In this document: positions 1-44,364 of the stretch, one piece after another
Layout of the letters: each line of letters opens with the position of its first letter
How positions within the stretch are numbered: the stretch's first letter is position 1
Origin: a virus
Lineage: Duplodnaviria > Caudoviricetes
Strand: one strand, 5' to 3'
IMG/VR virus record: IMGVR_UViG_3300020045_001891
Coordinates: 1 to 44,364 of that record
DNA: 44,364 nt
Made by a program: the position numbers and the translations under genes
Notes under the pieces: model-generated
The model's database searches: none
Told to the model about the DNA's origin: nothing
Seen by the model: only the letters and a program-made list of their open reading frames with translations

Positions 1-43
1 AACCGCAAAGCCGCCGATGGGAAGAAATTCTGATTGTTGGGGA

Positions 44-75
44 TTGACCCGCTGTTGGTTTCAACCTAGTGTTGA
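44..75 (+). promoter_or_regulatory. sigma70-type promoter overlapped by 15-bp palindrome
   Basis: TTGACC 44-49, 17 bp, TAGTGT 67-72; TCAACCTAGTGTTGA at 61-75; AGGGAG RBS before ATG 127. Confidence 0.7.
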
Positions 76-126
76 TGGCACAGCGGGTCAGTTGATTCGC
101 ACAGTAGGGAAAAGGGAGTAAGAGTT

Positions 127-756
127 ATGACTGCCAATGGAGTTGATTGGGCCAAGCCTATCGAGGCTGTGGAGAAGGCAACCGGTCGCGTGGTGCCGAT
201 GAAGTTCAGCGAGACTGTGGATATGGGGCGCACGGGAACCATGCACACGACCAGTGAATCGCCAGCGGGAAACAGCAATAACAACTGGTATCCCGATGGC
301 CGCGACTGGTGTTCCAACGACGCATGGTTCATCCGCAACACCGTCACGCCGACTCCCGCAATCGACTGGACCAAGCCGCTGGAACTGGAAGACGGGACTC
401 CGGTGGTGCTGGTCAGTGGTCCTGATGGTGACGGTGACTATCGGTTGATGCGCGAAGATGGTGAAAAGTTCACCGAGACTCAGACTGATTCTACGTATCG
501 CTATTGCCACTGGAAGCAGAACGGTAACCGGATGCGTGGCGAGCAGGGCCTCCGCGTCCGCAACCGCGCAGAACCGAAGCCCGATCTGCACACCATGACA
601 ATCACCGGTATCCCCGTCCCCGAAGGCTTCGCAGAAGTGATGCAGCACACCATCGTAGGCGCAGAAATCACCGGCATCCTGATCGACGCACCGTATTCGA
701 TGCAGATCACCACGCCAAAGGGAACCTTCGAGTTCCGTCTTTCAGAAATCAAGTAA
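127..756 (+). CDS. hypothetical phage protein with tandem DW-x-KP-x-E domains
   Basis: 209 aa, RBS AAGGGAG; VDWAKPIE...FIRN and IDWTKPLE...RVRN. Confidence 0.8.
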   Translation: MTANGVDWAKPIEAVEKATGRVVPMKFSETVDMGRTGTMHTTSESPAGNSNNNWYPDGRDWCSNDAWFIRNTVTPTPAIDWTKPLELEDGTPVVLVSGPDGDGDYRLMREDGEKFTETQTDSTYRYCHWKQNGNRMRGEQGLRVRNRAEPKPDLHTMTITGIPVPEGFAEVMQHTIVGAEITGILIDAPYSMQITTPKGTFEFRLSEIK

Positions 757-778
757 CCACCAGAAGGGAGTAACGATT

Positions 779-1105
779 ATGTCCAGTTTCATTCGCAATC
801 TTCAGCGTCGCGCAGCACGGAAAAACCCTGACTACGAATCGCAGCCACAGGTCACGCAGGTTCGTGATGACGGCAGTTACCGCACACTGCGACCAACGAA
901 GGGTTGGCTCGAAATGTCGGCCATCCGCTATCTGGCAACCATGAAGTTGGCACAGATTCTTGAAAAGGCATATGTGCCGCGCGTGTCGCGGAAGAAGCCG
1001 TCAAAGGTGTGGAAGGAAACGCAGCCCAAGCCGATGGTGCAGGGGCGCGAAACCCGGCAGCAGCTTCGCGCAGCAGCGCGCGGGTATGTGGGAGGAACGC
1101 TGTGA
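779..1105 (+). CDS. hypothetical basic protein
   Basis: 108 aa, RBS AAGGGAG, stop overlaps next start (GTGA). Confidence 0.75.
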   Translation: MSSFIRNLQRRAARKNPDYESQPQVTQVRDDGSYRTLRPTKGWLEMSAIRYLATMKLAQILEKAYVPRVSRKKPSKVWKETQPKPMVQGRETRQQLRAAARGYVGGTL

Positions 1106-1281
1106 TCACCCTGCAACAGATCACCACGTTCCTCAGGAAACACGGTATCGCTGAAACACGCTTCGGGCGTGACGTGGCGAACGATCCCCGTCTGATCGGT
1201 GACATGCGTAACTACGGAAGGGTGCCGCGCGCTGCTATGTGGCAGCGGATGCGGGATTATATGGAGAAGTATGATGGGTGA
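1102..1281 (+). CDS. small Cro-like HTH protein
   Basis: GTG after GGAGG; FLRKHGIAETRFGRDVANDPRLIGDMR resembles a small alphaproteobacterial HTH family (recalled, not searched). Confidence 0.65.
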   Translation: MITLQQITTFLRKHGIAETRFGRDVANDPRLIGDMRNYGRVPRAAMWQRMRDYMEKYDG

Positions 1282-1447
1282 CGCATGGAAGAAATACGCA
1301 GGGGACTTCAACGCAATGTCTGACAAAGCGATTGAATCCGAGTGTCAACGCGCACAGCGGCTTATCGACGAACAGGAAGACTGGCTTGAGGCTGTTGCGT
1401 CGTGGGAAGCAGCAGGCAGGCCGCGCAACAGCGGAGACAACAAATGA
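1271..1447 (+). CDS. hypothetical protein
   Basis: GGAG RBS, overlapping gene chain. Confidence 0.6.
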   Translation: MMGDAWKKYAGDFNAMSDKAIESECQRAQRLIDEQEDWLEAVASWEAAGRPRNSGDNK

Positions 1448-1584
1448 GGACATTTAATCTTTGCGTTGCGCTGTTTTGCGCATTCACAGCAGGACTTAGC
1501 GCCGCTTTGGGCGATACACCTGCTACCATTGCCACCGGAGCGTTCGCGATCCTCAACGGCATCTGCGCATGGAGGTCCGCATGA
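1444..1584 (+). CDS. small membrane protein
   Basis: 46 aa, two hydrophobic stretches, ATGA coupling both sides. Confidence 0.6.
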   Translation: MRTFNLCVALFCAFTAGLSAALGDTPATIATGAFAILNGICAWRSA

Positions 1585-1856
1585 ACAGTCCCGCACTTCC
1601 CCGCTACAGCGACACGCCGTTCATTGCTGTCAATCGACCCGGTGTCGTAGCAGCGCTGAAACACGGCATCAAGGCCACGCTGCCACCGACTGTCGATGGG
1701 ACGCCGTACACACAGCGCGACATCAACGAGATGATCGACCGTGGCTGGGTGACACGGTTCCGCCAGCGGGCACACGACAAGGTGTGGTCCTATGCGCTCA
1801 CCAAACAGGGTGGCGCTGTGGCCGAGGAACTGGGGTTGGTGGGAGACAGGAAATGA
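1581..1856 (+). CDS. hypothetical protein, possible winged-helix C-terminus
   Basis: GGAGG RBS; EMIDRGWV...YALTKQG pattern. Confidence 0.6.
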   Translation: MNSPALPRYSDTPFIAVNRPGVVAALKHGIKATLPPTVDGTPYTQRDINEMIDRGWVTRFRQRAHDKVWSYALTKQGGAVAEELGLVGDRK

Positions 1857-2257
1857 AGAACGCCGTTTCATTTTTCAGCAAGCGCAAAGACGGTGGTGAT
1901 GAAAGTTCCGTCACTGGGTACTTCATCGTCGCTATCAAACCGCTGTTCACCGTCGTCCTTTTGCGGTTCGACGGTGGTAGCCGCGAAGCATTTCACAGTC
2001 ACGCATTCAACTGTTTGTCATGGGTTTTGAAGGGTGAACTACGGGAAGAGATGCGCGATGGTCGTGTCTACCCGTTGCGGCGTTCGCTCTTTCCATTCCT
2101 CACGACGCGCAAGGACTTCCACAAGGTTTCATCTCTGACGGAACGGTCTTGGGTGCTGTCGATCAGGGGACCGTGGGCGAAGACGTGGATGGAACATCTA
2201 CCACTGGAAAACCGGGATCGAACGCTGACACATGGGCGTGTCGAGGTGGTGGGATGA
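1853..2257 (+). CDS. cupin-like phage protein
   Basis: FHSHAFNCLSWVLKGELREE ... FHKV His/Glu pattern; ATGA coupling. Confidence 0.6.
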   Translation: MKNAVSFFSKRKDGGDESSVTGYFIVAIKPLFTVVLLRFDGGSREAFHSHAFNCLSWVLKGELREEMRDGRVYPLRRSLFPFLTTRKDFHKVSSLTERSWVLSIRGPWAKTWMEHLPLENRDRTLTHGRVEVVG

Positions 2258-2532
2258 CCCCGAACTACACAGCATTTAACTGCAACAGTGAAACTCTGTC
2301 GATCCCGGCCAGTATGACCAAGCCCGACCTCGTTCAGTTTGAACTTAGTGATGGGTTCCGCATAGCACTTATGGAAGCCGCGATACTAGAACTGAAGTGC
2401 ATTAATGAATCAGCAGAAGAACGCATCGCCGCAGCACTGCTTCAGATCGAACAGGGTCTATCGACCTACGACCGCCACGAGAAACAGGCTTGTTTGAAGT
2501 CTGTGCGTGACATCTTGAAAGGGGCTAAGTGA
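2254..2532 (+). CDS. hypothetical protein
   Basis: ATGA overlap, GAGG RBS. Confidence 0.6.
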   Translation: MTPNYTAFNCNSETLSIPASMTKPDLVQFELSDGFRIALMEAAILELKCINESAEERIAAALLQIEQGLSTYDRHEKQACLKSVRDILKGAK

Positions 2533-2534
2533 AA

Positions 2535-2693
2535 ATGGTTACCGGACTCATGTGTGGGGCACTTTTGTTCCTGCTGATTATGGTCACGGCGTTTGCCGTC
2601 GATCCGTTCAAGCCTTTCGATTTCACTGCTGTTTGCACCGTAATGGGAGTGTGTCTGTTTGTTGGCGGCTTCTGGGGGTGGGCCGTAGCATGA
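2535..2693 (+). CDS. small two-TM membrane protein (not in ORF track)
   Basis: MVTGLMCGALLFLLIMVTAFAVDPFKPFDFTAVCTVMGVCLFVGGFWGWAVA*, fills the gap, ATGA overlap with next gene. Confidence 0.6.
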   Translation: MVTGLMCGALLFLLIMVTAFAVDPFKPFDFTAVCTVMGVCLFVGGFWGWAVA

Positions 2694-2863
2694 TCCAATC
2701 AATCGCACGCATCGCACTGGCAGTGTTTCTGCTCGGCAGCATCATCGTGGCTCTGGTGAGACACGGCAACACCGTTCCGACTTTCCGTTTCCACGCAGGG
2801 ATCTACGTTCCTGCGATGGTAGGTGAGGCGTTGCTGGTGTGGTTGGCGGGAGGATGGGGGTGA
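2690..2863 (+). CDS. small membrane protein
   Basis: MIQSIARIALAVFLLGSIIVALV..., two hydrophobic segments. Confidence 0.6.
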   Translation: MIQSIARIALAVFLLGSIIVALVRHGNTVPTFRFHAGIYVPAMVGEALLVWLAGGWG

Positions 2864-3255
2864 TGACGAAAGACAATTGGCAGTGGTGGTCAGGCACCGA
2901 CGACGAATATTTCACCAATGGACCGTTCGACACGCGCAAAGAGGCAATCGAAGCGCTCGACGGTGAAGGTGGTCACATCATCGAAGCCGAACGATACCCA
3001 ATCAAGTTCAGCGCGAAACGGCTGATCGAACGTCAGTATCTCGACTGCGACGACTACTTTAGCGGTGAATATGCTGAAGCAGCACGCGCTGGCAGTGAAG
3101 ATTTCGTAGCGGCTGCCGATGCTGAGTTGCAGGAATTTCTCGATTTGTGGACCGTGAAGTGGGCAGCCAGTTTCGTACAGCCGGAGATGTTTTGTCGCCA
3201 GCGCAATGCTGAGTACATTCCTGAGGATGGGGATGATGAGGGGGAACCGGAATGA
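2863..3255 (+). CDS. hypothetical acidic protein
   Basis: GGAGG RBS; WWSGTDDEYFTNGPFDTRKEAI. Confidence 0.7.
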   Translation: MTKDNWQWWSGTDDEYFTNGPFDTRKEAIEALDGEGGHIIEAERYPIKFSAKRLIERQYLDCDDYFSGEYAEAARAGSEDFVAAADAELQEFLDLWTVKWAASFVQPEMFCRQRNAEYIPEDGDDEGEPE

Positions 3256-3530
3256 CCACCGCGCTTGAAGAAGGTTGGTATGCCTTCGACTATGTTGAAG
3301 AGTCGACAGAAGCCGGTCGCCGGATCGACATGGAGGGTCGCATGGGGCCTTACGGTCGCCGCAGTCTCGCCCAGTATGAGGCGGACGACTGGCACCGCAG
3401 TTACATTGCGCACTGGACTGGTACGGAATGGAGCGAAATCATCCCTACTCAGGATAGCGCCGCCCCTGCTTCCCCTCCCCTCCCCGCATCCACACCCAAT
3501 CACGCATCGACAGCTTCGCAGAGGCGCTGA
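3252..3530 (+). CDS. hypothetical protein
   Basis: ATGA coupling; low-complexity Pro/Ser C-terminus. Confidence 0.5.
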   Translation: MTTALEEGWYAFDYVEESTEAGRRIDMEGRMGPYGRRSLAQYEADDWHRSYIAHWTGTEWSEIIPTQDSAAPASPPLPASTPNHASTASQRR

Positions 3531-3742
3531 CCAACACCGCTATCGGGTTTCTGGTTTCGCTGGTGACGTGGATCGTTGTTGCGCGGATGTATGGGATTCC
3601 CATGTCGGCGTCTACCAGTTTGAGCATAACGGCGATTTTCACCGTGGTTAGTGTTGCGCGGCAGTACATTCTCCGGCGTCTCTTTGATGGGCGGTCGCCG
3701 TGGCAGGCAATCAACGCTTGCATGTCCCGCGTTTCACGTTAG
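3488..3742 (+). pseudogene. two-TM phage membrane protein frame lacking a canonical start
   Basis: frame reads TQSRIDSFAEALTNTAIGFLVSLVTWIVVARMYGIP...IFTVVSVARQYILRRLFD; in-frame TAG at 3455 and no ATG/GTG/TTG before TQS. Confidence 0.5.
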
Positions 3743-3748
3743 GGTTGA
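3718..3748 (+). promoter_or_regulatory. promoter with 15-bp palindrome
   Basis: TTGCAT 3718, TAGGGT 3740; TCACGTTAGGGTTGA 3734-3748. Confidence 0.55.
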
Positions 3749-3773
3749 AACAGCAATTAGGGAGTGATTCGCG

Positions 3774-3935
3774 ATGCGCCGTAAACTTGAACCGCCAGTG
3801 GGTGTTCGTGTGAACGTGACCCACCCTCGCCTGTCCGATGAAATGCTGTCTCGCGTCGCGGACTCTCCCGCTGGACGAAGAGCCGCAAAAGAATTGGCAG
3901 CGAGACCGTGGAAGCGCGGTTTCGCAGATAAATAG
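3774..3935 (+). CDS. small basic protein (not in ORF track)
   Basis: TAGGGAG RBS; MRRKLEPPVGVRVNVTHPRLSDEMLSRVADSPAGRRAAKELAARPWKRGFADK*. Confidence 0.65.
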   Translation: MRRKLEPPVGVRVNVTHPRLSDEMLSRVADSPAGRRAAKELAARPWKRGFADK

Positions 3936-3947
3936 GGAGTGAGTTAG

Positions 3948-4298
3948 ATGGCAGAAACACCGCCACCCTGTCCCGCTGGGTTTAAGCACTTCTTCTACAG
4001 CGGCCAGTGCGTCATCTGCGACACGTTGTTGCCCTGCTGCAAGAACTGCGCGTCATGCTGGACAAGTCTCTGTGCTGACGGTCGCAGCATCTACCACTGC
4101 GGCCACGGTGTCGATGACTCAAGCCTTGGTGGTGTTTCCGACACCAACCCCGAGTGGGCGAACATCAAGTACAGCCGCGAGAACCTGTTCGGCGTGATCC
4201 AAGGAAAGCCCGAACTGCCAAACACAGACTGCGAGGATCTGAGTCCTGAGTTTGGACGACGGTGCGCAGTGTTTTCATTCAGGGAGACAGCACAATGA
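3948..4298 (+). CDS. Cys-rich hypothetical protein
   Basis: TAGGGAG RBS; CVIC, CKNC, CAVF. Confidence 0.7.
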   Translation: MAETPPPCPAGFKHFFYSGQCVICDTLLPCCKNCASCWTSLCADGRSIYHCGHGVDDSSLGGVSDTNPEWANIKYSRENLFGVIQGKPELPNTDCEDLSPEFGRRCAVFSFRETAQ

Positions 4299-4510
4299 CC
4301 GATTTCGAACGCATCACCTTGATCGGTGGCCCGCACCACGGAACCGAGATGAAGTGGGACGGCGGCAACGTCGTAACGGTCCAAACCCTGCCACCCACCA
4401 CGTTGCTGTCAAACGCAACACAGTCATTCCGCGAACTAATGGTCCGCAAGCACAGATACCAGCGAGACCCGGTCGAACGTGACGTGTTTCGCTTTGTTGG
4501 GGAGAATTGA
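4295..4510 (+). CDS. hypothetical protein
   Basis: AGGGAG RBS; LIGGPHHG motif. Confidence 0.65.
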   Translation: MTDFERITLIGGPHHGTEMKWDGGNVVTVQTLPPTTLLSNATQSFRELMVRKHRYQRDPVERDVFRFVGEN

Positions 4511-4511
4511 G

Positions 4512-4748
4512 ATGACTCACGGCTACGTCATCCAGATCGGCCCACCGGAGAACCCCAATTACTTCACCGGCATCAGCTACGCAGTCGAACTGAACGACGC
4601 CAAGGTGTTTCGGACGGCTCGCGGTGCCAAGGTTGCCAGCCACATCTGGCAGTACGCAGACTATGGGCGTCCGATACCGGGGACATGGTTCAAACACCGT
4701 CGCGCCGTTGCTGTGTCGCTTGTGCTTACACAGGGAGAATTATTGTGA
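4512..4748 (+). CDS. hypothetical protein
   Basis: GGGAG RBS, gene chain. Confidence 0.6.
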   Translation: MTHGYVIQIGPPENPNYFTGISYAVELNDAKVFRTARGAKVASHIWQYADYGRPIPGTWFKHRRAVAVSLVLTQGELL

Positions 4749-5029
4749 GCATCGAGACCACCGCGCAAACATACTACGTGGTCAAGGTGTTCCTGAATCC
4801 AGCGCACGGCAACAGAGAAGGAAAGTGGGAGTGGTTGGCAGTCGATTCGGGCTATTGCTCGCACTCGGCTCTCGAATATGGTGCATTCAAATTCGAAGAA
4901 GAGCCTCCAATCACTGCTATTCGCGAGTACTCAGGTCGCCCTTGGTACTGTAGACATGACCTTGAAGTACCACCTCGCATCTTCCGCGTAACCGAGACGC
5001 ACACCGTTCAGAAGGATGAAGTTCTGTGA
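4745..5029 (+). CDS. hypothetical protein
   Basis: GTG start after AGGGAG, GTGA overlaps. Confidence 0.6.
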
Positions 5030-5868
5030 TGAACACCTACCACGATTACCCGTATCTCGATCTGCTCGACACTGTGCGCCGAACCGGCGTCTACCGTGAA
5101 GGTCGCAACGGCGGAACGTACGGACTCTTCGGCCACCAGATGCGCTTCAATCTGCGCAAGGGTTTCCCGTTGCTGACGACGAAGAAGGTTCACTGGAAGT
5201 CGGTGGCGGTTGAACTGCTATGGTTTCTGCGGGGCGACACGAATGTCGAATATCTGCAAGAGCGTGGCGTGACGATCTGGAACGAATGGGCCAATGAAGA
5301 CGGTGAACTGGGACCGGTCTATGGCGCTCAGTGGCGCAACTGGGAAGGTCCGACAAGATGGGTTGGCGGCTATATGGCACCGGGCCATATGTTCGACCAG
5401 ATCCGCAACGTCGTCGAAGCGCTGAAGCGCGACCCCTACTCCCGCCGACACATCGTGACCGCGTGGAATCCGGCTCAGATCGACGATATGAAGTTGCCAC
5501 CGTGTCACTGCTTGTTCCAGTTCTTCGTCAGCGACGGGCGACTGTCGTGCCAACTCTACCAGCGTTCGGCTGACGTGTTCCTTGGGATTCCGTTCAACAT
5601 CGCTAGTTACGCGCTGCTGACGCATCTGGTGGCAGCAGACGTGGGACTGGAAGTCGGTGACTTTGTGCATTCGTTTGGGGATTGCCACTTATACGCCAAC
5701 CATGTCGAACAGGCGATTGAGCAGTGCGGCCGCAACCCGTTGCCGTCGCCCACGTTGGTGGTGAACAGCGAGGGTAAGTCGATCCTCGACGGCAGTTACG
5801 AGTGGACGGATTTCACACTGGAAGGCTACGAGCCGCATCCGGCGATCAAGGCAGAGGTAAGTGTATGA
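5026..5868 (+). CDS. thyA: thymidylate synthase
   Basis: [56 protein letters not shown]. Confidence 0.97.
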
Positions 5869-6101
5869 CGACCTTTAACGAAGTCTCAGCAGCCCTTCAG
5901 GAAAAACGCCTCGCTCAATGCAAGGCAGAGGCTTGCAGGATCGCTGACAAATGTGTTCCGAGATACCGAAACGGGCGCACAAGTTACTCATGCTACAGCA
6001 CTACAGCGCAACTCTGGCAGGCAGCATGGGACGGCGCAATCGAGGCAATGGATTATGACAGCGACCAGTTCAAAATCTCCGCGACCCTACAGGATTCTTG
6101 A
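5865..6101 (+). CDS. hypothetical protein
   Basis: GAGG RBS, coupled to thyA stop. Confidence 0.55.
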
Positions 6102-6441
6102 CGAAATGCTGTGGCGGGTAGACCCAGAAATCGACGCTCTGCGGAAACTCCCATTCTGGAAAGAGTTTCACCGCGAGTCAGGGAAACGCGGACTCTGCGT
6201 TGATCGGCCACAGAAGGTCGGGCGACAGTGCGTCTGTGTTGCGTTCACGCCCCAGAAGACCGACCAAGGTGGATGGGTGTGTTACGAACTGTCGCGCGGT
6301 GAAGGGAAGACACCCTTGGCAGCGATGGAGGACGCCTACCGTAAATCGGGACGGTGCGACGCCGAACTCGATACGCTGTGGGAGAAGGTCTGTGGTCGCT
6401 GGGTTGAGCCAGTGGACGATTTTGCAGCGCTTTTCGATTGA
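6055..6441 (+). CDS. hypothetical protein ending DDFAALFD
   Basis: ORF ends at the next promoter; start uncertain. Confidence 0.6.
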   Translation: MTATSSKSPRPYRILDEMLWRVDPEIDALRKLPFWKEFHRESGKRGLCVDRPQKVGRQCVCVAFTPQKTDQGGWVCYELSRGEGKTPLAAMEDAYRKSGRCDAELDTLWEKVCGRWVEPVDDFAALFD

Positions 6442-6469
6442 CGGTGTTGCTGTTTCAACTTAAGGTTGA
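6438..6469 (+). promoter_or_regulatory. promoter with 15-bp palindrome
   Basis: TTGACG 6438, 17 bp, TAAGGT 6461; TCAACTTAAGGTTGA 6455-6469. Confidence 0.7.
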
Positions 6470-6497
6470 TGGGTAACACGAAGGGAGTGATTCTGAT

Positions 6498-6845
6498 ATG
6501 ACCACCACCGACACCGAAGTTGTGGAACTGAAGCCGTGCCCGTTTTGCCAGCAACCATTGTCTGTCACCACCCGTATCAACCCAACCGCCCGCTGTGACA
6601 CAGAAGGATGCTGGGTGCATGAAAGCAAGTTCGCAATACCAGTTGACAGCCCACTTATGGTTGCCCGCTGGAACACCCGCGCCCTGACCCCTGCACAAGC
6701 AGCGGGGCCGGTGTTGCTGGAGGCCGCAAAAGCATTGATAAAGCGTGTGGAGAATTACAAGTCAGGCGTAATCCGCGTTTCAGGAACGCATGAGTGCCGC
6801 GCCCTTCATCACGCCATCACCCAAGCAGAAGGGCCGCAAGCATGA
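6498..6845 (+). CDS. Lar-family (restriction alleviation-like) zinc-finger protein
   Basis: ELKPCPFC...C...C...WNTRA signature; AAGGGAG RBS. Confidence 0.65.
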   Translation: MTTTDTEVVELKPCPFCQQPLSVTTRINPTARCDTEGCWVHESKFAIPVDSPLMVARWNTRALTPAQAAGPVLLEAAKALIKRVENYKSGVIRVSGTHECRALHHAITQAEGPQA

Positions 6846-6943
6846 ACAGTAATTCATGGTCCGACGATGGCGTCGGGTGTCTTGCCCTGCTGGCTTTCAT
6901 GGCAGGCTTCTTCCTGTGCGCTTGGTGGTATGGGATCGTATGA
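6842..6943 (+). CDS. 33-aa single-TM peptide (not in ORF track)
   Basis: MNSNSWSDDGVGCLALLAFMAGFFLCAWWYGIV*, ATGA overlaps on both sides. Confidence 0.55.
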   Translation: MNSNSWSDDGVGCLALLAFMAGFFLCAWWYGIV

Positions 6944-7233
6944 TGGAAAGGACCGCAGGCATGAGCGAGGAATCTATGGAACTGGCAGGCCGTGTCGTGC
7001 TTGCAAACGCAGGGGGTGGACCAGACGCAGCCGCCGCAGTCATCGCAGCCGCTATGGCAGCAGACAAAGATGAGATTGCCAAATTAAGGCGGGAACTCGC
7101 AACCACGCGGTTGAGTGGCGTTCTTGATTGGCTTGCAGAAGACGGAGAACGCGCGCTCGATCTGAAAGCCGAACTTGGGGTGGAAGGTTTAGCCAGACTT
7201 CGCCAAGCCTTGGAGACACCCCATGCAGGATGA
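6940..7233 (+). CDS. hypothetical protein
   Basis: gene chain; start uncertain (6940/6961). Confidence 0.55.
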   Translation: MMERTAGMSEESMELAGRVVLANAGGGPDAAAAVIAAAMAADKDEIAKLRRELATTRLSGVLDWLAEDGERALDLKAELGVEGLARLRQALETPHAG

Positions 7234-7540
7234 ACATAACGTGCGGGAGGTGCTGGAAGGGGCGTTCGTCGCGATTCATGGCTGGCGAAAGCGTGAGAAG
7301 TCTCCCGGATATTGGGAACATCACCCTCTTTGGTTCCGCTTCCGGCGCTTCCTCGCCGCCGAAGCCTACCTAGACGCGGCGATGATGCTCATTCCGAGCG
7401 AGCACTGGGGTTACCAGATCATGCCGTTTTTCTGCGTCCTACGACACCCTGAGAAGCGTGAAGGTGACGTAGAAGCGCACGGCACACACCCCGCCATCGC
7501 CCTAGCCACCGCCGCCCTGAAAGCAAAGGAAATGCCATGA
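7223..7540 (+). CDS. hypothetical protein
   Basis: GGAG RBS; LDAAMMLIP...PAIALATAALKA motif. Confidence 0.65.
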   Translation: MQDEHNVREVLEGAFVAIHGWRKREKSPGYWEHHPLWFRFRRFLAAEAYLDAAMMLIPSEHWGYQIMPFFCVLRHPEKREGDVEAHGTHPAIALATAALKAKEMP

Positions 7541-7956
7541 CCGACAAGCCAGACTACATGCAGAAGGTGCGGGATGATTTAGGCGCGGGCGGCAACCCGG
7601 TGGCGGTTCTTCTGTTAGCCCACACCCTCGAAGCCCTCGACACCGAACGCGAAAGCTCAATTGGGTGGGCATCACAATTCCGGCGAGAAGTTGAGAGCCA
7701 TGAGGAGACGAAGGCAGAGTTGCAGGCGTTGCGGGAACGTGTGGCGCAGATATGCAAAAATTGGGTTATGACACCCGGCGCTGAAATTCTTGAAAGCCTG
7801 CGCTCTCTACTCCCCGCACCCGATCCGTTGGTGCAGGCAGTAAAGGAATGCGGCTATGCAACGCTCGACCAGATCGAGCCAGAGTTTGCAGCAGACCTAC
7901 GCGCAGCCCTCACCCGCCACGGCCTGACAATCTCAGCCATCGGAGGCAAGCAATGA
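7537..7956 (+). CDS. hypothetical protein
   Basis: AAGGA RBS, ATGA coupling. Confidence 0.65.
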   Translation: MTDKPDYMQKVRDDLGAGGNPVAVLLLAHTLEALDTERESSIGWASQFRREVESHEETKAELQALRERVAQICKNWVMTPGAEILESLRSLLPAPDPLVQAVKECGYATLDQIEPEFAADLRAALTRHGLTISAIGGKQ

Positions 7957-8639
7957 CACCAATCGGATTATCAGGTTTCGCCAAATCGGGCAAAACCACC
8001 GCCGCCGAATACCTGCAACGCGAATACGGTTGCACGCGGCTGCACATCGCAGATACGCTTAGGTCGATGCTGAACGTCCTTCTGGGCGATCTTGGCCTGA
8101 CGTTTGCCGAATCCAAACGCTACCTCGAAGGCGACCTGAAGGAAGCCGTCATCCCCGAACTAGGCGTCACGTCGCGCCACGCACAGATCAGCCTTGGAAC
8201 CGAGTGGGGCCGCAACCATATCCACCCCGACCTGTGGCAGCGTTGCTGGGAAGCGCGGGCAGCGCGTCTACCATCTGGCCTTGCCATGAACGACTCGGTC
8301 CGCTTCCCCAACGAGGAAGCAGGCATCCGTAACCGCAACGGCATCACGATTATGATCGTGCGGCCCGGTGTCGGCCCTGCTGCGTTTAAGGGTCGCGTTG
8401 GTCGCTGGCTCTACCAGACATTCGGCGTGATGTGGGGCGTCCACGATTCCGAGCGCGTGGATCGGTTGAACCCCGACTTCGTGATCCACAACACAGGGTC
8501 GCTGGATGACCTGTATCGCATGATCGACCGGGTTATGGAGATGTGGGACAGTGAGCGCAAACATGGTTGGTACGCCATTGAAGCCCGAATAGGCACCACC
8601 GCCGGCCCTACGGTAATTCGACCAGAGATGTTGCGTTGA
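7953..8639 (+). CDS. deoxynucleoside monophosphate kinase
   Basis: IGLSGFAKSGKTT P-loop, LGTEWGR, DSVRFPNE, HDSE. Confidence 0.9.
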   Translation: MTPIGLSGFAKSGKTTAAEYLQREYGCTRLHIADTLRSMLNVLLGDLGLTFAESKRYLEGDLKEAVIPELGVTSRHAQISLGTEWGRNHIHPDLWQRCWEARAARLPSGLAMNDSVRFPNEEAGIRNRNGITIMIVRPGVGPAAFKGRVGRWLYQTFGVMWGVHDSERVDRLNPDFVIHNTGSLDDLYRMIDRVMEMWDSERKHGWYAIEARIGTTAGPTVIRPEMLR

Positions 8640-8662
8640 GCGGCGTTTCACCTTTATAGTGA
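8631..8662 (+). promoter_or_regulatory. promoter with 15-bp palindrome
   Basis: TTGCGT 8631, TATAGT 8655; TCACCTTTATAGTGA 8648-8662. Confidence 0.6.
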
Positions 8663-8685
8663 CCCACCAACTAGGGAGCAACGCA

Positions 8686-8910
8686 GTGACCAATCTGGCA
8701 GAAGCGCCGCCACTACCCGACTATCGCTTCGGGCAACTTATCAAAGGCGAGTTCTTTGCATATGGGCGCGGACTCACCATTAACCCGACACACCTGCCAT
8801 CGGCGCTGGACGCCATGTTGCGCGATGGTTGGGATCTGCATTCGATCTTCGGCAAGACCGACTCCGCCGAAATAGGCTTCATCTTCAAAAGGATTAACGA
8901 TGCAAATTGA
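8686..8910 (+). CDS. hypothetical protein
   Basis: TAGGGAG RBS, GTG start. Confidence 0.65.
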   Translation: MTNLAEAPPLPDYRFGQLIKGEFFAYGRGLTINPTHLPSALDAMLRDGWDLHSIFGKTDSAEIGFIFKRINDAN

Positions 8911-9097
8911 CATCGACGACGTGCGCAACGCAGTGGCAGATGAACTGGAAAAGGTCGGCCACGGCAACAACCTTTTCGTCCGCAGCGTTCGTGAAGGTGG
9001 TCAGGACGACGGGCCGTTTATGCGCGGCGCTTTTGCTGTGCTGGATCTGATTGAGCGCCGCAACATCGCACCACTGGAATCCGATGACATCCTTTGA
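8900..9097 (+). CDS. hypothetical protein
   Basis: AAGGA RBS; VREGGQDDGPFMRGA. Confidence 0.65.
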   Translation: MQIDIDDVRNAVADELEKVGHGNNLFVRSVREGGQDDGPFMRGAFAVLDLIERRNIAPLESDDIL

Positions 9098-9593
9098 GCA
9101 GATGTACCGCGACCACCATCGCGCTGTCGCCCGTTGGCTCGGGTGGCGGTTTGGCGATGACATCGTGGACGACGCGGTGCAGGAGACGTTTTTGCAGGCT
9201 TGGCGCTTGCGAGAACGAATCGCAGCAGTGGAAAACATTCGCCCGTGGTTGATCGGCATTGCCAAGCGTGTCGCTGGTCACATGATTCGCGCAGCCGGTG
9301 CCCTGTGTCGGGGTGGCGCTGTCTCCGATCTTCAGTGGTCCGAGGAAAGCGACCATAGGGCTGAACCGCCACCGCAAGGTCTGGCGCTCTATGTCGAGCA
9401 GTTGCGCTGCCACTTCGGACATCTCGGCCCAACGCAGCGCGAGGCGCTGACCGCACTGGCAGACGGCGAAACAGCGCAAGAGTTCGCACAGCGCACCGGT
9501 CGCAGCCAGCAGGGCGTCAGTGATGCAGTTAGACTGGGGCGACGGCGGTTGCGTGAGCGACTGGGTGACGATTTTCCTTTCGTCGTGGCTTGA
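9084..9593 (+). CDS. ECF-like sigma-70 family factor
   Basis: region 2 DDAVQETFLQAW...WLIGIAKR; region 4 HLGPTQREAL...TAQEFAQRTGRSQQGVSDAVRLGRRRLRE. Confidence 0.8.
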   Translation: MTSFEQMYRDHHRAVARWLGWRFGDDIVDDAVQETFLQAWRLRERIAAVENIRPWLIGIAKRVAGHMIRAAGALCRGGAVSDLQWSEESDHRAEPPPQGLALYVEQLRCHFGHLGPTQREALTALADGETAQEFAQRTGRSQQGVSDAVRLGRRRLRERLGDDFPFVVA

Positions 9594-9620
9594 CGGCGAC
9601 ACGACTCAACCATAAGGTGA
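9590..9620 (+). promoter_or_regulatory. promoter with 15-bp palindrome flanked by GANTC sites
   Basis: TTGACG 9590, 17 bp, TAAGGT 9613; TCAACCATAAGGTGA 9606-9620. Confidence 0.65.
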
Positions 9621-9625
9621 TTCAC

Positions 9626-9883
9626 ATGGAACATGGTGATAGTGACACAGACTCAGGGCCGATCCTGCTAAGCGAAGAAGAGTGGCACGATGTCGTGTCG
9701 GATGTTTTTGAAGACATCTTCGAGCAGCATGGGCTGGGCAACGCTGTCGGCATGTTCCTCGCAACACTCGGCCAGTGGGCCGTTGAGACTGCCACGGTTC
9801 CGCAGTTGGCATTGTCGATGAGTGGCTGCTTGGATGTGGCTACGGACATGATGAACGCTGCGGAACCGGTGACGGTTAACTAG
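9626..9883 (+). CDS. hypothetical acidic protein
   Basis: ATG just after the promoter. Confidence 0.6.
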   Translation: MEHGDSDTDSGPILLSEEEWHDVVSDVFEDIFEQHGLGNAVGMFLATLGQWAVETATVPQLALSMSGCLDVATDMMNAAEPVTVN

Positions 9884-9894
9884 GGAGACTGTTT

Positions 9895-10176
9895 ATGTTT
9901 GATGATGAAGATGACGATGCACCGGGCGCGGGTCACAACTCTGCTGCCGACCAGCGGTTGCTGTTGTTTGTGGAGCGGTACGAGACTCTTGCAGAAGAGA
10001 AGAAGGGTATCACTGACGACCAGAAGGATGTCGTGTCCGAACTGAAGGCTGTCGGCTACTGCCCCAAGGCGTTCAAGCAGATCATCCGCGACCGGAAGAA
10101 GAGCCGTGACGATCTGGCAGCCGAGCGTGCCATGTATGACGGCATGGCCTGCGCAATCGGTTTGATGTTCGAATGA
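9895..10176 (+). CDS. gapR: GapR/DUF2312 nucleoid-associated protein
   Basis: AADQRLLLFVERYETLAEEKKGITDDQKDVVSELKAVGYCPKAFKQIIRDRKK matches the family pattern; TAGGGAG RBS. Confidence 0.85.
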   Translation: MFDDEDDDAPGAGHNSAADQRLLLFVERYETLAEEKKGITDDQKDVVSELKAVGYCPKAFKQIIRDRKKSRDDLAAERAMYDGMACAIGLMFE

Positions 10177-10442
10177 CCCGCCGGACCCCGCCACTGTGCG
10201 TCGATTGTCGCCATCATGGTGTCACCGCCGTAGCGCGCGACACCTGCAAGCGCAAGTCGCCCATGACCAACAGCGTCACAGGCGAATCGTTCTGGCCGAC
10301 ATGCAAGAGTGAGCGCCGCCCCGGTATCTGGGGTCGCGTAATATTCGGCGGCAGTTGCGGGGAAGTAGGTCGCTATTTTGAGCCGCGACGCGGTGGCGCG
10401 GTACAGTTTCGCTGGGAGACGCCGACCAGTGGCGAAGACTGA
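10173..10442 (+). CDS. Cys-containing hypothetical protein
   Basis: LCVDCRH...C...C...CGEVGRYFEP. Confidence 0.65.
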   Translation: MTRRTPPLCVDCRHHGVTAVARDTCKRKSPMTNSVTGESFWPTCKSERRPGIWGRVIFGGSCGEVGRYFEPRRGGAVQFRWETPTSGED

Positions 10443-10752
10443 CTCCATCGAAGACCTGCTCCGCTCAACACGGATGCACTACGGCCACATCCAGTTGTTT
10501 CGCGACGACCAAGGCTGGCAGGCATCGGTGTATCACTACGAGCCGAAGCGGTTGACGCACGATGGTCGTGTGATGGATGACCCCGTCGCTGCGTTGCGGG
10601 CTGCACTGATCGAGGATGAGCGTCGCACGAAGGATCTGGAACGGCGTTACGCTGGGTCGGTGAAGGTGGGTGACGGTGAGCGGGCACAGAAGGTGCGCGA
10701 TGCTGTGGCTGATCTGAGTGGTGGTGACGATTTTGAAGGGATGTTTGAGTGA
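10429..10752 (+). CDS. hypothetical protein ending DDFEGMFE
   Basis: GTG start after GGGAG; DDPVAALRAAL. Confidence 0.65.
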   Translation: MAKTDSIEDLLRSTRMHYGHIQLFRDDQGWQASVYHYEPKRLTHDGRVMDDPVAALRAALIEDERRTKDLERRYAGSVKVGDGERAQKVRDAVADLSGGDDFEGMFE

Positions 10753-11381
10753 TAGAACTACCAGAAGGTCCGTTCGGCTGCATCAACGCAGATCCGGCGT
10801 GGCAGTGGACGAACTATTCAGGTAAAGGTTCTGCGCCTCATCGCACCGAAGAAGAGCCGTATCCCACAATGACGCTCGACGAAATGAAGCAGATACCCGT
10901 GGCAGACGCGGCAGCGAAGGATTGCCTTCTGCATATGTGGGTAATTGGCAGCCATATTGATCAGGCGCTTGAGTTGGCGCGACACTGGGGCTTCACTTTC
11001 AAGAGTGACGGCTTTGTCTGGGTTAAGACCGGCAAGCACGATCCCAATGTGCGCCCAATCACGATGGGCAAGTGGGTGCGGAAACAGGTCGAATATGGTT
11101 TCATTTTCACCCGTGGGAAGCCGAAGCGCTTAGACGCTGGTGTGCGGCAACTACTTGAGACCGGCGACCAAGTGATCTACGCACCTCGTCGAGAACACAG
11201 CCGCAAACCCGACGAAGTTTTCGAGCGCCTTGAGCGACTCGTTGGTGGGCCATATCTCGAAATGTTCGCTCGCAAGCACCGTCCCGGTTGGGACGTATGG
11301 GGCAACGAGACGACCAAGTTCGATGGTCTCCTACCAGCCCGCGCCGCAACCCCCGACAACTTCGACTCCCTATTCGGTTAA
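10749..11381 (+). CDS. MT-A70 family adenine-N6 methyltransferase
   Basis: ADPAW, YPTMTLDEMK, LHMWV, WGF, FVWVK, EHSRKP, LEMFAR, GWDVWGNE. Confidence 0.92.
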   Translation: MIELPEGPFGCINADPAWQWTNYSGKGSAPHRTEEEPYPTMTLDEMKQIPVADAAAKDCLLHMWVIGSHIDQALELARHWGFTFKSDGFVWVKTGKHDPNVRPITMGKWVRKQVEYGFIFTRGKPKRLDAGVRQLLETGDQVIYAPRREHSRKPDEVFERLERLVGGPYLEMFARKHRPGWDVWGNETTKFDGLLPARAATPDNFDSLFG

Positions 11382-11405
11382 CCTTTGTGTAACCGACGCT
11401 GACCG

Positions 11406-11648
11406 TCAGATGGATCGACGCGGACGCCAGTAAATGATGTCGCGCTCGACGCCGTCAACATCGACCCACCGATCCACGTAGTCGCCCTCAGCGTAATATG
11501 TGACTTCCACCGCGTCGCCGGTCGATGTGAGTCCTTCGACGATCTTCATGGTGAATCCGCAGGTGTTTACGGTCTCGTTGTACCAGTCGCAGTCGATGAA
11601 CGTCAGCGTGTCGAGGGTGTACCAGTCTTCGGTTTGGGTGGTGGTCAT
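11406..11648 (-). CDS. hypothetical acidic protein
   Basis: 80 aa, ATGA-coupled to upstream gene, last gene of the minus arm. Confidence 0.6.
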   Translation of the reverse strand: MTTTQTEDWYTLDTLTFIDCDWYNETVNTCGFTMKIVEGLTSTGDAVEVTYYAEGDYVDRWVDVDGVERDIIYWRPRRSI

Positions 11649-12814
11649 ACGAGCATCTCAGGCGTAACCGTGGATCTGGCGACTTCGCCAAATTCAGAGT
11701 GGTAGGTGATGGCGAGCATCTGCCGGTCGCTGTGCCACCCGCCACGGGCCGCATAGGCGTCACGGGCTGCCAGTGTGCTGTGCTGCACGACCTTGACGCC
11801 AGCGTGTTCCTTCTCTTCTACGTGATGGCGATGCCCAACGTGGATGAACCGCTTCGAAGTCTGACCCCAGATTTCCGGGTACGACGCCGCGAAGTGGAGC
11901 GGCAATCCGTCGTTCTTCTTCATGTGACCGTGGTGGAATCCCAGCATCACTTTTCCGTGTTGATGAACGTAATAGGGTAGGATGCTCTGGTCCACAGTTA
12001 CGCGAGGCTCATTTTCATAGAGCGCCGTGAACATGATTTGCAGCCAAACCGACGAAGATAAATCGTGGTTCCCCTGACAAATCAACAACTTCACTTCGTC
12101 GTGGCTCGCCAGCGCCATATCGACAACGCGGCGAAGAATCCGCACTGCGACTGCCACCACTTTGGGGAAGCGGCTGTCGGCGTCGAGCAGGTGGCGGTTC
12201 GTCGGAGTGACAGCCTCGAAGGAGTCGAAGTGGAGGAAGTCACCGAGTTGGTTGACAACGGCGGTCTGCGCTTTCGGTGACGTGGCAATCATATGGGAAA
12301 ACGCGTCTACCAAGGTCTTCTCAGCGATTGCCAGATCCCAGTCAGCGCCAGTTTCAGCACCCCATGCCAACATGCCGACGTGGTAGTCAGTGATCGTGAA
12401 CAGGTTGCAGAGTTTGTCGTTGCCGTGGTGCGGCGCGCTGACGGGCGCGAGACGAGGGATTTCCGCAGACAGCGCATCAGCCGCAGCACGCAACAGTTCT
12501 TCGCGCCGCTGCTCATCCAGTTTCGTCTTAACCCACTGGCCGCGAGGCTTGCCTTCCTTATCGAAATAAGTACTTACTCCTTTCACCACGTAGGGTTCAG
12601 GCGCAGTCTTGGTCATGTGGTGTTCGGGGGAGAAGCCCTGCACAGCAGCTTTGCGACGCAGGTTTTTCAGTGCCCCTGATATAGTGCCACGGGAAACACC
12701 GAGATGGGCAGCAGCGGAACGATGACCGCCAAGATTCAATATCGCGTCTATAAACTCAATCTGTCGAGGGGTCGCCCACGGGCGCAGCGCTTCAAGGTCA
12801 TTCAGGTCGCTCAT
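11645..12814 (-). CDS. metallophosphoesterase-fold protein with N-terminal HTH
   Basis: TDYH, GDFLH, GNHD, HHGH, GHRHH; HRSAAAHLGVSRGTISGAL HTH. Confidence 0.8.
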   Translation of the reverse strand: MSDLNDLEALRPWATPRQIEFIDAILNLGGHRSAAAHLGVSRGTISGALKNLRRKAAVQGFSPEHHMTKTAPEPYVVKGVSTYFDKEGKPRGQWVKTKLDEQRREELLRAAADALSAEIPRLAPVSAPHHGNDKLCNLFTITDYHVGMLAWGAETGADWDLAIAEKTLVDAFSHMIATSPKAQTAVVNQLGDFLHFDSFEAVTPTNRHLLDADSRFPKVVAVAVRILRRVVDMALASHDEVKLLICQGNHDLSSSVWLQIMFTALYENEPRVTVDQSILPYYVHQHGKVMLGFHHGHMKKNDGLPLHFAASYPEIWGQTSKRFIHVGHRHHVEEKEHAGVKVVQHSTLAARDAYAARGGWHSDRQMLAITYHSEFGEVARSTVTPEMLV

Positions 12815-13106
12815 AGACTGTCTGCTGCTGTTGAAGATTCTGGACGGCCTTCTGCATGTCAGTATTCGCATCGACTTGCAGTTTCAGGAGAAACCCAAGG
12901 ACGGCGAGAATGACAGCGAAGCCTGTTGTGCCAGCCCAAGCGAGGATCTTTTTGATGTCCCCGGTTTCAGACTTCACATTGGAAATGTTTTCTTCGAGGC
13001 GCTTGTAACGCTCGGCACATATGTCTTCGTGTCCATCGACACGCATCTCAACTTTTCGAGCAAGGTCAAGGGCTTCTCGCGCAACGTGCGACGCAGTTTC
13101 ATTCAC
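12798..13106 (-). CDS. coiled-coil plus TM membrane protein of the lysis region
   Basis: HEDICAERYKRL, coiled coil, TM ILAWAGTTGFAVILAVLGFLL. Confidence 0.65.
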   Translation of the reverse strand: MNETASHVAREALDLARKVEMRVDGHEDICAERYKRLEENISNVKSETGDIKKILAWAGTTGFAVILAVLGFLLKLQVDANTDMQKAVQNLQQQQTVYERPE

Positions 13107-13405
13107 TTGGCAGCCTCGCCTCGACAAATCAGGATAATGGGTTCAAGTTCACCCAATCGCGCGTCACGCAGCATCCGGCCAGCGGCGATCAGCGCATAGC
13201 GCTCCGCTGCGTCTGCTGCCTGCTTCAGCGCTTCTGGTGTGTCAGGGTAGTTGGGAGCGCCGTCGAGCGCCGCAGGGACGCATTGCACCGCCACTGGTCG
13301 ATCCACAAACACGGTGCGGACGACAGGTTCCGGTGTTTTGCCTGCGCAACCGGTGAGTGCGAGGGCTGCGAGTGTGACCTTCAGTCCGTGCCAAGCCTCC
13401 ATCAC
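13103..13405 (-). CDS. o-spanin (Rz1-like lipoprotein)
   Basis: lipobox LALTGC, Pro-rich, follows i-spanin. Confidence 0.75.
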   Translation of the reverse strand: MMEAWHGLKVTLAALALTGCAGKTPEPVVRTVFVDRPVAVQCVPAALDGAPNYPDTPEALKQAADAAERYALIAAGRMLRDARLGELEPIILICRGEAAK

Positions 13406-13794
13406 TTCAAGCCCTCCAACACCTTGGCATCCACGTCACGGATGCGCTCTTCCAGAGTGTCGCCTTTGATCGGCGTGTGCAGCAGAAGGTCGGCCTTGCG
13501 CTGCGCGATACGGGTTTCCTTCTTCGCTTCCACCAGTGCAGCGTTCGCCGCTGCGAGACGCTTGGTCGATTCGGCGCTGACCGTGGCAATCGCGATGTTC
13601 TGGTCGCTGATCGCACCTTCAAGGCGCTTCTCGTTATCCTGTGCGATGATGAGACTGGTCTTGGTGGCTTCCAGATCACGAAGCAGGCCGTTCGTTTCGT
13701 GGTTCAGCGTGACGACTTTTGCCATGAGGCCGAGCGACAGCGCAGCGAATGCGAACGTGCCGACTTTCCACGGCGTCGGAATTGCTGAGAACAT
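13402..13794 (-). CDS. i-spanin (Rz-like)
   Basis: N-terminal TM then coiled coil, directly after endolysin. Confidence 0.7.
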   Translation of the reverse strand: MFSAIPTPWKVGTFAFAALSLGLMAKVVTLNHETNGLLRDLEATKTSLIIAQDNEKRLEGAISDQNIAIATVSAESTKRLAAANAALVEAKKETRIAQRKADLLLHTPIKGDTLEERIRDVDAKVLEGLK

Positions 13795-14408
13795 CACTGC
13801 CAGACTCCTGCTTGAAGCGCCTTCTGGAACTCGACAGCGTAACCGGCGATCAGGTCTGCGCGATCCATGCCGTTGATGACGCGACGACACTCGCGGAACT
13901 GTGACGCCACCGCAGAGCCGCTCTTTGGCAGGTAGTGGCGGAACGCCTTGCCGGTGAACCATCCCTCGCTGCAACCGCGCACCATGATGTCAGCGGCGTG
14001 TTTCGGGTTCAGCGCCAGATCCGGCGTGTTGATGAAGTTGACCCCCAACTTGTCAGAGGCTTTTTTGTAATTGGTGAACCCTGTGATCTGGACGTAGCCT
14101 CGACCAGCAAACAGAATGCCGTCACCATCGGCGGCAGGGGTGTTGCCGAGCGCAGCAGCGAGACGACCGGTGTCGTACTTCGCAAAATACTTCGGCCCGC
14201 CAAATTCCTTGACGGGCTGCATGGTATGTCCGGTTTCGTGGTATGCCGTGGCAAGGCCGTATGCTGCAAATGGCAACGACCACTCTGCTGCCGAGAATGC
14301 ATCCAGCAACGTGTTGCAGCCGTCAACTTCGGCGCGGGAGAGGTCGGGACCAAGCATGTGGCCTACACGCAGACGCTGGAAGAACGGACGAGGGTCGGCC
14401 AGTTTCAT
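13794..14408 (-). CDS. endolysin, GH19 chitinase-like
   Basis: LATAYHET...PVKE, GRGYVQITG..NY, RRVING. Confidence 0.88.
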   Translation of the reverse strand: MKLADPRPFFQRLRVGHMLGPDLSRAEVDGCNTLLDAFSAAEWSLPFAAYGLATAYHETGHTMQPVKEFGGPKYFAKYDTGRLAAALGNTPAADGDGILFAGRGYVQITGFTNYKKASDKLGVNFINTPDLALNPKHAADIMVRGCSEGWFTGKAFRHYLPKSGSAVASQFRECRRVINGMDRADLIAGYAVEFQKALQAGVWQ

Positions 14409-14641
14409 TCCACAGTCCCCTTGATCTTGCCCCACTCGCGCACCGCAAAAGCAGCAGTCGCGGCAGTCACATAAGCTGCCAGTGCGGTCATGTCGGGGAC
14501 TTCCCACTTGTAGAGCGGGATCACCACACCGTTGACGATCAGCGTCCCGGCAATCCCGACGCAGGTGAGAGGTCGCCACCACTTACGGACAAGGCACAGA
14601 GCCATTTCTTGCAAGGTGAGAACTTTCGATAGCAGCGACAT
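14405..14641 (-). CDS. holin
   Basis: WWRP motif, two hydrophobic helices, basic C-tail REWGKIKG, upstream of endolysin. Confidence 0.7.
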   Translation of the reverse strand: MSLLSKVLTLQEMALCLVRKWWRPLTCVGIAGTLIVNGVVIPLYKWEVPDMTALAAYVTAATAAFAVREWGKIKGTVE

Positions 14642-14664
14642 AGTTTCACCTTGCGTGTGGTGGT

Positions 14665-14679
14665 TCACCATTTAAGTGA
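14665..14679. promoter_or_regulatory. 15-bp palindrome upstream of lysis cassette
   Basis: TCACCATTTAAGTGA. Confidence 0.6.
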
Positions 14680-14782
14680 CGCCTATCACAACAGCACGGT
14701 CACGTCAAACCGGCGAGGCTCAACGTGATGATAGCAGACCCTGCCGAAACGGAGACATTCTGTGCCCCATTGGCGATACGTC

Positions 14783-17700
14783 TCATGGCGCAACCCCACC
14801 AGCAGCCACCATTGATGCTGAACCTGCGAGAGTCGTCAGCGACGCACCACCAGCGTTGATATTCGCCGCGATGCGAACGTCATAGTCACCGGCAGGCAAT
14901 CCACTGATAGACTGATCCACGGTGATGGTGCCGAACACAGACTCGCTGCTTTCTTCGTCGAACGATGCAGGGGTGCCCACCACGGCAGAAGCAAAGTCAA
15001 CCCAGTTCCCGCTTCCAGCCACAGAATACTGCCACTTGGCGTTCATGCGCCGCGCACCCGAACCGTTAATTTCGTATGTGAGGTCAGCAGAACCGGTCAA
15101 AGTGTCGCCCGCATAGAGTGACATTGAAGGCTCCGACGTGAGCGCATTATAGGAGGTCTGGAAGATCAGGTTAAACGAACTCCAACCGACAGTTCGAGGG
15201 AACTCACCAGTGCCGCCGCTGCCCCCGGTGCCAGTGCCGCCCGATTCACCTGTGCCGCCCGAACCATCGGAGAACACGTTGATGTCGGTGTATTGCAGCG
15301 ATTCAAAGCCGTCGCGCTCCGAACTGACCCGGATAAAGGCGTTCGTGTTACCAGCGAAAGCAGACGCGGCAATATCGTAACTAGTGCCCGTGAGACCGCT
15401 CAACGTGGTGATGACCGTTCCCGCGCTGGTCAGCAGCGTGATCTTGGTTGTCTGTCCCGGTTCAGGTGACACATTTGCGTCGTCCCAGTAAACCACCTGA
15501 CTGTTTTCCATCGTGCGGTTACGGTTCGACCATGTGACTGGAATCGGGTCGAGGCCGTCGATGTCGATGGACATGAACGATTCGCCGTCAACCTTCACGT
15601 TCGCTGGTCGCAGCGGGTAGTGGGGGCGACCGTTCAGCGTGCCTTCCAGATTCGGCGCACTGTCAACGGGCAGGATGCCACCAACGGTGCGGGGCAGCAG
15701 TTTATAGGTGACTTCTTCAGCGTCAGAGCGGATTAGCAAGTCGCTGACGGCGCTGGCGATGTCGATGAAGTAGACCGGCGTCCCAGTGTCCCATGCGCGA
15801 GGAACGGTGTCGAGGATGCCGCGCTTCAGCGTGTAACTGTTGCCGGTAACTTCTGCGATCAGGGCAATCTCGGTTTCTTCGTCACTGAGACTGTCGCCAC
15901 CAATGAAGGCGAACACGTTCTGGTTCGGACGAATTTGACCGGTGAAACCTGAGAAGCCGACAAATTCCGTGGTCGCTTCACGTTCCAGCGCAGTGGTGAG
16001 AACGGCGTGACCCGCGACAGTGTTGGTGGTCAGCGATGCATCGAACGTCGTGCCGTCAACTGCCACCCGCTGCCCGTAGATGTCATAGGCAATCGCGTTT
16101 GCAGACGATGCCAGCACCCCAGCAATGACTTCCGGGTATTCAATGTCTGCCAGTCCGGTGGTCACGGTTGGCAGGTAGTTAGCAGCGAAGAACGCAGGAA
16201 CGGTGATGATCTTGGCGTCTTCAATGGGATACGGAGTCGTATCGTCGTCCTGCCACTCGGATGACGGCGGTGCGCTGTAGTCCGTGGTCGCATACGAGAA
16301 GATGTCTTCGATCAGGCTGGCAGTGATTTTTGGGTCACCCGGCCTGCCATAGTCCACCGGCCCAACGCGCATTGGCACAGCGTTGAGTCCATATTCCGGC
16401 CACGTCACCTTAACCACGTCACCGGGCAACAAGTCCCACGCAGTCCGGTCCAGTTCGACTTCGCAACTGGCAAGCGGTGTCGAAGATGTCCGAAGGTCAC
16501 GGGCTGCGACGGCCATCGCAAGCGCTGAACTGCGGATGCCGTAGTAATTGCGGCTATCTGAAACAGGTCCGCCCTGCGCCGCGATTGCAGCGTTGTCTTG
16601 GATGGTGACAGTTTCTTCCTGTTCGTTCTCAGGGTTCGTCCACGTAACCACGATTTCGTTGGTGATTTCGCCCCATGCGATACGGCTGAACTTGCTCATT
16701 TTGGCGCGTGCTGGGGTGACTTCCCGCAGATCCGCCAGATTGTAATCGCCGCGAATGAGTTTCAGCGTGATAAGGCCATTGCGCGGATTGACGAACACCA
16801 CTGCCTGAATGTGGTCGAGGATTTCACTGACGAACGCTTCAATGGTAGTCTGGTTCGTCCATGCGAGGGACAGACCGAAGCCTTCCAGCAGCAGCGTCAC
16901 AGCGGCGTTTTCGAATGTGCCCGTGTCGATAATGGTCGAAGACGCACCCATGCCCCAGTCGCTGTTCGTCAGACACTCGTAGATGATGTGCGACGGGTTG
17001 GCGTCGGGACCAGTCGAGAGTTGCGTGAACTGCTGGTAAGAGCGCGTCAAGGTGTTGCTGGAACCGGTGAAGTATGCGGTGCTTCCGGCGCGCGGCGCGG
17101 GGTTGCTGAAGCGCACACCCAAACCGCCAACTTCGTCAATCCAACCTGAACCGTTGTGCGTCTCGTTGCCGGGGTTCGTGATTGGTTGTGGCAGCCCACC
17201 AATCGTCATGGAGATGTCGTCAATGTAGCCGTCGTTCACGCTACCCGTCTGCTTCTGCATTTCCATGTAGATGCGGATAGCGTAGGTGTTCGATGGAATG
17301 GTGCTGTTCAGCGTCCGCTCGGTCCACACCATCGGCGTCGTTGCGATCAGCGGTGCCCATTCAATGTCGTCAATCGCTTCGCCGGTTTCGTTGAAGTATT
17401 GAATCCCCATGCGCGCTTGGTCGTCGGGGTTGATACCCTCCTCGTAGGCGGACTGCCACCAAGTCAGTGCTACCGCCGAACCGGGCGTGAAATCGACAAG
17501 CCCACTGCTGCCGAGACGGGGAATCATAGCTGTGTTCGGATTTAGACCTTTGGGGGCGCGCTTCACACCGACCCACAGATCCTTCATGTAGGGGTTATTT
17601 GACACCCATGCAAAACCGCTCGTGCTAAACGAAGAAAACGCACCCCCTTTAAATATGCCCCCAAGTGCGCCACCAAAGGGACCGTCGTAACTACCGCCAG

Positions 17701-18031
17701 TGAAGAACAGCGACGCCACACCCCTGAAACCGGGACAATCAGCACCCGATGCGCGGCCCAGTTTCTGTGCGAGAATGTCGGGCAACACTTGATCTGGGTT
17801 GCCGGGGAGATACGTTACGGTGCCCCGAACGCCGCCTTCCTTCTTCTCGCCGCCGAAAAGAGAAGGTAGATTGATGCTGATAGCGCCCGGTTCGTCTTGC
17901 TCACCAGCCCACGCCAGTTTCTCACCAACATAGATTGCGGTCAGCGCATCGACTTCGCTGCACAGGCCAACGTGCATCGACATAAGGTATTCGTTTACCT
18001 CAAACTCGCCGCCGCCTTTACCTTTACCCAT
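14783..18031 (-). CDS. tail tip / central fibre (host-specificity J-like) protein
   Basis: 1082 aa; LFGGEKKEGGV, NNPYMK, DANPSHIIYECLTNSDWGMG, LLPGDVV, RPHYPLRPANV. Confidence 0.88.
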   Translation of the reverse strand: MGKGKGGGEFEVNEYLMSMHVGLCSEVDALTAIYVGEKLAWAGEQDEPGAISINLPSLFGGEKKEGGVRGTVTYLPGNPDQVLPDILAQKLGRASGADCPGFRGVASLFFTGGSYDGPFGGALGGIFKGGAFSSFSTSGFAWVSNNPYMKDLWVGVKRAPKGLNPNTAMIPRLGSSGLVDFTPGSAVALTWWQSAYEEGINPDDQARMGIQYFNETGEAIDDIEWAPLIATTPMVWTERTLNSTIPSNTYAIRIYMEMQKQTGSVNDGYIDDISMTIGGLPQPITNPGNETHNGSGWIDEVGGLGVRFSNPAPRAGSTAYFTGSSNTLTRSYQQFTQLSTGPDANPSHIIYECLTNSDWGMGASSTIIDTGTFENAAVTLLLEGFGLSLAWTNQTTIEAFVSEILDHIQAVVFVNPRNGLITLKLIRGDYNLADLREVTPARAKMSKFSRIAWGEITNEIVVTWTNPENEQEETVTIQDNAAIAAQGGPVSDSRNYYGIRSSALAMAVAARDLRTSSTPLASCEVELDRTAWDLLPGDVVKVTWPEYGLNAVPMRVGPVDYGRPGDPKITASLIEDIFSYATTDYSAPPSSEWQDDDTTPYPIEDAKIITVPAFFAANYLPTVTTGLADIEYPEVIAGVLASSANAIAYDIYGQRVAVDGTTFDASLTTNTVAGHAVLTTALEREATTEFVGFSGFTGQIRPNQNVFAFIGGDSLSDEETEIALIAEVTGNSYTLKRGILDTVPRAWDTGTPVYFIDIASAVSDLLIRSDAEEVTYKLLPRTVGGILPVDSAPNLEGTLNGRPHYPLRPANVKVDGESFMSIDIDGLDPIPVTWSNRNRTMENSQVVYWDDANVSPEPGQTTKITLLTSAGTVITTLSGLTGTSYDIAASAFAGNTNAFIRVSSERDGFESLQYTDINVFSDGSGGTGESGGTGTGGSGGTGEFPRTVGWSSFNLIFQTSYNALTSEPSMSLYAGDTLTGSADLTYEINGSGARRMNAKWQYSVAGSGNWVDFASAVVGTPASFDEESSESVFGTITVDQSISGLPAGDYDVRIAANINAGGASLTTLAGSASMVAAGGVAP

Positions 18032-18224
18032 CTAGGTTTTCCCGTTCGATTTTGCGCTGCACCACCTGTTCGGCCAGCGCGTCGCCTGTCGCGAGCAGCG
18101 CCTCAGAGTCGATGCCGTTCTTCAGGAAGTCACGGAAGTCGAGGTCGTATTCGCGGAACCACGTTCGTGCCCCAGCAACACAGTGACCAGCATTGCGAAT
18201 GTCGGTGATGGTGATAAGCATCAC
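18024..18224 (-). CDS. tail assembly protein
   Basis: HCVAGARTWF..LDFRDFLKNGI..LLATGDAL; synteny. Confidence 0.75.
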   Translation of the reverse strand: MMLITITDIRNAGHCVAGARTWFREYDLDFRDFLKNGIDSEALLATGDALAEQVVQRKIERENLDG

Positions 18225-18454
18225 ACTTTGACCTTGTAGGTGCGGATGGATTTATCGCCGTACCAAAGGACGTTTGGCCCCTTGATGATCTTGGAACCGA
18301 AGATAACCTGCACCGGGATACCGGCCTCAGCAGTCGGGTTCTCAAGTTCCTTTGCTGCCTCTGGCTTGGGAGCCTTGGGCTTGGGCATGATGATGTATGC
18401 CGCGATCTGGACCGCGACAGAAATCGCCAGCGCTATGAGCCAACCTGCAACCAT
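18221..18454 (-). CDS. tail assembly protein
   Basis: PTAEAGIPVQVIFGS...PNVLWYGD. Confidence 0.8.
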   Translation of the reverse strand: MVAGWLIALAISVAVQIAAYIIMPKPKAPKPEAAKELENPTAEAGIPVQVIFGSKIIKGPNVLWYGDKSIRTYKVKV

Positions 18455-18466
18455 TTGGTCGTCCTA

Positions 18467-18519
18467 TCACTATTCGGTTGACAAGGGAAGGTTGTTGGGT
18501 CACTTCAACAGCGTGTTGA
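18467..18519. promoter_or_regulatory. divergent control region with two 15-bp palindromes
   Basis: TCACTATTCGGTTGA 18467-18481 and TCAACAGCGTGTTGA 18505-18519; TTGACA 18478. Confidence 0.65.
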
Positions 18520-18537
18520 AACTAGGGAGTGATTCGA

Positions 18538-19050
18538 ATGCGCAGCGTTACTGACGAAGTTCTGGAAATCGTCCGCGAGATGCCGGGTGTCACATCCGGC
18601 CAGATCATCGAACTCATGCCACACATCACAAAGAAGCAGAGCGTCTACGCGGCGCTGAACAGCCAGTATCTGCGTGGCGTGATTGCTCGCGACACTGCGC
18701 CGCCAGAGGGGAAAGGTCGCCCTGCATTTGCGTGGAAGATGAACCCCGACCCTGCGCAGAAGCCGCCAGTGCGTTCGGTCAGCAGTGGAACTTCGCAGAA
18801 GATCGTCGATACCACGGTGACATCGCTCCGCGCCCAGATCGCAGAACTGGAAGCGTGGAAGGCCGATGCGATTGGTCGGTATCCCGATCTGGCAGTTGAT
18901 GCGATTGTGCTGAAGGCGCGCAGCATCGTTGCTGCGGAACTGCACGACGGTGGTGATTTTGTCGGCTCTGAGGTAGTTCTCGCGGGACACCGAGACACAG
19001 TTTTGGCGATGCGGTTGATGATCCGCGCTTTGGAAGGGGAGTTTGCGTGA
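18538..19050 (+). CDS. putative winged-HTH protein, inverted within tail module
   Basis: TAGGGAG RBS; VLEIVREMPGVTSGQIIE...VYAALNS...GKGRPAFAWK. Confidence 0.7.
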   Translation: MRSVTDEVLEIVREMPGVTSGQIIELMPHITKKQSVYAALNSQYLRGVIARDTAPPEGKGRPAFAWKMNPDPAQKPPVRSVSSGTSQKIVDTTVTSLRAQIAELEAWKADAIGRYPDLAVDAIVLKARSIVAAELHDGGDFVGSEVVLAGHRDTVLAMRLMIRALEGEFA

Positions 19051-19322
19051 TGAGCGGTGGTTGCATTTTCTGCGGGGCTGACATTGTAGCAGAACTCAGA
19101 CTCAAACAGCAGATGGTTCACCAGCCCTACATCAAAGCGATGTACGGGGACGTGGCCGATTGGGCCTACCCGATGCACGCTGACCTGATTGTGGAAACCG
19201 CACTGAAGAAGGCTGCGCGAACGATCAAACAAATGGATCACGACAAAGCGTGGTGTTCCTCTGACGTGGAAGAAGCGTTGAGGCTTTTGCGTGCGGCTGT
19301 CGAGGCTATGAATCCTCAATAA
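19047..19322 (+). CDS. hypothetical protein
   Basis: GGGGAG RBS, GTGA coupling; stop overlaps the convergent gene. Confidence 0.6.
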   Translation: MMSGGCIFCGADIVAELRLKQQMVHQPYIKAMYGDVADWAYPMHADLIVETALKKAARTIKQMDHDKAWCSSDVEEALRLLRAAVEAMNPQ

Positions 19323-20170
19323 TAATTCTGCGTCTGCCCAAACGGGTTCTTCGTAGGAATCCACGGCTGTCCACCAAAGTCATTGATGTTGTTGTGCAGA
19401 TCCGCGCAGTCCGTCATCTGGTGGTTGCAGCCGAGGATCACCTTCAAGGTGTCACCTGCTTCCATTGCCGGGATAGGCCCGCCAATCGTCAGCGTATTGG
19501 CAGCGGTGTTCACCTTCAGGATCGCACGACGCTCAAAAGAACCTTGACCGTTCGGCCACTCGACCAGTCCGTTGACAAACTTCGCCTTGTCTCGCGTTCC
19601 GTTCCAACCAGTTGGCAGCGTAACAATGGAGCCTGTGACAGCAGACACCGTGGTCGTCTGCGTCGCAGCAACCTTGCTGGCACGGCATCCACCGCTGGCG
19701 TCACCCATATACAGAGCGTGAGGACAACCATACTGCCAGTGACGGCGCAACCCGGTTCGCATCATCGACGTTGACACCGGCTCACAGGAGAGGGTTGCGA
19801 TGCTGTCTTCCCACCCGCAACCCAGCACCCTGCCCGTCCAGATCACCTTGAACTCTTGGTCGGGGTCACCGACGTGACCGGTTCGTATGACCAGCGTCAC
19901 AGGTTGCGTGGGAGGATAGACGCGGAACAATTCGGCAATCGGTGACAGCGAGTCTACTTCAATGGACAGCGACGACTTGTCGAGCGTTCCTGAGGAATTG
20001 ATGGCACCGCGTCGGATTGTCACGGGCTGGTAGGCGACACCTTCGAATGTTACAGGAATCTCGCAATCGACGAAATAATATTTCTCGTTTGCACCCTCAC
20101 CGTAAACAAAGGAATAAAGGTCAATCGGCTCGCCGTGGAAGATCGACTCTTCGTAGGTTTCGAAACTCAT
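19316..20170 (-). CDS. tail tip protein, DUF2163/BR0599 family
   Basis: GLRRHWQYGCPHALY..C; GCNHQMTDC..HNNINDFGGQPWIPTKNPF. Confidence 0.88.
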   Translation of the reverse strand: MSFETYEESIFHGEPIDLYSFVYGEGANEKYYFVDCEIPVTFEGVAYQPVTIRRGAINSSGTLDKSSLSIEVDSLSPIAELFRVYPPTQPVTLVIRTGHVGDPDQEFKVIWTGRVLGCGWEDSIATLSCEPVSTSMMRTGLRRHWQYGCPHALYMGDASGGCRASKVAATQTTTVSAVTGSIVTLPTGWNGTRDKAKFVNGLVEWPNGQGSFERRAILKVNTAANTLTIGGPIPAMEAGDTLKVILGCNHQMTDCADLHNNINDFGGQPWIPTKNPFGQTQNYY

Positions 20171-20202
20171 TGTGGGTGGTCCTTAGGTTGCTGGGGTTGC
20201 GG

Positions 20203-21633
20203 TTAGGCTATCAAAGGATAGTTGACCACCGTAGACAGAAATTCGCTTGGCGTGACCACATCAATGACGCCAGCGTAGTATCTGTCCGCGACGTAGGCGA
20301 GGAACGCTGAGTATGCAGCAAACGCGGTGTCAATCGACTGCGTGGGTGTCGTCTTCATGATGTGGGTATACATGTTCATTGACTCACCCTTTGCGATGCA
20401 GTCGTCTAACCACGCACTCATGATTGCGTTCGTTTTCAGAATTGCTTGGCCAGTGCCACCACTGAAGCCGCCTGCGTCATAACTGCCCATGCGAAGCAAA
20501 CTCTGGCGTCCCAAAGATGACAGACAGAAGGACGGCTTTCGAAACTCACGTTGAGCGCGAAAACCAAGTGATGCTGCTATGGCATCGACAGCGTTGTTCC
20601 GGGAATTGAATGGATACATGATCCAGTCGAGCGCGCGAGTATAACCGTTGTCGATCAGCGACTGTCGCCCATCCAGCATACTCTGTCTGCACTGCGCCTC
20701 TGTCAGAGTCACATGGTTAAGGTGGCCAGCACCACCTTGCGTTATGATGTCCCAACCATCGCCATAAAGTTGATCATGCGCGGCCTTCACGCCATTAGGG
20801 TCCACAGCGGGTGCGACCTTGTCGGCGTCTTGCGCAATGTACCCACGTAGCCCGTAACGACGAAACAGTTCGCGCGTTTTCCCAAGCATCGCGCCACCAT
20901 CAACATTCGGATTAATATCAGGTACGCCGTCAAAGCCGAGCATCACCGTTGGACGACCCTTGCCGTTTACCGCCACCATGTCGATGTCGAACCATCTCTG
21001 GTCCAACGGCGTAGATGCGTCAGGAACATACTCAATTTGGAGATACTCAATCTCAGCAGCATCAGGTGTCCCGGTCACCACCCAATCAATCCCAAGTGGG
21101 ACTGCCTGAGAATATACCTTACCGGAAGGCATGATCGTGAGTGGAAACCATGAACCATAAATCAAATTGCCAGACACAAGGGTAGCCTTGCGCATGTTGG
21201 CAGGATTTGTTGTCGAGGGTGGGTCAGAAGGCGTGTCGGACGAATACGCGATATTCAAAGTGGGTGCCCCAGCACTAGGCTCTGGCAGGAACAGCCATAT
21301 TTCGATTTTTCCAGTCAGTGCAGTCACTGGTACTTTCGTGTAAATCCGCCCCGTCGTTGTGCTAGTGGCAGAGATACGCATGACTGGCGAACCGGGACGA
21401 CGAGCGTTGGTCAAGCTGACAGCACGATTGATCGCCCCCGCAAAGTTCCAGCCGCCCGCCGTAAAGCTGCTACCATTGCCATCGGCACCTTGTCGCAGGC
21501 ATCGCGACCGCGCTGGGACAAGGTAGTCCTTCTGTTCGCGGTTTAGAGCGAGGTCGAAAACTTTTGCCCGCGCCGTGCGATCCCCAATCGCATCGACAAC
21601 GTCTGCATCCAAAACCCGAGTACCCATAATCAA
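20203..21633 (-). CDS. tail-associated protein with polysaccharide deacetylase-like C-terminal domain
   Basis: VMLGFDG, GWDI, HLNH, YPF, YTH, VVTPSE resemble a NodB/CE4 barrel; start may be 21627. Confidence 0.65.
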   Translation of the reverse strand: MIMGTRVLDADVVDAIGDRTARAKVFDLALNREQKDYLVPARSRCLRQGADGNGSSFTAGGWNFAGAINRAVSLTNARRPGSPVMRISATSTTTGRIYTKVPVTALTGKIEIWLFLPEPSAGAPTLNIAYSSDTPSDPPSTTNPANMRKATLVSGNLIYGSWFPLTIMPSGKVYSQAVPLGIDWVVTGTPDAAEIEYLQIEYVPDASTPLDQRWFDIDMVAVNGKGRPTVMLGFDGVPDINPNVDGGAMLGKTRELFRRYGLRGYIAQDADKVAPAVDPNGVKAAHDQLYGDGWDIITQGGAGHLNHVTLTEAQCRQSMLDGRQSLIDNGYTRALDWIMYPFNSRNNAVDAIAASLGFRAQREFRKPSFCLSSLGRQSLLRMGSYDAGGFSGGTGQAILKTNAIMSAWLDDCIAKGESMNMYTHIMKTTPTQSIDTAFAAYSAFLAYVADRYYAGVIDVVTPSEFLSTVVNYPLIA

Positions 21634-23132
21634 CTCTCCACAATGAAGTAATCACCGTCGCCATCGACGAGGTAATCACCGCCATACAACAGGAAACTAT
21701 AACCGGCAGGCAACGGTGGCAGACCGCCACCGGGAACATCGATAACCGGATCTTCGGCGTCATTGCCAAACGTCAGCGCGTCCCACAAGCTATTGTTGAT
21801 CAGGTTATCGACAGCACTCAACCCCAGCGCTTCAACGTCACCGAACGGTAGCGCCACGTTGGTCGCAAAGTCGAGCGCTTCAAGCACCCGCTGACTCTCT
21901 TCGCCCCAGTTGTCCATGACCCAGTTGGCAGCGCCATCGAGTGACGCATAGTCCTGCTCATCGGAACCATAGGTGACCGTCACCGTGCGGGTCTGCCACT
22001 GCGCTACGCTGTCGGACAGGTATTCCAGAGTCACTTCGTCGCTGGCGAACCGCGCCATGCTCATCCAACTTACCTTGGCGATGAGACTGGCAGGAATCAC
22101 CGTCGTCACCGCAGCAGAAAGCGTCAGGGCAGAATTGCCACCCGAAGCAATGATGCTGTTGAACTTGCGATACACCCGGCGACCGTCGCGCAGATACAGC
22201 GCAACCCCGCGATATATTTCGCTGGTGCCATAGTCGTTTGCTGCGGCGGTGCCTGCGACGGTGAGCGTGGTAGCGCCGCTGGTGACATCGGCCACAACGG
22301 TGAGGTCTTCAGTGCCGGTGGGCATCCAGAACTGGCCGCACTGACCCTTTTGGCGCTCGATGAAGCGCTGCATGTAGTCGATCTGGTAGGGATCATGCCG
22401 CAACACAGTGGCAGTTTGACCAACCTTGCCGAAGTCAACGGGTCGATGGGTGGTGATGACACCACGGTCAAAGTCCACGTTTTCGATCTGCCACGAATAC
22501 TCGGCGGCGACGGACTCACCCCAGTTCCACGGAAACGAGAAGACTTCCTTGCCGTCCACCACATAGGGGAAGAACAGGTTGTCGCTGTTTGGCACCGAAC
22601 CGGGAGTCACATCGTAACTGACCTGAACGCTGACGGTGTTGCTGGTGTTCACCGTGCTGTTAATCGTCGCCAGCAGCCCAGCATAGGCAGGGCGCAGCAC
22701 CGTGGCAGCGCTATGCTCTTGGGCGACAGGTGTGAGCAGTTCCACCGTGTAGGCAGACACTGAGGCGATGGTGACCTGCGTCACTGTGTCGCCGTCAACC
22801 AGAAACGCCTTTGCGCCGATGCTCACCCACTCAGGGGCGATGTCTCGCAGCGACAGATACTCTGAGCCGCTGGCGATACCGTGCGTTGGGGCTGCGCGCA
22901 TCCAGTCGGGGAACAGAAAGTCGGCGTTCTGCTTGGTCGCCATGAGACGGCTGAAACGCAGCATGTCGTCTCGGTGCGCGAGGCTGGTGAAATCGACACG
23001 GCGACGCGGGGTGCTGCGAAGCGCGCGACGCTGCTCGTAGCCACTGCGCGACGTGAAGGTGTCCGTTTTATAGGACAGCGTGACTTCAGGTGCGTTCGAC
23101 CAGTTGGGCCGGAAGGGAAAGGTCTCTGGCAT
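21630..23132 (-). CDS. distal tail protein with C-terminal extension
   Basis: FPFRPNWS, YKTD, GYEQRRALR, GQFWMPT, ARFASDEV; follows tape measure. Confidence 0.8.
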   Translation of the reverse strand: MPETFPFRPNWSNAPEVTLSYKTDTFTSRSGYEQRRALRSTPRRRVDFTSLAHRDDMLRFSRLMATKQNADFLFPDWMRAAPTHGIASGSEYLSLRDIAPEWVSIGAKAFLVDGDTVTQVTIASVSAYTVELLTPVAQEHSAATVLRPAYAGLLATINSTVNTSNTVSVQVSYDVTPGSVPNSDNLFFPYVVDGKEVFSFPWNWGESVAAEYSWQIENVDFDRGVITTHRPVDFGKVGQTATVLRHDPYQIDYMQRFIERQKGQCGQFWMPTGTEDLTVVADVTSGATTLTVAGTAAANDYGTSEIYRGVALYLRDGRRVYRKFNSIIASGGNSALTLSAAVTTVIPASLIAKVSWMSMARFASDEVTLEYLSDSVAQWQTRTVTVTYGSDEQDYASLDGAANWVMDNWGEESQRVLEALDFATNVALPFGDVEALGLSAVDNLINNSLWDALTFGNDAEDPVIDVPGGGLPPLPAGYSFLLYGGDYLVDGDGDYFIVES

Positions 23133-26100
23133 CAACCACCGCCCATCGCTTGCTTGAAGGCGCGGGGATTGTTGCGAACCAGATTCATGATCGCCTTTTC
23201 CCCGGCCTTGGTGTTCGCACCCTTGCTGAAGAAGTCTTCAGCGTCAAACGTGTTGACGATCTTCACGTCACCGCGACCACCGCCGCCGTTGAGCATATGA
23301 CGCGGGTCGTCGCGCGTCAGGACTTCTTCGCCGCGCATGAGGATGCTTGGGACTTCACCCGGCTTCAGACCCGCGATACCGCCAGAGTGGTAGCGGGTTG
23401 CGTTGGCGAACATGGCGGGGTTGATGCTGCGGAACTGACCGCCGCTACCAACTACACCGCCGCTGTGGAACTGAAGACCGCTCAGATTGAAGTTGGAGAA
23501 GCCGCCACCAAGGCTGTTCGTCGCTGCGCCTGCACCACCACCGCCCAGACCGCCACCGATGCTCGACAGCAACCCAGACACCAGATTGAAGATGATCTGT
23601 TGCTGGATCATCTGTGCGATCTGAATGAGGAAGTTCGCGGCGAACTCACGGAACGCGGTCAGCAGCGACCCGAAAGCGTTTTCGCCGTTGGCAACAGCCT
23701 GTGCGAATTTGTCGATGGCGCTGACGGCCAGACTGGTGAACGTGTTCGCAATCTGCTGACCGCCGATACCCAGAATCGAGGTCCACTGGCGCGTGGATTC
23801 GTTCAGCGCGTCCTGCTTCAGTTTCAGCGTATCGAGCGCCTCACTGGACAGGCCGAGTGCTTCCGCGTTCGCGATCTGGTAGTCCAGCAGTTGCTGTGCT
23901 GCGTCTCGCAGCGCTCCGTTGGTGGTGCCCAGTTGCTCTTCCAGAGCGCGAGCAGTGCCGGTGTTGCCCCGTTCCAGTTCACTCTGGATCTGCGCCTGAA
24001 TACTATCACGCAGCGCCAAGAGTTCGTTGACCTTGGTTTGAAGTTCACCTTGGACTACGCCTGTGGTTTGCAGGTCGAACCCTGCGCCCACGCTGCTGCG
24101 GATTGCAGACTCTTGGTCGCCGGTAAGCTGCGCGTTCGGGTCGTTCAGTTTGTCGCGCAACTTGGCGCGGGCAGCCGCAATGGCTTCCTGAACCGCCTGT
24201 TCCTTCTGCGCAGCCAACAACGCTTCGCCTTGAAGCCCGACCAATTCGCGCTGCGCTTCCACGGAGCGCTGCCGCTTTGAAACTTCGTCTTCGAGGTCGG
24301 CGTTGAACTCGCGTTGCTGTTCGCCACGCTTATCGTCAACCTCTTTCGCACCTTCAGTGATCGAAAGGTTGGGTTGACCGAGAATGTCCGCCTCGCGCAT
24401 ACGGCGCGAATAGTTGATCGGCTTCCCGTTGCGACCAAGGTTGCGGCCAGCGGCACGCTCACTGGCAGTCCTGTCGTTGGCAAGCTGGCGAACCGCTGCT
24501 GCGATTTCTTCTTCCGTGCCCTCGCGCAACACAGGTTCAAGCGTCTGTGCCAACCGCTTCGAGTTGACACCGTAGTTGTAATACAGCGAAATAATTGCGC
24601 CCTGCTGCTGCGCGCTGAACTTTTTGAAGCGTTCACCACCGAGTCGCTTTTCCAGAACGTCGATGAGGCTATTGATACGACGATCAAGGTCACGCTCTGC
24701 GCCCTCTTTGGTGGTCGTGTCGCCATACTGCACCCGACGATATGTGCCGTCAGGGTTAGTAATCGTGTCGCTACCAAAGCCGAGACGCGGAGTCCCTTCA
24801 TCGTTGTAAGCCTTGCGGCTGAACTTGCCGCCGATACCTTCCAGTTCGCGCAGCAGCGCTTTGGCTTGGAACAGGCCGGTGTTTTGCTGTTTCGCAAGCG
24901 CCGCCGCCTCACGTTCCGCCTGTTCGGCGGAGCGCTTTCGTGTCTCGGCAATCTGCTTTAGTTGCGTGTTGTATTCGTCGGCTTTCTTGTTAAGCCGCTC
25001 CTGAACCAACTCTTCCGCAATACGACGCTCTTCGGCGTTGCGTGGTGCCCCCAGTTCGCGATTCACCTCCACGCGGATGCGCTTTATATCCTCCGCTAGT
25101 TTCTTTTGCTTCTCGGCTTCGGTTGTAACCTTACCTTCAGCCTTGGCCCGCTCCCGTGCATCGCGATAGGTGTCGCGCACCGTCGTCTGCGACTGCTTCT
25201 GGATGCCCAGCAGTTCGTTTGCGCGCTTGATTTCTGCTGCGTAGAAGGCCGAGTCCGACGCAGTTGCACCAGTAAACCCAGTGGCAGTCCGCTTGATACC
25301 TCCACCCGCGCGAGCGAGGATTGCGTCAAGTTCTGACTGAGGTGCAGCGGCAGTCGCGGCGGGGCGGGTCGTCCTTCCGAATGCACTGGCGGCTGCAATT
25401 GCAGTGGCTGGGTTGACTACCAGCCCTGCACCAAAGATCGACGCTCCTACAGGATTGCTGGAAATTTTGTCGATACCGCCGACAATGTCAGAAATCACAT
25501 TCGCCACAGCCGTAAGTGCGGTGACGATCCCTTGAATCACGTTGCTGTTGGCAAGGCTGGTCTTTAGGCGCTCCCACGAATCCGAGAGATTGTTGATCGC
25601 CTTATCCCACGGGCCGTCCGCCTCGCGTGCCAGATTACCGTAACGCTCTGTCAGGATTTTCGTGGCTTCAGCATTTGCGCCAAGTGCATCACCGTTCTCG
25701 ATCAGCGCGCGGATGCTGTTAAGTTCACTGTCTGTGAAGGCGTTGATCTGCTTATCGAGTTCCACCAGTGCGTCATAACCGCCCGTGAGAGCGTCAGCCA
25801 GCGACTGCGCAGCGGTTGGAATGTCGCTCCCCAGCACAACCGCCAGACCCTTGGCAGCCTCACCGAAGTCGCGAATAGCAGACTGGTCGAAACCCGACTT
25901 GGTCGCAATACGAACAATCTTCATGGCATCGTCGGTCGCAATGCCGATTGCTGCCATCGACTTGGCAACCTTTACCAGTTCGCCAGCGTTGTAATTTGCC
26001 CCGTCTGCGGTTGCCCTGAGAACGGCTTGCAAATCACGCAGACGATCCGCTGCGGTGAGTGCTTCGTTGATCGCTATGACCAATGTGCCAATTGCGGCAA

Positions 26101-27568
26101 CAGCGCCGCCAATCGCAGCCGGGAAGTAGCGGAACGCACCCGTAACAGCGTTCCCCACTTTCGGGAACAACTGAAGAATCTGACCGCCCTGTTGCGCCAA
26201 CGTCTGTGACAGCGAAGTCCCCGACGCAAGTTGCGTAGCAATATCGTTGAACTGGAACAGCAGGTTCTGGGTCTGGTAGGGATTCAGGCCGAACAGTTGC
26301 GGGTTGGACTGTTCGCCCAACTGCTCAGATTTACGGCGAACTGCTTCCAGTGCCTTGACGTATTCCTTCTGGCTGAGGATCGACTTACCTGTGGTTTTAT
26401 CGACCGTCGTGAGAGCCTTGTCGAGTTTCGCCGTCTCACGGACAAGAAACTGTTCAGCATAACCGGCGCGGTCAAACTCGCGGCGCAGTTCCTGCACGTA
26501 GGTCGAGAGACTCTGAAACTCGCGGTCGGCCTTTTCGGCTGCCAGCGCAGAACCGTCCAAGCCAGCCTTGAAGCGCTGCAACTGTGCGTCGGCTTGGCCT
26601 TGCGACAGGAAGCCGCCTGACACCGCTGCATTGAGTCGGCTCTGCTCGTCTGCCAGTAGGCGCGAAGCCTTGGCTGCCGGGTCGAGTGCTTCTGCCACGT
26701 CGCGGGCGTAGCGCTGCACCTGTGCGAGCGCGTCGGCGGTTTCTTTGGCCTGTGCTTCTGCAACCTTCAGCGCAGCAGCGGCGTCGCGGGTTGAGGCAGC
26801 GTCTTCGGCAGCGAACACAGGCGCAAAGGTGCGTTCCAGATCGGTCTGTCGTATGGCGCGCAGTCCGGTGTTGCCACTGGTTCCACCGGTCACACCAGTG
26901 TTGCGATTAACGGTCGCAGCGACGGCGCGGTTGTTGGCAGCACGTTCCGCTTCAGCACCGGCAGCCTTCTCAGCAACCGTCAACTTATTCAGCGTGTCAA
27001 TCTGCTTCAGGTATTCGGCGTTGGTCTGGCGAATAGCGCCTGCCACGTCACCCTGAACGGCACGGATGGACTGCGTTGCGTCTCGCGCATCGGCAATCTT
27101 ACCGATCAGCGCGTCAATGCGCCCAATGTCAGCCTGCAACCCGGAAGTCTGACTCTTCAGATCACGGGCAACCTTGGACAACGCCCCCTTGGTTACGTCC
27201 TGCTCACGCGGCCCTACGAACGTCTTCGACAGTTGCTGCTGGTAGCGCGCCTCAGTTGCCGTCAACTCTTCAATGCGGCGGCGGCGTTCCGTGATGCTGT
27301 TGTTGAGTGCTGCAAGGCGACCCGATTGCAGGTCGTAAGCCTTACTGGCAGAAACAAGGCCGGAATCCAGTTTCTTGAACAGGGCGTCGAGACTGCCAAG
27401 GTTCTTGCCCAGATCCTCGACAAACTTCCCGACGCCACCGCTGCCGCCCTGAAGCGCAGTTCCAGCGCTGCCCAGATCCTTCAGCGACTTTGCGACTGTG
27501 TCTAGCGCCTTGGATGCTTCATCCTGCGCTTTGACCCTCAGTTCAACATTGACGCTGCGACCGGCCAC
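23132..27568 (-). CDS. tape measure protein with internal lysozyme-like domain
   Basis: 1478 aa; QFNDIATQLASG..QQGGQI; GH24-like RELEG..AYND..LGFG..SLYYNYG..RRMRE; FHSGG/YHSGG..GEEVLT. Confidence 0.93.
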   Translation of the reverse strand: MAGRSVNVELRVKAQDEASKALDTVAKSLKDLGSAGTALQGGSGGVGKFVEDLGKNLGSLDALFKKLDSGLVSASKAYDLQSGRLAALNNSITERRRRIEELTATEARYQQQLSKTFVGPREQDVTKGALSKVARDLKSQTSGLQADIGRIDALIGKIADARDATQSIRAVQGDVAGAIRQTNAEYLKQIDTLNKLTVAEKAAGAEAERAANNRAVAATVNRNTGVTGGTSGNTGLRAIRQTDLERTFAPVFAAEDAASTRDAAAALKVAEAQAKETADALAQVQRYARDVAEALDPAAKASRLLADEQSRLNAAVSGGFLSQGQADAQLQRFKAGLDGSALAAEKADREFQSLSTYVQELRREFDRAGYAEQFLVRETAKLDKALTTVDKTTGKSILSQKEYVKALEAVRRKSEQLGEQSNPQLFGLNPYQTQNLLFQFNDIATQLASGTSLSQTLAQQGGQILQLFPKVGNAVTGAFRYFPAAIGGAVAAIGTLVIAINEALTAADRLRDLQAVLRATADGANYNAGELVKVAKSMAAIGIATDDAMKIVRIATKSGFDQSAIRDFGEAAKGLAVVLGSDIPTAAQSLADALTGGYDALVELDKQINAFTDSELNSIRALIENGDALGANAEATKILTERYGNLAREADGPWDKAINNLSDSWERLKTSLANSNVIQGIVTALTAVANVISDIVGGIDKISSNPVGASIFGAGLVVNPATAIAAASAFGRTTRPAATAAAPQSELDAILARAGGGIKRTATGFTGATASDSAFYAAEIKRANELLGIQKQSQTTVRDTYRDARERAKAEGKVTTEAEKQKKLAEDIKRIRVEVNRELGAPRNAEERRIAEELVQERLNKKADEYNTQLKQIAETRKRSAEQAEREAAALAKQQNTGLFQAKALLRELEGIGGKFSRKAYNDEGTPRLGFGSDTITNPDGTYRRVQYGDTTTKEGAERDLDRRINSLIDVLEKRLGGERFKKFSAQQQGAIISLYYNYGVNSKRLAQTLEPVLREGTEEEIAAAVRQLANDRTASERAAGRNLGRNGKPINYSRRMREADILGQPNLSITEGAKEVDDKRGEQQREFNADLEDEVSKRQRSVEAQRELVGLQGEALLAAQKEQAVQEAIAAARAKLRDKLNDPNAQLTGDQESAIRSSVGAGFDLQTTGVVQGELQTKVNELLALRDSIQAQIQSELERGNTGTARALEEQLGTTNGALRDAAQQLLDYQIANAEALGLSSEALDTLKLKQDALNESTRQWTSILGIGGQQIANTFTSLAVSAIDKFAQAVANGENAFGSLLTAFREFAANFLIQIAQMIQQQIIFNLVSGLLSSIGGGLGGGGAGAATNSLGGGFSNFNLSGLQFHSGGVVGSGGQFRSINPAMFANATRYHSGGIAGLKPGEVPSILMRGEEVLTRDDPRHMLNGGGGRGDVKIVNTFDAEDFFSKGANTKAGEKAIMNLVRNNPRAFKQAMGGG

Positions 27569-27879
27569 TAGGCTTCTCCGTTCATCTTCTTAATGAAATC
27601 GTTGAACGACTTCACTGTCTCTTTGGAAGCAGTCATTCCCGTGGTGCCGGTGGCCTTCTGGATAATCACCGCGAGACTGACTAGATTCCTATTCTGCCTC
27701 TCTACCACGAGTTCGGCTTCTTCCCAAATCCTTGCGATAGGGTAAGCGTAGACATCAGAATGCCCGTGGTCGAGCAGCAGGCTACAGTGTGCCCTTAGTT
27801 GTCTGACCCAACTGCCAATGTCGTCATCGGCGCGTTCAGTTGCTGGATTAGCCCGGCCAGCAGGGCGAAGAACTTTTTT
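27568..27879 (-). CDS. tail assembly chaperone, -1 frameshift extension (gpT-like)
   Basis: open -1 frame from the slippery site: ...LRAHCSLLLDHGHSDVYAYPIARIWEEAELVVER...KKMNGEA*, stop overlaps tape measure GTG. Confidence 0.85.
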   Translation of the reverse strand, partial: KKVLRPAGRANPATERADDDIGSWVRQLRAHCSLLLDHGHSDVYAYPIARIWEEAELVVERQNRNLVSLAVIIQKATGTTGMTASKETVKSFNDFIKKMNGEA

Positions 27880-28244
27880 GGCGGCATCTCCGGGGAGAAC
27901 GTCAATTCGCCAATCTTCATCAGCGCATCAACTTGAACCGGCAACGGCAGCGACCGCGCAATGGCGACTTCTTCTTCCCAGTATTCGGTTTCAGGACGCC
28001 CACCAGAGGCAAGCGCGATTCCTTCTGCGATGACGATGGGGAACTGTGTGACGATACCTTCGACGCTGCTGAGAACATCTGAAGCCTGACTGCGACCCGA
28101 CAGATTGTCGAACAGCACAGCAAGGTCTTCGCGGTGGCGACTGTAAAGCCCAAACACCTGATCGGCGGAAACCCCGCTGACAGTGAATTTCTCACTGCCA
28201 ACGAGGACTTCGCGCTTCGGGATGGTGATGTTACGGAGTGACAT
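27795..28244 (-). CDS. tail assembly chaperone (gpG-like)
   Basis: between tail tube and tape measure; contains CCA AAA AAG. Confidence 0.85.
   Translation of the reverse strand: MSLRNITIPKREVLVGSEKFTVSGVSADQVFGLYSRHREDLAVLFDNLSGRSQASDVLSSVEGIVTQFPIVIAEGIALASGGRPETEYWEEEVAIARSLPLPVQVDALMKIGELTFSPEMPPKKFFALLAGLIQQLNAPMTTLAVGSDN
27873..27879 (-). other. programmed -1 frameshift heptamer A_AAA_AAG
   Basis: in phase in gpG (P-K-K); -1 frame open to 27568. Confidence 0.85.
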
Positions 28245-28262
28245 GGTCCCTTAGCCCTTCCG

Positions 28263-29042
28263 TTACGCCGATGGCTGGCCGTCAATGTAGATGGCAGCCT
28301 TGTTGTAGGCAGTGTCTTCAAGGATTTCGACGTTCAGCGGAAGCTGAAGCCAGTCGTCGCCCTTGAGGTTGAAGTCACCGTTGGCGCTCAACTTGACATA
28401 CGGCATGTAGAAGTCGTTGTCTTCGCCATCCGGGTTGTCGGCCACGTAACGCAGCGCACCTTCGATTTCGGTCGAACCCGAGATGATCTGCTTGCGCGAC
28501 ACAGCAGCGCGGTCGTAGGTTACGACCATCGTCGAAGCATCGGCAATCGTGCTGGTGTCGGGGATGTAGATCGTCCCGCGAACAGCATCGACCGTAAAGT
28601 CAGTACCGAGCGTCTTGGCGACAGAACTGACAGTGATACCCACGTTGCTGATCGAACGAACGCCGGTAGGATTGCCGCCGCTGATACCAAGCTGGTAGTA
28701 GTGACCCTTCTTCGTGCCAGCGAAAGTTTCGGTCTGTGCAGTGGCCGAAGTCTGAGCCAGCGTCGAAGTCGAACCGAAGAAGAACAGAGCAAGGTTTTCG
28801 GCGTTGATGTCGTCGAGAACCAGCGAGCCTGTGCGGTTGGTCTGAAGCGTGACCGACTTATCCTTCACGCGAACGCCGGAGTCCGACGAAAAGTGTTCCA
28901 GTTTGTCGCTCTGAATATTCACCGAGAACGAAGGCGAGTTGCCCACGTAGCGCCATGAGTCAGGCGTGTGCGTGCCACTCTTGAAGTTTGCGACAAACAC
29001 CTTGCCGCGACCGATGGTCTGATTACCGTAGCTTAGCGCCAT
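28263..29042 (-). CDS. major tail tube protein
   Basis: IGRGKVFV, RYVGNSPSF, LEHFSS, ENLALFFFG, EGALRYVADNPDG. Confidence 0.9.
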   Translation of the reverse strand: MALSYGNQTIGRGKVFVANFKSGTHTPDSWRYVGNSPSFSVNIQSDKLEHFSSDSGVRVKDKSVTLQTNRTGSLVLDDINAENLALFFFGSTSTLAQTSATAQTETFAGTKKGHYYQLGISGGNPTGVRSISNVGITVSSVAKTLGTDFTVDAVRGTIYIPDTSTIADASTMVVTYDRAAVSRKQIISGSTEIEGALRYVADNPDGEDNDFYMPYVKLSANGDFNLKGDDWLQLPLNVEILEDTAYNKAAIYIDGQPSA

Positions 29043-29063
29043 TTTCAACTCCTTTGGTTTGCG

Positions 29064-29078
29064 TCACCATTACAGTGA
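29064..29078. promoter_or_regulatory. 15-bp palindrome upstream of tail tube gene
   Basis: TCACCATTACAGTGA. Confidence 0.6.
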
Positions 29079-29104
29079 TTGTGGGGCAAAAGAAAGCCCC
29101 GATG

Positions 29105-29124
29105 AAAAGGAGTCTCTTGACTCC
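29105..29124 (-). terminator. intrinsic terminator
   Basis: minus strand GGAGTC-AAGA-GACTCC-TTTT, followed by a second GGGGC/GCCCC hairpin (29083-29100). Confidence 0.5.
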
Positions 29125-29156
29125 GCTTACGGCTCAGGTCCATTCCTGTCCGAATC

Positions 29157-29699
29157 TCAAACATACGGCGACTCGGCCTTATCGACGATGTGCAGTTCGA
29201 CCATCAGGTGAAACCCAGCATAGGCCGAAAGTTCGTTCGCAGGTCGCACAGTCCCGCTGCCAAAGCGCAGCCCCAGCAACCCGTAAGTTCGCTCGGACAA
29301 ACCGAAAATCTGCCGTTCACCGTCAACAGCGCGACGCTTCAACTGCGCTGCCAGATACTTACGAACGTCAGCCAGTAGCGGGTAGACGGGGTCTGTCGGA
29401 TTCTGTCGGTCGTCTACCGTCCAACCCTGCAAAATCAACGGCCACATATATTCCGTGGTCGCCTTATCTGCCACCATGTCGTTGATCAGGTCTGTTTCTG
29501 ACGCAGCCTCAAGCACCGACAGCATCGGGATCGGGTCGCCTTCACCGAAGAACGCGCGACCGCGATACACGCGAGGCGTCGTCACACCGTCGCCGGGATC
29601 GAAGTCTGCCAGATTGGACTGGTAGCCGTTCGCCGGGGTGATCGTCTTGAGTCCGTTGACCAAGCCTTTCAGGATCGTGAGTTTCGCGGGATCGGGCAT
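29157..29699 (-). CDS. tail terminator protein
   Basis: ITPANGYQSNL, VYRGRAFFG, NPTDPVYPLLADV; synteny. Confidence 0.8.
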   Translation of the reverse strand: MPDPAKLTILKGLVNGLKTITPANGYQSNLADFDPGDGVTTPRVYRGRAFFGEGDPIPMLSVLEAASETDLINDMVADKATTEYMWPLILQGWTVDDRQNPTDPVYPLLADVRKYLAAQLKRRAVDGERQIFGLSERTYGLLGLRFGSGTVRPANELSAYAGFHLMVELHIVDKAESPYV

Positions 29700-30304
29700 C
29701 ACAGATCCTTCCGGTTCATCTGGCGGGTGAACTCAGCGTCCAGCCACTCCGAAATATCGGGAATAAGGTCTTCGGCAACGGTGTAGAACACTTGCGAACT
29801 GGACGGGCCGAACAAAAGATACAGGCCCTTGCTGATCGGGCGCACCTTGTACTTACCCTTGATCGTCTCACCGTCTTTCAGGCGAACCGCCAAGCCTATG
29901 TTCCGATTGTCTTCGGTGATCGGCGCGGTGCCACGGCGCAACGGGACAAACAGCAACGGGTTACGCAGAGTCTTGAAACTGGCGTCACCGACGTGCAACC
30001 GCTTTGCTTGCGTCCACGGTTGCTTCGAGCCGCTGGCAAACTGCGCAAGACTGGTAGGCCGAAACGTGGTGCTGATCACACCTTCGTAGGTTTCGCCCGT
30101 GTCGATCTTCATGGTCAGTTTGTCGTTCAGATACGACGCTGTCCAGTTGATCTGTGAACGCATCCTGCGACTTGCTTCGGTGCGGGCGCGCTGCGTGATG
30201 CGCGGAATGGTCAGCGCAATAGCGCGCTTCGTGCGCTCAGGAAGCTGCGACACGTCTTCCAGTGCGTCAGACAACCCCTGAATGAACACCGCATACTCAG
30301 CCAT
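29699..30304 (-). CDS. tail completion / neck protein
   Basis: RPTSLAQF, NIGLAVRL, LYLLFGPS; synteny. Confidence 0.75.
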   Translation of the reverse strand: MAEYAVFIQGLSDALEDVSQLPERTKRAIALTIPRITQRARTEASRRMRSQINWTASYLNDKLTMKIDTGETYEGVISTTFRPTSLAQFASGSKQPWTQAKRLHVGDASFKTLRNPLLFVPLRRGTAPITEDNRNIGLAVRLKDGETIKGKYKVRPISKGLYLLFGPSSSQVFYTVAEDLIPDISEWLDAEFTRQMNRKDL

Positions 30305-30680
30305 TGGTGGGCACCGGAAGCCCAGCGGCATCCGCCTCAAGCAACGGCGTAACGCGCGCCGTGACAAACTGGTCGTCCAGTGGATACCAGAACTCAACGC
30401 GATACGCCTCACCGGCTTCCACGGAGACTGTGGCACCCTGACGAAGATATTCGGGCAGTTCGGAGCGTTTGAAGCGGAGTCGATCCTCTGTGATCGCCAT
30501 CAACGCCTCACCGCCGTAAATAGAAGACTCGCCAATGTTCGGCATGTCTGAGCGCCTATGGACCCGCACAGTGACAGGCACCGGGGTCGCGTTAGGCACG
30601 GGAATGTAGAGGGCCGCAACCGAGGCTTCGCCGTGAACGACGTTGCGCATTTCGCGCTTAAGTTCTCGGAAGCGGCCCAC
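30297..30680 (-). CDS. head closure protein (gpFII-like)
   Basis: VTVRVH, SVEAGEAYRV; synteny. Confidence 0.7.
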   Translation of the reverse strand: MGRFRELKREMRNVVHGEASVAALYIPVPNATPVPVTVRVHRRSDMPNIGESSIYGGEALMAITEDRLRFKRSELPEYLRQGATVSVEAGEAYRVEFWYPLDDQFVTARVTPLLEADAAGLPVPTNG

Positions 30681-30686
30681 TGGTCG

Positions 30687-30956
30687 TCAGTCCAGCGCAG
30701 CAGCGAGGTCGTCGCTGCCCGACAGAGACACGATACCGTCACCCAGCTTTTCGAACAGGGCAACTTCCGCTTCACCTTCCGGCTCACGGGCAGCACCCAG
30801 TTCCAGCAGTTCCTTCAGATCCTTGGCAGAACCAGTGAAGGGCGTGCCGGGTTCGATCACACCGTTGATATTGTGAACGGCCACCAGAACCTTCTTCGGC
30901 TTCTTTGGAGTCGGAGTAGGCTTGGCAGCGGGCTTCGTTTCAACTTTCTCAGTCAT
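30687..30956 (-). CDS. small head-associated protein (gpFI position)
   Basis: after capsid; PGTPF..ELLELGAARE. Confidence 0.65.
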   Translation of the reverse strand: MTEKVETKPAAKPTPTPKKPKKVLVAVHNINGVIEPGTPFTGSAKDLKELLELGAAREPEGEAEVALFEKLGDGIVSLSGSDDLAAALD

Positions 30957-30972
30957 TCATCACCTATTTGTG

Positions 30973-31002
30973 GAGGCGGGGAACACGGCCATACCCCGCC
31001 TC
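30973..31002 (-). other. GC stem-loop after capsid gene
   Basis: GAGGCGGGG...CCCCGCCTC, 9-bp stem, no U-run. Confidence 0.55.
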
Positions 31003-31009
31003 AGTTCGA

Positions 31010-32092
31010 TCAGTTGACAGCAGAGACGATCTTGAAGGTGGCATCCGGGTTGACCGGGATCATCAGGGGAGCGGACTCCCACGACATATGCTCGGTCTTC
31101 ACACGTCCACCCTGCATGAAGTTCTTCGGGAAGATCGGCAGCGCTTGGAAGTCCGCGTCCATGTCCACGATGCGACCAAAGGCTTGGATGCCCATGATGG
31201 CTTCAGGATTGGCGCAGAACACCATGTCCTTGGCACCAAGGTAACGCTGCGACGTGCCGCTGTTGTCCACGTAGGTCTCGTTGTTGACCCACAGGTTCAG
31301 CGTCTGGCCGCTAGGACCGCCCACCGAGATGGTGCCGACCTGAAACACCTTGCCGGTCGAACCGATAAGGCCGCGTTCGATGCGAACGTCACTGCGCTGT
31401 GCTTCGAACTCCATCGCCTTCTGAAGCGCGACATCATTCTTGATGACGGCCCAGACGGAACCACCCATGATGATGTCAACGGGGATACCGCCGAACTCAG
31501 CATCGGTCATGGTGTCGATGGTGGACTGAACGCGATCCATGAAGGACACGCCCGAGTCACCGAAGCGGTTACCTGAAGTCAGCGTGACGGTCTGACCGGC
31601 TGCACGACCGAAGTCCACAGCCACGGCTTCACCCGACTCGTAACGAACGGTTACTGCGGCGTCGATGATCGCCTTGGCGCGCATCCACTCCCAGCGGCGT
31701 TCGATTGCCATCATGGCCTGTGCGGTCATTTCGGCGCGAAGCAGGTTGCGGCGCTGCGCGGGGCTGATCGTCATCTGCTGGACCATCGAGTCGATGCCCG
31801 GTGCAGTCGAGAGCAGGCGGAACGGGTCGATCTGCTCTTCTACCACGATGTTCGCAGGCTTGAAGCGCTTCGCGCTGCTGCGGTCGTTGTAGACGCCCGT
31901 GCCACGGCCAAGGGGCTTCACGAAAGCGGCCAGCTTGCGGGTCGGAACCGGCAGCTTTTCGAAGTCGATCCACTCATCGGTGGTTGCGATCTGGCGCGTG
32001 AAGTATTTGCCGAACTGCCACGTTTCGGGCTTGGTAGCGCGCATCATGCCAAGGCTGGTGCGAGTGTCCCAGAGTTCATACGGATTAGCCAT
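31010..32092 (-). CDS. major capsid protein (lambda gpE-like)
   Basis: RKLAAFVKP, IERRWEWM, VDFGR, ESAPLMIP; after decoration gene. Confidence 0.93.
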   Translation of the reverse strand: MANPYELWDTRTSLGMMRATKPETWQFGKYFTRQIATTDEWIDFEKLPVPTRKLAAFVKPLGRGTGVYNDRSSAKRFKPANIVVEEQIDPFRLLSTAPGIDSMVQQMTISPAQRRNLLRAEMTAQAMMAIERRWEWMRAKAIIDAAVTVRYESGEAVAVDFGRAAGQTVTLTSGNRFGDSGVSFMDRVQSTIDTMTDAEFGGIPVDIIMGGSVWAVIKNDVALQKAMEFEAQRSDVRIERGLIGSTGKVFQVGTISVGGPSGQTLNLWVNNETYVDNSGTSQRYLGAKDMVFCANPEAIMGIQAFGRIVDMDADFQALPIFPKNFMQGGRVKTEHMSWESAPLMIPVNPDATFKIVSAVN

Positions 32093-32107
32093 TTCCAGAT
32101 TCCTTTA

Positions 32108-32557
32108 TCAGATGGCCGTGGTCGAGGTACGGCTGACGAAACGCAGACGCGAGTTGGCGGCGTTGTAACCCTGCTTCTTCGCAACCGTGTCGAAGGACGA
32201 GTCCCAGATCAGCGGCGAGTCGGCGTCGGTGTTGAACGAGCCTTCGAGGGCAACTTCACCCTTGATGGTGGTGTTCGACGCGCCCGAAGTCGCAGGCTGC
32301 AACAGCACACCGATGGGCTTGATCGCGCTCGATTCGGTGGCGTTGTAAGTCGCCGCAACCAGCTTGCCGCCCGACAGACCAACCACGGTGAACTGCGCGA
32401 GAGTCAGCGAGTCACCGAGCAGGATGCGAACAGGCTGCTGAATGCCGGGTTCGTTGTTTGCCAGCAGGAACTGGTTTTCGTAGGTGTCGATGGTCTCGAA
32501 AGCCGGGACACCGTGAGTGGCCGAAGAGCCATTCTGGTAGTTGGGATAAGTCGGCAT
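32108..32557 (-). CDS. head decoration protein (gpD-like)
   Basis: FTVVG, PIGVL, GSFN..LIWDSSFDT; synteny. Confidence 0.8.
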   Translation of the reverse strand: MPTYPNYQNGSSATHGVPAFETIDTYENQFLLANNEPGIQQPVRILLGDSLTLAQFTVVGLSGGKLVAATYNATESSAIKPIGVLLQPATSGASNTTIKGEVALEGSFNTDADSPLIWDSSFDTVAKKQGYNAANSRLRFVSRTSTTAI

Positions 32558-32574
32558 GTGTCGATCCTTTCAGG

Positions 32575-32973
32575 TTACTTGGCGAAACCAAGGCCAAGCT
32601 GCTTGGCGAGGGCCAGCGTCTCGGCTGCGACATCGGCGTCAGCGTTGCCGCCGTTGCCCTGCGGTGCGCCACCGATTTCCGGGTTGCCATTCGACATGGC
32701 GGCGTCGAAGCCGCCTTCGACAGTTTCAGCAACAGGTGCGGGAGCCACAGCCTTGGGCGAAACTGCCAGTGCAGCGATGGCGTCTTCTGCGTTCATGGAA
32801 GTCTTGAACGCGAAGTGGTTTGCGAGGTCTTCGCGGCCCTTGGCGTCTTCGCTGCCGAGAATGGCACCGATGCGAGCCGTGGCTTCGACAGCACCTTCAG
32901 CACGCGCTGCGGCAACTGCCTGTTCGTGGACGGCCTGTTCAACGACCGCCGCGTCCGTCGTAGGAGTGGTCAT
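32575..32973 (-). CDS. in-frame nested scaffolding protein (Nu3-like)
   Basis: internal GGAGAAGAAAAC-ATG starting MTTPTTDAAVVE, Ala-rich. Confidence 0.6.
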   Translation of the reverse strand: MTTPTTDAAVVEQAVHEQAVAAARAEGAVEATARIGAILGSEDAKGREDLANHFAFKTSMNAEDAIAALAVSPKAVAPAPVAETVEGGFDAAMSNGNPEIGGAPQGNGGNADADVAAETLALAKQLGLGFAK

Positions 32974-33849
32974 GTTTTCTTCTCCATGTGGAGTTGACAG
33001 ATCGGCGCAAAACTGCGCCACGGCGTCGTCAAGCGGACCAATAGAATCGGCCAACCCAATCGACACTGCTTGCGTGGCAGTGTAGGTCAGTGCTTCCGTG
33101 TCACGGACAGCCTGTTCCTCCATGCCCCGGTTCCGTGCCACGTTGGACACGAAAACATCGTAGAGTTCGTCAATGCGAACCTGAATGCGGGCCTTCACAT
33201 CATCAGACAGAGGTTCGCTGGCATTACCATCGACCTTGTGCTTGCCTGCGAAGATGAAGGTCTGCTTGACACCCATTTCGTCATACATCTTCGACAGGTC
33301 GATGTGCGACGTGACAACGCCGATGCTGCCGACACCGCCAGTCTTGCTGACAACGATGCTGTCTGCCACCGAAGCGATGGCGTAGGCAGCCGAATACGCG
33401 GCTTCATGGGCGAATGCGCGAATGGGCTTCTCACCCTTGCGCTCGTAAATCTTGTCCGCTGCTTCAAAGCAACCGGCGACCATGCCACCGGGGCTGTTGC
33501 ACAGTAGCGCGACACCGCGAACATTGGCGTCGTCGAGACCGCGAAGCACAGCGCGCATGATGTATTCGTAACCTGTCGCCCAGTTACCGAGCGCATAGGG
33601 GAAGTTGTGCAGCAGGACTCCGCGCACCGGGACGAACAGAATGCCGTCTACCACTTCGTAGGGGCGGTAAGCGCGCTCCCAATCTTCACACTCCCAGAAG
33701 TCGTCGCCCATGTGGGCCGTGGCTTCAGTGAGGCGGGCGAAGTCTGCGTTGCCGGAAAGATGTGCTGCCAGTGCGTTGAACTGCGCTGCGCTGTCGAGTG
33801 CGACCAGTGTGGGCTGTCCGGTGAACTGTGCGGTCAGGAAATCACTCAT
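32575..33849 (-). CDS. S49 head maturation protease (gpC-like) with C-terminal scaffold
   Basis: NSPGG, AYSAAYAIAS, GVGSIGV, AGKHKVDG. Confidence 0.93.
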   Translation of the reverse strand: MSDFLTAQFTGQPTLVALDSAAQFNALAAHLSGNADFARLTEATAHMGDDFWECEDWERAYRPYEVVDGILFVPVRGVLLHNFPYALGNWATGYEYIMRAVLRGLDDANVRGVALLCNSPGGMVAGCFEAADKIYERKGEKPIRAFAHEAAYSAAYAIASVADSIVVSKTGGVGSIGVVTSHIDLSKMYDEMGVKQTFIFAGKHKVDGNASEPLSDDVKARIQVRIDELYDVFVSNVARNRGMEEQAVRDTEALTYTATQAVSIGLADSIGPLDDAVAQFCADLSTPHGEENMTTPTTDAAVVEQAVHEQAVAAARAEGAVEATARIGAILGSEDAKGREDLANHFAFKTSMNAEDAIAALAVSPKAVAPAPVAETVEGGFDAAMSNGNPEIGGAPQGNGGNADADVAAETLALAKQLGLGFAK

Positions 33850-35560
33850 TGTTGTCACCCTGCTGATTGGTTGCCATTGCAGCGGCGTTTGCCGCCAGAA
33901 CAGCAGGATCGGTCCCCGTGAACATCAGGCCCATTGCTTCACGCATCTGCATTTCGCGGCGAAGCTGACGATAAACCTTGCGCCAGTCCTTACCGAGACG
34001 GGCAAGTTCGTCTTCCGCCGTCGAAAGGCCATTGGTGATGCGCAGCACAGCAGCCTGCGTTTCCTTGTATTCGTCGATCTGGCCGCGCGATGCACCGATC
34101 CAGTCGCACTTGGAAATCGCGTCGAAGTTCAGGTTCAGGCGACCGTTGGTGTAAAGCAGCGCTGCCCGGTTCTTGGGCATCGACGTGATCTGACCCTTGT
34201 TGATCGCTTCTTCGAGCCACAGCCGGAAAACGATGGTCGCATACTTGTCGGCAATCAGTTTCTTGCGCGACTGCATGAACTTCCACGTCTCGGTCATCGC
34301 AGCGCGGGCCGACGAATAGTTCGTCTTGGTGTAGTCCCGCGAAAGCTGTTCGTAAGACACACCCATGCTGGCAGCGATGTAACGCAGCAACGATGCTTCG
34401 AACTCAGGCTGAATCCCAGACTTACCGGGGCTGAGCAGTTCTAGTTTCGTGCCGGGATACAGATGCGGTATCTTGACGCCGTCGATCTGAAGCCCGCGAT
34501 TGGTTCCAGCATACTGTGCAACCGAAGACAGGTAGCCTTCTGCGTAGTTCGTGACCATCTCCTGCACCTTGTCAGGGGTCGGCTGACCACCACCAAGGGC
34601 TGCGAATACCTGATCGCTCGGCAGTTCAGACGTGATCGCTGCGGCATACATCGCCTGCGTTACCGCGTGCTGGATGTTCAGGTCGCGCCATGTGTGGCCG
34701 ATCTTGGTAGCCTTCAGCGAAGTGGCAAGGTCCGTGAGTCCGCGAGACTGGTCGGGACGAATCTGTTCGAACAGATGGATGACCTGAAGGCGACCCCACG
34801 GCTTGCGAATGGGAATCTCTTTCCACTCGGGCAACGCAATATCCCCGAAGATCGGGCCGAAGTCGTTGGGATGCTCTGTGCGGATCTGGTAGGAAATTGG
34901 AGCGCCACGCTTGTTGTAGCGGATTCCGTTTCGCACGTTGTTGTCGTTGATGAGATTCGTTGTTGGTGACGTGCTGAGACGGTCCAGATCGACAAACTGA
35001 ATTGCCGTGTTGAACGGTGCGCCGTCGTCCTTGACCCACTCGACAGCAGCGAGCATTTCGCCAGCCATGAAGTGAACGCCGACTGCCAGGCGCACCTGCT
35101 GCGTAAAGTTGTTGGTGCGCGCCGCGTCGATCCAGTGGTCGGCAGAGTCGGAGTAAAGTTCCCACTTCTCTTCGACTTCTTCCTGAAACTCTTCTTCCCA
35201 TGTGTCATCCTGCGTGCCGAAAGCAACCTTCGACAGCGGGCGGCAGTTCAGCAGGTAGTGGCTGCCAACGATGTTGTCTTTGTGAAGGTTGCTGCCACCC
35301 TGAATGTAGGCGTCGTTGCGCAACACGTCACGGGCGCGACCGTCGATGGTCTGCTTCTCGGGAAGGATTTCAGCGTCAGCCGACTTGAGCGGTGACGACC
35401 AAAGTGCGATGCTGCTGTCAAAGCGGTCAGCCGCTTCGAATGGACCCATTGCCATGTCGCCCGCTGGCGCGGCGGGGACCGTCACCGTGGAACCAGCGGG
35501 CGTTTCGAGTGACGGAAGGGAGGGGCCGTCATCGAACAGGTGGTCGAACTCACCGCGCAT
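33842..35560 (-). CDS. portal protein, lambda family
   Basis: RARDVLRND, VIHLFEQIRPDQSRG, GVSYEQLSRDY..NYSSAR, IDEYKE. Confidence 0.95.
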   Translation of the reverse strand: MRGEFDHLFDDGPSLPSLETPAGSTVTVPAAPAGDMAMGPFEAADRFDSSIALWSSPLKSADAEILPEKQTIDGRARDVLRNDAYIQGGSNLHKDNIVGSHYLLNCRPLSKVAFGTQDDTWEEEFQEEVEEKWELYSDSADHWIDAARTNNFTQQVRLAVGVHFMAGEMLAAVEWVKDDGAPFNTAIQFVDLDRLSTSPTTNLINDNNVRNGIRYNKRGAPISYQIRTEHPNDFGPIFGDIALPEWKEIPIRKPWGRLQVIHLFEQIRPDQSRGLTDLATSLKATKIGHTWRDLNIQHAVTQAMYAAAITSELPSDQVFAALGGGQPTPDKVQEMVTNYAEGYLSSVAQYAGTNRGLQIDGVKIPHLYPGTKLELLSPGKSGIQPEFEASLLRYIAASMGVSYEQLSRDYTKTNYSSARAAMTETWKFMQSRKKLIADKYATIVFRLWLEEAINKGQITSMPKNRAALLYTNGRLNLNFDAISKCDWIGASRGQIDEYKETQAAVLRITNGLSTAEDELARLGKDWRKVYRQLRREMQMREAMGLMFTGTDPAVLAANAAAMATNQQGDNNE

Positions 35561-35790
35561 CAGAAGTAAATCCGCATCGGGCCGCTGGTAACTGTGTTGC
35601 CGAGCAGCGCTGCGATCTGGTCCTGAAGTTCCTTGATATAGGCGCGAAGGCTCGACGTTTCAGCCTTGCTGTAGACAACCCGTTCGCCGTTGAAGTCGCG
35701 AACCTCTGTTACACCCTTACCGATAAGGGCGTTGTGCAGCGCCGTTTCGGCTTCTGCGAGGCGCGTCTGAAGTTCGATAAGGGTTGCCAT
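35560..35790 (-). CDS. head-tail adaptor (gpW-like)
   Basis: LAEAETALHNAL.G..VRDFNGERVVYS..LRAYI. Confidence 0.85.
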   Translation of the reverse strand: MATLIELQTRLAEAETALHNALIGKGVTEVRDFNGERVVYSKAETSSLRAYIKELQDQIAALLGNTVTSGPMRIYF

Positions 35791-35825
35791 ATACATTGTG
35801 CCATTCGCACAAAGTAACCCACGAT

Positions 35826-35892
35826 GCAACCATTTAGTGATTCGGACGAAGAAGTCAAGCGTTAGTTGATATTTGTTTCAACCTAAAAACGA
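35826..35892. promoter_or_regulatory. palindrome cluster and minus-strand promoter for head genes
   Basis: GCAACCATTTAGTGA 35826, TCAAGCGTTAGTTGA 35855, TCAACCTAAAAACGA 35878; TTGACT on minus from 35858. Confidence 0.55.
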
Positions 35893-36033
35893 AACATCGC
35901 CTGATAGCGCCACCACCTGCTCTTGGTCAAAAACCAGCGCAATTATGATATTCACAAGGTAGTCGAGATTGTCCGTCCCGGTGACAAATACATCACCGAA
36001 GAAGTCAATCAACCACTGCGAACCTTCGTCCAT
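35878..36033 (-). CDS. 51-aa protein similar to distal-tail C-terminal repeat (not in ORF track)
   Basis: MDEGSQWLIDFFGDVFVTGTDNLDYLVNIIIALVFDQEQVVALSGDVSFLG*, TGATG-coupled to upstream gene. Confidence 0.65.
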   Translation of the reverse strand: MDEGSQWLIDFFGDVFVTGTDNLDYLVNIIIALVFDQEQVVALSGDVSFLG

Positions 36034-36491
36034 CAGGCAAACGCCTCTGCGACCACGGCGACCGGTGTATTGGACTGATCGAGTCTGCGAACGCTGATCT
36101 GGTCAGCGTTGGTGATGCCGACAATCTTGCGCGACGTTGCATTCAAGATAGGCATCGCCTCGCCCGTGCCGCCCCGGCGATATTCGACAGTGGTGCCAGT
36201 GGCGTTGACAATCTCAAGCGCACCGCACGAAATGTCGGCAAATGCGACGAAGTTGGCACCAGTGGCAGAAGTATCGACCTTGGCTATGGAGACGCTCGAC
36301 GCGCCTACGCTCATCACTGCCACCGGCAGCGGATTGGTGGGTGACACATCAAGAGCAGTGTCGTTCGGACCGTATTGAACCTTCACGCGGGGGTGGACCA
36401 CATTGTCGATGTCGTCGCCCGCAAGCCACTGCCCACCACTGGTTTGGAAGCCATCGGTCATACTTGCTCCTGCATAGAGAGTGGTTGCCAT
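36033..36491 (-). CDS. putative virion structural protein
   Basis: HPRVKVQYG..VSPTNPLPV then beta-rich C-domain. Confidence 0.7.
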   Translation of the reverse strand: MATTLYAGASMTDGFQTSGGQWLAGDDIDNVVHPRVKVQYGPNDTALDVSPTNPLPVAVMSVGASSVSIAKVDTSATGANFVAFADISCGALEIVNATGTTVEYRRGGTGEAMPILNATSRKIVGITNADQISVRRLDQSNTPVAVVAEAFA

Positions 36492-36492
36492 A

Positions 36493-36525
36493 TCACCATT
36501 TTAGTGACACGGCAACTCAGCCCAA
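36493..36525 (-). promoter_or_regulatory. promoter with 15-bp palindrome
   Basis: TCACCATTTTAGTGA 36493-36507 containing minus-strand TAAAAT; TTGGGC 16 bp upstream. Confidence 0.55.
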
Positions 36526-38607
36526 CGCTGCGCCGAGTTCCGCGAGACTGAGTCGCTTTTTCTCACCTTCGATCTGTGGTCGGGTTTCACCGCCGCCGCC
36601 GAACACCAGCGGGTTTTCATCCCACGGCCCGGCCCAGATTGGCGGCTTCTCCCAGTCGATGAAACGTATGCGAATATCAGGGTGGTCGCAGATGGCGACG
36701 CAGTAGGCGAGCAAATCGAAGGCTTCGTTGCGACGGCGAGACGGATTGATCCACCCCTTCGAAGGGTCGCGGATTTCGGTGGTAAGCTGCGAATACAGCC
36801 AGTCCTGCGCCCAGCGTGGAAAGTGAATCTGTCCACCCGGTTCATCGCGACCAAGCATGTTGTTGACTTGGTCTTTCACGATATTGGAGTTCACCAGCCA
36901 CACCGGAACGTCGCCACGGGCAATCGCGAACTTGTCCTTCTGCTGACTGTTCGGATAGGAGATGCGGATTGGCGCTGTTTCGCTGCGACTGGGGGCACCC
37001 TTGACCAAGTGGAAGCGTTCCGCTTGACCGTTGGACCGCAGTCGCCGGTAGAAGTCGTAGGCGTTGGCCGTCACACCGTCAGCACCACCAGAGTCGCAGG
37101 CTGCGATCTTCACGGCCATGCGGCGACCGGAGTCGTCGTTCAGGGGGTACGACTTTTCCAGAACCTGCGATACCAACAAGTCCCAGTCTTCGGGATGCGC
37201 AGCAGGATCTAGGCCCTGGCGCTCACCAACATCATTTCGACGCTCAGATTTTGTGATCTTGAACATATCGACGTGGTAGATGTCGAAGCCGTCGCTGACG
37301 CCGAAGACGTGAACAACGAAGCTGGGTCGGCCACCAGCTTGAACGTCGATTGTGGCGACAAGGAAACGCACCCTATCTCCCACGTAAGGGTCACCGTTTT
37401 CATCGTGTCCTCCCCAGTCTTCGGCGCGGGCTTTGAGGGTTTCTGGGAGTCTGCCACCTTCTAAGGTTTTAGGCAGATACGCTTCACCCTGATCGACGTT
37501 GACCGTGGTGCGCAGTGGGCCTTCGTCGCCGGTCGCCTCGTAGTCGTTCAAGGCATTGAGGTATTTCTTCACCAGTTCCGGCCAATCGGTGAAGCCTGCT
37601 GCGGGGCCGAACATGTGGAATGATGCGATGTCGCTGCGGCGAGCGGTGCCGGTGACTTCACCGGTTGCTGGATTCCACGTCTGACCCGACTTCACCCACT
37701 TAGCAGAGCGATTCAGTTCACGCTGCTGGCGCGGTTCCATGTAGCCGCCGCAGTGCGGGCAAACCATGACCGTCTGCTCAGCCATCTCCATGATGTCTTT
37801 GCTGTCGAGGGTCGGCCATTGCAGAAGTTTGAACTGAGGTTGGAACGCAGACTCACACTGAGGGCAACCCCAGTACCAGCGTCGCCTGTCGCCACGGTTG
37901 TAGAGCGCAAGCACACCCTTGGTCGGTGGTGCCTCATGCGGGTCGTTCGCCATCCACTTTGGATCTTCGACATCGAAGCCGGGGGACGCCTCTGCCACGG
38001 TCATGCCATAGCGGCGAAAAGTTTGCGCGCGTTTTTTGGCTAGATCATAGGGGTTACCTTCACCATCAATGTCTTGCGGCATACGATCTAGGTCCATCAA
38101 CCAGAGGCGAGGAATCGTTTTACCGGACAGGTTGTTGATGGTCGGCCAAAGGGTCAGCAAGCGCATCCCTGAAAGGAAGTGCTTGTCGAATACGTTGTCG
38201 TTTTGGCGACCCGGCATGAGGCGCTTTTTCAGTTCAGGACTGTTGCGAAGCGCCTTTGCAAGATCAGCCTGCGACCAGTCTCGCGCTGTATGTTGGGCCA
38301 TGTGAATCACAGCCAAATCGGCAGGATCGGTTATGGCCGTGTGGCATAACCAATTGATTGCCATAGAACTTTTCCCCGTCCTCGCAGGACCAACAAAGAT
38401 CATCCCTGTAAAGTCCAGACTCGTCAGCACGTCCATCGGCTCACGCAGATACGGCGTCTTGTCGAGGCTGAACGGGCCTTCGTGCTGGCCGGGGTTCTTG
38501 ACGATGTGGTAACGCTCGGCAGCCTCAGACACAGTGATACGCTCTGGTGGACGCACTGCATCTGCCGTGGCAAGTATCATTTCTTCGATGGAGTTGTAGG
38601 CGGGCAT
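36517..38607 (-). CDS. terminase large subunit, lambda GpA family
   Basis: TPYLREPM, PARTGKS, LMDLDRM, CPQC/CPHC, TIDVQ, CDSGG, RNEAFDLLAY. Confidence 0.95.
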   Translation of the reverse strand: MPAYNSIEEMILATADAVRPPERITVSEAAERYHIVKNPGQHEGPFSLDKTPYLREPMDVLTSLDFTGMIFVGPARTGKSSMAINWLCHTAITDPADLAVIHMAQHTARDWSQADLAKALRNSPELKKRLMPGRQNDNVFDKHFLSGMRLLTLWPTINNLSGKTIPRLWLMDLDRMPQDIDGEGNPYDLAKKRAQTFRRYGMTVAEASPGFDVEDPKWMANDPHEAPPTKGVLALYNRGDRRRWYWGCPQCESAFQPQFKLLQWPTLDSKDIMEMAEQTVMVCPHCGGYMEPRQQRELNRSAKWVKSGQTWNPATGEVTGTARRSDIASFHMFGPAAGFTDWPELVKKYLNALNDYEATGDEGPLRTTVNVDQGEAYLPKTLEGGRLPETLKARAEDWGGHDENGDPYVGDRVRFLVATIDVQAGGRPSFVVHVFGVSDGFDIYHVDMFKITKSERRNDVGERQGLDPAAHPEDWDLLVSQVLEKSYPLNDDSGRRMAVKIAACDSGGADGVTANAYDFYRRLRSNGQAERFHLVKGAPSRSETAPIRISYPNSQQKDKFAIARGDVPVWLVNSNIVKDQVNNMLGRDEPGGQIHFPRWAQDWLYSQLTTEIRDPSKGWINPSRRRNEAFDLLAYCVAICDHPDIRIRFIDWEKPPIWAGPWDENPLVFGGGGETRPQIEGEKKRLSLAELGAALG

Positions 38608-38795
38608 TACAGTAGCGACACTCGCTTTCCGTTAATGTCGAACCACTGTTCGTCTCCGAAATCGCCGTTGTCACAGCGGTCGCAAATGTTGTGGACGATG
38701 CGAACAACTTGCGGCGGAATGTCAGGATCAATGGACCTGTCGTAATCCATTCGATTTCCACAGCCGCTGCACTCTAGGCGGATTGGATTATTCAT
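38607..38795 (-). CDS. small zinc-ribbon protein
   Basis: CSGC...CDRC; TAATG coupling to terL. Confidence 0.65.
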   Translation of the reverse strand: MNNPIRLECSGCGNRMDYDRSIDPDIPPQVVRIVHNICDRCDNGDFGDEQWFDINGKRVSLL

Positions 38796-39094
38796 CACAG
38801 CAACCCCGAATAATAGTCGGACCACATCGAGTCCCAGTGTTGATGATGCTCTTCCGCACACGGACGACACAGCCGCACGCAACGATTTGGATCTACTGGC
38901 GTATTCTCGCGACCTTCGATCCCAGTTACATGATAGGCCGTGCGCGACGACTCTTCCTGCACCTTCCACAGCGAGCCGCAGTTCCAGCAGCCGCCAAACA
39001 GATGGCGCGAAACCCACACGATCTTTGACACCGTTGACCAGTAGACGCGCCACTTTAGGCCGTGGAGTTTCCACGGAATGCTATTCGGTTTCAT
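38795..39094 (-). CDS. Cys-containing hypothetical protein
   Basis: CWNC...LCRPCAEEHHQHWDSMWSDYYSG. Confidence 0.65.
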   Translation of the reverse strand: MKPNSIPWKLHGLKWRVYWSTVSKIVWVSRHLFGGCWNCGSLWKVQEESSRTAYHVTGIEGRENTPVDPNRCVRLCRPCAEEHHQHWDSMWSDYYSGLL

Positions 39095-39320
39095 CTTCGA
39101 CCGCCTTCCAGAAAACTGTGTTGCCCCAGAGACTGCCGTAGTCGCGCTTAACTTTGCCGTGCTTCTCCAAGCGCCTGAGTCTGCGATAAACCCAAGGGGT
39201 GTCGATCCAGCGATAGTCGGGCTTACGATTAAGTCTGCCCGCAATGTGAAAGGTTTGCGTGTATCCGCCGAAGCCTACAGCCTCGATGATTTCGGCATCT
39301 GTCGGGGACTGCCTACTCAT
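39081..39320 (-). CDS. small winged-helix-like protein
   Basis: TDAEIIEAV..TFHIAGRL..WVYRRLRRLEKHGKV. Confidence 0.6.
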   Translation of the reverse strand: MSRQSPTDAEIIEAVGFGGYTQTFHIAGRLNRKPDYRWIDTPWVYRRLRRLEKHGKVKRDYGSLWGNTVFWKAVEDETE

Positions 39321-40065
39321 CTTCAACTCCCACGCCAACTTCAGCAATCCGAGACGGCGTTTGCTGCTGCTTCGGCATCTCAACCAGTGCTTCGTGCAAA
39401 TCCTTCTGGAACTGGTCGCACATCGACTGTAGCTTCTCCAACTGGTCGTCGCTGAGACCTTCTTCGCGCATCCCTTCTGTGATGAGCGGGATGCGGTCCT
39501 TGATCAGCATGAACACCTGACCCATGACGCCCAGCACCTTTTCGGTCGGCCACGCCTCACCAGTTTCAAGCAGCGTCTTGTTACGGATTCGCTCTGCTTC
39601 CCAGAAGACCTTCGAAATGTTGGTCGGCATGTCAGCCGGATTCAGGGATCGCAGATACGTGCGAATGTCCATCTTCGGCTTGAGCAGATACGGCACCACA
39701 CTGGCGAAGTCATAGAGTGGTCGGTTCTGCGCCGATCCAGCGTGACCGACCGGCGTGACTGTCTGCAACCGGCGCGCCACCGTCTCTTGGTGCAGGCGAA
39801 GCACTTTGCCTAGAAACGAGACGCCCACCGGCATGTAGAAGTCCTTCTCAGGAACTTCGTGACCGCGACCAGTGGACGCCATGCGAATGCGTCGCTGGCC
39901 TTCGGGCGACTGGTAGAAGTCGTACATCTTCGACTGCTCGGCCTGTTGTTCGGCCTGCACTTCGGGATACTTGTCGCGAGTGCGGGGACGACCGATGCGG
40001 GGTTGCGGTGCTGCGGGTGCAGTGGTTGGTTCGTCGTCGAAGATGTCGGAGAAGTCGTCCGTCAT
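39313..40065 (-). CDS. terminase small subunit (DUF1441-like)
   Basis: VSFLGKVLRLHQETVARRL, RPLYD, LNPADMPT..KVFWEA, GEAWPTEKV; upstream of terL. Confidence 0.8.
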   Translation of the reverse strand: MTDDFSDIFDDEPTTAPAAPQPRIGRPRTRDKYPEVQAEQQAEQSKMYDFYQSPEGQRRIRMASTGRGHEVPEKDFYMPVGVSFLGKVLRLHQETVARRLQTVTPVGHAGSAQNRPLYDFASVVPYLLKPKMDIRTYLRSLNPADMPTNISKVFWEAERIRNKTLLETGEAWPTEKVLGVMGQVFMLIKDRIPLITEGMREEGLSDDQLEKLQSMCDQFQKDLHEALVEMPKQQQTPSRIAEVGVGVEDE

Positions 40066-40358
40066 ACAGACTCATCGTTCACGCGAGGGTCGATGCGCAT
40101 TTGCGGGTATTTCCGCTTCAGGTTTTCTTCGGCCCACTGTTGCCGGATTTTGATGAACTCGGCAGATGCCGACCACTCAACCCGCTGATAATCAGCCGCC
40201 AACTGGTCGTGACTGACGCCCATCGCACTGGCGACCTTTTCGATCAGATCCTTGGCGAACTCCGAAATAGGAAACACGTCAACGCAGTCTCCCACTGGTA
40301 GGATCTGCGGTGCGTCCCCAGTGACATATCCGCCGTCGTGATATTTCTCATCACTCAC
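40062..40358 (-). CDS. small protein containing a portal-like segment
   Basis: ATGA-coupled to terS; VASAMGVSHDQLAADY; start could extend to 40463. Confidence 0.6.
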   Translation of the reverse strand: MSDEKYHDGGYVTGDAPQILPVGDCVDVFPISEFAKDLIEKVASAMGVSHDQLAADYQRVEWSASAEFIKIRQQWAEENLKRKYPQMRIDPRVNDESV

Positions 40359-40456
40359 AAACAGTCTCGATTCCCAATGCTGCCAACTACCATTTGACCA
40401 CGTCTCGAATGAGCCAAAACTCGATCTGAGACGCCATTTTTGGCTTGGCTCCAATT

Positions 40457-40497
40457 TCAACATTCGAGTGATTAGGCGATTAGCGGTTGATGGTCAA
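40457..40497 (-). promoter_or_regulatory. packaging-operon promoter with 15-bp palindrome
   Basis: TTGACC (40497-40492), 17 bp, TAATCA; TCAACATTCGAGTGA 40457-40471. Confidence 0.55.
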
Positions 40498-40612
40498 GCC
40501 CTCGGCGTGGTAGTCAGTGACTCGGTTCAACAACAGCATAGGAGGCGGCGATGAGTCTTTCCCGTAACGAGCGGTAAGGTGGCCGAGTTTCCTTCCCATT
40601 TTCGACAACGCT

Positions 40613-40647
40613 GCCCCGGTTCAGGATTCACCTGTTCTGGGGCTTTT
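40613..40647 (+). terminator. intrinsic terminator
   Basis: GCCCCGG-TT-CAGG-ATTCA-CCTG-TT-CTGGGGC-TTTT. Confidence 0.55.
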
Positions 40648-40657
40648 CACGAATCGG

Positions 40658-40686
40658 TTGACACTCGTTACGTGTTTGGGTAGGTA
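40658..40686 (+). promoter_or_regulatory. sigma70-type promoter for small RNA
   Basis: TTGACA 40658, 17 bp, TAGGTA 40681. Confidence 0.6.
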
Positions 40687-40691
40687 TGCCT

Positions 40692-40775
40692 TGCCCACCA
40701 AGGCCCGACACGCCCTCCCTGTGTTGCGCGGCCTACAGAACCCCCGACGCTCCATTCCCGGCGTCGGGGGTTTTT
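40692..40775 (+). ncRNA. putative ~85-nt sRNA with anti-SD loops
   Basis: own promoter, hairpin with loop GCCCTCCCT, terminator hairpin with loop CCATTCCC and TTTTT; no ORF inside. Confidence 0.55.
40739..40775 (+). terminator. strong intrinsic terminator
   Basis: AACCCCCGACGC / GCGTCGGGGGTT 12-bp stem then T-run. Confidence 0.8.
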
Positions 40776-41044
40776 CATTACATAGGGTAGGAGTGGTGAT
40801 GCGAGCAGACTTAGGTCTGGAATCGGTAGCTGAGCATAGTTGCGTGGTGAGATAGGATCGAGACCCCAGACCACGCCATCGCTCCAACGACACCTTTGCC
40901 TATCGGTCTAGGTGCTATCGAGGCTTTGGCGGCTGTGCCAGTGTGACGAAACAGCCGCCGCCCTACTCCAACATCCCCACAAACCGCCAATCATCAACAG
41001 CATCTGCCACGCCTGCATCAGCGCGCTGGGACACCCTGACACAG

Positions 41045-41073
41045 AAAACCCAGCACTTTCAAGGGTGCTGGGT
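41045..41073 (-). terminator. terminator-like hairpin downstream of att-like core
   Basis: minus strand ACCCAGCAC-CCTTGAAA-GTGCTGGGT-TTT. Confidence 0.65.
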
Positions 41074-41100
41074 CTCCGTGGGACTGCTATGGACAATGTC

Positions 41101-41117
41101 TGGTAGCGGGAGAGGGA
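41101..41117 (-). other. att-like core: isolated tRNA 3' end
   Basis: minus strand TCCCTCTCCCGCTACCA with no T-loop or 5' half upstream. Confidence 0.6.
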
Positions 41118-41238
41118 GCGTTACGGTGTTGATTTTATTAGGTTATTCGGTGTTGCACCGCTGCTGGACCGCTTCATCCTGCCCGAGTTCGGCAAGTTCT
41201 TTGGCTGTTTCATTGCGGTTCATGGGGGGAGCCTTTCG

Positions 41239-42210
41239 TCAAAAAACGGTGACGCCACGGTCAGCCAGTCGCGCTTTTTCGCGCGAATACACAGCGAGCA
41301 TCTCCGCCGCAGAAAGCCCGCGAGGTATAACGATCAGTGAGTTGAGCGTTGTTGGGAAGGAATAGCCCGCCGAGTTGCCGAAGTTGGGGTTGCCGATGCC
41401 GATTTGAGGAAGGGCGGGCGCGTCCAAGGCCATCGGGGTGGAAGATGTGTATGCGCTACCGCCACCCCACTGGAGCACCCTGCCAGATACAGAAGAGTGC
41501 GAGAGGCCCACGAAAATCGAATCGCCAGTGGCCGCGCCTGCCGGTGCTGCGACACTCGCACTCGATCCATTGGTCTGAACTGTGTAAACTGCGCCTGTGC
41601 TGGTCACATAAAGGTTGGCGTTGAAATTTCGACCGATCTGCGAGCCTTCGTCAATGATGATCGCTGGTGTCCCGGAACCATGACGTTGGAATACGGCCAT
41701 GACCGTGACATTTGCCGAGACAGTGAATGGCGTCACCAGTCCATTGAATCCGCTGCCAAGTGTCAACGCGCCCGCGCCAACTGTCGGGGCCAGCGCCAAG
41801 GTGATGGTCACAGTCGCGCCAGAACCGCCGCCTGCCGTGCTGATCGTAGCCGTAGGAGCCACCGTGTAGCTGCCGTGGCTGGTGATGACGATGGCAGTCG
41901 GAACGCCCGAACCGTTGGTGATGGCAAAGCCAGCGGCCCCTGAACCAGTACCGCCCGAAAACACCAGTGCAACCTTAGACGACACTGGATAACCTGTGCC
42001 ACCCGATGCACTTCCGAACAGCGCTCTGGTCAGCGGTTGATCTGCAACTAGATCAAGATTTGATGGGTTATCGCTGCCGAAGAACCAATGCCCGGCGGCC
42101 TCCGGCTCATACGGCAGATTGATCATAGGCGACAGGAGTGAAGCGTCTGCCGGGTATGAAGATGCGCCCGGAATCGTGACGTTGAGCTTGATGACGGGAG
42201 AAAGTACCAT
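41239..42210 (-). CDS. fibre/spike-associated protein, Gly-rich insert, ConA/LamG-like C-terminus
   Basis: GGTGY..FSGGTGSGA..GSYTVAPT..GGGSGA; RGLSAAEMLAVY..RLADRGV. Confidence 0.65.
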   Translation of the reverse strand: MVLSPVIKLNVTIPGASSYPADASLLSPMINLPYEPEAAGHWFFGSDNPSNLDLVADQPLTRALFGSASGGTGYPVSSKVALVFSGGTGSGAAGFAITNGSGVPTAIVITSHGSYTVAPTATISTAGGGSGATVTITLALAPTVGAGALTLGSGFNGLVTPFTVSANVTVMAVFQRHGSGTPAIIIDEGSQIGRNFNANLYVTSTGAVYTVQTNGSSASVAAPAGAATGDSIFVGLSHSSVSGRVLQWGGGSAYTSSTPMALDAPALPQIGIGNPNFGNSAGYSFPTTLNSLIVIPRGLSAAEMLAVYSREKARLADRGVTVF

Positions 42211-42211
42211 G

Positions 42212-44290
42212 TTAGGCCTCCAAATTGAAAATTGGGATTTCGAAATGCGGCGGAAGGTGCGGGAAACTGTGCATAGTACCTGCCAGAACTGACGTGTCGG
42301 AAGTACTGTCGCGCAGGTTCCCAGACGCCGCAGATGCGGCGACCGAAAGGCCAGAGCCGCGATAGTCCAGCGCGTATCGTAGCTTGGCATTGGTCGAGAG
42401 CGCACGATTGAGCGTCATCGTCACGGCATCACCAGAGGTGCTTACCGCGATGTTGCTCAATGTCAGCGTGCCCGCGTCATCGACTACCTTGAACCCCATA
42501 TCCGTTGCCGCCGCCAGCGTAGTCGTATCAAGCACAAGCGGGCGTGTTGGCACCCGAAACAGGGCTGTGAGTGTAGTACCATTGGCTCGCGTCGTGGCGC
42601 TAATAGGCCAGATCGCATCAGGCTTACGCGCCTCCCACACCAACTGCTGATAGGCCCGACCGAATACCCGGCCACGCCGCCACTGTGACGTTGGTGTCAT
42701 ATGGATCGTATCGCCCGTGTAGGCTTCGTTTGCGCGGTTGCCGACCATATGGATGCGCGGATTTGCCTTCACCGCATCAAACGCGCCAAGGATCGCCGCC
42801 GACGATGTTGTGGCTTTCCACGGTGGCTGACAAATGATCAAATGGACAGGGCTGGACTGCCCGGTGATCGCCTGTGCATCAGTCGTCATATCAGCCTGCA
42901 ACTGGCTGAGTGCCGCAGCATATGTGGCGCGCGCCGTTGCAGCATCTGCGTCGGCTTCACCTTGATCATAGCAGACGGCGTGAAGCACATAGGCCACACC
43001 GGCGGCGGTTGCACGTGCCTTGGCCTCTGTGACGTGGTCAATGAAGTTGACGTACCATGCCGCCGCCTTGTTCAGTTGGTTGATCCGATACCCGCCATGC
43101 CCCGGTGCCGACGCGAAGATAACCGTCGAAGTGGTAGCCTGATCGCGTTCAATCGCGCGTTGGATGGCATAGTTCGATGCAGAACTAGTAGGGCTTTCCG
43201 ACATCGGGCTAGCATTGCCTTCGCCATTGGCGTTGTCCTCGTAAAGCGCGCGCGTCGTCGTTGTGCCGGGTGAAGTATTAGTTCCGCCGACCGAGTTTCC
43301 CGGCTTGTTCGACCGAGGGCCACCGCCGAATGTAAGGTTGGCGTAGGGCTGCGCGGCAGTGACCGGTGAAATGCCACTGGCGTTGACCTGTCCTGTAGAG
43401 TTGCTCTGCCCGTAAACGATCAGACCATTCCAGCCATCCGCCGTGGGCTGCGCGCGATCCGCTGTCGATATGGCAATGGCTGCCACACTTGTGCCTGCTG
43501 ACAGCCGGTCAACGCCGGAGCCATAAAGCCCGCCAGTCGCACTATCGACACCCAACACAGTGCCGTTTGCAGCATCTGTGATAACGGGGAACCTGCCAGA
43601 AATACCTGAAAATCCGAGAATGCCCGCAGTTCGGCCTAGCAACCGCCGCACAAGCCGACGCACGCCGCTGCCGTCTAATTCACCAGTGTTGCGGTTTGCT
43701 CCCAAGAACAGTCCGCTGAGCGCGTCCACCACCATCGGATGAATTACATCGGCTGTGCCAGAATAACCCTGCACGTTTTGCTGCGCGAATGCAGCCCTGT
43801 TATAGGACTTCTCAAGCGCGCTTAACTTTGGGACGATAGCCCCTGCCTCCGCAGCATTTTCCGCAGCCGCCGCCGCCGCATCCCCCGCCTTCCTCCCATC
43901 GCTATCGTCCTCCCGAACCCACGTAAGCGGGTCAGCCACGGTCAGCACATAAACACCGCCATCGCGCGTGATCGTGCTGTCACCCACTTCCAGCAGCGCG
44001 TTGGTGTAGGCTTCCAGTTCGGTTTCGTCAGCGAAGGGCTGGTTACCGAGGAAGGATTGCAGGGATGCACGGTCGGCTTGCGTGGTGGCTTCCGCAGCCG
44101 CCGCAACGGCGGTGTCAGCCGCTCCCGCTTCCCAGCCAGTGTCCTGAACCACCTTCTGAATCGAAGGCACCTCAACACCGCCATCCAGCGTCACCGTCGC
44201 ATCAGGCCCACCGTTCGTGAAGCCGTCGATGCGCTCCATATTCGTGACTGCTTTGTCAACGGCAGCCTGCATTTCAGATGCTGTGGTCAT
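42212..44290 (-). CDS. fibre/tailspike with SASA (DUF303) O-acetylesterase domain
   Basis: GQSNS, QGEAD, DTIH catalytic motifs; fibre-type N-terminus IDGFTNG..VPSIQK. Confidence 0.8.
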   Translation of the reverse strand: MTTASEMQAAVDKAVTNMERIDGFTNGGPDATVTLDGGVEVPSIQKVVQDTGWEAGAADTAVAAAAEATTQADRASLQSFLGNQPFADETELEAYTNALLEVGDSTITRDGGVYVLTVADPLTWVREDDSDGRKAGDAAAAAAENAAEAGAIVPKLSALEKSYNRAAFAQQNVQGYSGTADVIHPMVVDALSGLFLGANRNTGELDGSGVRRLVRRLLGRTAGILGFSGISGRFPVITDAANGTVLGVDSATGGLYGSGVDRLSAGTSVAAIAISTADRAQPTADGWNGLIVYGQSNSTGQVNASGISPVTAAQPYANLTFGGGPRSNKPGNSVGGTNTSPGTTTTRALYEDNANGEGNASPMSESPTSSASNYAIQRAIERDQATTSTVIFASAPGHGGYRINQLNKAAAWYVNFIDHVTEAKARATAAGVAYVLHAVCYDQGEADADAATARATYAAALSQLQADMTTDAQAITGQSSPVHLIICQPPWKATTSSAAILGAFDAVKANPRIHMVGNRANEAYTGDTIHMTPTSQWRRGRVFGRAYQQLVWEARKPDAIWPISATTRANGTTLTALFRVPTRPLVLDTTTLAAATDMGFKVVDDAGTLTLSNIAVSTSGDAVTMTLNRALSTNAKLRYALDYRGSGLSVAASAASGNLRDSTSDTSVLAGTMHSFPHLPPHFEIPIFNLEA

Positions 44291-44364
44291 TGGTCGCCTT
44301 TCAAAATCTCATGCTTCACTTTCTCGCCATCGCGCCAGACGCGCCATTTCCCCGGCGCGCAGAT

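Follow-up and report, generated by a model that had tools for sequence, protein, structure and literature searches.

A predicted small RNA gene with an anti-Shine-Dalgarno loop and an operator-like promoter site between alpA and int in temperate phages

The alphaproteobacterial RNAs AbcR1 and AbcR2 (alpha-r15) carry a loop seed, CUCCUCCC, which sets a precedent for the mechanism of anti-Shine-Dalgarno (anti-SD) pairing (available part of PMC8844928). RNAs of the cuckoo/ar14 family (Rfam RF02344; CcsR, NfeR1) have adjacent variable-stem hairpins and a C-rich anti-SD loop, according to the accessible sections of PMC4615179, and in the alpha-r8 family (RF00519; SuhB, MmgR, SisA-D) the core UUUCCUCCCU is a single strand of 10 nt after a weak hairpin, as far as the available text of PMC12559287 describes it. 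Among phages, VpdS of VP882 and PreS of lambda are trans-acting sRNAs that favor lytic growth, and the targets given in the accessible portion of the source are host messages and Hfq (PMC12197685). Both are gammaproteobacterial and are unrelated, by the tests run, to the RNA described here. No alphaproteobacterial phage trans-acting sRNA with a known mechanism was found in the literature searched, and to our knowledge few phage trans-acting small RNAs have one.

The locus lies in a stretch of viral DNA of 44,364 bases (the record is 71% complete), which was analyzed at its full length and is called the window below. PHROGs names in the window include terminase, portal, head, tail, thymidylate synthase and sigma factor, and Pfam gives a GapR-like gene. 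Its small terminase matches records of Ruegeria, Rhodobacter and Salmonella phages at 26-37%, which we take to be chi-like from their names. Among complete genomes the nearest relative is G001 (71 kb), which encodes a primase, a polymerase, a helicase, an HTH repressor, a tyrosine integrase and AlpA. Related terminases were found at six loci in bacterial genomes, in prophages of Sphingomonas, Bradyrhizobium, Gemmobacter and Manganibacter; G007, a prophage in a sequenced Sphingomonas isolate, carries a divergent copy of the RNA. A Sphingomonadales host is likely and not necessarily exclusive, because the att core (below) was searched for in the order of G007 alone. The anatomy of the RNA, its conservation, the operator-like site at its promoter and the bias in ribosome-site classes were computed here. 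Within the window, the gene comprises the following features.

40647-40661, no strand: operator-like palindrome TCACG-AATCG-GTTGA (TCACG N5 GTTGA), overlapping the -35 box of P2
40658-40686, plus strand: predicted promoter P2, TTGACA-17-TAGGTA
40693-40775, plus strand: predicted small RNA of ~83 nt (~85), its start placed from the -10 box
40701-40734, plus strand: hairpin 1, with the anti-SD loop CCCUCCC at 40713-40719
40737-40775, plus strand: predicted intrinsic terminator
40783-40796, plus strand: G-rich trailer beginning TAGGGTAG, 3' of the terminator

That this is a real RNA gene is highly likely. The predicted fold reaches -42.0 kcal/mol (z = -5.3), a value not equaled by any of 200 shuffled sequences, and six C/U bases in the loop of hairpin 1 are unpaired with a predicted probability of ~0.9. 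The hairpin at 40701-40734 has the stem and the CCCTCCC loop given in the original prediction, together with a 3-nt bulge at 40727-40729 that had been overlooked; the terminator, described as a 12-bp stem, is present at 40737-40775 but has 15 pairs, G-U pairs included, and the loop CCATTCCC. In the lineage of the window, CCAUUCCC in the loop of the terminator might act as a second seed. The G-rich trailer follows the terminator in six of the seven homologs (window, G001, G002, G004, L166 and G005), and a long ORF downstream of it was seen in G005 only. The G005 trailer is AGGGAGG before an ORF of ~90 codons and matches the G005 terminator loop (L052 1740-1830). On the other strand, the trailer is a C-rich stretch with a hairpin at the 3' end of int, and it scores 24.7 bits in G004 with model R1, which was built from five of the seven copies of the RNA. 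Two candidate ORFs were rejected, one after the terminator (ATG at 40799) for its lack of conservation by eye, the other on the reverse strand behind AGGGAG at 40720, which is present in three of six homologs with unrelated peptides.

Comparison with Rfam, a check proposed with the original prediction, gave no match at gathering level in the window. The best match below threshold was RF02344 (32.5 bits, E = 3.7×10−4, cut-off 58.8 bits), which also scored 28.9 bits in G001 and 21.4 bits in G004 and had no match in G002, G005 and G007. The phage RNA shares with cuckoo/ar14 RNAs the 2-4 adjacent hairpins of variable stem, but none of its loops has the 9-mer CCUCCUCCC found in each hairpin loop of that family, its second loop is often short and not C-rich, part of the RF02344 match falls on promoter DNA, and it is phage-encoded with a phage operator-like site; ar14 itself was absent from all five Sphingomonadales genomes tested. 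With alpha-r8 RNAs, a family that occurs in candidate hosts, it shares a CCUCCCU seed, the arrangement of one seed plus terminator, and a similar length. However, in the phage RNA a strong hairpin presents the seed in its loop: no single-stranded UUUCCUCCCU lies between a weak hairpin and the terminator, CCCUCCC being looped instead, and RF00519 (cut-off 41 bits) gave no match at E ≤ 10 in the window and none in the stretches of G001, G002, G004, G005 and G007. Compared with AbcR1/2, the RNA is shorter and not chromosomal and has no second seed in a linker, so that the two-seed arrangement of loop and linker is absent, and Rfam gave no ar15 match. The int-alpA motif (RF02996, cut-off 35.8 bits) is named after the same gene neighborhood; it was not found in the window and reached 17.1 bits solely on the G005 terminator. 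The RNA appears to work in the manner of AbcR, cuckoo and alpha-r8 RNAs and has the full set of family traits of none of them. It does have the conserved single-stranded C-rich seed of the trans-acting anti-SD working class, in six of the seven homologs by their predicted folds. No description of it was found in the literature, most subscription journals lying outside the search; the gene is very probably real and belongs, as a phage small RNA not described before, to a kind whose way of working is known.

Seven distinct copies of the RNA lie between or beside alpA and int of chi-like alphaproteobacterial phages (in the window, G001, G002, G004, G005, L166 and G007), with identical copies counted once (G003 equals G002, and the RNAs of L061 and L162 equal that of G005). 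Model R1 found the untrained homolog L166 at 36.8 bits, the sole new match above 25 bits among 34 metagenome loci, and missed G007, which was placed by eye from its position and layout. All seven copies have two hairpins, and in six of the predicted folds a hairpin loop exposes CUCCC, compared with 10-25 of 400 shuffles for each; in G005 the motif sits in the second loop. The loops of G007 are UUCACCCCUUU and UGCCCUCUC, the first of which resembles the 16S 3' end itself. The pairs of the hairpin-1 stem differ between homologs, and the 10-nt flanks share 0-9 of 10 bases pairwise. At the terminator, both bases have changed in 5 of 13 pairs, giving a covariation score that no shuffle out of 500 matched and that is inflated by relatedness. 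The anti-SD loops originally proposed are supported at the hairpin (CUCCC in six of seven) and much less so at the terminator, whose loop is C-rich in only four of the seven homologs and is not conserved in G002, G004 and L166. Conservation supports a trans-acting anti-SD small RNA, in that CUCCC stays looped in six of seven copies while the stems change, and we regard trans anti-SD action of the predicted RNA as probable.

Searches for further relatives returned little. The DNA of the element had no match among annotated phages, the 13 weak matches falling on other parts of the query. None of 21 loci from pattern scans of viral contigs was real, and another scan gave two known homologs; one pattern scan yielded 37 loci, six with the module and one of them new (L061), and a further one yielded 12 loci, four known and eight due to chance. 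A scan of genomes with terS found nothing. A host chromosomal homolog was rejected: R1 had matches in 62 of 151 genomes (E ≤ 0.05), the best 20 of which were mostly plain terminators after genes, and none of these 20 had a CCCUCCC hairpin loop. Four host intergenic elements found with R1 (L123, L125, L127 and L140) consist of a hairpin and a terminator with C-run loops; they are possibly undescribed Sphingomonadales RNAs.

The hexamers of P2 are where they had been reported, TTGACA at 40658-40663 and TAGGTA at 40681-40686 with a 17-nt spacer between them. A consensus promoter scan, which accepts only -10 boxes with T as the sixth base, did not pick out P2; its -10 box lacks this final T, as is common in alphaproteobacteria. 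TTGAC is found in all seven homologous promoters and a -10 box starting with TA at 17 nt in four. It had also been stated that this promoter lacks the 15-bp palindrome of the phage (TCAAC-N5-GTTGA, with a TCAC-type half-site variant). This was wrong: TCACG-AATCG-GTTGA at 40647-40661 scores 18.0 and ranks 8 of 44,345 with a matrix trained on 19 other sites, level with those training sites and without an equal in 20 shuffles, only its left half being informative because the right half overlaps the TTGA of any -35 box. Operator-like sites (scores 14.3-18.1) are present at all seven homologous promoters, over the -35 box in five, 3 bp further upstream in L166 and over -10/+1 in G007, and the G005 promoter has a second site over -10/+1. 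These sites contradict the notion of an unrepressed RNA that would form a separate layer of control next to the operators. The same operator-like sites flank the HTH repressor gene of G001 and its early promoters at 62996, 69155 and 69701, the latter in the -35 register of the P2 site; the repressor-gene promoters of G001, G005 and G007 likewise carry a site in this register over the -35 box. Operator-like sites also occur among late genes of the window (14665, 29064, 35855, 35878 and 36493; scores 12.7-18.4), and the protein of the motif may thus act beyond early promoters. Two plus-strand genes that have entered the tail operon (18467-19322) are presumably driven by two such sites and a TTGACA box; for the first of these genes, Pfam and PHROGs gave no match.

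The RNA gene is flanked by the following elements.

40357-40437, minus strand: alpA remnant (excisionase-like), core deleted (tblastn of G001 AlpA, E = 8×10−6; blastn gap)
40457-40497, minus strand: leftward promoter TTGACC-17-TAATCA, reading into alpA and terS
40487-40516, plus strand: candidate promoter P1, TTGATG-18-TAGTCA, placed by eye, back to back with the leftward promoter
40540-40577, plus strand: AGGAGG site and 8-codon mini-ORF of RNA1 (ATG 40551, TAA 40575-40577)
40613-40647, plus strand: predicted RNA1 terminator, hairpin and U run, running into the P2 operator
40963-41025, minus strand: 3'-terminal ~20 codons of a tyrosine integrase gene that is otherwise deleted, from comparison with G001
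41101-41117, minus strand: attP-like core with the sequence of the tRNA-Met(CAT) 3' end, found without mismatch in 24 of the 201 genomes from the order of G007

Upstream of P2 there looks to be a small transcript, RNA1, predicted from a promoter back to back with that of alpA, whose operator at 40457-40471 has matrix rank 4. AGGAGG with an ATG 5-6 nt on is present in all seven homologs, and the ORF has 8-9 codons in six of them and 21 in G007. The RNA1 terminator folds in six of seven despite differing sequence, G007 being the exception. The RNA1 region (40487-40647) also has a C-rich linker, and in some homologs GGCGGCG after the AGGAGG can pair beside or inside the 5' arm of the terminator, which suggests a putative translation-sensing attenuator. 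The RNA1 site was rejected as a target of the RNA (~5 bp of pairing and no cognate preference). G001 has an intact Phage_AlpA and an intact tyrosine integrase of 384 aa; compared with it, the window has lost the core of alpA and all of int but the final codons, and has kept the RNA intact. G004 also has an intact RNA and has lost repressor and int, the repressor gene being deleted between its two operator-like sites (L039 3690-3810); it is a probable virulent derivative. A tRNA-Met was called at three of six loci matching the attP-like core.

The slot that diverges from alpA serves as a cargo site, with operator-like promoters ahead of it, and has other contents in more distant relatives. It holds tRNAs (tRNA-Trp and tRNA-Gly) in L051 (1234-1307) and L053 (5006-5080), a suhB-like RNA in the Bradyrhizobium prophage L093 (20.3 bits, cut-off 41), and, by eye, RNAs with C-rich loops or linkers in L151/L153, L154, L160 and L174; cargo was also located at L144 6500-6850 and L172 5000-5400. 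No RNA of the present kind was seen, by eye and with R1, in L045, L091, L094, L095, L096, L144, L145, L148, L152, L156, L159, L161, L163, L171 and L172. Further contents of the slot are a tRNA-like gene in L166 (4690-4790), long structured non-coding arrays, and an ORF that is presumably RtcB-like. Upstream of the P2 operator, L092 (7690-7710) and L172 (5440-5470) carry a long, perfect stretch of the Shine-Dalgarno type (AAGGAGGTGATC or AAGGGAGGTGATCC), and in G002 (L041 5080-7680) two copies of the operator-promoter of alpA enclose a queuosine/7-deazaguanine-type cluster, with QueE-, QueD- and QueC-like genes by eye.

The loop complement AGGGAG stands 7-10 nt ahead of the start codon in all ten genes for which it had been listed. 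The number of AGGGAG in the window is ordinary (14 seen against 14.7 expected), and only its position is special. Under one gene-calling rule for all sets, which missed some short genes including three of these ten, GGGAG occurs in the ribosome-site window of 32 of 82 early accessory genes (10/28 in the window and 22/54 in G001), 2 of 62 late genes (1/32 and 1/30), and 35 of 625 host genes, a sample drawn from three genomes that carry the att core (17/302, 11/161 and 7/162); the first of these, G076, is one candidate host only (50.5% GC), and two further genomes were added. This bias of early over late and host genes fits the proposal that early phage mRNAs are targets. AGGAG, which pairs fully with the CUCCU tail of host 16S rRNA, is found in 2 of 82 early genes compared with 27 of 302 in G076. 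In three relatives without a visible RNA the counts are 17 of 109 for GGGAG and 14 of 109 for AGGAG (P = 4×10−4, Fisher's exact test against 32/82, which is overstated because the window and G001 represent one lineage and individual phages vary: 10/37 in G211 though no RNA was seen there, 8/38 in G005, and 2/34 in G007 despite its RNA). Median binding of the RNA in the window, counting the opening cost of the RNA and not of the target, is -7.0 kcal/mol for early, -1.4 for late and -1.1 for host genes (151 of the 302), with similar values in G001. Part of this contrast reflects stronger Shine-Dalgarno sites, since the 16S tail also prefers early genes (median -5.9 vs. -3.7 for late genes).

At five of six listed AGGGAG sites, the loop nets -8.3 kcal/mol compared with -5.9 to -6.8 for the 16S tail. 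Of the best four matches in the window, three make no use of AGGGAG, and two of those three pair with the 5' leader of the RNA. The divergent loop of L166 holds CACUCCCU, the complement of AGGGAGUG, which is present at four sites of the window. The 10-nt match reported before gene 4745 is real, with a net energy of -12.1 and 5.1 kcal/mol needed to open a stem, but has no counterpart in G001, G002 and G004; ACACAGGGAG before this gene is the sole such site besides the RNA gene itself. The ribosome sites of int are GAGGGA in G001, GAGGGAG in G002, AAGGGAG in L166 and GGGGAG in G005, so that in four of five int-bearing phages the site pairs over 6-7 bp with the phage's own loop, int of G007 being without such a site. 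The net energy of this pairing drops to -1.6 to -6.5 once target structure is counted, and co-evolution of RNA and int is unproven because the cognate pairing sum ranks only second, and tied, among 24 permutations. Other conserved targets were rejected: the sites of alpA pair poorly with the loops, those of the repressor gene have no GGGAG in G001, G005 and G007 (by eye), and lexA has GGGAG in two of six genomes. No single co-evolving target was demonstrated among the candidates compared.

The explanation that we prefer, on which the balance is about even, is a stand-alone early RNA, gated by the operator, that damps GGGAG-type early and integrase messages. The gene would stand alone in a chi-like temperate phage, and the palindrome in its promoter predicts silencing by the phage repressor, presumably the protein that binds there, and early synthesis after infection or induction. 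The exposed CUCCC(U) loop would then pair with ribosome sites of the GGGAG type and damp translation of early accessory genes and int, sparing late genes largely and affecting a few percent of host messages. With int damped and alpA not, the free, lytic state would be favored; Hfq may assist. Transcription, the protein at the site, repression instead of activation, the help of Hfq and the targets are parts of this scheme that we infer. CUCCC is not necessarily tuned to the phage, because host-type RNAs use the same seed.

The same early RNA may instead be aimed at the host, as a mimic of SuhB/alpha-r8 that represses messages for transport and carbon metabolism, or that competes for Hfq; its fit to phage ribosome sites would then be a side effect. 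The loop and the alpha-r8 core UUUCCUCCCU have CCUCCCU in common (available part of PMC12559287), SuhB is present in all five Sphingomonadales genomes tested, and in Sphingopyxis it represses TonB-dependent receptor and phbB messages, according to the accessible part of a preprint (bioRxiv 10.64898/2025.12.09.693200). Two of the three suhB matches in the host of G007 have a CCUCUCC core, to which the G007 loop UGCCCUCUC is similar, and the Bradyrhizobium prophage has its suhB-like RNA in the same slot. Nevertheless, GGGAG sites occur in merely 4-7% of sampled host genes, TonB-receptor-like genes are not enriched (1/4, P = 0.21, a crude test), and lexA has GGGAG in two of six genomes; we consider a host-directed role unlikely, if worth keeping in mind.

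Rather less probable is an RNA for the maintenance of lysogeny, in which repressor over the -35 box would activate P2, as lambda CI activates at PRM, and the RNA would silence leaky early-gene and int messages in the lysogen. The target bias fits this equally well, the L166 site 3 bp further upstream agrees with it, and activation is a possibility because the promoters of the repressor genes themselves (G001, G005 and G007) show a site in this register. Repression is favored because two homologs, G007 and G005, have sites over -10/+1, because the G001 early promoters share the -35 register, and because the RNA is intact in G004, which is without repressor and int; recent loss of both genes would equally leave the G004 RNA intact. 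Slightly more doubtful still is a purely cis-acting element, a two-way terminator or an antisense transcript that blocks read-through from int into alpA and the late operon, with a loop that has no trans role. The long, nearly symmetric terminator stem would suit it, as would G001 int, which converges on the element and has its stop codon ~80 nt away from the foot of the terminator; but the conserved unpaired CUCCC on a non-conserved stem is left unexplained, U runs in the reverse orientation are 1-3 nt, int is ~370-470 nt away in G002 and L166, and no reverse-strand ORF is conserved.

Newly seen at this locus, relative to the RNAs described before, is the link of such an RNA to the phage operator network and to a bias in ribosome-site class. 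A more far-reaching proposal, tentative and in our view improbable, is that the ribosome sites of early accessory genes and int have shifted from host-style AGGAG to GGGAG, a one-letter address to which the RNA would bind better than the 16S tail. A single RNA under repressor control could then turn off an entire class of phage messages and be both an early-to-late timer and an anti-integration signal, and the shift may expose these genes to host SuhB as a read-out of nutrition. If the preferred explanation is true, a host-style anti-SD RNA within the operator network of a temperate phage would govern the phage's own gene class by the flavor of its ribosome sites, and it would form a post-transcriptional arm of the lysis-lysogeny switch.
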